Part shown: positions 1 to 64,000 of the stretch, in pieces
How positions within the stretch are numbered: the stretch's first letter is position 1
Layout of the letters: every line of letters starts with the position of its first letter
Origin: Gammaproteobacteria bacterium
Lineage (GTDB): Bacteria; Pseudomonadota; Gammaproteobacteria; Arenicellales; JAJDZL01
Direction: 5' to 3'
DNA length: 64,000 bases
NCBI GenBank assembly: GCA_022823405.1
Contig: JAJDXD010000095.1
Location: forward strand, 4,809-68,808
Made by a program: the position numbers and the translations under genes
Notes under the pieces: model-generated
Databases searched by the model: none
The model's input: the letters and a program-made list of their open reading frames with translations, nothing else
Told to the model about the DNA's origin: nothing

Positions 1-633
1 GTAGGTTTGTCTTCTCAAGCCACCAAGCGGCATTTCTGAATCGAGCAACAGCTGAGCACTGACTCTGCCAAGAGCTACAATGACTTTTGGCTGAATCAGT
101 TCGATTTGTCTGCTTAAGTAAGGAGTACAGGCTTTGGCTTCGATGGGTAGAGGATCGCGATTTTGAGGTGGTCTGCACTTTACGATATTACAGATGTATA
201 CTGCATCCCGATTCAAGCCAAGCGCTGCAATCATGGACGTAAGAAGCTGACCGGCCTTCCCCACAAATGGCAAGCCCTGCTTGTCTTCTTCCGCCCCCGG
301 TCCTTCACCGATAAACATCAGATCCGCCGATTCAGAACCAGAACCAAATACAACGTTGGTACGTTCTTTGCTCAGCGTACAGAGTCTGCAAGTTGATGCA
401 ATGTTTGCTACCTCTCCCAAACTCAATTCAGCTAATGAATTCAATGCAGGAATTGATGGAGTTGCCGCAACGACTTGCGAATCTTCTGCATTTGCATGAT
501 CGAAAGTTATAGATGGCTGTTCTGCAGACTCCTTCAACTCAGAGTCTGCATCACTTTGTTGCGATTCCCCGCGTTGTGAGCGAAGTCTGTAAACCTCAAT
601 TCCCATCGCACTCAGAAACGCATCTTTTGACAT
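1..633 (-). CDS. udg: Family 4 (Fe-S) uracil-DNA glycosylase, 3' end runs off the window
   Basis: Not in the ORF track (no stop inside the window). Manual translation from ATG at 633: [17 protein letters not shown]...[50 protein letters not shown]...[14 protein letters not shown]...ACTPYL; the GEGPG, PFVG and KCRPP motifs and Cys ligands match family 4 UDG. Confidence 0.92.
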
Positions 634-643
634 CAATTGCAAC

Positions 644-2188
644 TCAAATCATGGAACCCGTTTGTGGATGTGGGCGCTCAGAAGTTTCGAGGCGATTCAA
701 TGCATTGATGTATGCTTTTACGGATGCAATAACAATATCGGTGTCGGCACCGTGGCCGTTAACGACGCGACCATTCTCCCTGAGTCGTACGCTCACTTCA
801 CCTTGTGCGTCGGTTCCACCGGTTATGCTGTTTACAGAATAAAGTTCAAGTTCAGGAGCGCGATCGATCACTGAAGCAACTGCTCTGAACGAGGCATCAA
901 CCGGTCCGTTGCCATCTGCTGTAGCATTGACCAGTTCACCATCCCACTTCACAGCCAAGAGTGCTGTAGAATTTTCCCTAGTACTTGAACTGACCTGCAA
1001 ACTCTCAAGCTCGAGTCTGTCACCGACTTGCTGTCCACTCGAGCCGACCTGTAATCCGATCAGATCATCATCAAATATTTCGTGCTTACGATCAGCAAGG
1101 TCCTTAAACCGGTCAAAAGCAATCTGCAATTCCTGATCAGAATGAAACTCAAATCCAAGTTCATTCATTCTCTGTTGAAACGCATGACGACCGGAGTGTT
1201 TGCCGAGCACCATTCGGTTAGTTGACCAGCCAACATCCTCAGCACGCATGATTTCATACGTTTCTCTTTTTTTTATCACACCATCCTGGTGAATGCCTGA
1301 CTCGTGTGCAAAAGCGTTTGCACCTACAATCGCTTTGTTAGGCTGCACAGGAAATCCCGTAACTGTTGAAACAAGACGACTTGCAGGAACAATCTGAGTG
1401 GTATCAATGTTGGTATCACAGCCAAAAAGATCCTGGCGAGTTCTGACTGCCATCACTATTTCCTCAAGTGATGCGTTACCCGCGCGTTCGCCAAGGCCGT
1501 TGATCGTGCATTCAACCTGACGAGCACCTTTCTGAACAGCAGCTAGTGAGTTGGCCACAGCTACACCCAAATCATTGTGGCAGTGAACTGAAAAAATTGC
1601 CTTGTCTGAATTGGGAATTTTTTCCATCAGCAATTCGATCGTTCGAGCAAACTGTGTAGGCATGTTGTATCCGACAGTGTCTGGAATATTGATCGTACGC
1701 GCACCTGCGTCAATCGTTGCCTCAATAATTCTGCAAAGAAAATCCAACTCTGAACGACCGGCGTCTTCAGGGGAAAATTCCACATCATCGGTGTAATTTC
1801 GAGCCCGTTTGACCGACCAGACCGCGCGCTCCAGCACCTGATCTTCGTTCATTCTGAGCTTTTCTTTCATATGAATCGGAGAAGTCGCAATAAACGTATG
1901 TATGCGCTTCGATTTAGCAGGTTTTACCGCTTCCGCTGCCCGGTCCAAATCACCTTCAACTGCCCTAGCTAGTGCACAAACGGTACTCTCGGTAATTTCG
2001 CGGGCAACTTGCTTTACAGCCTGGAAATCTCCGGGACTTGCTGCCGGAAATCCTGCTTCAATAACATCAACCCGCATCTTTTCCAATAACTTGGCAATCG
2101 CGAGTTTTTCTTCTGCATTCATTGACGCACCGGGACTCTGTTCCCCGTCGCGTAACGTAGTATCAAATATGATCAATCGATCCGACAT
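644..2188 (-). CDS. leuA: 2-isopropylmalate synthase
   Basis: [28 protein letters not shown] and a C-terminal regulatory domain; 514 aa. Confidence 0.98.
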
Positions 2189-2220
2189 TGTTAATCCTGA
2201 CTAAATGTGAAAATCAAACC

Positions 2221-2252
2221 AAAAACTGTCCACCAAACACGCTGGCTGGTGA
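2221..2252 (-). terminator. Weak putative attenuator terminator in the leuA leader
   Basis: Minus strand CACCAG-ccagcgtgt-TTGGTG stem (one G-U) followed by gacagTTTTT; lies between the leader peptide and leuA. Confidence 0.3.
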
Positions 2253-2294
2253 ATTCATCATTAGGGGGTATTTTTGAAAAAAGAGAGACCGCGC

Positions 2295-2363
2295 CTATAG
2301 GCGCAGCAGAAGCAGCCTGCTTGAGACTTGAATGGCGGAGAATTTAGTGGTTACGTTCGACAT
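2295..2363 (-). CDS. Putative leu leader peptide MSNVTTKFSAIQVSSRLLLLRL
   Basis: 22-codon ORF with CTG CTT CTG CTG CGC CTA just before the stop, ~105 bp upstream of leuA; the stop lies in the palindrome GCGCCTATAGGCGC. Confidence 0.7.
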   Translation of the reverse strand: MSNVTTKFSAIQVSSRLLLLRL

Positions 2364-2373
2364 TTGCACGAGA

Positions 2374-2402
2374 TTTATACATCATCGGGCAATGCAATGC
2401 AA
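2374..2402 (-). promoter_or_regulatory. Putative sigma70 promoter for leader peptide/leuA
   Basis: TTGCAT-N17-TATAAA on the minus strand, ending 10 bp before the leader ATG. Confidence 0.5.
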
Positions 2403-2444
2403 ATATTTTGAACTTTGAAACTTCATTGCGCCCGAAAGTTGTGC

Positions 2445-3245
2445 TTACTGGCCATCGCCAGACTTTTCGCGTCTTGCCCGAGCCAGAACGCGCTGACTCT
2501 TTCTGCCAGTTGATCCAAATATCCAAATTACAGGACCGCTCAGCAGGTAAACCAGAAACAAAACAAACAGCACTCTGGGCGGATCGAATGATATCAAAAC
2601 TATACCAACCACCATCAGAATACTGGTAACAAAAGGCACCCGTCCCCTAACACCAAAGTTCTTAAAACTGAGATATGGCACCGCACTCACCATGCAAAGT
2701 GCCAGAACAAACAAAATGGCTGTCGTCATTTCAGCAACGAATTCAAGGTCCCTTCCCCATCCGGTTTCTATGACCCACAACCAGCTTATCAAAAATGCCG
2801 CTGCCATAGGACAAGGCAGCCCTTGGAAATAGTTTGGGTTCTTTGCGGACTGTGTGTTAAAGCGAGCTAAACGCAATGCAGTGGCAGATGTGTAAAGAAA
2901 TGCACAAAGCCAGCCAATTTTTCCTAGATCTGAAACTGTCCACTCGAAAACAACTAATGCCGGCGCCAGTCCGAAACTGATTACATCGGCCAGACTGTCA
3001 TACTCTTTTCCAAAATCACTGGTCGTGTTGGTCAGTCGGGCAACCCTGCCATCAAGACCATCCAGCACCGTGGCAATCAGAATGGCAATCGCAGCAAATT
3101 CAAATTTTCCCTGAGTAGCCTGAATTATTGCAAAGAATCCAAAGAACAGCGCACCTGTTGTCAACAGGTTTGGCAGCACGTAGATTCCGCGGCGCCTTCT
3201 CGGGTTCTTTCTTCCGGTTGTAGATTTTTTGGTTTCCAACTGCAT
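2445..3245 (-). CDS. pssA: CDP-diacylglycerol--serine O-phosphatidyltransferase
   Basis: CDP-alcohol phosphotransferase motif DGLDGRVAR...FGKEYDSLAD; next to psd. Confidence 0.96.
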   Translation of the reverse strand: MQLETKKSTTGRKNPRRRRGIYVLPNLLTTGALFFGFFAIIQATQGKFEFAAIAILIATVLDGLDGRVARLTNTTSDFGKEYDSLADVISFGLAPALVVFEWTVSDLGKIGWLCAFLYTSATALRLARFNTQSAKNPNYFQGLPCPMAAAFLISWLWVIETGWGRDLEFVAEMTTAILFVLALCMVSAVPYLSFKNFGVRGRVPFVTSILMVVGIVLISFDPPRVLFVLFLVYLLSGPVIWIFGSTGRKSQRVLARARREKSGDGQ

Positions 3246-3354
3246 GAGTAGGTTCCTAGACCACTAGTTAGAAATTGTAACCGCTATTCCAAAACGAATC
3301 TGAAATTTGCCAAAATTTGTGAAATGCAACAGTGAGATTGATGTGATTTCAGAT

Positions 3355-3981
3355 TCAGGACTTTGACCCGATGACATCAGCGCCACCTCGCACTGAATCC
3401 CCAATGCTGACATTTACCTGATATTCAGGTGGAAGAAATAACTCTACACGGGAACCGAAACGAATGAATCCGTACTTCTGTCCCTTTTGAACCTGGTCAC
3501 CGGTGTCAACATAGCAGAGAATCCGTCGGGCAATGAGTCCAGCAATTTGAATACAGGTGATCTCATGCGAGTCAGAGTCGCGAATGACAATCGAATTACG
3601 TTCGTTTTCCTCAGCAGATTTATCAACCGCTGCATTTAAAAATTTACCTGCACGATACTCTTTCTTGATGATGGTCCCAGCAATGGGAATTCGATTCGAA
3701 TGAACCGAAAATACATTCAGAAAAATAGCTATTCGAGTGGCAGAATTACCACTGATTGGATCAATGGCTTCACCGACAGCGACGACTTTGCCATCCGCGG
3801 GGGAAACCACAAGGTTATCGTCTGCTGGAACGTCTCGCGTTGGTTCTCGAAAGAACTGCAGTACGAATACAGCAATCAGCCAAAAAGGAATTGACCAGTA
3901 TCCACCTGCAAAGAAATATACTGCCAGCGCTGCGAGGACAGCCGCAGCCGTAAATGGATACCCTTCGCGGGCGAGGCGCAT
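3355..3981 (-). CDS. psd: Phosphatidylserine decarboxylase (short type)
   Basis: VSPADG, HSNRIP, QIAGLIARRI and the RFGSRV self-cleavage motif. Confidence 0.95.
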   Translation of the reverse strand: MRLAREGYPFTAAAVLAALAVYFFAGGYWSIPFWLIAVFVLQFFREPTRDVPADDNLVVSPADGKVVAVGEAIDPISGNSATRIAIFLNVFSVHSNRIPIAGTIIKKEYRAGKFLNAAVDKSAEENERNSIVIRDSDSHEITCIQIAGLIARRILCYVDTGDQVQKGQKYGFIRFGSRVELFLPPEYQVNVSIGDSVRGGADVIGSKS

Positions 3982-3986
3982 GAAGG

Positions 3987-5015
<1,029 letters not shown>

Positions 5016-5020
5016 TTATT

Positions 5021-5548
5021 TCAATTGCTTTTTTTTGATTTATGACCATTGAGACTCAAGGAGCTTTCGCCTCTGGCAATGCCTGATACACCGGAGCGAA
5101 CCAATTCCAGAATCTCAGTAACCTTCAAAGTTTCAACAAAGGCATCCAATTTGGAACACTCTCCGGTAAGTTCGATGATATAGATTGATTCGGTTACGTC
5201 GATGATCCGTCCCCGAAATATTTCAGCCAGGCGTTTCACCTCATCTCGCAAATCGCCCGTCGCTCTTACTTTAACCATCATCAACTCACGTTCTATGTGA
5301 TTTCGATCAGCCAGATTGAGAACCTTGACGACTTCAATCAGTTTGTTGAGCTGTTTGGTGATCTGTTCGATGACACTTTCAGAACCTGTGGTGACGATCG
5401 TCATACGAGAAAGTGACGGATCGTCAGTTGGTGCAACTGTCAATGTCTCAATGTTGTAACCCCGCGCGGAAAACAGTCCGGCTACTCTGGATAAAGCACC
5501 TGACTCATTCTCCAAGAGCACGGAAATAATATGGCGATTCTCCTCCAC
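5021..5548 (-). CDS. ilvH: Acetolactate synthase small subunit
   Basis: RHIISVLLENESGALSRVAGLFSARGYNIE ACT domain; GTG start abuts the ilvI stop. Confidence 0.96.
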   Translation of the reverse strand: MEENRHIISVLLENESGALSRVAGLFSARGYNIETLTVAPTDDPSLSRMTIVTTGSESVIEQITKQLNKLIEVVKVLNLADRNHIERELMMVKVRATGDLRDEVKRLAEIFRGRIIDVTESIYIIELTGECSKLDAFVETLKVTEILELVRSGVSGIARGESSLSLNGHKSKKSN

Positions 5549-7291
5549 TTAGGCCAGCTCCCGTTCCTGTGGTGCGGGTTCCTCTGATTCCGCCTTCGGA
5601 CTTAAGTGCATCTCGTTATGGCCGCTTCCAGCAGCGATCATGGGGTAGACATTTTCTTCCTGATCCGTGATAAAGTCCATGAACACGAGGTCTTTTTTCC
5701 TCTTCATCGTCTCTCGCAATGCACCCTCAACATCCGCGGGATCATCAATACGAACGCCATCATGACCAAAACTTTTCGCCAGTGCAACGAAATCCGGTAA
5801 GGCATCCATGTATGAATGCGAATATCGGCGATCGTAAAAGAATTCCTGCCATTGCCTCACCATCCCCATATAACGATTATTCAGGTTGATGATTTTGATA
5901 GGAATATCGTACTGCTTACAGGTTGACAGCTCTTGAATGCACATGATGATGCTTGCTTCACCCGTGACACATACAACATCCGATTCCGGATAAGCCAAAT
6001 GCACGCCCATCGCTGCAGGCAGACCAAATCCCATCGTTCCCAGCCCACCAGAGTTCACCCACCTTCGCGGAGTATCGAAGCGATAAAACTGGGCTGCCCA
6101 CATCTGATGCTGTCCCACGTCAGATGTCACAAAAGCCTCACCATTGGTCACTTCATAAAGTTTTTCAAGCACATACTGTGGCTTGATTTTGCTGCTATTG
6201 CGATCGTATGACAGACTGTCAACCGAGCGCCAGGAATTGATCTGATTCCACCACGCTTTGAGTGCGTCGTAGTTTGGCTCCAGTTTCAACTTTTCAATGG
6301 TCGCCACCAGGTCCGCCAACACAAGTTTTGCGTCACCGACGATTGGGACTTCAACCTTAACATTCTTTCCAATTGAGGCCGGATCAATGTCAACATGAAT
6401 AATCTTCGCATAGGGTGCAAACTTATTTAGATCACCCGTGATTCGATCATCAAATCGAGCACCCACCGCCAACATCACATCACAGTCATGCATCGCCATA
6501 TTTGCTTCATAGGTCCCATGCATACCCAACATGCCAATGAACAGCGGATCATTGGCCGGAAAGCAGCCAAGACCCATCAGCGTATTCGTACACGGGTAAT
6601 CAAGCCGACGAACCAAACTGCGAAGTTCCTGTTCACCACCAGCAGTTGTAACGCCTCCACCGGTATAAATAATCGGACGCTTTGCGGATAAGAGCAGCTT
6701 GGCAGCTTTCTTTATCTGTCCCGAATGTCCTCGCAATGTGGGGTTGTAGGAACGCATTGAAACAGTCTCGGGATAGTGGTACTCAGCTAATGCTGCAGTC
6801 ACATCCTTGGGAATGTCGACCATCACCGGGCCTGGCTTGCCAGAGTTGGCAATGTAAAACGCCTTCTTGATGGTCAATGCAAGATCATTGACATCTCGCA
6901 CCAGAAAATTGTGTTTTACACAAGGTCGTGATACACCAAGTGCATCGACCTCCTGAAAGGCATCATCACCGATCAGGTGAGAAGGAACCTGGCCTGAAAT
7001 GACCACCATCGGAATCGAGTCCATGTATGCTGTTGCAATACCTGTGATGGTATTGGTTACACCAGGACCGGAAGTTACAAGTACAACGCCAGGTTCACCG
7101 GTTACACGAGCGTAACCGTCAGCTGCGTGGGAAGCACCCTGTTCGTGTCGCACAAGAATGTGACGAACCTCATCTTGTCTATACAGGGCATCGTAAATGT
7201 GCAGTGCTGCACCACCTGGGTATCCAAAAATGTACTTGACACCTTCATCTCGCAGGCAACGCACCAGAATATCTGCGCCTGTTAACTCCAT
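5549..7291 (-). CDS. ilvI: Acetolactate synthase large subunit
   Basis: FGYPGG, RHEQG, TSGPG, SDVGQHQMW, GGLGTMGFG. Confidence 0.97.
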   Translation of the reverse strand: MELTGADILVRCLRDEGVKYIFGYPGGAALHIYDALYRQDEVRHILVRHEQGASHAADGYARVTGEPGVVLVTSGPGVTNTITGIATAYMDSIPMVVISGQVPSHLIGDDAFQEVDALGVSRPCVKHNFLVRDVNDLALTIKKAFYIANSGKPGPVMVDIPKDVTAALAEYHYPETVSMRSYNPTLRGHSGQIKKAAKLLLSAKRPIIYTGGGVTTAGGEQELRSLVRRLDYPCTNTLMGLGCFPANDPLFIGMLGMHGTYEANMAMHDCDVMLAVGARFDDRITGDLNKFAPYAKIIHVDIDPASIGKNVKVEVPIVGDAKLVLADLVATIEKLKLEPNYDALKAWWNQINSWRSVDSLSYDRNSSKIKPQYVLEKLYEVTNGEAFVTSDVGQHQMWAAQFYRFDTPRRWVNSGGLGTMGFGLPAAMGVHLAYPESDVVCVTGEASIIMCIQELSTCKQYDIPIKIINLNNRYMGMVRQWQEFFYDRRYSHSYMDALPDFVALAKSFGHDGVRIDDPADVEGALRETMKRKKDLVFMDFITDQEENVYPMIAAGSGHNEMHLSPKAESEEPAPQERELA

Positions 7292-7471
7292 GGCCTGATT
7301 CCTCTTTATTGACCGGCTACCACATTTCCGGCTAGTTGATTGAATTAATTTTAATGAAACAAAGGATTATAGTGAGTGTGCAATGCAACATTGTAAATTC
7401 TTGTAATGCTTAATGTCACATGTCCGGTCAATCCCAGTTGATCTGGCTACCTATGTGCCTGTCGATCCGCT

Positions 7472-8881
7472 TCACAGTTTTCGCCACGTACTGGTACCGT
7501 CTGGACGATCCTCAAGTTCCACACCAAGAGCAGTCAGCTGTTGCCTTAACTCATCTGCGACCTGCCACTGTTTATTGCGGCGCGCTTCTTCGCGCTGAAG
7601 TACCAGCTCCCTAATACCAGCGGAATTCACAGAGAGTTCAACGCCCAAAAACCTGGATGCATTCATACACCCAATGCCCAAAGCACCGTTTAGAATCGAA
7701 AGCGTTTGGTACAGGCTCCCAGCTGTTGCTCCTGATTCAGTGTCTATCGCACGATTAAGGTCTCTGACGCAGTCAAAAATTACGGCCAACGCGTCCGGCG
7801 TATTGAAGTCGTCATCCATAACCGCCTGAAATCTTAAAAGATATTCATCATTCAATTGACTGGACGGTGAAATTCCGGATTGCTCGAACTTGCGAATTGC
7901 CAGGTAAATTCGCCGTAATGCAACGGTCGCATTTTTCAGTGAACTATCACTGTAGTTGAGTGGACTTCGATAATGACACATGAGGAAGATGAAGCGCAGA
8001 ACTTCACCCATTCTCACCGGATCCGTATCTTGAGCCAGAATTTCACGAATGGTCAGAAAATTGTGCAAAGACTTGGACATTTTTTCCGAATTCACTTCCA
8101 GATATCCGTTGTGCATCCAGACATTGACAAAGGTTTGATCAGTCGCTGCTTCAGATTGCGCAATTTCGTTTTCGTGATGCGGAAATAGCAGATCTCTGCC
8201 ACCTCCATGGATATCGAAGTGGCTACCCAGCAAACTGGTTGACATGGCCGAACATTCAATGTGCCATCCGGGCCTACCCTGTCCCCAAGGTGAATTCCAG
8301 CTTGGCTCACCCGGCTTGGAGCCTTTCCACAGCACAAAGTCCACTGGATCATTCTTCATTTCGTCGGGTGCAATTCGCGCTCCTACCACCAGATCATCGA
8401 GACGCGTTCCGGATAGTTTGCCATAGCCCTTGAATTGACGAGTACGGTAGTAAACATCGCCGTTTTCAGCCGGATATGCATAGCCGCGTTCAATCAACTC
8501 CGAAATCATCTCAATAATTTTCGGAATAAATTCGGTTGCACGAGGCTCATGATCAGGCTTGACTACGAATAGCGCATCGAGGTCTTCGTTCATGTACCGG
8601 ATGTATCGATCTGTCAGTGATTCGGTTGATACACCCAACTCGTTTGCACGATTTATGATCTTGTCATCAATATCGGTAATGTTGCGTACATAGGTAACCT
8701 CATACCCTCGGTACCGCAGGTAACGCACGATCGCATCAAAACCGACCATCACTCTTGCATGACCTAAATGACAGTAGTCGTAAACGGTCATTCCGCATAC
8801 GTAAATCCGTACGCGATTACCATCAATCGGCTTAAATTCTTCTTTTTGTCCAGTCAGACTGTTGTAGATTTGCAACATCAA
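7472..8881 (-). CDS. cysS: Cysteine--tRNA ligase
   Basis: YVCGMTVYDYCHLGH, WHIECSAM, KMSKS. Confidence 0.98.
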   Translation of the reverse strand: MMLQIYNSLTGQKEEFKPIDGNRVRIYVCGMTVYDYCHLGHARVMVGFDAIVRYLRYRGYEVTYVRNITDIDDKIINRANELGVSTESLTDRYIRYMNEDLDALFVVKPDHEPRATEFIPKIIEMISELIERGYAYPAENGDVYYRTRQFKGYGKLSGTRLDDLVVGARIAPDEMKNDPVDFVLWKGSKPGEPSWNSPWGQGRPGWHIECSAMSTSLLGSHFDIHGGGRDLLFPHHENEIAQSEAATDQTFVNVWMHNGYLEVNSEKMSKSLHNFLTIREILAQDTDPVRMGEVLRFIFLMCHYRSPLNYSDSSLKNATVALRRIYLAIRKFEQSGISPSSQLNDEYLLRFQAVMDDDFNTPDALAVIFDCVRDLNRAIDTESGATAGSLYQTLSILNGALGIGCMNASRFLGVELSVNSAGIRELVLQREEARRNKQWQVADELRQQLTALGVELEDRPDGTSTWRKL

Positions 8882-9116
8882 ACTGCTGAAATTGGTAGGT
8901 TGTATAATGAGCGTTCAATCACCCATAAAACCTGCATATTATAAGAGTCTGGGTTCGTTCATTTACCGTCGATATGGGCTATATGGCTTGAATCTGCAGG
9001 TGCAGTTCTATTCACAGCCACCTTCCAATCGATTGGGTGACTTTGGTTCAATCGTTGACAACTGAACAGATTCACCGATTCGTTATGATGTCACACATTT
9101 TTCAATTTTGAATTGA

Positions 9117-9848
9117 ATGGGCATTTACTTTCTTTCCGATACGCATCTATCTCCAGATCAGCCCGCTGTTTACGATAAGTTTCTTCGCTATCTGCGTTCA
9201 ATTCGTAGAAACGCAGATGAACTCTATATTCTGGGTGATCTCTTTGACTATTGGATTGGGGACGATGGTAGTACATTGCTCGGACACAGTCCTGCAATCG
9301 AGGCGCTAGCTGAATTGTCTGATGCCGGTGTGCAAGTTTCAGTGATGCACGGCAATCGGGATTTTTTAATCGGGCCTGAATTTATCGCAGAAATTGGAGG
9401 GACATTGATTCCAGACCCCACCACCATCGAACTGAACGGTCAATCAGTTTTGCTGATGCATGGAGACAGCCTTTGCACTGATGATGTTGAGCATCAGCGT
9501 TATAGAGAAGTCGTTCTGTCTCCCCAATGGCAAGAATCAGTTCTTGAGTTGCCCGTTTCAGAACGCCTCAATCGGGCACTTGACATGCGTGCTGCAAGTG
9601 AGAAGAATAAACAGGTTAAGAGTCAAAGCCTGATGGATGTAAACCAGCAGTCGGTACTGCAAACCATGAAGCAGTTTGGCGTGAGAATTCTAATTCACGG
9701 CCACACTCACCGACCACAAATTCACCATTTTGAGATTGACGGCTGCGAAGCAACGCGGTACGTGTTGGGGGACTGGGGACGAAATAATGATGCAGTGATT
9801 GTGGTTAACTCAGAGGGAGCCATTAACCTACATCACGCGGAGATTTGA
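9117..9848 (+). CDS. lpxH: UDP-2,3-diacylglucosamine diphosphatase
   Basis: SDTHL, GDLFD, HGNRDF, HGD, HGHTH metallophosphoesterase motifs; divergent from cysS. Confidence 0.93.
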   Translation: MGIYFLSDTHLSPDQPAVYDKFLRYLRSIRRNADELYILGDLFDYWIGDDGSTLLGHSPAIEALAELSDAGVQVSVMHGNRDFLIGPEFIAEIGGTLIPDPTTIELNGQSVLLMHGDSLCTDDVEHQRYREVVLSPQWQESVLELPVSERLNRALDMRAASEKNKQVKSQSLMDVNQQSVLQTMKQFGVRILIHGHTHRPQIHHFEIDGCEATRYVLGDWGRNNDAVIVVNSEGAINLHHAEI

Positions 9849-9858
9849 GACTTTCTCC

Positions 9859-11385
9859 TTAACCGGATTCGGCCAATTCTGCCGTCTCGTACAACAGTGA
9901 GTTCTGATCGGACCCGCGTGCCTGATCGTTTCTCTTTTCGTTGAGTTCTAACAAAAAGTTTTTCGATACATCGCCCGTCACATACTCACCGTTAAACACT
10001 GATGTTTCAAATTCCACCACATCGGAGTTTGTGGTCAGCACAGAGGCAATCAAATCATCCAAACGCTGATAGAGGACATAGTCAGCACCGATCTGTTCGC
10101 AAATTTGTTCATAGGTGCGATTCGTTGCAATCAATTCTTCAGGGCTTGGAATATCAATGCCATAAACATTTGGATAACGAATCGGTGGGGCGGCAGAAGC
10201 AAGGTAAACCGATTTAGCACCGGCCTCCCGCGCCCGTTTGACAATCTGCCTTGCAGTCGTGCCACGTACGATTGAATCATCGACAAGCAGAACATTTTTG
10301 TTTTCAAACTCAAGATCAATCGCGTTCAATTTGTGACGTACCGAGTATTTTCGCTGTGACTGCCTGGGCATGATGAAAGTACGGGTGAAATATCGGTTCT
10401 TGATAAAGCCTTCACGGTATTTCACGCCAATCGTGTGAGCAAGCTGAATTGCCGCAGCCCGACTGGTATCCGGAATTGGCATGACAACATCAACATCGTG
10501 ATTCGGAAATTTCTCCAAAAATCGCTTACCAAGCCATTCACCCATTCTCAACCGGGTTTTATAAACGGAAATCCTGTCAATCATGGAATCTGGACGCGCC
10601 AAATAGACGTATTCAAATATGCAAGGCGAAGAATGTGCAGTTGAATCGCATTGCTTCGTATGAAGTTTGCCATCGCCATCAACAAAAATCGCTTCACCTG
10701 GTGCAACATCCCGTGCCACATCAAATCCAAGCACATCAAGCGCAACACTCTCTGAGGTAAACGCGAAATCCTGGCCACCGCTGTCTGCATCACGCGTACC
10801 GTATATAAGCGGACGAATTCCATTGCTATCGCGAAAGGCAAGAATCCCGCCGCCCACGATCAACACCGTTACCGCGAAAGCTCCTTTACATCTTTCATAC
10901 ACCTTTTCAACTGCCTTGAACACATGCTCAGGCTTGAGATTGCCGCTGCTTTCGCGCATTGTCGTGGAAAGCTCATAGGCCAGTACGTTCAACATAAGCT
11001 CGGAATCTGAACTGGTATTGATTTGTCGACGATCACCTTGAAAGACCTTCACACCCAATTCGTTTGCATTCGTCAGATTGCCGTTGTGTGCCAGAGCAAT
11101 TCCAAACGGAGAATTAACATAAAAGGGCTGACATTCAGCTTCGGAATTTCCACCTGCAGTTGGATAACGTACATGTCCAATTCCCATATTACCCTTGAAA
11201 TCCAATAGCGAATCTGCTGTAAAGACATCCCGCACCAATCCCTTTGAAGACCGAGAATAGACTCTCTGACCATCACTCGTGACAATGCCGGCAGCGTCCT
11301 GCCCACGGTGCTGTAAAACAGTCAACGCTTCAAAAAGTTCAAAACTACAACGCTCAGCGGATCGAATCGCGACAACGCCACACAT
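9859..11385 (-). CDS. purF: Amidophosphoribosyltransferase
   Basis: N-terminal MCG, QHRGQD, GHVRYPT, PRPP-binding LLVDDSIVRGTT. Confidence 0.98.
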   Translation of the reverse strand: MCGVVAIRSAERCSFELFEALTVLQHRGQDAAGIVTSDGQRVYSRSSKGLVRDVFTADSLLDFKGNMGIGHVRYPTAGGNSEAECQPFYVNSPFGIALAHNGNLTNANELGVKVFQGDRRQINTSSDSELMLNVLAYELSTTMRESSGNLKPEHVFKAVEKVYERCKGAFAVTVLIVGGGILAFRDSNGIRPLIYGTRDADSGGQDFAFTSESVALDVLGFDVARDVAPGEAIFVDGDGKLHTKQCDSTAHSSPCIFEYVYLARPDSMIDRISVYKTRLRMGEWLGKRFLEKFPNHDVDVVMPIPDTSRAAAIQLAHTIGVKYREGFIKNRYFTRTFIMPRQSQRKYSVRHKLNAIDLEFENKNVLLVDDSIVRGTTARQIVKRAREAGAKSVYLASAAPPIRYPNVYGIDIPSPEELIATNRTYEQICEQIGADYVLYQRLDDLIASVLTTNSDVVEFETSVFNGEYVTGDVSKNFLLELNEKRNDQARGSDQNSLLYETAELAESG

Positions 11386-11462
11386 ACTCTAACCTGCCCT
11401 CAATGCTAAACATTGATATTTTTGGATCATGGATTCAGAATCGTAAAGATATTGTAATGGGC

Positions 11463-11960
11463 TTAACTGGTCAATAATTCTGGCGTCAGATATGGAGACA
11501 CAAGTTCTCGCATCTGTACAACATAGGGTTCAAGCAGTGCCAATGCAACCGAATTCTGCCACCATGATGCATCTGGAATAAATGCAAATGTACTGACTAA
11601 AGCAAGCACGAGCACAATGACAAGGCCGCGGACGATGCCGAATGCAGCGCCTAAAGTACGATCAATTCCAACGATGGTTTGAACAACAATCAGACGCGCC
11701 AGTACGACACTTACAATGGTAGCAATTAACAATAGTGCGAAAAACAGAATTAAATTTGCAGCGATCACCTGCAAGGCAGGGTCGAGATTGTAGTCTGAAA
11801 GATAAGGGATGACCAGATCGGCATACGTCCAAGTACCCCACGCGGCAAATACCCAAGACAGCACAGACAGAAAGGACTGGATAAAGCCCCTGAAATAGCC
11901 AATCAATAGCGAAACAAGAATGACAACAACGCAGCCGATGTCAATGACGAGTGGAGACAA
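11463..11960 (-). CDS. cvpA: CvpA (colicin V production) family membrane protein
   Basis: Hydrophobic, GYFRGF and DRTLGAAFG motifs, canonical position before purF. Confidence 0.93.
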   Translation of the reverse strand: MSPLVIDIGCVVVILVSLLIGYFRGFIQSFLSVLSWVFAAWGTWTYADLVIPYLSDYNLDPALQVIAANLILFFALLLIATIVSVVLARLIVVQTIVGIDRTLGAAFGIVRGLVIVLVLALVSTFAFIPDASWWQNSVALALLEPYVVQMRELVSPYLTPELLTS

Positions 11961-12113
11961 CAGATTTAAACTATTTCAGTTTGTGTAGATACAGATACGC
12001 GCACCGCAAACCAAACTGCGTTACCCGCCTCATAATAATCCATATGAGCCATAGCGTTTTAAAAAAATGTCTGACCGTTCGCTCATCCAAATTGCCTGTT
12101 TGTTGAATTTCAG

Positions 12114-12890
12114 CTAACCTTCGAGCTGACGAACGATGACGGTACCCAAGGAAAGGGCTTTCGTTAGGTCCGGCAATGCTTCAGATGCTTTTTCTTTAGA
12201 AGAATATGGGCCCACCAGAACTCTGATCAATCCATTGGCAGGTTCTAATTTGTATGGCAGATTCCTAGTTCGTATCTTGTTACCGAGTTTATGCGCATTT
12301 TCAGCAATTTCAAATGCGCCGACCTGAATATACCAGGTTCCCACCGGAACAGTAGGTTTCAAGGATTTTGCTGATTCTGGCTGATTCGTGTCGACTTTAG
12401 CAACGTTGTTTGATTCACCGATCTGTCTGATCGTCAGCTGATTTACACCCAACTCAGCTTCAATCTTGTCTTTGGCACGATTAGTTTCCGCCTGAGAATG
12501 GTAAGGACCAATAAACATATGCAACAACTGATCTGCGCCAACTTCAATTTGAACGGGTTCTTGCAAACGCAAGTACTTAAGGCGTTCAACTTCAGTTTCT
12601 ATCTTACTCTGGTAAGAACCCACATGGATATACCAACCCGAAGCTAATGACACGCTATCAATCGATGATGAATTTAAACCAGCGGTCCTGGCAGCTGGAT
12701 CTTCGGACTGTGCAGTTGAAGCCGCTATATTTGCAGTCATTTGAGACACTGGAAGTTGGCTGTCGTTTTCAGAGAAATTCATAACTTTAAAAATAACAAG
12801 ATACCCGAAAACACCCCAGATCAACATGCCCGTTAGCATATGCCAAGGGTTCGATTTTGGCTCACGCAATCGGTTGAGGCGTTTGTTCAT
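12114..12890 (-). CDS. dedD: SPOR-domain cell division protein (DedD-like, two SPOR domains)
   Basis: N-terminal TM segment and two SPOR-like motifs (WYIHVGSY...FIGPY, WYIQVGAF...LVGPY); folC-dedD-cvpA position. Confidence 0.75.
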   Translation of the reverse strand: MNKRLNRLREPKSNPWHMLTGMLIWGVFGYLVIFKVMNFSENDSQLPVSQMTANIAASTAQSEDPAARTAGLNSSSIDSVSLASGWYIHVGSYQSKIETEVERLKYLRLQEPVQIEVGADQLLHMFIGPYHSQAETNRAKDKIEAELGVNQLTIRQIGESNNVAKVDTNQPESAKSLKPTVPVGTWYIQVGAFEIAENAHKLGNKIRTRNLPYKLEPANGLIRVLVGPYSSKEKASEALPDLTKALSLGTVIVRQLEG

Positions 12891-14251
12891 AACATCCCTG
12901 ATACCTGATCTCGATACCGCTGCATCACTTCACCGACAGTCAGAAAGGAGCCGAATACCACGATTCGATCACTTGCAGAAACTCGGGATAATATCGATTC
13001 AAATCCTGATCTCACATCGAAATGGAGCTCGATTGCACAGTTTTCGGATAGCACCGGTTGCACGCGCCGATGGAGTTGTCTTGCGGTGATTCCCCGTTCA
13101 TCATGAATACCACACAAATGCCACTCGTCGAATACATGTGCTATAGCCTCGCTCATCAGCTCAATCGGTTTCTCAGACAGTACCGACATCAACGCTATGT
13201 TTTTTCCGACTACCGGATGCTTGACCAGGTAGTCTGCCATTTCACGTATTGATTCGATGTTATGCGCAACGTCAAGCAATACCTGCGGAGATTCCTGAAC
13301 AACTTGCAATCGACCATGAATTCGAGTCGCTTCAATTCCGCTTCGAATGGCGTCATCTGGCAAATCGAACATTTGTCGGGCAAGTAGAGCGATAGCCGCA
13401 GCGCCTGTGGCATTGTCCTTCTGACATCTTCCGGATATAGGCGGTTTTGGAATATCAGAAAGTTCAACATGCATATCTTGCAACTTCAAGCGTACGGACC
13501 ATCGGTCCAATTCGAATTCTGAAGTAAAGTCTTCACCAATCACATGCAGTTTTAGCGAAAGATCTTCGGCTGCTTTACGAACTGATTGCGGTAATTCTGA
13601 GTCTGTACAAACGGCTAACTGATCAGTGCGCAATATACCGGCTTTTTCGTAACCAATCTGCTCACGCGTGCTGCCCAACCACTTTTCATGATCCGTACCA
13701 ATTGAAGTAATGCAGGCAATCTCGGCATCCATGATGTTCACAGCATCCTTACGTCCACCGAGCCCAACTTCGAAAACTGCCACATCGACATTTCTTTGAA
13801 TGAAATAATCAACCGCAATTGCAGTGCCATACTCAAAAAATGTTAACGGCACCTCACCGCGACAGGCTTCGACTCGCTGAAACGCCCTCAATGCATCAGC
13901 ATTAGATATCTGCTTACCGTCTACAACAAATCTCTCATTAAAATCAACCAAGTGAGGGGAGGTATAAAGTCCAGTTGAATAACCCGCATGTCTGAAAATT
14001 GATTCAACCATATGTGCGACCGATCCCTTTCCATTGGTGCCGGCAACGCTAATCACCCGAAAGGGAATCTTTTGTCCGGTGATGCGGTCAATAACAGTTC
14101 GAACACGGTCGAGAGTGAGGTCCATCGTCCGATAATGCAACCTTTGGATATAGTCAATCCAATTGTCCAGATCCCGCAATTTGTGCTCTGCACCCAACTG
14201 CAGGTTGATGACGCTCGAATCAGGTCGAGGTAAGTGCTGCTTAGTTTGCAT
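12887..14251 (-). CDS. folC: Bifunctional folylpolyglutamate/dihydrofolate synthase
   Basis: [27 protein letters not shown]. Confidence 0.97.
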
Positions 14252-15122
14252 GACTTCTTGAATTAGCGTGATTCGGCACTAATATCGAAAGTAGTGTGTG
14301 GATGTGATCTCGAAGTCCCCTCCTGTCAACAACCATATCAAGCGCACCGTGTTCAAGATGGAACTCCGCTCGCTGGAAATCATCCGGCAGGGATTCGCGT
14401 ACCGTTTGTTCGACAACCCGTCGGCCGGCAAATCCAATCAGTGCTTTTGGTTCTGCAATTATGATGTCGCCCAACATTGCGAAACTGGCGGATACGCCAC
14501 CCATAGTCGGATCAGTCAATACAGAAATATACGGCAGTTTCTCTGAATTCAATCGGTCCACCGCCGCTGTGGTTTTGGCCATCTGCATTAGTGAAAACAT
14601 TGATTCCTGCATTCTTGCGCCACCACTCGCCGAAAAACATACAAATGGTGAACGGGTTTCAACACTCGCGTCGACACCATGTACAAACCGCTCGCCGACA
14701 ACAGACCCCATTGAACCGCCCAGAAATTCAAAATCAAATGCGGAAACAATGATCGGCATTTCTTTCAGTTCGCCCGAATAGACAGCCAGCGCATCATAGT
14801 GTCCTGTCTTTTTTTGCGCCTCAGTAAGCCTGTCCTTATATTTTTTTCGGTCGCGAAACTTCAATTTATCCACCGGCTTGACTTCACCGTCCAATGGTTT
14901 GGCAGTGCCTTCATCGAGAAAAGATTCGATCCGCTTGATTGCATTAATTCGCATATGGTGATCGCATTTGGGACAGACGTTTAGATTCTGTTCCAGTTCA
15001 ACCTGGTATAGAACTGCCGTGCATTCGGGGCATTTGACCCAAATACCTTCGGGTACCCCCTTTTTTGACAAGCGCCCGCCTGATTTGATTTTTGGGGGCA
15101 ATAAGTCAGTGAACCAATTCAT
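14241..15122 (-). CDS. accD: Acetyl-CoA carboxylase carboxyltransferase beta subunit
   Basis: Zn finger CPEC...[26 protein letters not shown]. Confidence 0.98.
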
Positions 15123-15143
15123 AAATCAATTCGGACAATTGAA

Positions 15144-15827
15144 CTAGTTTGCATATGTCGCTCGATCAGCCACCTGAACAGCACCAACGAATTCGCGAAT
15201 TGCTGCTGGATTCTTTATGCCTTCACTAAACTCAACTCCAGTGCTGACATCAACCGCAGTCGGTCGAATTTTTTTGATAGCTTTTGCAATATTGTTGCTG
15301 TGGAGTCCGCCAGCCAATATGACAGGTTTCTCAATCTGTGGCACGTAATTCCAAGAAAATGTTTTTCCAGTTCCACCGACTTTATCTTTGACGTAGGCAT
15401 CAAGCAGCAAGCCACTCGCCTCCGGATAGGTATCCACCGCTTGCCTAACCTGCTCAGTGCTCCTGACTCGAAGAGCTTTAATGAACGGAATACCCGGTTC
15501 GCGGCAACGACTTTGCGGCTCTTCTCCGTGAAACTGGATAAATGTCGGTCGAACATCCTGCACGATGGCGTCAAGTAGATCATCGTCGGGATTAACGACT
15601 ACTGCAATTGACGTAATATCGGACGGCAAGCTTTCACGAATCGTTTTCGCTTTGGTACTACTAAGGTTCCTGCCACTAGGCGGATAGAATATTAGGCCGA
15701 TTGCCTCCACCCCACACTGAGCCGCAAATATTGCATCCTCAATACGCGTTATTCCACAAACCTTAATTTGTGTTGAACGATTGCCTTCAATTGACTCCGA
15801 AGCAAGGAAGCGAGGAGTGGGATCCAT
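15144..15827 (-). CDS. trpF: Phosphoribosylanthranilate isomerase
   Basis: KVCGIT, QFHGEE, LLDAY, GGTGKTF, LAGGL, DVSTGVE. Confidence 0.96.
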   Translation of the reverse strand: MDPTPRFLASESIEGNRSTQIKVCGITRIEDAIFAAQCGVEAIGLIFYPPSGRNLSSTKAKTIRESLPSDITSIAVVVNPDDDLLDAIVQDVRPTFIQFHGEEPQSRCREPGIPFIKALRVRSTEQVRQAVDTYPEASGLLLDAYVKDKVGGTGKTFSWNYVPQIEKPVILAGGLHSNNIAKAIKKIRPTAVDVSTGVEFSEGIKNPAAIREFVGAVQVADRATYAN

Positions 15828-16206
15828 CGTGTTGAATTATCGGTTGGAAAAACTCTTGGACTGTCTGAGAACAAAGCGGTTCAAATCTCACTTCGTCCTT
15901 CAAAACACTCCATTCAGCCTCGTTTAAAGTGTACTCATCAATTATATTAAACGGACTGTAGTCGACATAACATTGTGATTTTCAAGGGTTTCAAGCTGCA
16001 TTAAATATCTACCATTTCTGGGCTTAGAATCTGAAATTTAAGGCATTTCTTCATACAGTTAGACAGCGTTCACTGTCAATAGTGCAACAAAACGAAATAG
16101 TTCTTTACTGTCTGGTGGCTTGGATTTTTCAATCTACCATTCGAGACCCGAAGACTCAAAGAATCTACATTCTTTCCATTACACCTAATCATCGGAAGTC
16201 AAAGCA

Positions 16207-17538
16207 GTGCAAAAATTCGATCTGATCATACGCAATGGGCGGGTTTCTCGAAGAGACGGCTCCACATTGGATTCTGATATCGCGTGCAATAACGGTCTAA
16301 TTGTTCAGATCAGTCCAATGATCGACGAGAACGCTATCGATCAAATAGACGCCTGCGGACATTTGGTTCTGCCTGGAGCAGTTGACGCTCAGGTTCATTT
16401 CCGTGACCCCGGGAATACTCATAAAGAAGACCTTGGTTCGGGATCCCGCGCTGCAGTGAAAGGCGGGGTTACGAGTTTTCTCGAAATGCCCAATACACAA
16501 CCGCCGACGATTGATCAGAAATCGCTTGATCGCAAACTTGCTCAAGCGGCTCAAAACTGTGTGGCAAACTATGGGTTCTTTATCGGTGCCACACCCAACA
16601 ATCTTGACGCAATCAACACAACTAATCCCGTCTGCGGAATCAAAATTTTCATGGGGTCAAGTACCGGTGATCTGTTAGTCCATAAAGACTCTGACCTCGA
16701 AAGAATATTTAAAAACGGTGAGCGGCTGATTGCGGTTCATGCAGAGGACGAAGCTCGTCTCCGTCAGCGAAAAAATTTACTACTTGACGGTAATGCGGAT
16801 CTTTCTGATCTTCGAATCCACACACGAATTCGCGACGATGAATGTGCTTTGATTGCTACCCGGCAGGCAACGGAGTTGTCACAAAGATTTAACCGTCGAC
16901 TTCACATTCTTCACCTCACCTCGGCAAAAGAAGTGAAATACTTGAGACAAGAAAAAACAGATAGGATCACAGTTGAATGTACACCAAATCATCTGTTTCT
17001 AACTGAGGAAGACTACCAGATCAACGGTAGTCGGGTGCAAATTAATCCACCTATCAGAACCCAGGAAGATCAGGACGAGTTGTGGGCAGGGTTGAAGGAT
17101 GGAACCATCGACTTTATCGCAACGGACCATGCACCTCATACCCTGGAAGAAAAATCCCAGCCCTACCCCCACTCACCTTCAGGAATGCCTGGCGTAGAAA
17201 CCTCTTTGCCTTTGATGCTGAGCGCGTGGAAGTCCGGCCGATGTACACTGGCTGAGGTGTTGAAATGGATGTGCTGGGGCCCAGTTGAGGCTTACGGAAT
17301 CATTGACAGGGGAAATCTGAGTGAAGGCTGTCACGCTGACCTGGCGATCGTCAATGTTGATGACTATCGGCCTGTCCGTGATGCTGAAATGTTCACCAAA
17401 GTGCGTTGGAACCCATTCTCGGGTAGAGAACTGACTGGCTGGCCCGTCTGGACAATCGTAAACGGGAAAATTGCATTTGCTGATGGGAAAATCTGTGAGA
17501 ATGTCAGAGGCGAAACGCTGAGATTCTACAACAAATAA
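16207..17538 (+). CDS. pyrC: Dihydroorotase-like cyclic amidohydrolase (QxH subgroup)
   Basis: DAQVHFRDPG, EMPNTQP, KIFMGSS, VHAED, NPPIR, ATDHAPH, SGMPG; substrate not proven by motifs. Confidence 0.7.
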   Translation: MQKFDLIIRNGRVSRRDGSTLDSDIACNNGLIVQISPMIDENAIDQIDACGHLVLPGAVDAQVHFRDPGNTHKEDLGSGSRAAVKGGVTSFLEMPNTQPPTIDQKSLDRKLAQAAQNCVANYGFFIGATPNNLDAINTTNPVCGIKIFMGSSTGDLLVHKDSDLERIFKNGERLIAVHAEDEARLRQRKNLLLDGNADLSDLRIHTRIRDDECALIATRQATELSQRFNRRLHILHLTSAKEVKYLRQEKTDRITVECTPNHLFLTEEDYQINGSRVQINPPIRTQEDQDELWAGLKDGTIDFIATDHAPHTLEEKSQPYPHSPSGMPGVETSLPLMLSAWKSGRCTLAEVLKWMCWGPVEAYGIIDRGNLSEGCHADLAIVNVDDYRPVRDAEMFTKVRWNPFSGRELTGWPVWTIVNGKIAFADGKICENVRGETLRFYNK

Positions 17539-17544
17539 CTTCTA

Positions 17545-17997
17545 TCAGTCAGCCGGTTCCCTAGCCAACATAATGGTGAACGGTCCATCGTTTTCCAACC
17601 TCACTTTCATATCGGCGCCAAAACTTCCTGTAGCAATGGGTATTTTGGCGACTCGACCCAGAGCAAGTACGAATTTGTCAAAAAGATCACTCGCTTGCTC
17701 TGGAGCCAGTGCCTTTGTGAAATCCGGGCGTCGACCACGGGCAGTCGACGCATATAGGGTAAATTGAGGGACAGCGAGAATCTCTCCGCCGACATCGATC
17801 AGTGAGTGCTGTAAACGCCCCTGGTCATCTGGAAATATTCGAAGATTGACAGTTTTTGAGGCCAGCTCATTAACGGTTTTCTCGTTATCGCGGTGAGTGA
17901 AACCAACAAACAGCAGCGCGCCGTTTCCAATTGACCCAATACGCTCACCTGATACAGAAACCGAAGCGCTCAGCACCCGTTGAATCAGCACTCTCAT
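17545..17997 (-). CDS. dtd: D-aminoacyl-tRNA deacylase
   Basis: MRVLIQRV, QFTL, GRRPDF, NDGPFT. Confidence 0.96.
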   Translation of the reverse strand: MRVLIQRVLSASVSVSGERIGSIGNGALLFVGFTHRDNEKTVNELASKTVNLRIFPDDQGRLQHSLIDVGGEILAVPQFTLYASTARGRRPDFTKALAPEQASDLFDKFVLALGRVAKIPIATGSFGADMKVRLENDGPFTIMLAREPAD

Positions 17998-18026
17998 GCC
18001 AGATGTCGGGCCAGAGACTTGACCTG

Positions 18027-20117
18027 TCAGGCAGCATGGTCGATAGCCTTCATGCTAAGGCGGATGCGACCCTGTTTATCAATCTCCAGAACCTTAACTT
18101 TCACTACATCGCCTTCTTTAAGCACATCGGACACCTGATTGACCCGACGTTTGGAAATTTGAGAGATGTGTACCAGTCCATCTCGGCCAGGAAGGACGTT
18201 TACAAAAGCACCAAAATCCATTAATTTCACGACCGCCCCTTCGTAGATCTTACCGACCTCGACATCGGAGGTGATCTGCTTAATCCGCTCTTTGGCCGCT
18301 TCACCGCCAGATTTGTCAATTGAAGCAATGTTGATGATTCCTTCATCAGATACATCAATCGTTGCACCGGTCTCTTCAGACAATGCTCGAATTGTGGATC
18401 CACCTTTTCCGATTACGTCCCGAATCTTGCTTGGGCTGATTTTCATCGTGATAATACGCGGTGCAAACTCAGAGATTTCCTCACGCGGTTCTGCCAGCAC
18501 TTTACTCATTTCTTTAAGCACATGAAGACGAGCTTCCTTGGCCTGTTCCAAGGCGGCATCCATGATGGTTTCAGTGATACCATCGATTTTGATATCCATC
18601 TGAAGTGCAGTGATCCCCTCTTCGGTTCCTGCGACCTTAAAGTCCATATCGCCCAAATGGTCTTCATCACCCAAAATGTCTGTTAGAATTTTGAAATTGT
18701 CACCATCCTTAATCAGACCCATTGCTACTCCGGAAACGGGTGCCGAAATTTTGACACCGGCATCCATGAGTGACAGGCTTGTGCCGCACACAGTTGCCAT
18801 GGAACTTGATCCATTCGATTCGGTAATTTCTGAAACAACTCGAATGACATAAGGACAACTTTCCCTTTCTGGTAGCACCGCAGCAATCGCGCGCTTGGCT
18901 AGTCTACCGTGGCCAATTTCTCTGCGTTTGGGCGATCCGACTCGGCCGGTTTCACCAACGCAGAACGGCGGAAAGTTATAGTGCAGCAGAAATGGGTCAC
19001 GGTGTTCGCCTTCCAGTGCATCAATGATTTGTGCATCTCGTTCGGTGCCTAGTGTTGTAATTACCAACGCTTGCGTCTCACCCCGTGTAAAGGCTGCAGA
19101 GCCGTGAGTTCTGGGGAAAACCTGTGTTCGAATATCAATCGGCCGTACAGTTTTTGTGTCACGTCCATCAATTCTCGACTCACCGGCCAGTATTCGACCT
19201 CGTACAACGTCTGATTCGAGTTGCTTCAGTTCATCCTGTGCCTGTTCAGCAACCTCTTCACCAAACTCTTCTGTGATAGACTCGCGGGCTTTTGACTTGA
19301 TTGCTGAGAGTTGGTCTCGCCGTTCCTGCTTCTCTACAATTTTGTAGGCAGTTTCGATTTCCGCACGTGCCAACTCGTTAATCCTGTCAACCAGTTGAGA
19401 GTTAGGTTCCGGTGACTGAAAGTCCCATTTGGGTTTACCCACACTTTCAGCAAGATCAGAAATCGCGTCGATGGCGACTTGCATCTGCTGATGTCCAAAC
19501 ATCACTGCGCCTAGCATTTGTTCTTCCGAAAGACACTTCGCTTCGGATTCAACCATCAATACCGCATCCCGGGTACCTGCCACTACAAGATCAAGTTTCG
19601 ATTCGTTCTGTAAAATTTCAGATGATGGATTCAGAACATATTCGCCATCAATGAAGCCAACCCGGGTACCGGCTAAAGTACCGTTAAACGGAACACCAGA
19701 AATCTTTACTGCAGCCGAGGCACCAAGCATAGCAATGATGTCAGGATCAATATTTGGATCAACTGACATGATGGTTGCGATGATTTGTATTTCATGGTAA
19801 AAACCTTTCGGAAACAACGGTCGCAGAGGGCGGTCAATTAACCTACAGGTTAAAACCGCTTTTTCTGAAGGCCTTCCTTCACGCTTAAAAAAACCGCCGG
19901 GAATTCTTCCGGCGGCATAAGTACGTTCTTCGTATTCAACTGTCAGTGGCAGAAAATTGAAATCCTTTGGTTCAGAATCTGCTACTAGTGTAACCAATAC
20001 CGATGTGTCTCCCATACTGGCTACAACAGCTCCAGTCGCCTGACGGGCGATTCGTCCAGTTTCAAGATGTACTTCGTGTGTTCCATATTGAAACCTGGTT
20101 TCCGCAAAGTCGCTCAT
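18027..20117 (-). CDS. pnp: Polyribonucleotide nucleotidyltransferase
   Basis: RRTIPGG-type [34 protein letters not shown] and S1 domains. Confidence 0.98.
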
Positions 20118-20147
20118 TAATGTTTCTCCAAAATGTTGCTCAATTTA

Positions 20148-20417
20148 TCACTTCCTTAATCCCAGTCTGGAGATCAACTCTCGGTATCTTTCCGGATCCG
20201 TAGATTTCAGATAATCTAATAGTTTTCGACGACGATTCACCATACGAAGCAACCCTTGCCTTGAGTGATGATCGTGCTTGTGTTCCTTGAAATGTTCAGT
20301 CAATCCCCGAATTCTTTCTGTCAGTAGAGCAACCTGAACCTCGGGCGATCCAGTATCACTATCACTGCGTTGGAACTCGTTGACTATATTCGCTTTTTCT
20401 GCAACAGATAATGCCAT
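20148..20417 (-). CDS. rpsO: 30S ribosomal protein S15
   Basis: [24 protein letters not shown]. Confidence 0.99.
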
Positions 20418-20507
20418 GTGAATGTACTCAATATAAGAAATACGAAAAGGGAATGTGAATGGAAAAACGCAAGGTGGGCAAGCTGAATCTGCATATCATA
20501 CTTCAGT

Positions 20508-21425
20508 TCAAACACCTGATGCGTGAAATAGACGCTTTGGTGCGACCCTACCATCACCGAGTGAAGTTCCAATACCCAGGAACCCCACAGTGTTTTCATA
20601 CAGACGTACCAAACCGTCGGGTGGCAGATTGCCAGCTCGAACGGTTTGACCTCTGCACAAGTAATAAGCAGCGTCGAAACTCAAATCAACTTTTGGCAAA
20701 TGGGAAAGTGTTTCATCACCCGGTACGATCAGTCTGCGTCGCTCCTCCAAATGCTCAATCTGCTCGATCTGTTCCAAAGTACTGCTGTCTTCAATACTCA
20801 ATTGACCAACACCGAGTCTGCGTAGGGATACAACGTGTCCACCGCAGCCCAATTGTTCACCAATTTCTTCAGCCAAAACTCTCACATAGAATCCTCGCGA
20901 GCTGTTGAGTATGATTTCAAACTCGGGGGGCGAAAATTCCAGCAACTCAATTCTGTAGATTTTGACCTTACGCGCAGACCGTTCAACCTCGATACCCTGG
21001 CGAGCCAGTTTGTACAAGGGTTCGCCATTTAGTTTGACTGCTGAATACATTGGCGGAACCTGGTCAGATTCACCTACAAAACTCTTCAGAACACGTTTCA
21101 GCTGACGTTCGGTCACTGAGACCGGACGCTCAGCAATTACCTGCCCGTCACGATCCCCAGTGTCTGTTGATTCACCCAGTCTAATTCGAGTTCGATAACA
21201 TTTGTCCGCATCCAGAAAAAAACTTGCGACTTTGGTTGCTGAACCTAAACAAATGGGCAACAATCCAGTTGCAAGCGGATCTAAACTGCCGGTGTGCCCC
21301 GCTTTGCGAATTCGTAGCAAGGACTTGACTCGATGCAGTGCTGCATTTGACGACATTCCACCTGGTTTATCCAGCAATAAAACCCCGCTCACCTGAGAGT
21401 AATTTTTTGTTTGCTTAATGTTCAC
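20508..21425 (-). CDS. truB: tRNA pseudouridine(55) synthase
   Basis: LDKPGG, GHTGSLDPLATG, PPMYSAVK. Confidence 0.97.
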   Translation of the reverse strand: MNIKQTKNYSQVSGVLLLDKPGGMSSNAALHRVKSLLRIRKAGHTGSLDPLATGLLPICLGSATKVASFFLDADKCYRTRIRLGESTDTGDRDGQVIAERPVSVTERQLKRVLKSFVGESDQVPPMYSAVKLNGEPLYKLARQGIEVERSARKVKIYRIELLEFSPPEFEIILNSSRGFYVRVLAEEIGEQLGCGGHVVSLRRLGVGQLSIEDSSTLEQIEQIEHLEERRRLIVPGDETLSHLPKVDLSFDAAYYLCRGQTVRAGNLPPDGLVRLYENTVGFLGIGTSLGDGRVAPKRLFHASGV

Positions 21426-21817
21426 TGTGCTTTTTTGCTCAACACTGTTGTCTCATCAATCAACTGCAGCACTCGGGTACTGCGCGATGGCAAATCGTCG
21501 ACAAAGAATCGAAGTGCAGGGGTGTACTTTAATTCCAGGTGATCGCTCAAGCAGTGGCGTATGTACGATTTTGCGCGATTGAGGCGATCCACGCTTGCCT
21601 GAAGCACATCCCTTGATTCGGTACTCGTCAAAAATACCCTGGCATGTTTCATGTCCTTTGACAATTCCACTTCAGTAATTGTGGTTCGAGATATCCGCGG
21701 GTCGGAAATGCTAGTTTGAAGAATTTGACTGAGTGCCTGATGCACTACTGACCCTACCTTCCTGGTACGGTTTGAACTGGAATCAGATCGAATTCGATTC
21801 AAGTGAATTGAGGACAT
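21422..21817 (-). CDS. rbfA: Ribosome-binding factor A
   Basis: ITEVELSKDMKHARVF, YTPALRFFVD; between infB and truB. Confidence 0.93.
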   Translation of the reverse strand: MSSIHLNRIRSDSSSNRTRKVGSVVHQALSQILQTSISDPRISRTTITEVELSKDMKHARVFLTSTESRDVLQASVDRLNRAKSYIRHCLSDHLELKYTPALRFFVDDLPSRSTRVLQLIDETTVLSKKAQ

Positions 21818-21873
21818 GTCTTGAATGAAACGACAGTTGAATTGAGAAAGGAATATTCCGGTTTAAACAGAAG

Positions 21874-24369
21874 TCAGACAGCTTCTCGGGCTTCATACAC
21901 TTCAAGCATATCGTCGATATGAATATCGTGATAGTTCTTCAGTTGAATTCCGCACTCCAGGCCGGCTTTCACTTCGTTGACATCATTTTGAAACCGTCGC
22001 AACGAGTCAATTTGGCCGTTATGAATAATGACATTGTCTCGAACAACCCGTACCGGCAGTTTGTTTCGCACCGTCCCATCTTCCACATAACAGCCGGCAA
22101 CCGTGCCGATCTTGGAAAACTTGAAAACTTCCAGCACATTGGCAGTTGCAACCACTTCCTCAATGAAAGTGGGACCGACTTTATCCCTGATTGCAGCTAA
22201 TATGGAATCCAATGCCTCATAAATAATCGAACTGTATATCACCTGAATGTTGGTGGTGCTGATTAACTGTTTGGCGGTTGCCTCTGCTCTTACGTTAAAC
22301 GCCACAATCATGGCATTCGCAGCAATGGCCAGATTTACATCCGACTGGCTGATACCACCCACCATGGCATGAATCACTTTCACTTCAATCCGATCATTTG
22401 ACAGTTTGGTTACGGCATTCGCCAATGCTTCAGCAGAACCACTGACATCCGCTTTAACTAGAACATTAACTACTTTGGGATCGTCGGAGTCTCCGAACGA
22501 AAATTCAACTGGCGTTGCACTTCCAGTCGATCTGCCTGACAGCCTGAATTCAATTAACTGATTGGCCGAACGTTCATCGGGCGGACAGATAAACTCATCA
22601 CCCACTTCGGGTACTTTTGAAAATCCGGAAATTTCAATTGGAGTTGAAGGTTTGGCTTCTTTGACAACCTTTCCACGATAATCAGTGAGTTGTCGAATCT
22701 TACCCTTTTGCACACCGGCAACAATAATCTGCTTCGGGGTCAGTTTGCCTTTCTGGACCAGAACCGTAACAACCGCCCCGCGCCCCTTGTCAACCCGGGC
22801 TTCAATTACGACGCCGCTGGCTAATCCTTCAACTGGAGCTGTTAACGGTTCATCCATCAGGTCAGCCTGCAGCTGGATGCGCTCTAGCAAGTCGTCAATT
22901 CCGGTGTTCTTGAGTGCGGAAATCTCAACTACCTGTACATCGCCTCCCAAAGATTCAGTAATCACATCATGTTCAGTCAATTCGCGCAAAATCTTGCCTG
23001 GATTAGCGTTGTTCTTGTCGATCTTGTTGATTGCCACAATCATCGGGACTCCTGCAATTCTGGCATGATTAATGGCTTCCACCGTCTGTGGCATTACACC
23101 ATCGTCCGCAGCTACGACCAAAATGACGATATCGGTCGCCTTAGCACCACGAACACGCATCGCACTAAATGCCTCGTGACCCGGAGTATCAAGAAATGTA
23201 ATCTTGCCGCGGGGGGTCTCTACCATATAGGCACCGATATGCTGCGTAATTCCGCCTTTCTCCGATGCGGCCACCTTGGTCGATCGAATGCTATCCAAAA
23301 GTGTCGTCTTGCCATGATCGACGTGTCCCATCACTGCTACGACTGGCGGGCGAGGCAGATACTCGCGAGAATCGCTGTCGCGCCCCTTCAATTGTTCTTC
23401 AATGTCTTGACTTTCCTCTTCAACTGGAATGTGCCCAAGCCCTTCAACCAAAAGAGTGGCTGTATCACGGTCAATTGACCCGTTGATCGTAACCTGTAAA
23501 TTGAACTCTTCAATTAAATACTTCATGACATCGATCGCTTTGACCGACATCGCCTGGGCTAACTCCCGAATTGCATTGGTATCAGCAATGGAAACTGAAT
23601 GAACGATTTTCTGGCTGGGTGTCTGAAAGGTGTGTTGGGTGATACGATCATCCAATCTAGGCGCCTTCTTTCTTCGTTCCCGTTCCCTTCTAAGTTGCTC
23701 CCGGCCTTTTACAACATGCAGCTGTTTGCGCTCCTGTTTCTTTTCGGATTTGCGCTTCTGCTTTGTTCGCTTCGGTGATTCCGACTCTCCTTCTGCTATA
23801 AATTCAGGCTGGATTTCAGTGGGCTTCTCATCTTTGCTCTGCTCAGATTCGGCTTCAAGCTCTACTTCGGTTTGTGCAGATTCTTCTTCGGGTTCTTCCT
23901 GAGATTCTGGAGTCGCGGGTTCTGCCACCTCTTGTGGCTGCACATCGGTTTGTGTTGCATCTTCAACTACCTTTTCGACCGATTCAACGCTATCCGCAAC
24001 AATCTGTTCTGTCTCTTGTACTGGCTGCTCCTCTGGTATTGTTTCTTGAGCATCTGATTCCTCAGCTTCCTCTACTGTCTGAGGTGTAGGGATGGTCCTC
24101 GGTGCAAGCGTGTGCCCACCTTTAATTTCGACGACAATTTCATGCGCAGAACCTGTTCGTCTTTGGGGTTGAATTACCGACTGCCCAGTATGCTTGGGAA
24201 CCTGACGTACACGTCCTTGATACAGTTTCATCAAGAACTTGCGCTTATCTTGATCTGTCAGCTCACTTTCTTCGGTCTTATTGACGAAATCAGCTTCCTC
24301 TAGCATCGCGACAAGACGCTCGGTCGTAACATCCAACTGTGCAGCTAAATCTTTTACTTTAAATGCCAT
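21874..24369 (-). CDS. infB: Translation initiation factor IF-2
   Basis: [29 protein letters not shown]. Confidence 0.98.
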
Positions 24370-24406
24370 ATTCTCGAACCAAATTTATGCCATCTGTGCA
24401 TTTGCG

Positions 24407-25915
24407 TTATTGTTCCAATTGCTCAAACCAAGGGGCTCGTGCGCTCATAATGAGTTCTTTCGCCCGGTCTTCACTAATTCCGGGAATTTCAACCAACGTA
24501 AACGTATCCGCTTCCTGAAGTTCTTCCATCGTTCGAATCCCGTTCGCCGCCAGAATTTGAGCTGTTGTTTCATCCATGGCCTCGACCTCGTACAGCGTAT
24601 CGTCTGGAACATTTTCTTCAGATTGCTTAATCGCCTGAAACTCACGTTGCAACATTGCATCGGCTGCCCGACTCTGAATGTTGCTGACAAGATCTGCATC
24701 AAACTGTTCAATCTGCTCTAGAACATCGGGTTCTACACAGACAATATCCAAAAGCGTCGTGTAGTCATTCTGAATCAAGACCGTTGCAACATCTTCGTCA
24801 ACGTCCAACAAATCCATAAATTCGGTTGCAATTTTCTGAGCTTCTTCATTTAGTTTTTGTTCCTGCTCGTCACGAGTCATGATGTTTATTTCCCAGCCGG
24901 TCAACTGAGAGGCCAATCTGACATTTTGCCCAGCCCTACCAATGGCTTTCGATAGTTGAGACTCAGAAACAACCACATCGACAGCCTTGACATCTGGCTG
25001 GTTTGCAACAACTTTTTCAACAACGGCCGGTGCCAGTGCGTTGATGACAAATTGTGCAGCATTTGGACTCCATTCGACGATATCCACCCGTTCACCTGCG
25101 ATTTCCTTTGAGACGCTTTGCACTCTTGTGCCTCGGACACCAACGCAAGCACCAATCGGATCAAACTGCGCAGTGACCGCACGAACAGCAATTTTCGCCC
25201 GTAATCCCGGGTCTCGCGCGGCACTTCGAATTTCAATCAAACCCTCGCGCGTCTCGGGCACTTCCAGTTTGAAAAGTTCGATCAAAAGCTCTGGGCTGGT
25301 ACGATCTAGTATCAGCTGTGGGCCGCGCGGGTCTGACCTGACATCCTTAAGAATTGCTCTGACACGATCACCCTGACGAAAACCATCTTTGCTGATGCAA
25401 AACATTCTCGGCAACAATGCTTCAACGCCTTCTGTTTCAACGATGACATCGCCGCGATCAACCCGTCGAACAACGCCGGAGAGCATTGTTCCTTTGCGGG
25501 GAGCGAATTCTTTAAATACGCGATCCCGTTCTGCTTCACGAACTTTCTGCATCACCACCTGTCGCGTTGCGGCTGCTGAAATTCTGTCCGTCGCGCGCGA
25601 TGGGATGATGATTTCGACAAACTCACCCGCTTGTATTCCGGAATTTTTCTCCTTCGCTTCGGCAAGCGAAATCTGGCGCTCAGGAAACTCAATTTCTTCC
25701 TCGTCTTCAATGACTTCCCAGCGGCGATAAGTTTCATAGTCGCCGGTTTCCTGATCTATTGAGACCCGTGCATCACTTTCGTGCCCGAGTTTTCTTCGCG
25801 CGGCCAAGGCCAGTGCTGCTTCCAGTGCCTCAAAAATCACTTCTGGCGCCAAATTACGTTCGTCCGACAAAGCCTGAACAATTTGCGGTATGTAATTCGA
25901 ACTTACCATGATCAT
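24407..25915 (-). CDS. nusA: Transcription termination factor NusA
   Basis: S1 and KH motifs, ARDPGLRAK, GACVGVRG, AIGRAGQNVRLASQLTGW; true start may be 25909. Confidence 0.97.
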   Translation of the reverse strand: MIMVSSNYIPQIVQALSDERNLAPEVIFEALEAALALAARRKLGHESDARVSIDQETGDYETYRRWEVIEDEEEIEFPERQISLAEAKEKNSGIQAGEFVEIIIPSRATDRISAAATRQVVMQKVREAERDRVFKEFAPRKGTMLSGVVRRVDRGDVIVETEGVEALLPRMFCISKDGFRQGDRVRAILKDVRSDPRGPQLILDRTSPELLIELFKLEVPETREGLIEIRSAARDPGLRAKIAVRAVTAQFDPIGACVGVRGTRVQSVSKEIAGERVDIVEWSPNAAQFVINALAPAVVEKVVANQPDVKAVDVVVSESQLSKAIGRAGQNVRLASQLTGWEINIMTRDEQEQKLNEEAQKIATEFMDLLDVDEDVATVLIQNDYTTLLDIVCVEPDVLEQIEQFDADLVSNIQSRAADAMLQREFQAIKQSEENVPDDTLYEVEAMDETTAQILAANGIRTMEELQEADTFTLVEIPGISEDRAKELIMSARAPWFEQLEQ

Positions 25916-25923
25916 GCACCTCT

Positions 25924-26415
25924 TTAAATCACTTCATCGAGATTCGGTTTCAACCGGGCTCGACGTATGTTATTCATATCAATTTTGATTGTGGCTCCCT
26001 CTACGTCCACCTCTAGGGAATGGTCCGCCACAGTCAACAACTGACCTAATATCTTTCTTCGGCCATCGCACTTCACCAAGGTTGCGACCTCAATTCGTCT
26101 GCCAATGGCTTGCTCAAAGTGCTCCTTTTTAGCTAAGGGTCGTTCAATTCCTGGTGAAGAGACTTCAAGAGAATAATTTCCCTCAATCGGGTCTTCAACA
26201 TCAAGCAGGCTACTCACCTGCTGGCTGATAAAAACACAATCATCCAGGGTCACACCACCAGGAGCATCGATGTACAATCGCAACACTCGCGACTTCTCCC
26301 GGCCCATCAGTTCGAGATGAACCAGTTCATACCCGTAACTGTCTATGCTTTCTTCGAGCAGCTCGTAGAGTTTGTGCCTGAAATCACTTGCTTCGTTAAT
26401 CATGGCTCCAGTCAC
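25924..26415 (-). CDS. rimP: Ribosome maturation factor RimP
   Basis: LRLYID, DDC, LEVSSPGIERPL. Confidence 0.96.
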   Translation of the reverse strand: MTGAMINEASDFRHKLYELLEESIDSYGYELVHLELMGREKSRVLRLYIDAPGGVTLDDCVFISQQVSSLLDVEDPIEGNYSLEVSSPGIERPLAKKEHFEQAIGRRIEVATLVKCDGRRKILGQLLTVADHSLEVDVEGATIKIDMNNIRRARLKPNLDEVI

Positions 26416-26444
26416 AACATCTACGTTGCGTTCAAAATTCCACT

Positions 26445-26473
26445 AAACAAAAACCCCGCAGCAAGCGAGGTTT
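26445..26473 (-). promoter_or_regulatory. rimP-leader-like terminator hairpin
   Basis: Minus strand AAACCTCGC-ttgct-GCGGGGTTT followed by TTGTTT, ~30 bp before rimP; terminator-like hairpins ahead of rimP are known in proteobacteria. Confidence 0.55.
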
Positions 26474-26639
26474 CCCAATTCTCCAATTCGGAGACTATTT
26501 CTCCATGGGACCGTTGCTAACCGATACGGGATAACAACAGAACATTTACCACTACACGCAAATTATACACGTAGCAAAAAGTTAGTTTCGGCGAGATTTT
26601 GTGAGGATATTTCGCTGGGGCAAAATTATCGCTGAAGCA

Positions 26640-26950
26640 GGTCAACTAGCACTTAGTGTGGATGAACTGGAACGCCAGCAGTCTGTCAACATCACTGACC
26701 ATCGCCTAATTCGTCTGGGCTATCGCATTGAGGGAGGCTTCATCGGGAATCATGATCGGACAACCGGCATACCGATTACAGTACACATTTCGGCTTGCCA
26801 AAAAAATTTACCGTTACTAATGTCTGGCTTAATCGAAACCAACCGACTGTTAAACAACAGCAGCTATGATGCAGTGCTTACATACGCCAACTCTGATCGC
26901 CTTTGGTTTTGTGTTTGTTCATCCATTTGAAGACGGTAAACGAAAACTAT
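26640..26950 (+). pseudogene. Fic-family gene fragment, frameshifted
   Basis: One frame reads RLGYRIEGGFIGNHDRTTGIPITVHISA; after a frameshift near 26885 the next frame reads LIAFGFVFVHPFEDGKRK (degenerate HPFxDGNGR). No intact start or C-terminus. Confidence 0.8.
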
Positions 26951-27056
26951 CAATCACTAAGCAGTACGACCATTCTCAACTCGGACCGAATAACCTATTG
27001 TTCGATCAAGTTTATGGGGTAAACTTTCAACTAGCCTCGTACCTTCCGTTGTCGCA

Positions 27057-27111
27057 GTACAATTCACCTTCCCGGGTGAAATTCCTGATTCTCCTGAAAT
27101 CAGGATTGTAC
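27057..27111. other. Three-way-junction inverted-repeat element of unknown function
   Basis: Perfect stems GTACAA/TTGTAC, TTCACC/GGTGAA and TCCTGATT/AATCAGGA nested in 55 bp of intergenic DNA. Confidence 0.5.
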
Positions 27112-27287
27112 GGAGCTACCTTAATTGTCTACAGGTTTCTACTTCGAAATGGATCATAAGTTCGTATTCTTAGCTGGTAAGATTAATTGCTTCGATCCAA
27201 TTTCTTTTAAGACACTCTGTTAGACCTGATTTCTTAAAATTGGCGATTTACTTTTATCTCGCTTAGCGAACTTCAGTCAACGGTAGA

Positions 27288-28208
27288 TTGGTTCATCAAT
27301 TCATGCATTCAAATTCCACTTTAGCCCCTAGTATTGCTATTGCCATGAGTGGCGCAATTTGGGGAGTTTACTGGATTCCTATTCGCAAGCTCAACGATAT
27401 CGGTGTAACTCCTTCATGGGCCTCTCTGATCACAATCGGGTTGACTGCGATATTCTTCGTATTCCTGTTTGCTCGGCAGTTTATCAAAACAGGTCGTATA
27501 CCCTGGCACGTACTCATTACTGGATTATTGACCGGAATGTGCATAATCTTTTATGCGGTTTCGCTGGTACTGACCGAGGTAATTAAAACTGTTCTGCTCT
27601 TTTATCTAACTCCGGTTTGGAGCACGATTCTAGATCGGGTGGTGTTCAAGGAACAAATATCACCCTACCGGATCGTCGCAGTAATTTCAGGCATATCTGG
27701 CCTTGCCGTAATCCTCGGCGTAGCCGAAGGCATTCCAAAAATATCAAACCTTGGTGACCTTCTGGCTTTATTGTCCGGCATCTTCTGGGCTTTTGCCATG
27801 ATACGCGTCCGAAACAACAACAAAGCGGCGGTATGGGAACAAGTCGGTGCTTTCTATATTGGCGGTACGATCTTTGCCGCCATTTTCATTTTGTTTCCCG
27901 TAGAGCCTAATGCGGTTACTCCTAGCCTGCCAACACTCCATGAAGCGCTGTTTTGGCTGATAATTTTCATCGCTGCGTATCTACCATCAATGTATCTAAT
28001 GTTTTGGGGTGCTCAGCGACTCCCACCAGCGCGGGTAGGAATACTCATGATGACTGAAATAGTTTTTGGTGTAACTTCAGCAGCTTTGTTGTCGGGCGAG
28101 CCTTTTGGCTTGAAGGAAATGATCGGCATCATATTAATTCTGAGCGCTGCAATTATCGACGTATCCGACCGGTATTCAACTACCAGATCAGCTAACCGGT
28201 TGGATTGA
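27288..28208 (+). CDS. DMT (EamA-like) transporter
   Basis: ~10 hydrophobic segments, GAIWG start and LLFYLTPVWS motif; ATG at 27303 is an alternative start. Confidence 0.9.
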   Translation: MVHQFMHSNSTLAPSIAIAMSGAIWGVYWIPIRKLNDIGVTPSWASLITIGLTAIFFVFLFARQFIKTGRIPWHVLITGLLTGMCIIFYAVSLVLTEVIKTVLLFYLTPVWSTILDRVVFKEQISPYRIVAVISGISGLAVILGVAEGIPKISNLGDLLALLSGIFWAFAMIRVRNNNKAAVWEQVGAFYIGGTIFAAIFILFPVEPNAVTPSLPTLHEALFWLIIFIAAYLPSMYLMFWGAQRLPPARVGILMMTEIVFGVTSAALLSGEPFGLKEMIGIILILSAAIIDVSDRYSTTRSANRLD

Positions 28209-28212
28209 CATA

Positions 28213-29592
28213 TTACTTGTGCTCGACAGCTGATTCTTGCAGCATTTTACAAAGCGATAGCAGCAGATCCTCATCACCTGGTTTTGCAATCGCAAATACA
28301 CAAATCGGCAGCCCTTCCTTTGTTATACCGACTGGTAAGTTTGCAGTTGGAAATCCACTGACTGCGGCGATGTTGCACATTGAAGCATAATCTTGCCAAC
28401 CTGCTGAATTGTCTCCCTCCTGCAAATTTGATGGAACAGCACCGTACTTGAATGGTACACAACCGGTAGCCGATACTATCAATACATCGTAGGATATGAA
28501 AAATTCCCGCAGAAGCAACCTAAGTCCGTAGATCCGCTTTTGAGCCTCGATGTACTCCTGAGCGGATGTGTGTGCACCCTGATCAATCCATTCCGATGTG
28601 ACCGGTCCAAACCCGTCCGAATTCTGCTGCTGTTGATTGCAATGACTCGCATGCAGATTGGCACACTGAATCGTTTTCCACGCATCAATTGACTCCCTGA
28701 TTGGTGGTCGTTTGTACACCACGTTGCAATCAGCCGATTTCAATAATTTTTCGATTCTGCTAATCGCACTTCGATGATCATCATCACATGGAGCATTCCA
28801 CAAGGCATTCGTAAGCGCAACTGACAAACCTCGATTCGGACGCTCAATTGCGGCCAGGTAGTCTACGACAGGCATTCTGGCACTTAAAGGATCCACCTCG
28901 GAGTGCCCTGCGACAATATTCATCAAGAATGCTGTGTCAGCGACATCCTGTGTAATCAATGCAACACTCGCGAACATCAACCCGCGCGAGTAGATGGGCG
29001 TATGGGCAATTCGACCATAGCTTGGGACCAGCGTAAACATTCCGTTAAATGCCGCAGGTAACAAAACATTGCCACCCACATCCATCGCAATCGCAGCAGC
29101 AGCGAAATTTTTGAGAGTGCCAACCATCGCGCCAGATGTACCGCCACCACTGACAAAGCCATCACCCCACGGAGATCGGCATATAAACCGGTCCGCCTCT
29201 TCTTCCAGTATCAAGCCCAACTCGGATGTGCTGGCCTTACCTGGAAATAGAGCTCCAGCATCTCTCAATCGTCGAACGACAATCGATTCGACATCCGGCA
29301 CGTGATCAAAATAAGCTTCACACCCATAACTGGTTCTCATATTTGCGACATCTATCAGGTCGTCGATCAAAATGGGAATTCCATGCAATGGCCCCCGTGC
29401 TTCACCAGACTGAAGCATCTGATCTGCAGTTTCAGCAAGCAGTCTGAAACTGGTCTCGGAAAAAGTGGTTATCGCTTGATAGTAACCATTGTGCTGATGA
29501 ATCTCAGCGATGTACTGTTCCGCAAGTTCTGCGATGTTGATTTCACGTGCTTCAACCAAACAGTTCAGTTCGCGAACGGTTTTATCGATCAC
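28213..29592 (-). CDS. Amidase-signature family protein lacking the catalytic triad
   Basis: Fold motifs kept (GPLHGIP, PSYGRI, SGFPTANLPVG, GLPI) but Lys->Asp77, cis-Ser->Gly151 and Ser nucleophile->Asn175; GTG start overlaps the betA stop. Confidence 0.88.
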   Translation of the reverse strand: MIDKTVRELNCLVEAREINIAELAEQYIAEIHQHNGYYQAITTFSETSFRLLAETADQMLQSGEARGPLHGIPILIDDLIDVANMRTSYGCEAYFDHVPDVESIVVRRLRDAGALFPGKASTSELGLILEEEADRFICRSPWGDGFVSGGGTSGAMVGTLKNFAAAAIAMDVGGNVLLPAAFNGMFTLVPSYGRIAHTPIYSRGLMFASVALITQDVADTAFLMNIVAGHSEVDPLSARMPVVDYLAAIERPNRGLSVALTNALWNAPCDDDHRSAISRIEKLLKSADCNVVYKRPPIRESIDAWKTIQCANLHASHCNQQQQNSDGFGPVTSEWIDQGAHTSAQEYIEAQKRIYGLRLLLREFFISYDVLIVSATGCVPFKYGAVPSNLQEGDNSAGWQDYASMCNIAAVSGFPTANLPVGITKEGLPICVFAIAKPGDEDLLLSLCKMLQESAVEHK

Positions 29593-31271
29593 GCAAGAGC
29601 TCGCTCGGGTATTGATTCACGCTGATTGGTGCGCCATTCGACGGCACGGAAAACCGGTGCGTCTGACGGTGGCAAAGGTTTATTACCACGAATTTGGTCA
29701 GCCAGTTTTTCTGCCATCATAATGACTGTGGCGTTAAGGTTACCGCTAATTATGCTAGGCATGATTGATGCGTCGACTACGCGCAATTGTTCGGTGCCAT
29801 GAACGCGGCCGGAAGAATCAACGACAGCCATACTGTCAACACCCATTTTGCAGGTGCAGGAAGGGTGATAAGCACTTTCACACTTCGCACGAATAAATGC
29901 GTCAATTTCGCTGTCTGACTGAACTGATGGGCCGGGTGCAAGTTCTTCCCCGCGGTAGGGATCAAGTGCCTTTTGCGCAAAAATTTCCCGAGTCAGCTTT
30001 AGTCCATCACGGAACTCTCGCTGGTCCTGATCCGTTTGAAGATAGTTAAATAGAATTTCAGGTTTCGCTTTCGGATCAGCGGAAACTGTCTTCACATAAC
30101 CCCGGCTGGTGGGTCGCATGGGACCCATGTGAGCCTGAAATCCATGCCCTTTTGCCGGAGCCCGTCCATCGTAATTTGCAGCAACTGGCAAAAAGTGAAA
30201 TTGTATGTCTGGGTGATCAACACCCGATTGTGTGCGAATAAAGCCACCGGCTTCGAAGTGATTGGAAGTACCCCAGCCTTTCTTTGTAAACAACCACTGG
30301 AAAAGCACCATCGCCTGTTTGTGAATTTTAAGGGCTGGATACAGTGATATCGGCTCCTTACAGGCGTGCTGAACATAGACTTCGAGATGATCCTGAAGAT
30401 TCTGACCGACTCCTGGCAGATTAACAACAATTGGCACGTTGATTTTTTCCAGATCCTCAGCGGGTCCCACACCCGACAGATGGAGCAGTTGCACTGAGTT
30501 AACTACACCGCCACACAAAATCACTTCCCGTTCACAACGGACAGTTCTGACTTTATTTTGTTGAAATATTTCTACACCGACTGCTCGGTTTTTATCAAAT
30601 ACTACGCGCGTTGCGAATGTACGATGTTGGACATGTAAGTTACTTCGTGACATCGCTGGCTTCAGATATGCGTTTGCCGTGCTCCATCGAACCCCTTCAT
30701 TGACCGTCATATCCATGGTTCCAAAACCTTCCTGGCGATAGCCATTCTGGTCAGTTGTTGCTCCATAGCCCGCCTGCACACCCGCTTCAATAAATGCTTT
30801 GAACAGGGGGTTGTCAGCTGCAGGTGTGGTTACCACCAGCGGCCCACTGTCACCATGATAAGCATCGCCACCTGCTTTTCTGGTTTCAGATTTGATGAAA
30901 TAAGGAAGGCAGTGGGCGTATGACCACTCGGGGTCGCCGGTTTCCTCCGCCCAGCGATCATAGTCCAGTGCATTTCCCCGAACATAGCACATGCCATTAA
31001 TCGAAGACGACCCTCCTAACACTTTACCCCGAGGACAGTCTAATCTACGGTTATCAGCGTAAGGTTCGTGCAATGTTTTGTATGCCCAATTAAACCTTTC
31101 ACTATTGAGGGGTCGAGAGAATGCAGCCGGCATCTGCAATTCCCAACTGTTATCCTTCGGACCTGTTTCGATCAGCAAGACTGTGATCTGAGGGTCTTCA
31201 GTCAGTCGATTCGCCAGTACACAGCCTGCCGATCCAGCCCCTACAATCACGTAGTCAAATCGCTCACTCAT
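29589..31271 (-). CDS. betA: Choline dehydrogenase (GMC oxidoreductase)
   Basis: GAGSAG, RGKVLGGSSSINGMCYVRG, NLQDHLE, AYHPSCTCKMG, GNLNA; BetA-like throughout. Confidence 0.88.
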   Translation of the reverse strand: MSERFDYVIVGAGSAGCVLANRLTEDPQITVLLIETGPKDNSWELQMPAAFSRPLNSERFNWAYKTLHEPYADNRRLDCPRGKVLGGSSSINGMCYVRGNALDYDRWAEETGDPEWSYAHCLPYFIKSETRKAGGDAYHGDSGPLVVTTPAADNPLFKAFIEAGVQAGYGATTDQNGYRQEGFGTMDMTVNEGVRWSTANAYLKPAMSRSNLHVQHRTFATRVVFDKNRAVGVEIFQQNKVRTVRCEREVILCGGVVNSVQLLHLSGVGPAEDLEKINVPIVVNLPGVGQNLQDHLEVYVQHACKEPISLYPALKIHKQAMVLFQWLFTKKGWGTSNHFEAGGFIRTQSGVDHPDIQFHFLPVAANYDGRAPAKGHGFQAHMGPMRPTSRGYVKTVSADPKAKPEILFNYLQTDQDQREFRDGLKLTREIFAQKALDPYRGEELAPGPSVQSDSEIDAFIRAKCESAYHPSCTCKMGVDSMAVVDSSGRVHGTEQLRVVDASIMPSIISGNLNATVIMMAEKLADQIRGNKPLPPSDAPVFRAVEWRTNQRESIPERALA

Positions 31272-31319
31272 ACCTGAATCTCACATCATGTCCGGTCTGC
31301 GACACATCTACTATAGGAC

Positions 31320-32432
31320 TTACAAGACAAATTTAACCTGATCCAGTTTACCCCGACGCTCCAGTGCCAGCTCAATCAACCGATCAAGCAACTCGGCGTA
31401 TCCAATTCCACTCGCTTCCCACAGTTTTGGATACATGCTGATCGGAGTAAACCCGGGCATTGTATTGATTTCGCTGATATAGATATCAAAGCTGTCTCGA
31501 TCAACGAAAAAATCCACACGCGCCAACCCGGCAGCATCAATTGCCAAAAATGCCTCAATAGCATAGGCCTGAATTTTTCTGGTCACCTCTTCTGGAAGTT
31601 CTGCGGGAATGATTGAAGTTGAAACGCCATTAATGTACTTGTCCTCGTAGTCATAAAACTCACCACCTGGGACAATTTCGCCGACAACAGATGCCTGAGG
31701 ATCATCATTTCCAAGAATTGACACTTCGACTTCATGACAATGTTCCAAACCCTGCTCAACAATCAATTTGACATCGAACTCAGCAGCGTGGTCCATCGCC
31801 CATTTAAGCTCATCCCGAGTTTTGACTTTCGAAATTCCAACACTGGATCCCAGATTTGCCGGTTTGACAAACATTGGATAATTCAGATTTGATTCAATTT
31901 CGTCAACAACTGCCGTTCTGCTCGATTCCCATCTAGACTTCCGATAAACCCGATAGTCGGTCTGAGGAATATTTGTCGATGCAAAAACGGCTTTTGCGAC
32001 TGCCTTATCCATACCAACTGCAGACCCGGTCACACCAGATCCGACATAGGCAATCCCGGCAATTTCCATTAATCCCTGCACGGTACCGTCTTCTCCAAAC
32101 GGTCCATGTAACACTGGGAAGATGACATCAATATTTGACAGCGACGGAGTAACGTTCTCAGCAGAGTCGCGCATTACGATCTGGCCGGTGGTGGTGTAGT
32201 CGAGGCTGACCCCTGTTTTCCCTGCCGGGTTTACTTCTTTGGTTTTTAGCGCAGGTGCACTTTCGTCGGCTAGCAGCCACTCTCCCGTTTTAGCAATTCC
32301 GATCATGGTGATTTCGTACTTCCTGGAATCAAGGGCTTCACAGATGCAACGGGCAGAAGTAATGGAAACTTCGTGCTCACAGGACTTACCGCCATAGAGT
32401 AAGCCGATATGAATTTTGTTTTCGATGTTCAT
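31320..32432 (-). CDS. ddl: D-alanine--D-alanine ligase (DdlA type)
   Basis: YGGKSCEHEVS, LHGPFGEDG, KPANLGSSVG, omega loop FYDYEDKY, EINTMPG; start placed at ATG 32432 (track start 32501 overlaps the upstream gene). Confidence 0.95.
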   Translation of the reverse strand: MNIENKIHIGLLYGGKSCEHEVSITSARCICEALDSRKYEITMIGIAKTGEWLLADESAPALKTKEVNPAGKTGVSLDYTTTGQIVMRDSAENVTPSLSNIDVIFPVLHGPFGEDGTVQGLMEIAGIAYVGSGVTGSAVGMDKAVAKAVFASTNIPQTDYRVYRKSRWESSRTAVVDEIESNLNYPMFVKPANLGSSVGISKVKTRDELKWAMDHAAEFDVKLIVEQGLEHCHEVEVSILGNDDPQASVVGEIVPGGEFYDYEDKYINGVSTSIIPAELPEEVTRKIQAYAIEAFLAIDAAGLARVDFFVDRDSFDIYISEINTMPGFTPISMYPKLWEASGIGYAELLDRLIELALERRGKLDQVKFVL

Positions 32433-32463
32433 TTTTAGTGCGATTGGAGAGTATTGCCTTTCT

Positions 32464-33390
32464 TCAATCAATGAAGAAACTATTTGACGCATGGGTATCA
32501 AGATAACTCTCTATAGCATCTCGATAGATCCGTTGAATTTTTCGGGTTTGATCTCCTCCACCTCTCGGAAAATCAACAATTTTTCCATCATCCAGTTCCA
32601 AACAGTAAACCGGCATCACTTCACGGGTTGCACTGGTTACAAAGCATTCAGTGGCACTCTCGAGTTCGTCAACATGAACTGAACGTTCATATGCATTGAC
32701 TCCCTGTTCGGCACAACCATCCAAAACTGCTGCTTTGGTCAAGCCGCGTAAGTTTCCGGTTCCTGGTGTCACGATTTCATCATTGATAACAAACCATACG
32801 TTGCTGTTCGATGCTTCCGTCACATATCCTTCAGAATTCAGTATCAAGCTCTCATCTGCGCCTCTCTGTCGAGCTTGCATGATCGCGATGACATTATTGA
32901 GGTAATTTCCGCCCTTGATGTTTGGGTCAAGCGCATTGACAGGATTGCGTTTGACCTGTGGAATGGCCATTGTCATTCCAATGGAATAATGTTTCGGATT
33001 CCATATTGGAACTGATTTGACAATAATGACATATCGAGTCTGTAATTCCTTTGGTGGATGAAGGTCAATCGGTCCTTCTCCTCGCGTAATCTGGTATCGT
33101 ACGTATACGTTGTCTTCGGCAGACGCACCGGTAGCTCGTACAGTCCGCTTGATTTCCTGAGTCAATTCTTCGCGAGACTGGGATATCGTCATCTGTACGA
33201 GCTGTGCAGAGTTTTCCAACCGGTCGAAATGCGCTTCCATAAACAATGGAATACCGCGGTAGGTTCGAAAAACTTCATAGACTGAATCACCATACAGAAA
33301 CCCTCTATCCAATACCGGAATCGAGGCTTCGCTGGTCGGCATAATATTGCCGTCAATATTGGTCATCGTCGGTAGAGTGGTTTCAGACAT
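32464..33390 (-). CDS. Class IV PLP aminotransferase, D-amino-acid transaminase-like
   Basis: DRGFLYGDSVYEVFR, PLP lysine region IKGGNY, EASNSN, GLT, VTSATRE. Confidence 0.85.
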   Translation of the reverse strand: MSETTLPTMTNIDGNIMPTSEASIPVLDRGFLYGDSVYEVFRTYRGIPLFMEAHFDRLENSAQLVQMTISQSREELTQEIKRTVRATGASAEDNVYVRYQITRGEGPIDLHPPKELQTRYVIIVKSVPIWNPKHYSIGMTMAIPQVKRNPVNALDPNIKGGNYLNNVIAIMQARQRGADESLILNSEGYVTEASNSNVWFVINDEIVTPGTGNLRGLTKAAVLDGCAEQGVNAYERSVHVDELESATECFVTSATREVMPVYCLELDDGKIVDFPRGGGDQTRKIQRIYRDAIESYLDTHASNSFFID

Positions 33391-34124
33391 AGAGCTGCTC
33401 GGATCAGGTAATTGACTGTGATAAAAACAGGAAAATAAAGGTTATGCGGTGTGATGTCAAGTTGAACAAAACTTCGCCTAAGCGTTAGATATTCCGCTCC
33501 TTCCTAAATCTCGAATAGGTGACGCTTCTAGGGAATAGATTCATTCGAACTGCTCTCTGAGGAATGACGTGGAATTCAGCATCATTTTCTGGCAAATTAT
33601 TTGTTGATTCGATCGAGATAAACAATCATTTCATGACATCATCTCGACCTGTCATCATGGGTCAGAATTTCAAAATTCGCTTCGCAAATAATTATAAATC
33701 GCAAAAAGCGTTTGATTTGCAACGCTCTTCGTTTAACCGACAAATTCATCAACTAGCGAATAGTTGACAGCTTTAGCGAATCCGTTAAATTTCTGAGTTG
33801 TTTTTCAGTGGGTAAAGCAAAATGCAGAAGGAAAAATCCAATACCAAATCAAATTAGACTTCCGTCGTAGTCAATGCAACTGATGCTTGGGGAGATCACC
33901 TCGTACAAACAGCCAATTTCAATCCGTGTAGTTGGTACCAAATCGTAGAACTGTCATTGTGGTTGATAGTCAACAATTAAACAGCGTCAGTTTCGACAAT
34001 TTGGTGTTACTTATTGTCCAGCTTGTCTGATTGTTGAATCTACAGTTCGGTGTTGGAAAATTGACGATCCTCCCAATTGAACAACATGCCTCTGAACATG
34101 ATTAAGGCGAATCGGAAAGGGAAC

Positions 34125-34330
34125 ATGATCGACGTTGGCGTGAATCAGATGTCTGGGCCGCTAGGATTCCCAGTTTCGGTTCGTATCAGCAAGTGTCTGA
34201 AACAGGACTAGGCGATTGAGACGGTCATCGGTCATCTGAAATCCGATGGATGGCTGGGACACATTCATCTCAAGGGTATCGTAAGGGTTGGCATGAATGT
34301 GCTGTGAAGCTACACCAGAAACAATATGGA
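34125..34330 (+). mobile_element. IS5-family transposase remnant (C-terminal part)
   Basis: Frame reads ...KCLKQD*AIETVIGHLKSDGWLGHIHLKGIVRVGMNVL*, resembling the IS5-family RRxAIEPVIGHLKxDxRLxRNxLKG segment; two in-frame stops. Confidence 0.75.
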
Positions 34331-34381
34331 TTTCATGACATCGAAATTCAGCACAAGAACGATTTATTCAAGGTCGACGAG

Positions 34382-35281
34382 CTAGTCTGTCCTGTGTCCC
34401 TTACATATTAAACATTCGCATCCCGCATCCGTGAAATGGCGAATTCCTACCGTTGTTCCGCGAATTCGGTCTGCGCGAGCATATATCTTGTTAAACAACA
34501 TGGTTTCTCCATTCTCTAGATATCGTCTCAGCGAGTAGCTGCAAAGGTCAGCGATTTGTACCATGCTAGTCAGTTGACTGTCGACGAACAACGGAGTTTC
34601 GTTGATTCTCTCAATCCTTGTCCAGAGTGTACCTTTCCGGAGAAATTCTCTCATAAGTTGCGTATGTTTTCTTTTGACGGTTTCGTTATTGTCATGAACG
34701 ACAAGTCCGTAATTTCTCTGACCATTTGAATCGCTCGTGTTCTGAAGGTATTGTTCGAATCTGGATATCACCTGTTCGAATGCCTGTTCATCTACCGGAG
34801 ATTGTGCGCGTTGAGGGTCAAAATGCAACTTGTCTACGCATTCTGCGAATAATCGAGCAAAACCCCAATTTGAGACACAGTCGGCAACCTGTGCAACAAA
34901 ATTTCGACGCTCTTCTAACGTCAGGTGGATGTACGCTTGAGTCTTTCTGTAGTTTTTCTTGACTTGTCCATAAGCTCGAACGTTGTTTGATTTTTGAAGC
35001 CGGAGGAGCTCTCTATTTCGATACCTGTGAACTTCTGACAACCGTTTTTCGCGGCTGAGTTTATTGAAGTTGTTAATGCGAGTTTGCTCCAAGTACTTTC
35101 TTAGTAACCACGCCGTGTGTATCTCTACTTCATCAAGCCCGTAACGCCGTTTAATGGCTGTGATTTCATAGTCCGCGCTCTTCCAGTGCCAGATCGGTAT
35201 CGAAATCCCGGCAAGAATGAAATGAGAAGTGTTACCCGGAATATCGGGCGTCCCAGATTCATCAACGTAACAAAGATACAT
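34382..35281 (-). CDS. DUF3800 family protein (predicted RNase H-like)
   Basis: N-terminal YVDESG, EIH, central HD and C-terminal QIAD (the DE plus QxxD signature of DUF3800); extra C-terminal H-x4-CxCxxC; ATG at 35281 (track TTG at 35284). Confidence 0.88.
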   Translation of the reverse strand: MYLCYVDESGTPDIPGNTSHFILAGISIPIWHWKSADYEITAIKRRYGLDEVEIHTAWLLRKYLEQTRINNFNKLSREKRLSEVHRYRNRELLRLQKSNNVRAYGQVKKNYRKTQAYIHLTLEERRNFVAQVADCVSNWGFARLFAECVDKLHFDPQRAQSPVDEQAFEQVISRFEQYLQNTSDSNGQRNYGLVVHDNNETVKRKHTQLMREFLRKGTLWTRIERINETPLFVDSQLTSMVQIADLCSYSLRRYLENGETMLFNKIYARADRIRGTTVGIRHFTDAGCECLICKGHRTD

Positions 35282-35299
35282 CAAGCCTTCTTTTCAGAC

Positions 35300-35370
35300 A
35301 AAAAAAAGCGACTGGGCTTTTAGGGCTTTAAGCCCTAAGACGAGACGCTTGGCGACTCATCCCAGACGCG
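35300..35370 (-). ncRNA. Putative structured small RNA linked to the DUF3800 gene
   Basis: Three stems (GCGuCUGG/CCAGuCGC; GAUGAGuCGC-caa-GCGuCUCGUC; UUAGGGCU-uaa-AGCCCUAA) followed by U8; a G-U pair favours the minus strand; begins where the upstream promoter would initiate. Confidence 0.65.
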
Positions 35371-35376
35371 AATTTA

Positions 35377-35405
35377 ATTTTAACGAAATACAATTCAATA
35401 GTCAA
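35377..35405 (-). promoter_or_regulatory. sigma70 promoter driving the RNA and DUF3800 gene
   Basis: TTGACT (35405-35400)-N17-TAAAAT (35382-35377); each hexamer is 5/6 consensus. Confidence 0.7.
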
Positions 35406-35962
35406 GTTGTTGTCCTCATTCATCAGTACTTATGAGACGAATCAGGCAGCCGGTGCAGGTAGATTGTGCTGATTAAGGTATTCCATGGGTGTGCGCTGAC
35501 GGAGTGCCTAGTGCGACCCTGGTAGAAGGCCGCCATCGAGCCTTTACCCGTTCCGAGTCGTCTTAAGTATGTTTAGGGGTATGTTGAACAACTACCGCGT
35601 TTGTCACGCGAAGTACGAGCGCATGAACCCGACAGAGCAGTTGAGGTCTTACCTTCTGAAGATACTTAATTGCAGAATGTAAAATAGGCATCGACCACAA
35701 CTGAACCAGATTTCGTATTTTGACAGGGAATACAGTCCGGTTATTGAACTGGAGTCTCAATAGACGGGATAGTTCTCGCTTGTTGGTGAATGATGGTATG
35801 CCATTTACCTTACTGCCGATCGGCTGCAATTCAGCGACATTGAACTTCACCACAGATTTTTCAAGTTGCAATTGCGATCAAATTGGCGATTTGATTCACT
35901 ATAACAAGACATGTTAACTTACTAAACTCACAAGTTTTCTCACTATTGAATTAGATGAACTC

Positions 35963-37441
35963 ATGGATCAGTCGTACCAATCAATTCGTATACCTACAGC
36001 ACTGGCTCTGACAGCGGGTGCTATACTCATGCTCGGCGTTGTGGCAAGTGCATTCGCTTCGTCAGCACAAACTTGCATGTTCAAGCCAATGAGCGACGAT
36101 GACAAGCCTTTTGGATTGGTCGTTGGCGCCGACATACTGCTACCCGAAGGAAAGATGGAGGACTATGGTATCCATATCCGATTTAACGGCAGTATTGGTG
36201 CAGTGGCGAAGTTTGACGAGTTACAAGCCGACTATCCTGATTCAGCTGTTCTCGACTGTCGCGGAAATGCTGTGCTCTCACCGGGATTCGTCAACGCCCA
36301 TGAACACCCAGCCTACAGTTATGCTTTTCCGGACAAGAATCTGAATCCGAACTATTTACACCGGGACGAATGGCGCCTCGGCGTGAATGACAAAGCCAGT
36401 CTTCCGATTCCCAAACGATACGAATTCCAGCCCAATGATTCAAAGCAGTCTGCTGCCCTAGTCTCCATGGAACTGCGCCATCTCATAGGAGGGGCAACCA
36501 CCATTGCGGGATCAGGTGGCGTACCGGGTGTCATTCGCAATGTCAATCTCCACAAAAGACTAGGCGATTCAGAGTTGTACGATGCCGAAGTAGAATCGGC
36601 AACATTTCCATTTTCATTTCGCGCCGTTGAGGAGCTCAAAGAGGAATGTTCAACCGGGACTCCCAAAAATCTGCCGTTGCGTATAGACAGCAACTTAAAC
36701 TTCATGGCTTACATTCCTCACGTAGGCGAAGGCCGATATTCGAGTTGTACCGCGCGGGCGGAAGTCACCCGGTACTTGCAGCACGTGCAGCTTCGTGACA
36801 GACGCTACTCTTTGATTCATGGAATCGCGACTGATGTCAGCGACTATGTATTGATGCAGAATTACGATGTGACCTTGGTATGGTCGCCGCGCTCCAATCT
36901 CGCTTTGTACGGGGAAACCATTGATATTGCTAGCGCCTTGGAGCAAGGCGTGAAAATCGCCCTGTCGACGGATTGGTCACCGAGCGGATCTTTCAATATG
37001 CGCGAAGAAGTGAAATGTGCCAAACACGCAGCGATAGAAGCCGGAATAGAGATTTCAAGCGAGATGCTGTGGCAAATGTCAACTATCAATGGCGCCTACG
37101 CATTGGGTTTAGAGGATCGGTTCGGCAAAATTAAATCCGGTTTGCCAGCTGACTTGATTCTTGTACAGCACAAAGAAGGCGACCCATACGACTCTGTTTT
37201 GACGGCAACTCACGAAGATATTCTGGCGGCTTGGGTTAACGGGCAAGTTATCCTGCTTTCCGAAATGCTGGATGACAGGTTGAGCAATCAGCAATGCTTA
37301 ATTTTGGATGGCGTGTCACCGAGAGTGTGCGGCGTACTTGAAAAATTCAATTTGTCGGAAATGGAGTTTCAGAATTCCGTCAAGGATATCGTGCCACTAG
37401 TCGATACCACTCGGCAAGCGCCTTGTGAGGTGCCGGGATGA
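35963..37441 (+). CDS. Secreted metal-dependent amidohydrolase (deaminase-like)
   Basis: Signal-peptide-like N-terminus; PGFVNAHEH, PHVGEG, IHG, STDWSPSGS, GKIKSGLPADL. Confidence 0.82.
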   Translation: MDQSYQSIRIPTALALTAGAILMLGVVASAFASSAQTCMFKPMSDDDKPFGLVVGADILLPEGKMEDYGIHIRFNGSIGAVAKFDELQADYPDSAVLDCRGNAVLSPGFVNAHEHPAYSYAFPDKNLNPNYLHRDEWRLGVNDKASLPIPKRYEFQPNDSKQSAALVSMELRHLIGGATTIAGSGGVPGVIRNVNLHKRLGDSELYDAEVESATFPFSFRAVEELKEECSTGTPKNLPLRIDSNLNFMAYIPHVGEGRYSSCTARAEVTRYLQHVQLRDRRYSLIHGIATDVSDYVLMQNYDVTLVWSPRSNLALYGETIDIASALEQGVKIALSTDWSPSGSFNMREEVKCAKHAAIEAGIEISSEMLWQMSTINGAYALGLEDRFGKIKSGLPADLILVQHKEGDPYDSVLTATHEDILAAWVNGQVILLSEMLDDRLSNQQCLILDGVSPRVCGVLEKFNLSEMEFQNSVKDIVPLVDTTRQAPCEVPG

Positions 37442-37897
37442 ATCGCCACTGAACCAAGTATCGGGCTACGGTGGCACGACAAAAACTGATGGCATTCCGG
37501 TGCGGCAAACCGCTCGGGGTAACTTTTCGATTCCTAAAATCTATTGCATTGCATATTTCACAGTGCTGTTGGGCTGATTGTACATAGGAAATTCTTAGAT
37601 AGTTGCTTTGGGGAATGCTTTCTCCAACTGATTTAGTCAGCATCAGACGCCACCATTTCAATCTAGTGAAAATCAAATTTTCTGAAATTGATTTGCAGTC
37701 TGCTAGTCTGATAATGAAAAAGGTAAAATTGATCTAAGATACATTTGGTATTTGAGAAATTTAACGTCGTTTTGGCTCAATTCAAAATTCTCATAATTCA
37801 ATTGGTAGATGACGATTCAAATTGTAAAGAGCACGCACAGAAACCAAATCATAAAATCGTAAGCCTAAACTTACTGTCATAAATTTGAAGCCCCCTC

Positions 37898-38896
37898 ATG
37901 AAACTTGAAAAACCGTACTTGATATTTGTTGGCGATGCTCACGATGAACTCGCGGCCAAAACTTCATTTGGAGTCGTTGACTGGTGTCCCGATGATTGCG
38001 TTGGACAGTTCAGGCTGCCTGGTTGCGCAGCAGATATGAAGCTCCCGGACCTCAGCATGGAAGAAGCCCAGCAGTGCGGCGTGCGCACCATCGTGATAGG
38101 CGTTGCTAACCGGGGCGGTGTGATACCTGATTCCTGGATAAAGCCACTGGTGAAAGCTTTGCGGAAGGGACTGTCGATAGCTAATGGTCTGCATACACCA
38201 CTCGACTCTATTCCTGAGATTGCGGAAGCTGCGCAAGCAAGTTCCGGCCAATTGATAGAAATAAGAAAACCTGTAGGAATTGATCACATTGCAACTGGCG
38301 AGCCTCGCGGGGGGCACAGACTGCTGACCGTTGGCACCGACTGTTCAGTCGGGAAGATGTATACCGCGCTTGCTCTGACAAAAGAAATGCAACAACGCGG
38401 AATGGATGCTGATTTTCGAGCCACGGGACAAACCGGTATCTTTATTGAAGGTTCTGGTGTACCAGTTGATGCTGTTATTGCTGACTTCATTTCCGGCTCG
38501 GTCGAAAAGCTTTGTCCGGCTGCGGACAGCGAACATTGGGATGTCATTGAGGGACAGGGTTCGCTGCATCATCCGTCTTTTGCTGGCGTCAGTCTCGGAC
38601 TTTTACATGGTGCACAGCCAGATGCACTTGTGCTGTGTCATGAACCAACACGTACCAATATGCGCGGACTACCTGACCGTCCGATACCAGACATTGCCGA
38701 AGCAATGGTGATGAATCTTGAGGCCGCCAGTATCGTACAGCCGAATGTCAAATTTGTAGGCATGTCTGTCAACACCAAGTACGTTCAGAATTCCGAACGG
38801 GAATCATTATTGAAATCGATGGAAGACAGATTTCAACTGCCGTGTGAAGACCCGTTCCTTACGGGTGGCAAGTCTATTGTTGATCAGTTGGACTAG
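37898..38896 (+). CDS. dgcN: DUF1611 family protein, DgcN-like N-acetyltransferase
   Basis: TVGTDCSVGKM, RATGQTG, DFISG, EGQGSL, GAQPD; directly upstream of a dipeptide-epimerase-type gene. Confidence 0.8.
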   Translation: MKLEKPYLIFVGDAHDELAAKTSFGVVDWCPDDCVGQFRLPGCAADMKLPDLSMEEAQQCGVRTIVIGVANRGGVIPDSWIKPLVKALRKGLSIANGLHTPLDSIPEIAEAAQASSGQLIEIRKPVGIDHIATGEPRGGHRLLTVGTDCSVGKMYTALALTKEMQQRGMDADFRATGQTGIFIEGSGVPVDAVIADFISGSVEKLCPAADSEHWDVIEGQGSLHHPSFAGVSLGLLHGAQPDALVLCHEPTRTNMRGLPDRPIPDIAEAMVMNLEAASIVQPNVKFVGMSVNTKYVQNSERESLLKSMEDRFQLPCEDPFLTGGKSIVDQLD

Positions 38897-38941
38897 CCGA
38901 ATCGTTTCTGATTTTTCACACACATTCTGGCTCGCACTTCA

Positions 38942-39919
38942 TTGATCATTTCTGCACATTCAGAATCCTGGCCTTTAAAAGGATCGTTTTCGATATCTAG
39001 AGGATCAAAAACCAGTGTTAATGTTGTCGTAGTTGAAATTAGTGATGGTTCAACCCGCGGGGTCGGCGAAGCAGTGCCCTACCCCAGATATAACCAGGGA
39101 GTTGAAGAAACGCTTGAGATAATTCAGAACATTGCATCCAGACACGGCAGTGAATTAACGCGCGATCTCCTCAGACAACAGTACCCACCAAATGCCGCAC
39201 GCAATGCACTTGACTGTGCGCTATGGGATTTTGAAGCAAAGAGAAACGCCACATCAGCTTGGAAAATGGCTGGTTTGTCGAAGCCGGTTCCAGTGACTGG
39301 GGCCTATTCATTGAGCCTTGAACCTCCTGAACAATTGGCAAAAAACGCCCAGGATGCCGTTGATTTTCCATTGCTCAAAGTCAAACTAGGGAAGGACCAA
39401 GTCGTCGAATCAGTTGCAGCAGTCCGAGATGCCCGTCCAGATGCCAGAATCATCCTGGATGCAAACGAAGCATGGGACACAAACGTATTGGAACGCGTTG
39501 TACCGGCCCTTAAACAATTAGAAGTTGAAATGATTGAACAACCACTTCCATCTGAAGTTGACGCAGCATTAGATGGTATTGAAAGTGAAATACCACTTTG
39601 CGCAGATGAGTCGTTTCATAATGTCAATGATTTGCAAAAACTGACCAGCCGCTATGAAATTTTCAATATCAAGTTGGACAAAACTGGTGGGCTTACTGAA
39701 GCCTTAATTCTCGCTGACAGAGTATTGGCCGAAGGCAAAAAGGTTATGGTAGGGAGCATGATGGCGACATCTTTGGGCCTGGCTCCAGCCATGCTGCTCA
39801 CTCACCGTGCTGCTTATGTCGATCTGGATTCGCCGGTATGGCTGGCTGAGGACCGTCAGAATTCGATCCGCTTTGAGGGTGGCATTTTGCAGCCACCTAA
39901 CCCCAATCTCTGGGGATAG
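38942..39919 (+). CDS. dgcA: Enolase-superfamily epimerase/racemase (DgcA / L-Ala-D/L-Glu epimerase-like)
   Basis: FSISRGSK, KVK, DANE, EQP, DES, NIKLDKTGG, DLD. Confidence 0.82.
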   Translation: MIISAHSESWPLKGSFSISRGSKTSVNVVVVEISDGSTRGVGEAVPYPRYNQGVEETLEIIQNIASRHGSELTRDLLRQQYPPNAARNALDCALWDFEAKRNATSAWKMAGLSKPVPVTGAYSLSLEPPEQLAKNAQDAVDFPLLKVKLGKDQVVESVAAVRDARPDARIILDANEAWDTNVLERVVPALKQLEVEMIEQPLPSEVDAALDGIESEIPLCADESFHNVNDLQKLTSRYEIFNIKLDKTGGLTEALILADRVLAEGKKVMVGSMMATSLGLAPAMLLTHRAAYVDLDSPVWLAEDRQNSIRFEGGILQPPNPNLWG

Positions 39920-39990
39920 AATTGTCAATTGACCGGTCAATGCTGTTTGATCGGCAGTAACAAACTCCTCGCAACCGTTCGGGATGATTT

Positions 39991-41394
39991 ATGGATTTAA
40001 GAAATCGATTTGAATGCGATATAGCGTTTCTTTCAGAGCAACTCTCAAGCGGTCAACTGACCAGTGAAGAGTTGGCGCGCTGCGCGATTGGCAACCACGA
40101 AACCTACGGAGCCACACTCAAGGCATACAAGTGTTTGCAGCCTGAAAAAGCACTTGAAATGGCTCGGTATTCGGACCAACTGCTTGCCAGTGGTGTGCCT
40201 TATCGAGCATTGCATGGCATCCCTGTTTCAGTGAAAGACATATATGGTTTGGAGGGCTATCCAATATTCGTGGGCAGCAGCAATGAACTGCCAGCTAAAT
40301 GGCAGCGCAGCGGTCCATTTGTAAGAAGCTTCGCTGCACAGAATGCTGTGTTCATCGGCAAAACGCACACGGTTGAGTTTGCATATGGAGGACTTGGTGT
40401 CAATAATCACTGGGGCACTCCAAAAAATCCCTGGGACTCAGAAAATCATCGCGTGCCTGGTGGCTCCAGCTCTGGGTCTGGCATCAGTCTTTGGGAAGGA
40501 TCGGCATGGGTTGCACTTGGTACAGATACGGCAGGTTCAGTCCGAGTACCTGCAAGTTTCACCGGGAATGTTGGACTGAAGACATCGCTCGGACACTGGT
40601 CAACAGAGGGTATCGTGCCGTTGAGCCCTACTTTGGATACTGCCGGATTTTCAACGCGAACCGTTGCAGATGCACAATTGGTCTTCCACGCCATCTCACA
40701 TTTGGAAGCCTACGAAAATGTGTATGCCCAGATAGTAGAACAAAATGAACGGGACCAACACATCAGATTTCGCATTGGAGTTGATGATGGTCTGATGTGG
40801 AGCGAATCGGAACCAGAAATTTCAGAAATCTGCCTGAACGCACTACGAGAACTCGAGAACGACAACTGTCAACTCGTACCCTTTGAATTCCCACAGGCTA
40901 AGCGTGCTGTCGATATGCGAAATCTAGGTGGGCCAGTCTCAGTAGAGCTCATTGAATTTCTAAATTCAGAGCTACCAGAGTGGTTTGATGCGCTTGACCC
41001 TGTAATCCGGCAAAGGATAAAAATGGGTGGGGACATTTCAGCGGTTGAATATCTGCGCCGAATACGTGAAATCAAAAGTTCCAGAAAGGAGGTGAAGGAG
41101 ATTTTTCACACCATAGACATCATCGCGAGTCCAACAGTTCCAATCTCCCCACCCCTGATGAGCGAAGTTTCGTCACCAGAAAATTACATGAAGAAAAACC
41201 TGCTTACTTTGCAAAATACCACTGTGGGAAGTTTTCTTGATCTTTGTGCCATAACTATTCCTGTCGGATTGGATAGTTTTGGAATGCCAGTAGGATTGCA
41301 GTTCATGACTCGTGCTGGAAGTGAATTGTTTTTGTTGGCACTCGGACTTCGAATCGAAAAAATTGTTCGCGATCAACAGCGAATGCCATTTTGA
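39991..41394 (+). CDS. Amidase-signature enzyme with intact triad
   Basis: Lys82 (VSVKD), cis-Ser159 (PGGSSSGS), Ser183 (GTDTAGSVRVP). Confidence 0.92.
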   Translation: MDLRNRFECDIAFLSEQLSSGQLTSEELARCAIGNHETYGATLKAYKCLQPEKALEMARYSDQLLASGVPYRALHGIPVSVKDIYGLEGYPIFVGSSNELPAKWQRSGPFVRSFAAQNAVFIGKTHTVEFAYGGLGVNNHWGTPKNPWDSENHRVPGGSSSGSGISLWEGSAWVALGTDTAGSVRVPASFTGNVGLKTSLGHWSTEGIVPLSPTLDTAGFSTRTVADAQLVFHAISHLEAYENVYAQIVEQNERDQHIRFRIGVDDGLMWSESEPEISEICLNALRELENDNCQLVPFEFPQAKRAVDMRNLGGPVSVELIEFLNSELPEWFDALDPVIRQRIKMGGDISAVEYLRRIREIKSSRKEVKEIFHTIDIIASPTVPISPPLMSEVSSPENYMKKNLLTLQNTTVGSFLDLCAITIPVGLDSFGMPVGLQFMTRAGSELFLLALGLRIEKIVRDQQRMPF

Positions 41395-41412
41395 TGGATA
41401 CGGGAGTGATCA

Positions 41413-41904
41413 GTGAATTTCAGTGAGCCATTATTATTGCATGAAGATCGGGTGCGCGCGGAGTGGGTCGATGAATTTGATCATATGAATCTCGCATTTT
41501 ACGTGGCAGTCTGCGACTGGGGTTCGTACAAGTTCTGGGAACTGGCAAATGACGGCCGCAAACTAGAACAAAGAGATGGCATGGAGTATGCCATCGTTGA
41601 AACCCATGTGAACTATATTCGTGAAGTACGACTGGATGATGAGTTAATCGTTGAGTCACAACTGCTGGGATTTGACGAGAAACGTTTTCATCTTTTCCAC
41701 ACTCTACGACACGCGCAACAGGGTTTCGTTTCCGCAACCAACGAAGTGATGGGGTTGGGTTTCAGTCTCAATGCTCGGGGCATTCAACCTTTTGCCAGCC
41801 AAGTCCAGAAAAAGCTGGCAGAAATCTACGAAGGTCAAAAAACCCTTCCTAGGCCCGCAAACGCAGGGAGGTCGATTGCACTACCTGCTAAGAAGTCGAT
41901 CTAA
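41413..41904 (+). CDS. Hotdog-fold thioesterase family protein
   Basis: RVRAEWVDEFDHMN, VETHVNYIREV, DEKRFHLFH. Confidence 0.85.
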   Translation: MNFSEPLLLHEDRVRAEWVDEFDHMNLAFYVAVCDWGSYKFWELANDGRKLEQRDGMEYAIVETHVNYIREVRLDDELIVESQLLGFDEKRFHLFHTLRHAQQGFVSATNEVMGLGFSLNARGIQPFASQVQKKLAEIYEGQKTLPRPANAGRSIALPAKKSI

Positions 41905-42043
41905 TGCTGGAAATTTGCTAGCTGCGTTGAAATTTGCCATTCGCAAGATTCGTGCTGACTCTAGTCGCAGTAGTGGTAGGAAGAAGTCGCTACAATTACA
42001 CTGATCAGGATTCAAAAACATTCTCCTGTATCAGAATATCTGA

Positions 42044-43012
42044 TTAAACCCGATCCCGTTTGAGTGGCTGTGCCATACAGTGAACGCCACCACCCGCGTC
42101 AGTAAACATTGTCATAACGGGGTCGAAGACTTCAAATCCCATCGCTCGCAGTTTACCATTTAGATTTTGGGCCGCTGCTGTTGAGACCACGCGATCATTA
42201 CCCAACGCAACCACATTACAAGCCAGATTCATCGTATCGCGAAAGCTGACAGGAATCATCTCGATGTTTTTTGACTTAAGCCACTTCAGTACATCATCGG
42301 GTGTTGTGTCCAGGCACACAGCAGCACACTTTTCAGCTAGCATACAAACCATCAGGTCAATGTGCACATAGAATTCATCAATGGGTGCATATTTCACTTC
42401 CCAGCCTTCTTTCTCCATCCAACCGCCAACCTGTTTGGCTGAACGCTCTTCAGAGCGGTGATCTGTGTATCCGATCATTACTGCGCCTGGCTCAATGATG
42501 TTGAAATCGCCCCCTTCAAAGTTTCCTGCACTCACCAAATCGTAAATTGGAATTCCGTTTGAAAGGTAAAAACGAAGTACTGCGGCATACTCGCCCCGCC
42601 GCCTGGGATTCGCCAACTGACAAACTACCGCTCCAAATGGAGTCATGAAATTTGAATCACGCGAATAAACTTGATACGGAGTGTCTTCATCAGGTTGCAG
42701 AGTGTGCACAGCGACTCCGGCAGTCTGATAAGCATCGACTAATTCTTCATGCTGACGAATCGCAACATCTCGATCGAATGCCAGGCCATCGCGGTCCGAG
42801 GCGCGGCAGATCGAGCTGTACTCAAGATTCTCTTCACCCATCCAGCGAAAGCACTCTGGTGAACCTAAAAGAACATCACGCAGAACGCCATATTCTGAAT
42901 TCACACCCCAATCCCTGAGCTCAGGGGTTGATCCACCTTCTCTTCTTGCTCTCAAAATGTCAGTTTTGGGAACGGATAGATCCGCTTCAGCATGTAATAT
43001 TTCCTTCTTCAT
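42044..43012 (-). CDS. Amidinotransferase / dimethylargininase family protein
   Basis: NSEYGVL, YSRD, FEGGD, HID and C-terminal GGGVHCM catalytic Cys. Confidence 0.88.
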   Translation of the reverse strand: MKKEILHAEADLSVPKTDILRARREGGSTPELRDWGVNSEYGVLRDVLLGSPECFRWMGEENLEYSSICRASDRDGLAFDRDVAIRQHEELVDAYQTAGVAVHTLQPDEDTPYQVYSRDSNFMTPFGAVVCQLANPRRRGEYAAVLRFYLSNGIPIYDLVSAGNFEGGDFNIIEPGAVMIGYTDHRSEERSAKQVGGWMEKEGWEVKYAPIDEFYVHIDLMVCMLAEKCAAVCLDTTPDDVLKWLKSKNIEMIPVSFRDTMNLACNVVALGNDRVVSTAAAQNLNGKLRAMGFEVFDPVMTMFTDAGGGVHCMAQPLKRDRV

Positions 43013-43400
43013 GGTGTATTTTCACCTACTACTTTGGTGGGTTACTTAACAATCGAAATAATCGTTACCAAATTGCAGCCTGTTTTACATGGCTCCACTA
43101 TCCACAGAATTTTAACCGAGTGTCGATATTTTGTCTTGGTTCACAAGGTTAATTTTGGTGGGAAATGATACGTATATCTGACAGAACAGGCGCGTATAGT
43201 TGGTTATTTTGTTTTCGAATCTAATCCGAATGAATCGATTCTTGATAATCTCATGGGAATTTTCAAAGTCGTAATTCATGAGCATCTGGCCGGATGATAA
43301 CGGACATATCTATCTGGCATTATTTGTAAGATCATTCCTATATAATTGTTTATTAAACATATTAATCCCTAATATAGTGGACATTTAACCGGTCATAGAA

Positions 43401-44600
43401 GTGAATTCTATACAAAATTTCGACCTCAGTGAAAGCACTGCAATGATGGAACCATTACTATTTTCACAAGGATCTAGATATCGTGCAGAATTAGGTGAAC
43501 TTGTTCTGGAACTGGCAAAAAAATCCAGTAGCCTCTCAAAGCAATTACCGGCAACAGTACTGACTTCGCTAGGAATACTGGTACGATCGTTGAACTGTTA
43601 TTACAGTAATCTGATCGAAGGGCACCATACTCGTATCCGCGATATCGAAAGAGCGCTTAATGATGACTATAGTTCCGACCCATCAATTCGTAATCTTCAA
43701 TTGGAGGCTAAATCACATATTCAAGTACAAGTCTGGGTAGAAAATCACGTCTCTGAGTTTCAGTTCCCAATCATAGAGACACTATGCGAAATTCACCGAC
43801 GCTTTTTTGAATCGCTTCCCCAGGCATTTCGTTGGGTAAATGCGCCTGAATCAAATCAACGATTTGAAATTGTTCCTGGAAATTTGCGCATGCATCAGGT
43901 TCAGGTTGGTCAACATGTTTCAATTAGTCCAGGCGCCGTTCCACGATTTTTACAGCGGTTCGAAACGGTATATGGCAGTCTCGGTGTTTGCGATCGGTCA
44001 CTCGCTTTGGCAGCTGCGCATCACCGCTTACTGTGGATTCATCCCTTTCCCGATGGGAACGGTCGAGTCGCTCGCTTGTTATCCGATGCTATGTTACGAA
44101 CGGTACTTGATACAGGGAATGTTTGGACAGTATCCCGTGGTCTTGCAAGAAATGATGCTGTCTATAAGGCACTGCTTGCTAACTGCGATTTGCCACGTAG
44201 AAACGATCTCGACGGGCGAGGTGCGTTAAGTGAAGAATCTCTATTTGATTTTTCAAAATTTTTTCTTGAAACTTGCATTGATCAGGTTGAGTTCATGCAG
44301 TTGCTAATTCAACCTGAGCGTTTGCGTGCTCGTATTGGGATTTGGGCAGAAACAGAAATTCGTACAGGCGATCTACCACCAAAGTCCGACATTGTATTGG
44401 AAGCCGTGATGTTGAAAGGAGCGCTGCCGCGCGGCGAAGCTGGAAACCTGTTGGGGCTAAGCGAGCGTCAAGCCCGTAGAATTACATCTGCACTGATTCG
44501 TTCCGGTGCACTGACTGCAAAATCGTCACGGGCTCCACTTGTGCTCGCTTTTCCTTCAAAACTAGCGACACACTGGCTACCGGGACTCTTTCCAGAATAA
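43401..44600 (+). CDS. Fic family protein with N-terminal inhibitory motif and C-terminal HTH
   Basis: HPFPDGNGRVAR, SNLIEG matching (S/T)xxxE(G/N), and a C-terminal helix-turn-helix-like segment LLGLSERQARR. Confidence 0.92.
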   Translation: MNSIQNFDLSESTAMMEPLLFSQGSRYRAELGELVLELAKKSSSLSKQLPATVLTSLGILVRSLNCYYSNLIEGHHTRIRDIERALNDDYSSDPSIRNLQLEAKSHIQVQVWVENHVSEFQFPIIETLCEIHRRFFESLPQAFRWVNAPESNQRFEIVPGNLRMHQVQVGQHVSISPGAVPRFLQRFETVYGSLGVCDRSLALAAAHHRLLWIHPFPDGNGRVARLLSDAMLRTVLDTGNVWTVSRGLARNDAVYKALLANCDLPRRNDLDGRGALSEESLFDFSKFFLETCIDQVEFMQLLIQPERLRARIGIWAETEIRTGDLPPKSDIVLEAVMLKGALPRGEAGNLLGLSERQARRITSALIRSGALTAKSSRAPLVLAFPSKLATHWLPGLFPE

Positions 44601-44721
44601 TACAAACAGTACATGTGAACGAAATTCAAGATATTAATCGAAGTTGCAGCAATTCGATCTGATTTCCTTTTCGATCCATCGCTGTCACAGTCCGAAGTGA
44701 AGCAAAAAATCAAGTGCAATG

Positions 44722-46197
44722 CTACAGCTTGGAATTCGAAATCTGCGAAATCAGATGTTCAACAGAAGGATGCATCATATCCAACAGCGGAAAGGGCCAT
44801 ACCCCTAGCATTAGCACCAGGATGGCAAGCAACCCCAGCGTGATTTTCTCCTGCATATTGAGGTCGGTTAACGTAGAAACTGCTTCATTTACAATCTTTC
44901 CATAGATAACGCGTTTATACATCCGCAGCGTGTAGGCTGCACCCAATATCAATGTCAAGGCTGCAATTCCTGCATAAATTGCACTTTCCTGAAAGGCGCC
45001 TATGATCACCAACACTTCTCCAACAAACCCTGAGGTGCCTGGTAATCCAACATTCGCCAATGTGAAAATCATCATCAGAGCGGCAAACACTGGCATACGA
45101 TGTGCAACACCACCATAGGTTTCCAGTTTCCTGGAGTGGAGCCTGTCATAAAGCACACCGACGCATAGGAATAGAGCACCCGAAATGAAACCGTGCGAGA
45201 TCATCTGCACGATACCACCTTCAATTCCGTGTGTATTGAAAACGAAAAATCCAAGGGTAACAAATCCCATGTGAGAAATGGATGAATACGCAATCAACTT
45301 CTTCATGTCGGTTTGTGCCAGTGCCACCAACGCAATGTAGACGATCGCAATCAGTGAGAGTGCGATGATCACCCCGGCTAGAGACCGAGATGCGTCTGGC
45401 AAAATCGGTAAAGTAAATCGCAAAAATCCATAGGCACCCATCTTCAGCATCACGGCTGCCAAAATGACCGATCCACCAGTGGGTGCTTCAACATGTGCAT
45501 CAGGCAGCCAGGTGTGCACCGGCACCATTGGAACCTTAACGGCGAAAGCTGAGAAAAATGCGATGAAAAGCAAAATTTGGGCGGTATGCGCAATTGGCAA
45601 CGCGTGCCAGTCGACGATACTGAATGAGGATTCACTGACATTGTAAAGATAAAGAAATGCCACCAGCATCAGGAGCGAACCTAGCAACGTATACAGGAAA
45701 AACTTGATGGTCGCATAGACCCGATTTTCACCGCCCCAGATTCCAATGATCAGGAACATCGGTATCAGCATGCCTTCCCAGAAAATGTAGAAAAGCACCG
45801 CGTCTAATGCTGAAAACACACCGATCATCAGTCCTTCCAGCAGCAAAAACGCGGCGAGGTAGTGCGAAATTCTGTATTGAATGACTCGCCACCCAGCAAC
45901 CACAACAAGAACTGTCAGAAATGTGGTTAGTAAAATCAAAGGTAATGAAATTCCGTCTATGCCGACCGAATAATTGACGTTGAATGCGTCAACCCACACG
46001 AAATGTTCTTTGAATTGAAATTCCGAGGTGGTCGTGTCAAAAATTCCGTAAACCATCATGCTCAATACAAAAGTGAGTACGGAAATAATCAGAGCAGCCC
46101 AACGGACAGAATCTGAACTTCGAATTCTGCCAATTGCAAGCACTGCAACTCCACCGAAAATCGGCAGCCAGATCAGTGAACTCAACCAGGGAAACAT
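44722..46197 (-). CDS. nuoM: NADH-quinone oxidoreductase subunit M
   Basis: FYIFWE, KVPMVPVHTWLPDAHVEAPT, LKMGAYG. Confidence 0.97.
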   Translation of the reverse strand: MFPWLSSLIWLPIFGGVAVLAIGRIRSSDSVRWAALIISVLTFVLSMMVYGIFDTTTSEFQFKEHFVWVDAFNVNYSVGIDGISLPLILLTTFLTVLVVVAGWRVIQYRISHYLAAFLLLEGLMIGVFSALDAVLFYIFWEGMLIPMFLIIGIWGGENRVYATIKFFLYTLLGSLLMLVAFLYLYNVSESSFSIVDWHALPIAHTAQILLFIAFFSAFAVKVPMVPVHTWLPDAHVEAPTGGSVILAAVMLKMGAYGFLRFTLPILPDASRSLAGVIIALSLIAIVYIALVALAQTDMKKLIAYSSISHMGFVTLGFFVFNTHGIEGGIVQMISHGFISGALFLCVGVLYDRLHSRKLETYGGVAHRMPVFAALMMIFTLANVGLPGTSGFVGEVLVIIGAFQESAIYAGIAALTLILGAAYTLRMYKRVIYGKIVNEAVSTLTDLNMQEKITLGLLAILVLMLGVWPFPLLDMMHPSVEHLISQISNSKL

Positions 46198-46215
46198 GGA
46201 ATTAGAAGTAATTAG

Positions 46216-48180
46216 TTATCTGATCAAAAACCAGCTGATCAGCAATAGCAGTCCGATGATCATCGTAAAGGCGTAGTGATAAACAAAACCGCTCTGGATT
46301 ACGCGAATTCTTGAAGAGATACGTCTAACCGAATTAGCCAAACCGTTTACAACTAAACCGTCAATTACATACATATCCATGATTTTCCAGAGCATGTTTC
46401 CAAGTCCACGGGTACCGCTAGCGACTACTGCTTCATTAAATTCATCGAAGCCATACTTGCGATCTAGAATCTGCCACAATAACTTGAATCTAGATTGAAT
46501 TAGCGATGGCCACTCAGGCCGATGGATGTACAGAAACCAAGCTACAAAGATTCCTGCAACCGCCAACCAGAATGGCAGGGTAATAAATCCATGTAAAACC
46601 ATTTTCCAGGCAGAAATTTCGCCACTTTGCCCTGCGAGTCCTGCCCCAACATGTGCCAGTGTGTCATGTTGAGACAATACAAAAATCGACTGATCGTAAA
46701 ACTCCCCGTACAACATCGGAACGGCGAATATCGCTCCAAAAATAACCGACGGTACAGCCAGCACGACCAGCGGCAACGTAATCACCCAAGGCGATTCCTT
46801 GGCATGTGCCAGTTCATCTTCAGACATTCGTGGCTTGCCATGAAAAACAATGAACAGCATCCTAAATGAGTAAAGCGCAGTGACAAAAACGCCAATTGTG
46901 ACTGCGAATAGTGCAAAGCCGCTTCCTGGCAATTGACTGGCGTGTACTGCCTCAATGATGGTGTCTTTGGAAAAGAATCCCGCAAATGGCGGTAAACCCG
47001 CTAGCGCCAGTGAACCAACCAGTGCCGTCCAATAGGTAATTGGCATGATCTTTTTCAATCCGCCCATATGCCGAATGTCCTGCTGGTGATGTAGTGCGAC
47101 GATCACCGAACCAGCAGCCAGAAAAAGCAAAGCTTTGAAAAATGCATGAGTGGTCAGATGGAAGATACCTGCCGCATAGGCCGAAACACCGAGTGCGACT
47201 GTCATGTAACCGAGCTGTGACAGGGTTGAGTAGGCAACGATCCGCTTGATGTCATTTTGCACCAGGCCAATCAAGGCCATGAACAGTGCCGTTATCGCAC
47301 CAATTGTCACCACCACTGTCAGTGCAACTTCTGAAAATTCAAACAGTGGTGACATTCGTGCAACCATGAATATTCCTGCGGTCACCATGGTTGCCGCATG
47401 GATAAGTGCGGAAATAGGTGTCGGACCCTCCATTGAATCAGGCAGCCACACGTGAAGCGGTACCTGAGCAGATTTCCCCATCGCACCAACAAACAGTAAC
47501 AACGAAATTATTGTCAGCCATTTCCAGTTGACACCTTCAAACGCCTCAACCGTCATATTTTCAACGGAAGCAGCCTGAGAGAAGACATCCGAATAATTCA
47601 GTGAACTGAACACATAAACAATTGCTGCGATCGCCAAAATAAATCCGAAATCACCAATACGGTTGACTAGAAAGGCTTTCATATTGGCATGAATCGCAGA
47701 ATCCCGATCAAACCAGAATCCGATCAGCAGGTAGGAAACCACACCGACTCCTTCCCAGCCAAAAAATAATTGCAGGAAGTTATTTGACATAACCAGCATC
47801 AACATGGCAAATGTGAAAAGCGCAATGTAGCAGAAGAAACGCTGGTAACCGGGATCATCGTGCATGTACCCGATAGTGTAGATGTGCACCATCAGTGAAA
47901 CAAAAGTAACGACAACGGCCATACCTGCCGATAGTTCGTCAATCAGAAACCCGATTTGAAAAGTCAGAAATCCACTGGTTCCCCAGGTGTAGAGCATGCC
48001 GTCGAAGTAATTACCCTGTAGCACGTCAAACAACACATAGACCGATAAAGCAAAACTGATTGCAACACCGGCAATCGCAACGCGGTGTGTCGCGGTGCGA
48101 CCAATGATGTGTCCACCCAGTCCCGCAATAATAGCGGCGAGCAGGCAACTGAAGGGGATCAGCGTATAAATCGTAAGCAC
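46216..48180 (-). CDS. nuoL: NADH-quinone oxidoreductase subunit L
   Basis: GKSAQVPLHVWLPDSMEGPTPISALIHAATMV. Confidence 0.97.
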   Translation of the reverse strand: MLTIYTLIPFSCLLAAIIAGLGGHIIGRTATHRVAIAGVAISFALSVYVLFDVLQGNYFDGMLYTWGTSGFLTFQIGFLIDELSAGMAVVVTFVSLMVHIYTIGYMHDDPGYQRFFCYIALFTFAMLMLVMSNNFLQLFFGWEGVGVVSYLLIGFWFDRDSAIHANMKAFLVNRIGDFGFILAIAAIVYVFSSLNYSDVFSQAASVENMTVEAFEGVNWKWLTIISLLLFVGAMGKSAQVPLHVWLPDSMEGPTPISALIHAATMVTAGIFMVARMSPLFEFSEVALTVVVTIGAITALFMALIGLVQNDIKRIVAYSTLSQLGYMTVALGVSAYAAGIFHLTTHAFFKALLFLAAGSVIVALHHQQDIRHMGGLKKIMPITYWTALVGSLALAGLPPFAGFFSKDTIIEAVHASQLPGSGFALFAVTIGVFVTALYSFRMLFIVFHGKPRMSEDELAHAKESPWVITLPLVVLAVPSVIFGAIFAVPMLYGEFYDQSIFVLSQHDTLAHVGAGLAGQSGEISAWKMVLHGFITLPFWLAVAGIFVAWFLYIHRPEWPSLIQSRFKLLWQILDRKYGFDEFNEAVVASGTRGLGNMLWKIMDMYVIDGLVVNGLANSVRRISSRIRVIQSGFVYHYAFTMIIGLLLLISWFLIR

Positions 48181-48205
48181 GTTAGCAGCAAACCCTGGAA
48201 AGTCC

Positions 48206-48511
48206 TCAACCGCTAAGACGGTTCAGGTCTTCAACGTTAATCGTGTGTCGATTTCGAAACAGCACGATCAGAATTGCAAGCCCGATCGCTGCTTCTGCTG
48301 CGGCAACTGTCAGGATGAAAAATACAAACACCTGACCTGCAATATCCTGCAAGTAATGGGAGAACGCAACGAAATTGATGTTAACTGCCAAAAGCAGCAA
48401 CTCGATTGCCATCAACAGGATGACAACATTTTTCCGATTTAAAAATATGCCGACAACAGCAATTGAAAAAAGCACTGCTGCCAGTACCAGGTAATGTGTC
48501 AGGGAAATCAT
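48206..48511 (-). CDS. nuoK: NADH-quinone oxidoreductase subunit K
   Basis: [21 protein letters not shown]. Confidence 0.97.
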
Positions 48512-49152
48512 TCTGAACCCGCTCCTGCGGCATCAGGGTCTGGCTTTTCTGATTTCATGGAAACCACGCGCAGCCGGTCTTCCTTTCTGGCAGAAATCTG
48601 CTTTGCAGGCTTCTGGTAACGCGTTTGTGGACGACGACGCAACGTCAGTGATATCGCGGCGATAATCGCTACCAGCAGAATGATTGCAGCAATTTCAAAT
48701 GGATAGGCATACTGCGTATAAAGAATCTCACCCAATTGCTGTGTGTTGCTGTAGTCCGCTGGCTGTCCGACGGGTCGCGGCATCGACTCCGGACTGAACA
48801 CTTTGGCGTTGAGAATGATAATCAGCTCAGCGACCAGCAACAAAGCAACGAAACCTCCGACTGGCAGGTACTTGCCAAATCCCTCACGCATCTGAACCAG
48901 ATTGATATCCAGCATCATGACGACAAACAGAAACAGCACCATCACCGCGCCGACGTAGACCAGAACCAGCACGATTGCCAGAAATTCAGCCTCTAACGTA
49001 ATCCAGATACAGGCTGCGCTGAAAAATGCAAGCACAAGAAACAAAGCCGCTTTAACTGGATTTCGAACCGTGACCACCATTAGTGCCGCAAATATCAATA
49101 TTGCTGCAAATGCATAGAAGGCAAAATCGAGAAAACTGAAAGTCATTGACAT
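48508..49152 (-). CDS. nuoJ: NADH-quinone oxidoreductase subunit J
   Basis: [25 protein letters not shown]. Confidence 0.96.
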
Positions 49153-49157
49153 TAACT

Positions 49158-49649
49158 CTACCGAAAGGCAGAATCAGCTCTTCGAGCAGCTGCGATTCGT
49201 TCTTCGTACTGATCGCCAATGGCAAGCAGCATGTCTTTGGTCATGATGTTGTCACCACGCGTCTCGAAATGGAATTCGTGAATATCGGTTTCAACAATCG
49301 AATCAACCGGACACGCTTCCTCGCAAAATCCGCAGTAAATGCATTTGAACATGTCAATGTCATAACGAGTCGTTCGTCGAGTACCGTCGCTTCGCTCTTC
49401 CGATTCAATCGTGATTGCGAGTGCGGGGCAGACTGCTTCGCACAATTTACAGGCAATGCAGCGCTCTTCACCATTCGAGTAACGTCGAAGTGCGTGCAGA
49501 CCTCGAAATCGCGGGGACTTTGGAGTTTTTTCTTCAGGATACTGAACGGTTATCTTGCGCTTGAACAGGTGCTTGCCAGTCAGTCTTAAACCGCGTAACA
49601 ATTCAAGCAGCAAAAAGGTTTTGAAGTGTCGTTTTATCCAGTCCATCAC
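49158..49649 (-). CDS. nuoI: NADH-quinone oxidoreductase subunit I
   Basis: Two 4Fe-4S motifs CIACKLC...CP and [12 protein letters not shown]. Confidence 0.98.
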
Positions 49650-49663
49650 TCAATCCTTGCGCG

Positions 49664-50710
49664 CTACTGAAAAATGAAACCAAAGGGAGTGAGAAATCGA
49701 AAAACACCGATTACGGTAATCCAGACCAGTGTAACAGGGATAAACACTTTCCAGCCGAGCCGCATAATTTGATCGTAACGATAGCGGGGAAATGTAGCGC
49801 GTAGCCACAAGAATACAAACAGCATCAATGCGACTTTCCCCAGCAGCCAGAAAATCGGCGGAATCCAGGTAAATGGTGCGAAATCGAATGGGGCGTGCCA
49901 ACCACCCAGAAACATAATGACAGCCAAAGTTGCGATGAGCACCATATTGGCGTACTCTGCCATAAAAAATATTGCGAATGTTACACCAGAGTATTCAACG
50001 TGAAAACCAGCAACAATTTCAGATTCACCTTCCGCCACATCGAAGGGTGCCCGGTTTGTCTCCGCAACACCTGAGATGAAATAGACCAGGAATAATGGAA
50101 AAAGCGGCCATAAATACCACTGGTGAATTCCTCCAGTCTGTGCAGTCACAATCTGAACAAGATTGAGACTCCCGGCAGCCATCAGTAGTCCAACCAGTGC
50201 AAATCCCATCGCAATCTCATACGCCACGATTTGTGCCGCTGATCTCATGGCACCAAGGAATGCGTACTTTGAATTGGACGCCCAACCGGCTACGATTACA
50301 CCGTAAACTCCAAGTGAAGTCAGTGCGAGAATGTATAGCAACCCCGCATCTAGATTGGCTAATACCAAAGTATCTGTAAACGGCACAACCGCCCAGGCTG
50401 CCAGAGCAGGAGCCAGTGAAAGAATTGGGGCAGACAGAAACAGAAATCGATTCGCATTGCTTGGAATGACAATTTCCTTGAAGAGCAGTTTCAAAACATC
50501 TGCAAAAGGTTGAAACCAGCCTTTCGGTCCCACGCGGTTAGGGCCAACTCTTACCTGAATGTAGCCAATAATTTTTCGCTCAGCATAGGTCATAAACGCT
50601 ACGCACAGAAGGAGCGGCACCAAAATCGCAATGATCTTGATGAGGCTCTCTATCGTAACCTGCAGTTCAAAAGGCAAACTGGCATAAGTTGACCAAAGCC
50701 AATTCATCAC
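49664..50710 (-). CDS. nuoH: NADH-quinone oxidoreductase subunit H
   Basis: [22 protein letters not shown]. Confidence 0.98.
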
Positions 50711-53118
50711 ACAGTCCCCGACTCTTGCTCAATGCGAACTTCAGCGCCAATTGATGCAGATGGTCCGGCATCGCTTCCGGCTGGAAAGTAAACGCAACCA
50801 CGGGCTACGCGCAAATCGGAAAAAACCTGTGTGTGTACAGAATACAAATCGTGACGGAGAATAATCGCCGTACCATTTTCCAGGGCTAGCGCTTCCAAGT
50901 CATCCGGGTGAACGCCTACACTGACCGGACTTGCATCAGCCGTCGACTGCAAAGCTGAGGCCCTACGCACCGTCGCATCTACAGAGTAAATTTTCGGGTC
51001 AGATATCAACTCAAAGTATCCAGGGGAAACTCTTGACTCCTTTTGTATACAAGGTACTGGACGGCTGCTCGATCCATTGGGCTCACTAGCGCCTTCTGCT
51101 TCGGCAAAAGCTTCTTCAAATACATCGTCGACCTGAACGTAGTCAAAACCGGGTAAATTAAAGAAATTACCCAACACCCGAAGAATTTTCCACCCGGGCC
51201 GCGACTCCCCCATGGGTTTGACAGCTGCAACAGTGTGCTGCACACGACCTTCGCAATTGATGAATGTTCCAGCGTTTTCGGTAAATGAGGCAATTGGCAA
51301 AACAACATCAACGTAGTCGGGCACGTCATCAAACGACTGCAGACTGACTACAAAACTGGCATTTTCCATTGCCTGGCTCGTATGCATGCCATCGGATATG
51401 TCTCTCGAAGGTTCAACATTGAAAAGGAAATATGCGGCACGCGGGTTATGTATCATTTGGCGGGCATTCATTCCAGGCGTTTCGACGGGGACACCATTGA
51501 CACCGCGATGTGGCAGACAGCCTGCCATCCAACCGGCTACACTGTTCGCGGGTGGCAAAATAGCAAGAGCAACACCTGAAATCTCGGCAATGAACTGCGC
51601 TAAGTGTTCAATACAACTGAACATCGGATGCGAAATGGCCGACTGTCCCAAAACAATAACGCCATCACCCGTATTGTCACACAGCATTGCAGCGATTTTC
51701 CTACACTCTTCGTGTCCAGAAAACTCGTCTGCCCCATCGAGAAAGTCACCCGAGATATCGGCTGGAACCTTCGCGTTTTTCATTTCGCAAAGTAGCAGCA
51801 GAACTTGGGCCAATGCATAGGGAACCAGGCCTGGGGCAACAATTGTTTTGGCCTCAAGACCAAAATTCAGTGACCAATCCATCGAATTGATCGCTGCCAA
51901 TTTGGCACCATCCCGCCATGCCTTTCGAACACGTAAACCCAGCAATGGCTGTTCCTTTCGAATATTTGAACCGACTAGTAATATTCTGCTGCATTCGGAA
52001 AAGCGCTCGATCGGTAAACTTGTCCCGGGGAAAAGTCCAGCGTCGTCATCTCCTGAAAAATCAATTTGTCGCAATCGATGATCGACGTTGTCTGAACCAA
52101 GTGCCCGCATCAGTTTTTGAACCAGATATAACTCCTCAAAACTTGCAGTCGGTGATACCAGTGCACCTAATTCACTTGCATCGTGTGTATCAATTACTGA
52201 CCAAATTCCATTAGCAGCGGCGTTAAGAGCGTCTTCCCAGCTGGCAGGTGCCAGTCCAGATTCATTCCGCACCATCGGCTGCAAGAGTCGGTTTTCGGCA
52301 CCCGTGGCTTCATAACTATAACGGTCTCTATCCGATATCCAGCATTCGTTTACGGCTTCATTCATTCGGGGAAGGACTCGTTTTACCTCCCCTCGTAATG
52401 TCTGGATGCTGATATTGGCACCTACACAGTCGTGCGGACTAATGGACTCGTGATCGATCAGTTCCCAAGACCGGGCTGTGAACCGATAAGGTTTCGAAGT
52501 CAGCGCACCCACAGGACAAAGATCAATCACATTCCCGGACACTTCTGAATCTACAGTACTACCAAAAAATGTGTCAATCTTTAGGTGCTCACTTCGGCCA
52601 GTGATACCGAATTCCATAACCCCAGCGATCTCGTCTCCGAATCGAACACATCGAGTGCAGTGGATGCACCGAGTCATTTCAGTTTCGATTAAAGGTCCAA
52701 TATCGTGATCCGCTACGACACGTTTCTTCTCTTCATACCGGGACAAATGGCCACCGTATCCTACTGCCTGATCCTGCAGCGGACATTCACCTCCCTGATC
52801 ACAAATTGGACAATCCAGCGGATGATTAATCAACAAAAATTCCAGCGTATCCTTTTGGGCACCGACAGCCACTTCGGAGTTCGTTTTGACCTTCATTCCA
52901 TCCATGACCGGAGTTGCACAAGCCGGCAAAGGTTTAGGTGCACGCTCCACTTCGACTAGGCACATTCGGCAATTGGCTGCTACAGAGAGCTTTTCGTGAT
53001 AGCAGAATCTAGGAATATAAATGCCAGCTTTATCGGCGATTTCGATCAGCATTGAGCCCGGCGCAGCTTCGAACTCGCGTCCGTCAATCTCAATTTTGAA
53101 CATTTGGCTATCTGGCAT
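50707..53118 (-). CDS. nuoG: NADH-quinone oxidoreductase subunit G
   Basis: [32 protein letters not shown]. Confidence 0.97.
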
Positions 53119-53128
53119 GACTATTCAC

Positions 53129-54400
53129 TCAGGCAGCTTTGCTCACTGGTTTGATTTTCGCTTCGAATTCATGCCGAAAATGCTTGATGAAACTCTGCAC
53201 AGGCCAGGCAGCCGCATCACCTAGCGCACAAATTGTCCGCCCTTCAATTCGATTGGCGACATCCACCAACTGATCAATCTCGTCCATTCGAGCAGCACCA
53301 CGTCGAATCCGATTCAACATTCGGTACAACCACCCGGTTCCCTCGCGACACGGTGTACATTGACCGCAAGATTCCTCCCAGTAAAAATATGCAATCCGTT
53401 CCAGCATCTGGACCATACAAGTAGACTCATCCATCACAATGACTGAGCCAGCTCCCAGCAAAGACCCGGCATTCTGAAGTGAATCGTAGTCCATGTTGCA
53501 CTCCATGATCAATTCGGCGGGCAGAACCGGAACCGACGAACCGCCTGGTATCACTGCCTTGAGCTTGCTGCCGTTTAACATGCCGCCTGCCATCTCAAGT
53601 AATTCTCGAAATGGCATGCCTAATGGCACCTCATAATTTCCTGGACGATTGACATGCCCGGACACTGAAAATACCTTGGTACCTGCATTATTTTCCGGTC
53701 CGAGGCTGACAAACCATTCAGCACCTTCTTGAATGATTCGTGGAACGGACGCCAGGGTTTCGGTGTTATTGATGGTCGTCGGCTTGCCAAATACTCCATA
53801 CTGGGCTGGAAATGGCGGCTTAAATCTAGGTTGTCCACTCTTACCTTCGAGAGATTCCAGTAAACCTGTTTCCTCACCGCAGATATACGCGCCAGCACCC
53901 AGGTGAGAATACAACTCAAAATCCACCCCACTGCCAAGAATGTTCGAACCCAACAAATTCGCTTCGCGGGCTTCCTTCATTGCTTGTTCGATTCGAATAT
54001 AGGGCTCTACAAATTCACCTCGCATGTAGTTGTAACCGACTGTTGCGCCCATTGCGTAACCCGCGATGGTCATCCCTTCAATCAGCGCATGTGGGTTATA
54101 TCGGATAATGTCCCGATCCTTGAATGTGCCGGGTTCGCCTTCATCGGAGTTGCACACCAGATATTTTTGACCGGGTGCGTTTCGGGGCATAAAACTCCAC
54201 TTGAGACCTGTGGGAAATCCAGCGCCTCCCCGTCCTCTTAAACCGGAAGCCTTGACTTCGTTAACCACATCTTCCTGGGAAATCTTATCTTTGAGAATTC
54301 GAGTGAGCGCCTCATATCCGCCAATGCTTCTATAAGCATCAATTGTCCATGGCTTCTTTAGATCATGCGGTGGCAGGGTAACTCGTACTTCAGAACCCAT
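53129..54400 (-). CDS. nuoF: NADH-quinone oxidoreductase subunit F
   Basis: [39 protein letters not shown]. Confidence 0.98.
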
Positions 54401-54870
54401 CAGTCCAACGTCTCCAGAATTTCGTCAATTCGCTGTGGCGTGAGATTTTCATAGTAATCCGTGCCAATCAGCGCGGCAGGTGCACCACCACAAGCAGCCA
54501 GACACTCTACTTCCTTGAGCGTAATCCGCCCGTCTTCAGTTGTTTCATCGAATCCTATTCCAAGTCGTTCCTGCAGATGATTGGCAACTGTTGCTGAACC
54601 TCTCAAGGCACATGAAATATTGGTACAGAGTGAAATTTTGTAACGACCAATCGGTTTCAAATCGTACATGGTGTAAAACGTCGCAACCTCAGCCACCTTG
54701 GCAGGCTCAACGCTAAGGATTCCCGCAATATAGGTCATCGTATCGACACTAATCCAGCCACATTCATTTTGCGCAATACGTAGCGCAGCGAGTAATGCGG
54801 CTCTCTCTTGACCGTCAGGATACTTGGCAACTTCGCTGTTGATTTCAACCAATGCTTCCTGCGACAGCAT
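54400..54870 (-). CDS. nuoE: NADH-quinone oxidoreductase subunit E
   Basis: CTNISC...[10 protein letters not shown]; real start MLSQEAL at 54870 overlapping the nuoD stop (TAATG). Confidence 0.96.
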
Positions 54871-56126
54871 TATCGGTCTACCTCTCCAAATACTATGTCT
54901 TGTGTCCCAATAACCGCAACTACATCGGCAAGCATATGACCGCGGCACATCGCGTCCAAAGCTGACAGGTGAGCAAATCCAGGTGCTCGAATCTTGAGGC
55001 GATAGGGTTTGTTGGCTCCATCTGAAATGAGATAGATGCCAAACTCACCTTTCGGCGCTTCTACTGCAGCGTAAACTTCACCCTCTTTCACGCAATAGCC
55101 TTCAGTAAAGAGCTTGAAGTGATGAATCAGCGATTCCATATCGCGTTTCATTGTTTCGCGACGAGGCGCGATGAGCTTTGCGTCATCGATCATAACCGGT
55201 CCCGGATTACTACGCAACCATTCGACGCACTGACGAACAATTCGATTCGACTGTCGCATCTCTTCAACCCGGCACAGATATCGATCGTAGCAATCGCCAT
55301 TTGTACCAACTGGAATATCAAAATCCAATTTGTCATAAACTTCGTAAGGCTGTTTCTTGCGTAAGTCCCACTCGATCCCAGAACCCCGAAGCATTGCACC
55401 TGTAAAACCTCGTGCGAGTGCCGTTTCAGGGGGTACGATGGCAATATCGACAGTACGCTGTTTCCAAATTCGGTTTTCAGTCAATAGCGTTTCGTAATCA
55501 TCTACACACCCCGGGAACCTTTCTGTGAAAGCCCAGATGAAATCCAGTAACGAGCCTTGGCGAGTCGCATTGAGATCTGCCAGTTTGCCTTTGCTTCGAA
55601 ATTTCGATGGTTCATATTGCGGCATCGTGTCGGGCAGGTCTCGATATACACCGCCAGGTCTGTAATAGGTTGCGTGCATCCGTGCGCCTGACGCAGCCTC
55701 GTAGCAGTCCATCAAGTCTTCACGTTCTCGAAAACAGTACAGGAAAACCGTCATTGCGCCGATATCAAGACCATGCGCACCAAGCCACAGCAAATGATTG
55801 AGGATGCGAGTAATCTCGTCGAACATCACCCGAATGTACTGCGCTCGAATGGGTGGGCTTACACCGAGCAGTTTTTCGATTGCCATCACATATGCGTGTT
55901 CATTGCACATCATAGACACGTAATCCAATCGGTCCATATAGCCGATGCTCTGGTTGAACGGTTTGGATTCGGCAAGCTTTTCGGTCGCCCTGTGGAGCAA
56001 ACCGATGTGCGGGTCGATGCGTTCAATCACCTCTCCATCCAATTCCATGACCAAGCGCAACACACCGTGGGCGGCCGGGTGCTGCGGCCCAAAATTCATG
56101 GTGTAGTTACGGATCTCGGTGACCAA
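54870..56126 (-). CDS. nuoD: NADH-quinone oxidoreductase subunit D
   Basis: [25 protein letters not shown] end; start placed at TTG 56126 behind AGAGGA. Confidence 0.97.
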
Positions 56127-56724
56127 AACTATCCTCTCGAATGACACGCGGAACGAGAGTCCGCGGCTCAATTGATACCGGCTCGTAAACAACACGTCCC
56201 TTCTCGACGTCATAACGCATTTCAACATAGCCGGACAAAGGAAAATCTTTTCTGAACGGATGTCCGATAAAGCCGTAGTCTGTTAGCAGTCTTCGAAGGT
56301 CTGGATGGCCTTCAAACACAATCCCAAAAAGATCAAATGCTTCGCGCTCAAACCAGTCGGCACAGGGCCAAACATCAATCACCGAAGCGACCATTGGCAT
56401 ATCGTCATTGAGAAATGCTTTAACGCGAAGGCGATGGTTGTGCTGAACCGATAACAGGTGATACACAACAGCGTAGCGAGCACCCTGCCAGGCTCTTGGC
56501 GGGTCTTGCTCTCCGTAAGTTGAATAATCGACACCACAAAGATCAATGAGCTGCTCGAAGCAAGTGTCGGTGTTATCGCGAAGTGCGGTGCATACATCAA
56601 CGATCAAACCTGCGTCCACAACAATGGTCATCTCGCCCCTGGATTGAACAGAATCCAAAACCGTATCACCCAGCAGGTTTTCGACAGCGCGGGAGAGTTC
56701 GGTCAGGGACGCCATTGGTGCCAA
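56107..56724 (-). CDS. nuoC: NADH-quinone oxidoreductase subunit C
   Basis: [32 protein letters not shown]. Confidence 0.97.
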
Positions 56725-57201
56725 TTATTTGGCTATAGTATTTGTGCGTTGAATTTTTCGCTGTAGCTGAAGAATGCCATAAACCAGCGCTTCGGCAGTT
56801 GGTGGACAGCCTGGAACATAGACATCGACAGGAACGATTCGGTCGCAACCTCGAACAACCGAGTAGGAATAATGGTAGTAGCCGCCACCATTCGCGCACG
56901 ACCCCATTGAAATCACCCAGCGAGGCTCTGGCATCTGATCATAAACTTTACGTAATGCAGGTGCCATTTTGTTGACCAGAGTTCCTGCGACAATCATCAC
57001 ATCTGACTGCCGGGGACTGGGACGAAAGATAATTCCGAACCTGTCAAGATCGTACCGCGCTGCTCCGGCATGCATCATTTCTACAGCACAGCAAGCGAGA
57101 CCGAAAGTCATTGGCCACATTGCTCCCGTACGCGCCCAGTTCACTAATTTGTCCATCGATGTTGTAACAACACCTTGTGACATAATGCCTTCAATCGACA
57201 T
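56725..57201 (-). CDS. nuoB: NADH-quinone oxidoreductase subunit B
   Basis: [19 protein letters not shown]. Confidence 0.98.
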
Positions 57202-57204
57202 GGT

Positions 57205-57561
57205 TTACTCCCACTCTAGTGCACCTTTCATCCATTCATAAATGAATCCGACCACTAATACAGCCAGGAAAATCATCATTGCAACGAAACCGAACATGCC
57301 AATCTCGTCGAGTGCAACCGCCCAGGGAAACAGGAATGCAATTTCCAGATCGAAAATAATGAACAGAATAGCAACAAGGTAATAACGAACATCAAACTTC
57401 ATGCGGCTGTCTTCAAATGCTTCAAAGCCGCACTCATATGGAGAAAGTTTTTCCTTGTCGGGTCGGTTTGGTCCCAGCAGTCTTCCAGCAGACAACATGG
57501 CAAGACCCATTACGATTGCCACCGCCAGAAAAATCAGGACAGGAATATAGTTACTCAGCAT
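57205..57561 (-). CDS. nuoA: NADH-quinone oxidoreductase subunit A
   Basis: PYECGF, FIIFDLE, GALEWE; start placed at ATG 57561. Confidence 0.97.
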
Positions 57562-57608
57562 CGTTCCGATTGAACTCATTTAATTCCGGACAATCTGTAA
57601 AAAAAGTC

Positions 57609-57694
57609 TGGTGCCGAAGGCCGGACTTGAACCGGCACGGCTTGCGCCACCGCCCCCTCAAGACGGCGTGTCTACCAAATTCCACCACTTCGGC
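57609..57694 (-). tRNA. tRNA-Leu(GAG)
   Basis: GCCGAAG acceptor, GGTAGACAC D-arm, anticodon loop TTGAGGG, long variable arm, GGTTCAAGTCC, encoded CCA. Confidence 0.97.
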
Positions 57695-57712
57695 TAACAT
57701 AAACTACTGACC

Positions 57713-58060
57713 TTACTCAGGAACCTTTGGCACCTCATCCTGTGTGGTCTCCCCGGGTACCTGCGGCGTCTGCGATTCTGTAACTGATTCGATTACAGAT
57801 TCAGTTACACTTTGCGGTGTACCAACACCGGTGTAAATATAAGCAAGGCCCAAAGCAATTCCAAAAAATATGGTTGCCAGCACTGCAGTTATTCGGGTCA
57901 AAAAATTGGCAGACCCTCGACTGCCAAATACTGAACTTGAACCGCCACCAAATACAGCCCCCATATCTGATCCTTTGCCTCTTTGCAGCAAGATCAGCAC
58001 CACAAGGGCAACTGAAACAACAAAAAACAATCCTAACAAAATTCTGACAACGAGTTCCAT
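57713..58060 (-). CDS. secG: Preprotein translocase subunit SecG
   Basis: LLQRGKGSDMGAVFGGGSS, FGSRGSANFLTR. Confidence 0.97.
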   Translation of the reverse strand: MELVVRILLGLFFVVSVALVVLILLQRGKGSDMGAVFGGGSSSVFGSRGSANFLTRITAVLATIFFGIALGLAYIYTGVGTPQSVTESVIESVTESQTPQVPGETTQDEVPKVPE

Positions 58061-58069
58061 TTTCCCAAC

Positions 58070-58837
58070 CTATCTTTGTGCCGCCTTGCAAATTTCAATA
58101 AATTGTGCTGCTTTTAGTGATGCGCCACCGACCAGGCACCCATCAACATCATTTTGATCCAGCACCTCGGCAGCGTTCTCCCCAGTTACACTTCCGCCGT
58201 AAAGGACTCTGCATCCATCCGCGGCACTTTGACTTAGTGTTGCAATACGATTGCGGATCAAATGATGAACTTCCTGAGCTTGCTCGGGTGTTGCTGAACA
58301 ACCCGTGCCAATCGCCCAAATCGGTTCATAAGCAATTGTAATTTGGTCAACTAACTGCTTTCCGCAATGCTCCAATATAGAATCAATCTGACGTTCAATG
58401 ACCAAACCTGTCTTTTCAGACTGACGTTCATTCAATGTCTCACCAACGCAGACAATCGGAGTTAACTGACATTCAATAATGGAAATTGCCTTCCGGGCAA
58501 CGTCCTCATCTGTTTCACCGTTGTACTGACGCCTTTCTGAGTGACCACAAATTACGTACTCGCAACCGACATCTTTCAGCATATTAGATGATACTTCACC
58601 TGTATAGGCGCCTGCTGAGTGTTCGCTACAGTTTTGCGCTCCAAGTGATACTAAAGAATTCGATGAAATTTGCTGTGCAACATGTTGAAGATAAACAAAT
58701 GGTGGGCAGATAACAATCGATGGCGAATTGAACTGCCGAGTACCATTTAAAACCTCTTCCAGAAGCGAATGCGCCATATCAAAGGCACCATTCATTTTCC
58801 AGTTTGCAACAATCAGCTTTTGTCGTAATTGCGTCAT
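58070..58837 (-). CDS. tpiA: Triosephosphate isomerase
   Basis: NWKMN, GHSERR, AYEPIWAIGTG, YGGSV, VGGASL. Confidence 0.98.
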   Translation of the reverse strand: MTQLRQKLIVANWKMNGAFDMAHSLLEEVLNGTRQFNSPSIVICPPFVYLQHVAQQISSNSLVSLGAQNCSEHSAGAYTGEVSSNMLKDVGCEYVICGHSERRQYNGETDEDVARKAISIIECQLTPIVCVGETLNERQSEKTGLVIERQIDSILEHCGKQLVDQITIAYEPIWAIGTGCSATPEQAQEVHHLIRNRIATLSQSAADGCRVLYGGSVTGENAAEVLDQNDVDGCLVGGASLKAAQFIEICKAAQR

Positions 58838-59329
58838 ATAACCCCAAATGACTTGTGTGTCACTTCACACCTTTGAACCTATGGCTTCAAGAAATTCCCT
58901 TTGATGATTTTTTAACTCTTTTAGTTACTGAAAACTACTTACGTACTGAAATGAATTACTTCTGAATTCAAGCACTTAATATGTGGATTTCGACAGGAAT
59001 ATTCACCCGTCGAAAGACGCATATTATATGTGCCGTGAATAGAAAAAGACGTCTCGCAATAGTTGAAGATACAAATGCCTATGTATATATTTGCTAATGG
59101 TTTCAAACCACTCGAGGTCTTTCAAAATTGCGATTTGCTAATTTGGGCTTTCTATTGCAAAATAGAATGTCCGGGATTCTTGAATTGCCTATCTCGAATT
59201 TAGGAGTTGTAAAAATGAAATGTTCACGCTCCATCCGTAGTCATCATTTCACGGACATTCAACTGCCAGGTTGGTTCAGATCACTCAACGGCTAAAGTTT
59301 TAAGCCCACAATAGGTTAGGAGGCGAACC

Positions 59330-59773
59330 ATGTATACGATATCTTCCTTAATTCGCTCGAGGGGATTGGTCTGGACAATTTCGCCAGACAATACGGTTCT
59401 TGACGCTCTGCATCTATTGGCTGAACGCAATATAGGGGTCCTACCGGTGGTTGATGCCGACGAAAATCTGGTTGGAATTTTTAGCGAAAGAGATTATGCA
59501 AGAAGGGTGATTTTGCTGGGTAGAGCCTCCAAGGACACTCAGATTTCAGAAGTCATGACTGAAAATGTGTACACAGTTGGTCCAGAAGATAAAATCGAGG
59601 ACTGCATGAAAATTGTCGTTGAACGCGGCTTTCGTCATCTGCCGGTTGTTGACGACGGTGTTTTGATTGGCGTTGTATCCGCCAATGACTTACTGGCAGA
59701 GGTCATCAGAACCAGAGAACAGCAAATCGGCAATCTCGAGAACCTGCTCACAGGTGCGGGTGAAATCACTTAA
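59330..59773 (+). CDS. Stand-alone tandem CBS-domain protein
   Basis: Two CBS repeats (GVLPVVD...GIFSERD; FRHLPVVD...GVVS); AGGAGG RBS. Confidence 0.9.
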   Translation: MYTISSLIRSRGLVWTISPDNTVLDALHLLAERNIGVLPVVDADENLVGIFSERDYARRVILLGRASKDTQISEVMTENVYTVGPEDKIEDCMKIVVERGFRHLPVVDDGVLIGVVSANDLLAEVIRTREQQIGNLENLLTGAGEIT

Positions 59774-59862
59774 CTAGCGCAGTATTTTGAAAGTCATAAT
59801 ACACGCAAGTCCAAATTTTCAGCATCATTCGAAAAATTAACACCGATAAAGAGGTTGGAAAG

Positions 59863-60390
59863 TTGAAATTTGTCCACCGCAGTTTCGTTCTATTCTGTTT
59901 GCTGTTGCTCGTTCCGCTAACTACGAACGCTGCGCTCAGGGATGATTTGCAGGAGGTATCCGGGACAGCCGCACCTTCTTTTGACAACGTTCAGTGGTTA
60001 CATCAGACTGGCGACTTTCCGGACTCTTTGAAGGGTAAGGTATTGCTGGTGAATTTTTGGGCAACTTGGTGTCCGCCCTGCGTGGAAGAGCTTCCATCCA
60101 TTCAAAATGCTCGTGATACTTTTGATCAGAGTCACTTTGAAGTAGTCTCTGTTAACGTCGGCGAAAAAGTTGCCGATATCAAAGCTTTTTTAGAAACTTT
60201 ACCTGTAAAACTCACATTCCCTATCGTTGTTGATGAAAAATTATCAGCCTATGCAGAATGGCGTGTTAGCCCGCTGCCAACCACATTTTTGGTTGATCGG
60301 GTCGGTAAAATTCGTTACCAGGCACTTGGTGGAAGGAACTTTGCTTCGGCCAATATCCGAGCAATTATTCAAGAACTGATAGACGAATAA
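59863..60390 (+). CDS. TlpA/ResA-like periplasmic thioredoxin
   Basis: Signal peptide, VNFWATWCPPCVEELP, cis-Pro LPTT. Confidence 0.9.
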   Translation: MKFVHRSFVLFCLLLLVPLTTNAALRDDLQEVSGTAAPSFDNVQWLHQTGDFPDSLKGKVLLVNFWATWCPPCVEELPSIQNARDTFDQSHFEVVSVNVGEKVADIKAFLETLPVKLTFPIVVDEKLSAYAEWRVSPLPTTFLVDRVGKIRYQALGGRNFASANIRAIIQELIDE

Positions 60391-60453
60391 GACATACGAA
60401 TTTATTGTGGGCTGTGATTCGCTAGTCCAACGCCATCAAATCTTCGGTTAATC

Positions 60454-60906
60454 GTGTTGTTAGATAGTTATCGGCCCAAGGTAATCGTCACAAAGATCGG
60501 ACTGGATGGTCACGATCGAGGAAGCCGTTTGGTAGCTACCAAACTACGAGACAGCGGAATGGAAGTAGTCTATACGCCTCCCTGGCAGTCAGTATCAACG
60601 GTCGTACGTCTGGCCGTTGAAGAAGATGCAGATGTAATCGGCATTAGCTCACTTGCAACGGACCACCTACTTATTCCGGACTTAGTCAGTGCACTGCATA
60701 ATGCGGGTCTTGATCATATAGGAATTGTCGTTGGTGGCATAATTCCAGACGATGATGAACAAGCATTAATTGAGTGTGGTGTACATCGAGTCTTTCATCC
60801 GGGTAGTTCGCTGGTCGAAATTTCGGATTTTGTACGCGATCTGGCGATTAAATCACGGACCCATTCTTTGCGAACTTTTCAGGTAGTCAGTAATGAAGAA
60901 AGCTAA
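60454..60906 (+). CDS. Cobalamin-binding small subunit of an acyl-CoA mutase
   Basis: GLDGHDRG (DxHxxG), IGISSL, VGGIIP. Confidence 0.93.
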
Positions 60907-62578
60907 AGTTGTAAATCTGTCAGATTCTGGTGCACCGAATTCAAGAAATCTTTGGGAACAGCAGTACAACCAGTTACTCCCGGAAGACCGAGAAATTTCA
61001 AACCGGTCTGGAATTCCAATCAAGCCGTTATATTCGCCGGAAGACTGGAGTGACGAGAACTATGCGGACAGACTCGGCTACCCTGGGCAGATTCCCATGA
61101 CTCGCGGCATTTACCCCACGATGCACCGCGGGCGGACCTGGAGTCAAAGACAGCTCATCGGATACGGCATTCCGTCAGATTACAATGAACGGTTGCGTAG
61201 GCTGCTAGACGCTGGAAACAATGCTATCAGTCTGATACCGTGCAATTCAATTTATCGCGGTTTCGATGCTGACGAAGTCGATCCTAAACTGCTCGGCACC
61301 TGTGGGGTGATTGTCAACACAATTGACGATATGGACCGATGTTTCCAAGACGTCGACATTGCTGCACTGTCAACAGCCATGAATGATCCATTACCATTTA
61401 CACTGTTGGCGCTGCTGCTAGGCGTTGCCACCAGGCGTGGTATAGACTGGAATCAGGTTTCAGGGACGTCAAACCAAAGCGACTATATTTCACATTATGT
61501 TGCGAACCACATGTTCTTCAGACTTTCTCTGGAAGGCTCCAGACGAGTCCTGGTAGATCACATTGCCTTCTGTCAAGAGCGCGTTCCAAATTGGAATCCG
61601 CTATCCGTTGTGGGTCAGCACACCCAGCAGGCAGGTGCTACTCCGGCCCAGGCAATGGCATTCACGCTAGCAACAGCAATTCAATATGCTGAAGACTGTG
61701 CAACCCGCGGTATGGACCCAGACATATTCCTAGAGCGATTCACATTCTTTTTCGATATCTCAATCAGTTTTTTCGAAGAAATCGCTAAATGCAGAGCCGG
61801 CCGGAGAATCTGGCAGCGTATCGTAAGAGAAAGGTTAGGTGCAAAAAATCCTAAAACCTGGCGGTTCAAGTTTCATGGGCAAACATCAGGAGTTGATTTA
61901 ACCCGTCAACAACCACTCAACAACATCTCACGCGTCTCGATTCAAGCACTCGCCGGTATCTTCTCAGGACTGCAGTCTCTGCACACTGATGCTTACGATG
62001 AAGTTCTGAGCGTCCCGACTGAAAAAGCCGCTCGAATTGCAGTTGCGACTCAGAATATTATTCGTGAAGAAGCAGGTTGTGCAGATGTAATTGACCCGTT
62101 AGCGGGTTCCTACTATGTTGAATCGCTGACCGATCAGATGGAAGAGAAAATCGTTGAAACCATGGAGCAGATTGATGCCGCTGGCGGTATGTTCAAAGCG
62201 GTAGAATCGGGCCTCATTCAGCGATGGATTGGTGAATCTGCAATGCAATTTCAAAGCCAGGTAGACTGTGGTGACCAAACGATCGTCGGAGTGAACAAAT
62301 ATCAGTTGGAAGAACAGGACTCAGTTGCCGAACCTCTTAAGCGGCCAACAGAGACGGTAATTCAATCTCAACTTGATAGTCTAGCGAAATTCAAAGCCAA
62401 CCGAAACCAAGCAGAATTCAATTCAGCGCTTTCACAACTTCAAAGTGCTGCGCAAAATCCACAAAAGAACATCTACGAGGCGATTGTCAATGCAGTCGTT
62501 GGCGGACTCACTCATGGTGAGGTTGTTCGATATGTTCGACAGGAGTTGGGATTCGGACAACCGCAAACGATTTTGTAA
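60893..62578 (+). CDS. Acyl-CoA mutase large subunit (methylmalonyl-CoA mutase family, non-MCM specificity residues)
   Basis: [44 protein letters not shown]; no B12 domain. Confidence 0.92.
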
Positions 62579-63579
62579 TGACTTTGAGTAATGTTGAACG
62601 GTCCGAGGATGCTCAAGAAAAGCTAGCCCAACTGATTCGCTCAGACCGTAATGCGCTAGCAAAGGCAATCACAATTGTCGAAAACAATCTTGATGGCACC
62701 AGTGCGGTACTGAGTGCAATTCAATGTAATCTTGGCCGCGCACACGTCGTTGGAGTAACTGGCCCTCCAGGCGTTGGAAAATCTACGCTCATCGATGCCT
62801 GTATCGCAGAATTTCGAAAACTTGGGAAATCGGTAGCGATTCTTGCGATTGATCCAAGCAGTCATTTCAGTGGTGGTGCAATTCTGGGTGATCGTGTCAG
62901 AATGGCCGAACACTCGGACGACAATGGTGTATTCATCCGGTCGGTTGCCGCTCGCGGCCATCTTGGGGGTCTGTCTGCTACAGCGCTCAACATAATCCAC
63001 CTGTTCGACGCTGCAAACTGGGATGTCATTATTGTTGAAACGGTTGGTGCAGGTCAGTCTGAAATTGAAATTGCGGAACTGGCGGACACAACGGTCGTTG
63101 TTGAATCACCTGGTTTAGGTGACGAAATTCAGGCAATTAAGGCAGGGCTACTAGAAATTGCTGACATTATCGCGGTCAATAAATCAGATCTCCCTCACGC
63201 GGATATTACAGTAAGTGAATTGATGCATGCCCTATCCATGCGACACTCCTCGAAGTCAGTTCAAGTTTCAAAAACTTGTGCAACCGAGCGACAGGGAGTT
63301 CAAGAACTAGTTGCAGAGATTGTCAAGCATGGTGTGAAGGTTATGCAAACTAACCGAACCAAATGCGTATCTGAGCGATCAAGAAAAATTGTCGCACGTG
63401 TGGTGGGGGAAAGTGTCACGCGTCAATTTAGAAAATTGAACTCAAAGGAAGCTGACGTTTTCGCTGAGTTAGTGCAGGTCGGAGAATTAAACTCCGACAC
63501 AATAGCTGAATCAGTAATTCAACATTTAATTTCGACTCTGAGAGAACCGAGTAACTTTCCAGAAAGCGAACAGAATTAG
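62578..63579 (+). CDS. meaB: MeaB/ArgK G-protein metallochaperone
   Basis: GPPGVGKST, DPSS..SGGAILGDRVRM, ETVGAGQSE, NKSD. Confidence 0.94.
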   Translation: MTLSNVERSEDAQEKLAQLIRSDRNALAKAITIVENNLDGTSAVLSAIQCNLGRAHVVGVTGPPGVGKSTLIDACIAEFRKLGKSVAILAIDPSSHFSGGAILGDRVRMAEHSDDNGVFIRSVAARGHLGGLSATALNIIHLFDAANWDVIIVETVGAGQSEIEIAELADTTVVVESPGLGDEIQAIKAGLLEIADIIAVNKSDLPHADITVSELMHALSMRHSSKSVQVSKTCATERQGVQELVAEIVKHGVKVMQTNRTKCVSERSRKIVARVVGESVTRQFRKLNSKEADVFAELVQVGELNSDTIAESVIQHLISTLREPSNFPESEQN

Positions 63580-63590
63580 TCCGTTATCCG

Positions 63591-63881
63591 TCAACGTTTT
63601 TCGAAAATTCTCTCGCCGGATTCACGGATGATCTGCTGGCCCTTGAAAACAGCATGTTTACATGCAGCGTCAAAATCTGTATGCGTATCAGCACGTATAA
63701 AGTAGTGTTCACGCATGTTTCCATTTTCATCCAACTTTCGAACGTAGCCAGCAGTGACAAAATTGCCCTTTTGTTTTAGCGGAGCCGGTTTGATGACGAA
63801 TCCTTCATAATCTACCTGTTCGACATCAGGCTCAGCTTGAGCGGTATCACCTTTTCCCATCAATCGACTTAAAAGTCCCAT
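63591..63881 (-). CDS. HlyU-family (PF10115-like) small protein
   Basis: MGLLSRLMG start, YEGFVIKPAP, HYFIRADT, QIIRESGERIF pattern recalled for this family. Confidence 0.7.
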   Translation of the reverse strand: MGLLSRLMGKGDTAQAEPDVEQVDYEGFVIKPAPLKQKGNFVTAGYVRKLDENGNMREHYFIRADTHTDFDAACKHAVFKGQQIIRESGERIFEKR

Positions 63882-64000
63882 TTTTCTTTCCGCGGTAATG
63901 AATTCTGATTGTCGTGATTGATACAGTCTGTAACCTACTTAAGATTACACTGCTTCACTTTTGTACTCTGCATAATATCACGATAGCAGGGATTGAGTGT

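Follow-up and report, generated by a model that had tools for sequence, protein, structure and literature searches.

In a stretch of 64,000 nucleotides of Arenicellales DNA (called the window below, at its full length), a protein of the amidase-signature (AS) fold has all three residues of its Ser-cisSer-Lys catalytic triad replaced by other residues, and these are invariant throughout its clade. This protein, for which we use the label pAmi (the triad-less amidase-fold protein encoded at 28213-29592), is under purifying selection that is tightest around the re-tooled site, and its gene directly follows that of a BetA-type GMC flavoprotein. pAmi is a real but optional protein, dispensable in several lineages. 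The role that we favour, tentatively and with somewhat more doubt than conviction, is that of a re-tooled, non-hydrolytic ligand-binding pocket which may serve as an optional accessory to the GMC step. Pseudoenzymes are common; their bacterial AS examples are barely described. With a triad replaced by invariant residues and with constraint centred on the old active site, pAmi is a natural experiment in the reuse of a serine-hydrolase pocket.

The pAmi protein and its former catalytic site

pAmi is encoded by an intact frame and has an amidase-signature domain. The original prediction had placed an open frame of 459 amino acids at these coordinates, and both the frame and its position hold; the strand, which had been left unstated, is minus, and the frame runs from a GTG start at 29592 down to 28213 with no internal stop. 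The Pfam Amidase profile (PF01425) matches it at 2.5e-62 (211.8 bits, against a cut-off of 27), with profile positions 1-445 of 445 covered and the AS domain occupying residues 22-445 of 459, and the Pfam scan of pAmi found no other domain. Solved AS structures matching pAmi at E<=1e-3 amount to 56 distinct PDB chains or sequences. An AF2 model prepared with 25 orthologues as input (mean pLDDT 83, pTM 0.89) gave Foldseek TM scores of 0.81-0.86 to GatA, NylA, aryl acylamidase and biuret hydrolase, GatA being the top match of the predicted structure (TM 0.86). This resemblance to GatA is generic to the fold: many AS enzymes reach TM 0.8-0.86. All NCBIfam amidase models remain far under their cut-offs (the best at 201 against 506). 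As judged by sequence and predicted fold, pAmi is a member of the AS superfamily which stands outside the catalytic definition of the AS family. It combines homology to an enzyme family, loss of key catalytic residues and purifying selection, the operational marks of a pseudoenzyme.

All three catalytic positions are replaced. They read GIPILIDD (Lys→Asp77), GGGTSG (cisSer→Gly151) and DVGGNV (Ser→Asn175), and in HMMER alignments to GatA structures D77 falls on K, G151 on S and N175 on S; Gly151 and Asn175 are 24 residues apart, which is the canonical spacing. The three replacements and the spacing had been predicted in just this form (PILIDD, GGGTSG, DVGGNV), and the alignments bear them out. 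pAmi thus shares the fold and the signature region with canonical AS enzymes (GatA, peptide amidase PAM, malonamidase E2, NylA, aryl acylamidase), but differs from them in Lys→Asp, cis-Ser→Gly, Ser→Asn and Arg→Leu at the residue after the nucleophile position, all of them fixed in the pAmi clade. Retained are Asp78, which follows the Lys position, the D171-x-G-G loop and many structural Gly and Pro residues. With Asp77 in place of Lys and next to Asp78, the charge of the site is reversed and the site is acidic.

The Gly/Ser-rich motif deserves a separate comment. The AS consensus at this place is GGSS[GS]G; pAmi of the window has GGGTSG and its orthologues have GGG[TASC]SG, the residue right after Gly151 varying between T, A, S and C. 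In roughly half of the orthologues the motif is GGGSSG, so that a GGSSG string is present but displaced by one residue, and S153 is invariant across the 25 core members; because of this, a Ser close to the cis-Ser position may be structurally possible. The catalytic Lys and the nucleophile Ser are unambiguously absent. Loss of these two abolishes activity in the AS enzymes studied, and the mutant structures K62A, S131A and S155C of malonamidase E2 (MAE2) are among the structure matches of pAmi. Since both residues are established as essential, canonical AS hydrolysis would, by this reasoning, be lost in pAmi. Among the 236 nearest AS homologues from outside the clade, 234 keep K/S/S exactly, so the loss of the triad is far from a chance event.

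Two further segments stand out. Residues 83-100 are modelled with pLDDT <50 and are strongly conserved (conservation 0.75, several columns invariant). Residues 378-396 lie at a place where pAmi has a short insertion compared with most canonical AS enzymes. The motifs LWNAPxDD, RPPIR and GCVPFxYGxxPSN are largely restricted to the pAmi clade, and the regions in which they lie correspond to specificity-setting regions of AS enzymes.

Table 1. Positions of pAmi, its replaced residues and the neighbouring features in the window
Feature	Position	Strand	Basis or remark
EamA-family transporter, convergent with pAmi, stops 4 nt apart, conserved neighbour	27288..28208	plus	Pfam
pAmi, 459-aa amidase-signature-fold protein without the Ser-cisSer-Lys triad (D77/G151/N175)	28213..29592	minus	ORF, Pfam, AF2, Foldseek, dN/dS
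Residues 378-396 (CVPFxYGxxPSN), conserved motif, largely clade-specific	28405..28461	minus	low AF2 confidence
Codon AAT, Asn175, nucleophile Ser position	29068..29070	minus	invariant 30/30
Codon GGT, Gly151, cis-Ser position (loop GGGTSG)	29140..29142	minus	invariant 30/30
Residues 83-100 (ANMRTSYGC...VP), candidate lid or interface	29293..29346	minus	strong sequence conservation, AF2 confidence low
Codon GAC, Asp77, catalytic Lys position	29362..29364	minus	invariant in 30/30 clade sequences
GTGA overlap of the GMC stop with the pAmi start, a junction of the termination-reinitiation type	29589..29592	minus	sequence
BetA-type GMC flavoprotein of 560 aa, invariably the gene just before pAmi	29589..31271	minus	TIGR01810, NF002550
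D-Ala-D-Ala ligase (Ddl)	31320..32501	minus	profile matches
Class IV aminotransferase (D-amino-acid / branched-chain type), first operon gene	32464..33390	minus	Pfam Aminotran_4 3e-51
Promoter-like TTGACA-17-TATTTT upstream of the aminotransferase	33432..33460	minus	consensus match only
Second cluster half: DUF1611 (DgcN-like), MR_MLE (DgcA-like), active AS amidase	37898..41394	plus	Pfam, sequence

Orthologues, selection and recurrent loss

The pAmi clade is sharply bounded. About 30 orthologues were found (36–92% identity), all from one Arenicellales family. A search of 5.8 billion clustered proteins returned 26 clusters at 46-100% identity to pAmi (453-1045 bits), below which the scores dropped sharply to ordinary amidases at <=188 bits, and five further members, more divergent (P0123-P0127, 369-488 bits), came from a profile search of 1.84 billion representatives, which had no other triad-less relative among its best 150 matches. 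The only triad-less sequence outside the clade among the relatives examined is P0249, which is unrelated and has P/G/S at these positions. The nearest active relatives, P0128-P0130 (274-290 bits), have several of the clade motifs and keep the triad; the closest of them, P0128, sits in an unrelated gene context. All clade members, even those of 36% identity, have D/G/N, and only 30 of 459 columns are invariant in an alignment of 30 pAmi sequences, Asp77, Gly151 and Asn175 being among them. Orthologues with the same substitutions and the same betA linkage, for which a search had been suggested, do therefore exist: all clade members show both, with the GMC gene always directly upstream.

pAmi evolves under purifying selection. 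The dN/dS ratio (Nei-Gojobori) is 0.19, 0.25, 0.16 and 0.20 in four independent subclades at dS of 0.12-0.60, these values coming from pairwise counting and not from codon-model likelihood; in the two divergent genera dS was saturated. In the same comparison the GMC gene gives 0.06-0.16 and the active amidase of the cluster 0.10-0.16. By region, omega is 0.158 in residues 60-200 (the former active-site core), 0.155 in the C-terminal part and 0.25-0.29 elsewhere, and no internal stop is present in any of 20 genomes. The original prediction had named a dN/dS near 1 and unshared substitutions as signs of an early pseudogene; with a ratio of 0.16-0.25, far from 1, with intact frames and with invariant replacement residues, that possibility is rejected, and the predicted selection is upheld, for what appears to be a non-hydrolytic protein. 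Fixed replacement residues, together with constraint that is tightest in the core, mark the pocket itself, and not merely the surface, as the selected feature. No other gene of the cluster evolves as fast as pAmi (identity is 46-92% for pAmi and 69-97% for the GMC protein).

pAmi is confined to one uncultured family and is repeatedly lost within it. All genomic matches come from MAGs labelled Arenicellales or Gammaproteobacteria. Among 151 Arenicellales genomes sampled, pAmi is present in 20, all of one GTDB family: the window's genus has it in 18 of 23 genomes, and two sister genera have it in one genome each. In the copies of these two genera, which are degenerate, loops are deleted and the glycine loop is eroded further, but the Asp and the Asn are kept. 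In the remaining 7 of the 27 family genomes pAmi is absent and the aminotransferase, Ddl and GMC genes are kept; in two of them the GMC gene and the EamA gene are only ~100 nt apart. A maximum-likelihood tree of GMC proteins requires at least 4-5 independent changes between presence and absence, and a clean deletion of 1.9 kb that removes pAmi distinguishes two genomes whose flanks are 94% identical.

The BetA-type neighbour and the wider cluster

The gene upstream of pAmi encodes a BetA-type GMC flavoprotein. It scores 801 bits with TIGR01810, the NCBIfam betA equivalog (cut-off 732.1), and 877 bits with NF002550, and it has the conserved motifs YHPSCTCKMG and GNLNA, in which the catalytic His and Asn of GMC enzymes lie. 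There are five GMC paralogues in the genome, and only the neighbour of pAmi exceeds the betA cut-off, the other four scoring 553-663 bits. The gene had been called a choline dehydrogenase. On one hand, the equivalog cut-off is indeed passed; on the other hand, no betB, betI or betT gene is found near the GMC gene, whose neighbours are Ddl, the class IV aminotransferase, pAmi and EamA, and no betB equivalog above cut-off occurs in 5 genomes (the best BADH match has 566 against 668.6). The name is a label at the level of the HMM score. Compared with betIBA loci, the equivalog score and the GMC motifs are common to both, whereas here bet genes are missing nearby and the GMC gene lies between the only Ddl and pAmi, an arrangement seen in this Arenicellales family only.

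The two genes are translationally coupled and strictly adjacent. The predicted overlap of the pAmi start with the betA stop (GTGA) is confirmed, the junction reading GCG-TGA / GTG-ATC. An NTGA overlap is retained at 17 of 24 orthologous loci, and the rest have a gap of <=13 nt or an overlap of 1 nt; the gap is 63 nt in one distant genus. At every locus examined, including divergent metagenomic copies, pAmi is directly 3' of the orthologous GMC gene. GMC orthologues (>=67% identity) are present in all 27 family genomes sampled and in none elsewhere in the order. The best homologues from outside the family have 56-63% identity and varied contexts, none beside Ddl, aminotransferase or amidase genes. 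One of five such homologues examined adjoins a GbdR-type regulator and a gamma-butyrobetaine-hydroxylase-like gene, neighbours that would be consistent with cationic amine substrates. Outside the family, a search for an ancestral order in which the GMC gene is followed by an active amidase found none.

pAmi is the last gene of a conserved operon. The order is class IV aminotransferase, Ddl, GMC, pAmi. Every NCBIfam match of the aminotransferase is under its cut-off. The true start of Ddl is probably downstream of the listed TTG, the orthologues being 367-370 aa long. Eleven genomes, of which several are complete, each have this Ddl as their only strong one, and it is thus a housekeeping enzyme; alanine racemase is encoded elsewhere in the genome. 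That the only Ddl of an uncultured marine family sits in an operon with a BetA-like flavoprotein links genes for a cell-wall precursor with an enzyme of the choline-dehydrogenase type. Promoter-like sites in this region are not more numerous than the shuffled expectation.

A second half of the cluster includes an active amidase. Most relatives have the two halves side by side in divergent orientation; in the window a DUF3800 cassette and a gene for an amidohydrolase stand between them. The amidase at 39991-41394 has K82/S159/S183, as had been predicted and as its sequence confirms, and is ~20% identical to pAmi; it occurs in 14 of 14 genomes, with or without pAmi. The same genome has a second operon of GMC, TRAP and active amidase genes. 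No T6SS or immunity genes are found near pAmi in the window or at >30 orthologous loci, and there is no gatBC context.

Possible roles of pAmi

A ligand sensor or binder, which is one of the roles that had been suggested originally, would fit best with the constraint centred on the pocket of pAmi. In the scenario that we prefer, pAmi would have descended from an active AS enzyme, and in the common ancestor of one Arenicellales family the Ser-cisSer-Lys hydrolysis would have been lost and Asp77-Gly151-Asn175 fixed, the AS fold, the oxyanion-hole glycine loop (D171-x-G-G) and the signature core still being the most constrained parts. pAmi and the BetA-type flavoprotein would be made from the same mRNA, by reinitiation at the stop/start overlap. 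We infer that pAmi binds a small molecule non-covalently and without cleaving it. A candidate ligand is a cationic amine-carbonyl compound, for example the substrate of the GMC enzyme or its aldehyde product, and we consider it because the change of Lys to Asp beside Asp78 makes the site acidic; both the identity of the ligand and a physical contact between pAmi and the GMC protein are speculative. pAmi might sequester, hand over or sense a compound of the GMC oxidation step, and its contribution would be optional, as the gene has been lost repeatedly with no footprint on the GMC protein. Enzymes of the BetA type belong to a family that handles cationic amino alcohols, and an accessory of the GMC enzyme is the most economical reading because pAmi is co-translated with such an enzyme. 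Were a carrier or sensor pocket true, pAmi would be the first AS-fold partner of a GMC oxidoreductase.

A re-tooled enzyme seems unlikely, yet it fits much of the same evidence. In this case the AS oxyanion hole would be kept and Asp77, with Asn175, would catalyse a different, non-covalent reaction, such as activation of water on an intermediate that the GMC enzyme produces (an ester, an imine or one derived from an aldehyde), as the next and optional step of a pathway. Replacement residues that are invariant over ~30 sequences would fit a new catalytic site equally well, and the tightest constraint on the former active-site core, the retained D171-x-G-G loop and the largely clade-specific LWNAPxDD, RPPIR and GCVPFxYGxxPSN in specificity-setting regions point in the same direction. 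The last gene of an operon coupled to that of the preceding enzyme is typical of consecutive steps, enzymes of optional branches are often lost, and the second GMC-TRAP-active amidase operon shows that GMC and amidase chemistry co-occur in this genome. On the other hand, we know of no AS-family member that works without the Ser nucleophile and Lys, the omega of pAmi is about twice that of the active amidase, and the loop deletions in two genera together with the repeated loss are more pseudoenzyme-like. The wider idea that Asp-Gly-Asn forms a new functional centre on the AS scaffold, used either for a new, nucleophile-free catalytic chemistry or as a dedicated pocket to carry or sense the cationic aldehyde or amine that the BetA-type flavoenzyme handles, is one to which we give only modest credence.

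We consider it quite improbable that pAmi is a bound non-catalytic subunit, kept at a fixed ratio by translational coupling, which stabilises, solubilises or anchors the BetA-type dehydrogenase. The strict adjacency and the conserved stop/start overlap would suit such a subunit, the conserved segments 83-100 and 378-396, of low AF2 confidence, could become ordered on a partner, and AS proteins do work in hetero-complexes, GatCAB and AtzE-AtzG being among the top structural matches. However, GMC orthologues persist in the 7 of 27 genomes that have no pAmi, and the strongest constraint on pAmi falls, as far as its sequence tells, on the buried signature core. Moreover, only 2 of 218 GMC columns that are invariant in genomes with pAmi are changed in lineages without it, while the control genes show more such changes (Ddl 5 of 112, the aminotransferase 3 of 135); as the constraint on the GMC protein is not released after the loss of pAmi, a large obligate interface between the two is argued against. 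An obligate GMC subunit is thus weakened, and with it the scaffold for BetA that had been put forward, insofar as it was meant as an obligate one.

Still less probable is a vestigial relic with little function of its own, weakly selected, for example, for an effect of its folding or expression on the operon. The high rate of pAmi evolution within the cluster (46-92% identity, next to 69-97% for the GMC protein), at least 4-5 independent losses and the degenerate forms in two genera would all agree with a relic. An omega of 0.16-0.25 across four subclades with dS up to 0.6, frames free of stops and frameshifts in 20 genomes, three replacement residues invariant down to 36% identity and constraint concentrated in the core would not.

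Least probable is a role in which pAmi pairs with another AS protein or imitates one, either in a heteromer with the active amidase or as a Tse8-like GatA mimic binding GatB/GatC, for although GatA is the top structural match, Tse8 gives a precedent of an AS fold acting by replacing GatA without catalysis (10.1101/733030) and the active amidase lies within the same conserved cluster, the similarity to GatA is that of the fold in general, T6SS, immunity and gatBC context is absent, and the active amidase, ~20% identical and in a separate, divergent operon, is found in 14/14 genomes irrespective of pAmi, a phyletic pattern on which the partnership with this amidase that had been proposed is rejected.

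pAmi may also be compared with AS proteins of known binding functions. Tse8, a T6SS effector of Pseudomonas aeruginosa, has the AS fold and exerts its effect by binding, amidase catalysis not being needed (bioRxiv 10.1101/733030). It keeps the triad, however, is secreted as a toxin, has an immunity protein and targets GatCAB (10.1101/733030), whereas pAmi lacks the triad, has no T6SS or immunity genes around it and is linked to a GMC flavoprotein. In GatCAB and AtzE-AtzG, of which PDB 4wj3, 3h0l, 6c62 and 6c6g are among the best matches of pAmi, AS proteins likewise have a co-encoded partner; there the AS subunit is active and the partner is GatC-like or GatB, while the putative partner of pAmi, its neighbour, is a GMC oxidoreductase.

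The plant import receptors Toc64 and mtOM64 keep an AS domain without amidase activity. Toc64, a eukaryotic protein, is anchored in the membrane, carries TPR repeats fused to its AS domain and has one substitution, at the nucleophile. pAmi differs in being a stand-alone bacterial AS domain with three residues replaced and, by Pfam, with no TPR or anchor domain. Toc64 is listed among AS members (PMC8393822). In full-text literature on inactive or non-catalytic AS proteins we found no bacterial AS family with all three triad residues replaced by fixed alternatives, and a search of the literature on Arenicellales plus choline gave nothing specific. To our knowledge, no triad-replaced bacterial AS family tied to a GMC flavoprotein has been described. 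pAmi is small, soluble-looking and should be easy to co-express with its GMC neighbour, and its recurrent natural deletions provide ready-made comparison genomes.

The Ddl-GMC operon

A class IV aminotransferase, a D-Ala-D-Ala ligase (Ddl) and P0002, the BetA-like GMC flavoprotein, form one operon with the ligase in its middle. This Ddl is the sole strong D-Ala-D-Ala ligase in each of 11 genomes of the Arenicellales family, and the operon ties a cell-wall precursor gene to a choline-dehydrogenase-type enzyme. The aminotransferase-Ddl-GMC order is kept throughout the family carrying pAmi, the amidase-signature (AS) protein with a replaced triad, and was not observed in the other Arenicellales families sampled.

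The same genome has a second operon, on contig C76, in which a GMC paralogue sharing 45% identity with P0002 is accompanied by TRAP transporter genes and an active AS amidase, which has the lysine, GGSSSG and the nucleophile serine. The GMC/amidase pairing therefore recurs in this genome.

Features of the window and of contig C76
Feature	Location	Strand	Remarks
Aminotransferase + Ddl part of operon	window 31320-33390	-	compared over loci L001-L047
4HBT_2 thioesterase gene	within window 41413-43012	+	3' of active amidase
DDAH / arginine-deiminase-fold gene	within window 41413-43012	-	convergent to 4HBT_2 thioesterase gene
Second GMC/TRAP/amidase operon	C76:372-7761		own genome, outside window

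Interruptions, possible duplication and loss within the cluster

At window positions 34382-37441, a DUF3800 gene and a gene for a 492-aa amidohydrolase lie between one half of the conserved cluster and the other. As close relatives at loci L005, L006 and L008 lack both genes, and L007 has the amidohydrolase alone, comparison of these sequences points to recent insertions in the divergent promoter region. Another insertion, of about 4.5 kb with a TRAP DctM gene, lies between Ddl on one side and GMC on the other in a sister-genus genome (G083, L047:3104-7191), from which pAmi is missing.

The chromosome-level MAG OY762925.1 carries the whole cluster twice in near-identical form (L019, 10441-31805; L021, 3640129-3661493; GMC distance 0.004), a result of recent segmental duplication or else an artefact of the assembly.

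Comparison of L050:6022-7971 with L046:4996-5219 revealed 223 bp in place of a 1.9-kb segment comprising pAmi and a short BKACE-like ORF, between flanks that are 94% identical in the two genomes. The loss of pAmi in L046 is a clean, recent deletion.

Convergent gene ends and a further AS homologue

EamA and pAmi are convergent, and their ends lie 4 nt apart (window 28208-28213), leaving no space for a terminator in between; the two transcripts would overlap, unless termination falls within the opposite gene.

P0249, an unrelated AS homologue from the representative library, has Pro in place of the Lys (GVPSIIPDV) and Gly in place of the cis-Ser (GGGGGG) but retains the nucleophile Ser; it is possibly a further AS pseudoenzyme.

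Follow-up and report, generated by a model that had tools for sequence, protein, structure and literature searches.

A split AdoCbl-dependent acyl-CoA mutase of the pivalyl-CoA mutase clade, encoded with its own MeaB chaperone in an Arenicellales genome

Introduction

The closest described relative of the operon analyzed here lies on plasmid pXAUT01 of Xanthobacter autotrophicus Py2, where Xaut_5043 and Xaut_5044 are, as we take it, the large and small subunits of the characterized pivalyl-CoA mutase (isovaleryl-CoA/pivalyl-CoA mutase, PCM). The Xanthobacter autotrophicus Py2 PCM was reportedly characterized by Kitanishi, Cracan and Banerjee in J Biol Chem in 2015. Xaut_5043 carries the motif RQLIG and a further 14-residue stretch. 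pXAUT01 encodes one other split mutase, Xaut_5021, an ortholog of 2-hydroxyisobutyryl-CoA mutase (HCM; 83% identical to PDB 4r3u); therefore, Xaut_5043 is the sole enzyme on the plasmid with the Leu/Asn pair in the pocket.

Three further classes resemble the enzyme described below. HcmAB of Aquincola tertiaricarbonis (PDB 4r3u; ortholog Xaut_5021/5018) is likewise split into α and β subunits with a MeaB-like chaperone and acts at a tertiary/quaternary carbon center. Methylmalonyl-CoA mutase (MCM), represented here by the human (2xij), Mycobacterium tuberculosis (6oxc), and host-genome enzymes, belongs to the same superfamily, uses the AdoCbl radical 1,2-shift, and is likewise partnered by MeaB. 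The fused isobutyryl-CoA mutase IcmF acts on uncharged branched acyl-CoAs by the same chemistry. A full-text literature search returned no paper on the residues of PCM; the papers found document a side activity of IcmF only, and a passage of PMC9974510 that cites Cracan and Banerjee 2012 describes this activity toward pivalyl-CoA/isovaleryl-CoA as weak.

Results

Architecture of the operon

The window (the whole 64,000-nt stretch of DNA analyzed) contains three overlapping genes in the order small subunit, large subunit, and MeaB (Table 1), as the initial annotation had described. The small subunit gene runs 14 nt into the large subunit gene, and the start codon of MeaB lies on the stop codon of the large subunit gene (TAATG, a 1-nt overlap), which suggests translational coupling. 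The small subunit matches the B12-binding family PF02310 (1.4e-21) and TIGR00640 (131.6 bits; cut-off 57), and has the SxL (GISSL) and GG (VVGG) motifs in addition to its base-off/His-on motif. The large subunit matches PF01642 (MM_CoA_mutase, 3.5e-161). MeaB matches PF03308 (4.8e-85) and TIGR00750 (298.4 bits; cut-off 240.75) and carries the P-loop GPPGVGKS and the motifs ETVGAGQ and NKSD. The domain matches of all three proteins are far beyond chance. The combination of a PF01642 barrel with a PF02310 Rossmann domain bearing DxHxxG, SxL, and GG places the two subunits in the AdoCbl-dependent acyl-CoA mutase superfamily.

Table 1. Coordinates of the mutase operon, its sequence motifs, and its flanking genes in the window
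Feature	Position (nt)	Strand	Remarks
CBS-domain pair protein	59330-59773	+	147 aa; PF00571 6.7e-28; syntenic in ~25 Arenicellales loci
Secreted TlpA/redoxin-like thiol:disulfide oxidoreductase	59863-60390	+	175 aa; WCPPC; PF00578 8.4e-21, PF08534
Small (B12-binding) subunit gene	60454-60906	+	150 aa, GTG start
Base-off/His-on motif DGHDRG	60505-60522	+	small subunit residues 18-23
Large (substrate-binding TIM-barrel) subunit gene	60893-62578	+	561 aa, PCM clade
RQLIG	61148-61162	+	large subunit; Leu88
SLIPCNS	61229-61249	+	large subunit
AMNDPLPF	61376-61399	+	large subunit
19-residue segment	61463-61519	+	large subunit; contains Asn205
VGQH	61610-61621	+	large subunit; Gln242 replacing MCM Tyr243
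MeaB-type G-protein chaperone gene	62578-63579	+	333 aa
HlyU-family small protein	63591-63881	-	96 aa; PF10115 1.7e-21; convergent with operon end

Active-site residues of the large subunit

HMMER alignments to solved structures and a MAFFT alignment agree on the substrate pocket and revealed that (i) RQLIG (residues 86–90) aligns with RQYAG of MCM and RQIAG of HCM, which places Leu88 at the position of MCM Tyr89; (ii) VANH aligns with VRNT of MCM and AQKE of HCM, which places Asn205 at the position of MCM Arg207; and (iii) an 11-residue segment aligns with GTI-QNDILKE of MCM with a one-residue insertion. The residue numbers proposed by the initial annotation were thus exact, its observation that QSDYISH replaces QNDILKE was borne out, and the pairs it had named for the reference classes (Tyr/Arg in MCM, Phe/Gln in IcmF, and Ile/Gln in HCM) are visible in the MAFFT alignment. 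A Tyr/Arg pair, which would have spoken for an MCM, did not appear when the sequences were properly aligned; Leu/Asn occupies both positions.

The enzyme has all pocket changes specific to the clade: Y89L, SVAFD to SLIPC, a deletion within MTMNG, a pair of insertions around QND, R207N, and Y243Q. Of 121 homologs, 120 share the signature, and Leu88, Pro116, Cys117, Asn205, His206, and Gln242 are invariant in the homolog alignment. With Asn205, the pocket lacks an arginine that could hold a carboxylate, and with Leu88 and Gln242 it lacks a tyrosine; it would therefore suit an acyl group that is small, uncharged, and highly branched.

Phylogenetic position and comparison with other mutase classes

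Over 99% of its length, the large subunit shares 62.5% identity with Xaut_5043; the small subunit shares 60% with Xaut_5044, and MeaB shares 53% with Xaut_5042. As in the Xanthobacter locus, separate overlapping small and large subunit genes are followed directly by MeaB, which is the gene arrangement of the PCM clade. Only 6 records of the plasmid collection match the large subunit at 59–64% identity, and every other mutase in that collection is at or below 40%. In the maximum-likelihood phylogeny that the initial annotation had called for, the window enzyme, Xaut_5043, and 22 other sequences form one clade with 100/100 support; every bootstrap tree recovers it, and its stem measures 2.84 substitutions per site. 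The likeness to the Xanthobacter Leu/Asn mutase, which the initial annotation had suggested, is therefore substantiated by both identity and tree. With IcmF as the outgroup, MCM, HCM, IcmF, and an ethylmalonyl-CoA mutase (ECM)-like enzyme all fall outside the PCM clade; for the ECM-like reference we took L093 (FRTYAG/YLSRGTY), the second mutase of Paracoccus denitrificans chromosome 2, an assignment made by features, as no curated model names it. Another Paracoccus hit, H49, was tried as the ECM reference and was rejected when it proved to be a canonical MCM.

Close homologs are annotated "methylmalonyl-CoA mutase" at source, and the top solved-structure matches of the large subunit are HCM (4e-111) and human MCM (3e-96). 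These generic names would imply a divergent methylmalonyl-, ethylmalonyl-, isobutyryl-, or 2-hydroxyisobutyryl-CoA mutase, a reading that the following comparisons make highly improbable. (i) MCM has Tyr89/Arg207/Tyr243 (Propionibacterium shermanii numbering) where the window enzyme has Leu/Asn/Gln; identity is 35%, and the large subunit scores 431.9 bits against the MCM equivalog model NF006944, below the cut-off of 876. (ii) IcmF is one fused polypeptide that contains a G-domain and, like isobutyryl-CoA mutase, has a Phe/Gln pair in place of Leu/Asn; identity is 32%, and the score against the IcmF model NF045497 is 227 bits, below the cut-off of 1500. (iii) HcmAB, although the best structural match, is only 36% identical and has Ile90, Asp117, and Gln208 with Tyr-His retained, whereas the window enzyme has Leu88, Ile115, and Asn205 with Gln-His. 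(iv) Ethylmalonyl-CoA mutase keeps Tyr/Arg in a protein whose N-terminus is shortened and whose B12 domain is fused, a combination that the window enzyme does not show, and identity to the feature-assigned ECM-like L093 is 27%. The diagnostic residues of every class are thus missing, and the tree sets all four classes apart with 100/100 support. Furthermore, the same genome encodes a separate canonical MCM (contigs C21 and C31) and an IcmF above its equivalog cut-off (1791 versus 1500 bits), and the functions of MCM and IcmF are therefore already covered. The earlier proposal that the enzyme is not an MCM agrees with all of these results.

Second-shell differences from the Xanthobacter enzyme

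The first-shell signature of the window enzyme (Leu88, Pro116/Cys117, the SNQSDY insertion, Asn205/His206, and Gln242) is identical to that of the Xanthobacter PCM. By contrast, the second shell differs: the Xanthobacter enzyme has Leu115, Cys118, Gly120-Phe121, and Gln207 (SLLPCCSGF and ANHQFY), whereas the window enzyme has Ile115, Asn118, Val/Ile120-Tyr121, and Met207 (SLIPCNSIY and ANHMFF). The Cys118/Gln207 pair is not clade-defining, but its replacement limits the transfer of substrate preference to the window enzyme. Of the 70 loci that were classified, 66 have the Asn118/Met207 subtype; Cys118/Gln207, the subtype of the Xanthobacter enzyme, is a minority, and a third pocket subtype, "DCISH", was also seen.

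The surroundings of the two operons differ as well. The Xanthobacter locus is plasmid-borne and adjoins a TetR regulator, a PaaD-type thioesterase, a PaaK-like ligase, and an ABC transporter, all of which are absent beside the window operon, which is chromosomal and lies in housekeeping synteny after the CBS and redoxin genes. A collinear copy of the Xanthobacter accessory block does exist in the window genome on another contig (C87), but such copies are generic in the order.

These differences bear on a second reading, in which the enzyme is a true PCM-clade mutase with a natural substrate other than pivalyl-CoA, the Asn118/Met207 subtype isomerizing a different uncharged branched acyl-CoA, for example a longer 2,2-dimethylacyl-CoA to a 3-methylacyl-CoA, or an intermediate in the breakdown of a gem-dimethyl or tert-butyl marine natural product. 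The altered second shell, the predominance of the Asn/Met type and the existence of the DCISH type, and the ligase- and TetR-free Arenicellales operon in housekeeping synteny, in contrast to the catabolic cassettes that Xanthobacter and Sphingobium carry on plasmids, are consistent with it. Against it, the first-shell residues Leu88, Pro116, Cys117, Asn205, His206, and Gln242 are invariant in all subtypes, and branches within the clade are short relative to its stem. Outside the Arenicellales, PCM-clade loci typically adjoin TetR, acyl-CoA ligase, and 4HBT thioesterase genes, which constitute an acid-activation module; Asn/Met-type loci there, too, often have linked TetR (28), ligase (16), and 4HBT thioesterase (10) genes, so that gene context does not cleanly separate the Asn/Met and Cys/Gln subtypes. 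On this evidence, we regard a substrate other than pivalyl-CoA as possible but unlikely.

Distribution and conservation

The initial annotation considered such an enzyme unexpected in this lineage. This view did not hold: 9 of the 11 genomes of the genus and 25 of the 81 genomes of the order Arenicellales carry the mutase gene, its synteny is conserved, and within the PCM-clade tree the sequences of the order group in a subclade of their own. The redoxin gene, located 63 nt upstream of the small subunit gene, is a conserved neighbor that is syntenic in 25 Arenicellales loci, and the HlyU-family gene is kept downstream in 22–25. At least 569 species carry a member of the clade, and they range from Arenicellales to Nitrospira, SAR324, and Actinomycetota.

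In the window genome, the operon has no linked ligase, regulator, or transporter gene, and the first two of these absences might be taken to indicate a decaying or silent relic without current function. We find this reading scarcely credible: the three frames are intact, every cofactor and GTPase motif is present, the orthologs in many Arenicellales species are 72–97% identical with conserved synteny and no internal stops, and approximately 190 columns of the clade alignment are invariant at identities down to 62%.

Genomic context

There is no plus-strand terminator-like site between the redoxin gene and the mutase genes, and the CBS-domain gene further upstream may be co-transcribed with the operon. 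Promoter-like and terminator-like sites around the operon are at background level, and a search of positions 58700–64000 found no cobalamin riboswitch or other Rfam match. The flanking genes (CBS, redoxin, HlyU-family, and housekeeping) do not point to terpenoid or sterol breakdown, the origin that the initial annotation had entertained for the substrate, nor does any co-occurring gene.

Elsewhere, the genome encodes a PduO-type adenosyltransferase (contig C30), which had been suggested as a target for a search, and a full leucine-catabolic liu cluster comprising IVD, MCC α and β, a hydratase, and HMG-CoA lyase; IcmF lies on the same contig as this cluster. The IVD scores 653 bits to solved IVDs versus 321 bits to other ACADs, and MCC-β scores approximately 819 bits versus less than 300 bits for true PCC-β. 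The liu cluster is able to consume isovaleryl-CoA.

Two co-occurrence patterns were considered as possible support and given little or no weight. The ligase of the C87 block, which resembles Xaut_5035–5040, was profiled across the order with its first 40 residues as the query (matching frames of approximately 650 aa) and was found in 63 of 81 genomes, whereas the mutase is in 25; the joint occurrence of the two genes (Fisher p = 0.0085) is confounded by phylogeny, and the ligase is generic in the order, so this line of support was rejected. IVD is present in all 25 mutase-positive genomes of the order (p = 0.05) but is nearly universal there (72 of 81), and its co-occurrence carries little weight.

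Discussion

The operon encodes a split AdoCbl-dependent acyl-CoA mutase with its own MeaB. The mutase is an ortholog of the PCM-clade enzyme Xaut_5043/5044 and probably interconverts pivalyl-CoA and isovaleryl-CoA. Rearrangement of a quaternary-carbon acyl-CoA, as the initial annotation had supposed, is best supported for this enzyme by its homology to Xaut_5043, from which the substrate is predicted.

The steps of the reaction can be proposed from what is general to the family. The small subunit would bind AdoCbl in the base-off/His-on form through His20. Homolysis of the Co–C bond would yield a 5'-deoxyadenosyl radical, which would take a hydrogen from the acyl-CoA bound in the barrel of the large subunit, and 1,2 migration of the thioester carbon would interconvert pivalyl-CoA (2,2-dimethylpropionyl-CoA) and isovaleryl-CoA (3-methylbutyryl-CoA). 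Loading and repair of the cofactor would fall to MeaB and the PduO-type adenosyltransferase. We infer that the likely direction is from pivalyl-CoA, or a close 2,2-dimethyl analog, to isovaleryl-CoA, which the liu cluster of the genome would then convert to acetoacetate and acetyl-CoA. We know of no natural source of pivalate in the habitat of the organism, nor of one established for the habitats of the clade.

There is some chance, which we judge to be small, that the Asn118/Met207 majority form, which in the Arenicellales is encoded by a chromosomal, vertically inherited operon, is not a pivalate enzyme in nature. The alternatives could be a longer 2,2-dimethylacyl-CoA that, if not rearranged, would bring β-oxidation to a halt, or pivalyl-CoA derived from tert-leucine or tert-butyl marine natural products; if true, either would give the PCM clade a physiological role or a specificity that is new to it. 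What the majority subtype acts on in the cell is a modest question.

As a probable pivalyl-CoA/isovaleryl-CoA mutase, the window enzyme is an ordinary ortholog in a known enzyme family and is common in its marine bacterial group. Databases name such proteins "methylmalonyl-CoA mutase" or "acyl-CoA mutase family protein", and the evidence favors the more specific label of PCM-type mutase. The signature RQL[IV]G, SLxPC, SNQSDY, ANH, and GQH can be used for the re-annotation of hundreds of genomes, and the PCM clade is far more widely spread than the single assayed plasmid enzyme implies.

Organization of the mutase operon

The mutase is encoded by 3 co-directional genes (see table); the ORFs of the small and large subunits overlap by 14 nt and those of the large subunit and MeaB by 1 nt (TAATG). 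The overlapping three-gene operon described in the initial annotation was recovered at exactly the coordinates given there. The small subunit contains the motifs DGHDRG, SxL, and GG, and MeaB contains a P-loop, ETVGAGQ, and NKSD. The HlyU-family gene that follows MeaB is kept in 22–25 Arenicellales loci, and the nuoD–tpiA housekeeping genes are also found upstream of the mutase in about 11–13 related loci.

Coordinates of the mutase operon, its neighbors, and related features on other contigs (C7, C21, C31, C87) of the same assembly
Feature	Contig	Position	Strand	Remarks
B12-binding small subunit, 150 aa	window	60454–60906	+	Pfam, NCBIfam
Large subunit, MM_CoA_mutase barrel, 561 aa	window	60893–62578	+	Pfam, NCBIfam
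MeaB, 333 aa	window	62578–63579	+	Pfam, NCBIfam
HlyU-family protein (PF10115), 96 aa	window	63591–63881	-	convergent, directly downstream of MeaB
nuoD, nuoC, nuoB, nuoA, secG, tpiA	window	54870–58837	-	sequence recognition only
Fused MCM, first piece	C21	16331–17938		contig end
Fused MCM, second piece	C31	2–1381		contig start
liu (leucine/isovalerate catabolism) cluster and IcmF	C7	583–18563		~6 kb apart
Three tandem paralogous ORFs, ~190 aa	C7	9304–9888, 10130–10714, 11591–12163		between liu cluster and IcmF
Ligase/ABC transporter block	C87	9621–18449		collinear with Xaut_5035–5040

Active-site residues and pocket subtypes

HMMER structure alignments and MAFFT agreed residue for residue with the earlier manual alignment. 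Leu88 (RQLIG) lies opposite the Tyr of methylmalonyl-CoA mutase (MCM; RQYAG), the Ile of 2-hydroxyisobutyryl-CoA mutase (HCM; RQIAG), and the Phe of the fused isobutyryl-CoA mutase IcmF; Asn205 lies opposite the Arg of MCM and the Gln of HCM and IcmF; and GTI-QNDILKE is replaced by an 11-residue segment. At least 6 segments distinguish the Leu/Asn mutases that group with Xaut_5043 of Xanthobacter autotrophicus Py2 (the pivalyl-CoA mutase, or PCM, clade) from every other class, and the window enzyme shares the change in each of the 6: (i) RQ(Y/I/F)AG becomes RQLIG; (ii) S(V/T)(A/D)FD becomes SLIPC; (iii) MT(M/I)NG becomes MN-DP, with one residue deleted; (iv) GTx-Q(N/A)DILKE...(R/Q) becomes the 11-residue segment...N, with 2 insertions; (v) SGYH becomes VGQH; and (vi) SFF(W/F)xxG becomes TFFFDIS. 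Among 120 homologs plus Xaut_5043, RQL[IV]G is present in 121/121 sequences and the full SNQSDY...ANH motif in 120/121. Two loci (L068 and L087) have VCNH where others have VANH.

Second-shell positions vary within the clade. With N118, M207, and Y198, the window enzyme is of the type seen in 66 of the 70 classified loci, and the Xanthobacter, Sphingobium, and Bradyrhizobium enzymes have C118 and Q207. A third subtype carries Cys instead of Tyr198 (…DCISHFVANHMFF; loci L041, L047, L050, L051, L056, L060, L066, L077, L082, and L083); in most cases the linked genes encode TetR, a 4HBT thioesterase, and either a ligase or an enoyl-CoA hydratase.

Relationship to the Xanthobacter enzyme

A tblastn search of 72,556 plasmids with the large subunit gave a bimodal result, with 6 records at 59–64% identity and all other mutases at 40% or less. 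Among the 6 was X. autotrophicus plasmid pXAUT01, which matched 99% of the query at 62.5% identity and is annotated in the order TetR (Xaut_5045), small subunit (Xaut_5044), large subunit (Xaut_5043), and MeaB (Xaut_5042), followed by a PaaD-type thioesterase, 2 acyl-CoA ligases, and an ABC transporter. Xaut_5043 likewise has RQLIG and a 16-residue signature segment. Identity to the Xanthobacter counterparts is 60% for the window small subunit and 53% for the window MeaB. We take Xaut_5043/5044 to be the native PCM that was reportedly characterised in 2015 by Kitanishi, Cracan and Banerjee (J Biol Chem). The sole other split mutase on pXAUT01, Xaut_5021, shares 83% identity with the solved HCM and carries Ile/Asp/Gln; Xaut_5043 is thus the only Leu/Asn enzyme on the plasmid, which indirectly supports this identity.

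The HCM-type cluster (Xaut_5018–5023, with a PaaK-type ligase, MeaB, and adenosyltransferase) and the Leu/Asn cluster (Xaut_5042–5045) lie ~20 kb apart at 236.6–264.9 kb of pXAUT01 (L001, L096), both adjoining epoxide/coenzyme M pathway genes. On a plasmid of Sphingobium sp. YC-XJ3 (L002, 190–210 kb), the TetR/small/large cassette, accompanied by a divergent thiolase and an AMP-ligase, occurs twice within ~10 kb; since IS6100 and ISSp1 transposases separate the copies, the module is mobile in this organism.

A tree of 34 large-subunit sequences (IQ-TREE, LG+C20+F+G4) combined Xaut_5043 and members from 8 phyla with human and Mycobacterium tuberculosis MCM and Aquincola HCM (sequences from the HMMER structure alignments), the MCM and IcmF of the host genome, Paracoccus MCM, an ECM-like (ethylmalonyl-CoA mutase-like) paralog, and 3 other split mutases. 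A single clade (support 100/100) unites the window enzyme with Xaut_5043 and 22 others. The stem of this clade measures 2.84 substitutions per site, its internal branches are much shorter, and the sequences from Arenicellales group in a subclade with 100/99 support. The residues and the grouping with Xaut_5043 agree with the original reading of a PCM-like Leu/Asn mutase, which was right.

Proposed function and host-genome context

The enzyme would interconvert pivalyl-CoA and isovaleryl-CoA via an AdoCbl radical 1,2-shift, with MeaB and an adenosyltransferase servicing the cofactor and isovaleryl-CoA being degraded through the liu pathway. Judged from sequence, PCM activity is probably its real function. 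A related but different branched acyl-CoA is a rather unlikely substrate. Three points limit how far the substrate can be inferred from homology: the assayed enzyme is of another second-shell subtype, the window operon has no activating ligase linked to it, and a natural source of pivalate in the habitat is not known to us.

For the proposed PCM reaction, isovaleryl-CoA has an outlet, because the genome (3.15 Mb, 94.5% complete; the window lies within a 109.6-kb contig) carries a complete liu cluster on C7, comprising IVD, thiolase, MCC-beta, hydratase, MCC-alpha, and HMG-CoA lyase. Its IVD and MCC-beta match solved IVD/MCC structures far more strongly than paralogous classes, which confirms both assignments. 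The tandem ORFs beside it have near-identical N-termini (MFLFLIYLLPMLLRFFSGSAIHL...). The recommended adenosyltransferase search found a PduO-type enzyme. The genome also encodes a canonical IcmF, which scores 1791 bits (cut-off, 1500), and a canonical fused MCM (RQYAG, FMVRNTY) split over 2 contigs. The stretch in which the 2 MCM pieces overlap is nearly but not fully identical between them, pointing to strain heterogeneity or an assembly break. On C31 the MCM is followed by PCC-beta-like and PCC-alpha-like genes.

The C87 block (49–61% identity to its Xanthobacter counterparts) encodes a 649-aa AMP-ligase, an ABC ATPase, 2 permeases, a binding protein, a second ATPase, and a PaaK-like ligase, and is unlinked to the mutase. 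Because its ligase occurs in 63/81 genomes of the order versus 25/81 for the mutase, the block is generic and gives no specific evidence.

Distribution of the clade

At least 569 of 185,579 species genomes contain the peptide signature of the clade; the lineages include Arenicellales, Burkholderiales, Rhodospirillales, Hyphomicrobiales, Nitrospira, SAR324, Actinomycetota, and Acidobacteriota. Among the matches listed, the nearest relatives come from Arenicellales MAGs, whose large subunits reach 97% identity. In Arenicellales the gene order is CBS protein, redoxin, small subunit, large subunit, and MeaB, with the HlyU-family gene on the opposite strand; outside this order the operon mostly follows TetR, with ligases, a 4HBT thioesterase, or an enoyl-CoA hydratase alongside. 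The mutase gene is present in 10/30 genera of the order (the 25 genomes noted above) and in 9/11 genomes of the window's own genus. Given these counts and the Arenicellales synteny, the earlier view that such an enzyme would be unexpected in this lineage does not hold. The window enzyme is thus an ordinary ortholog within an enzyme family that is already known; its annotation is generic, and it is common in its lineage.
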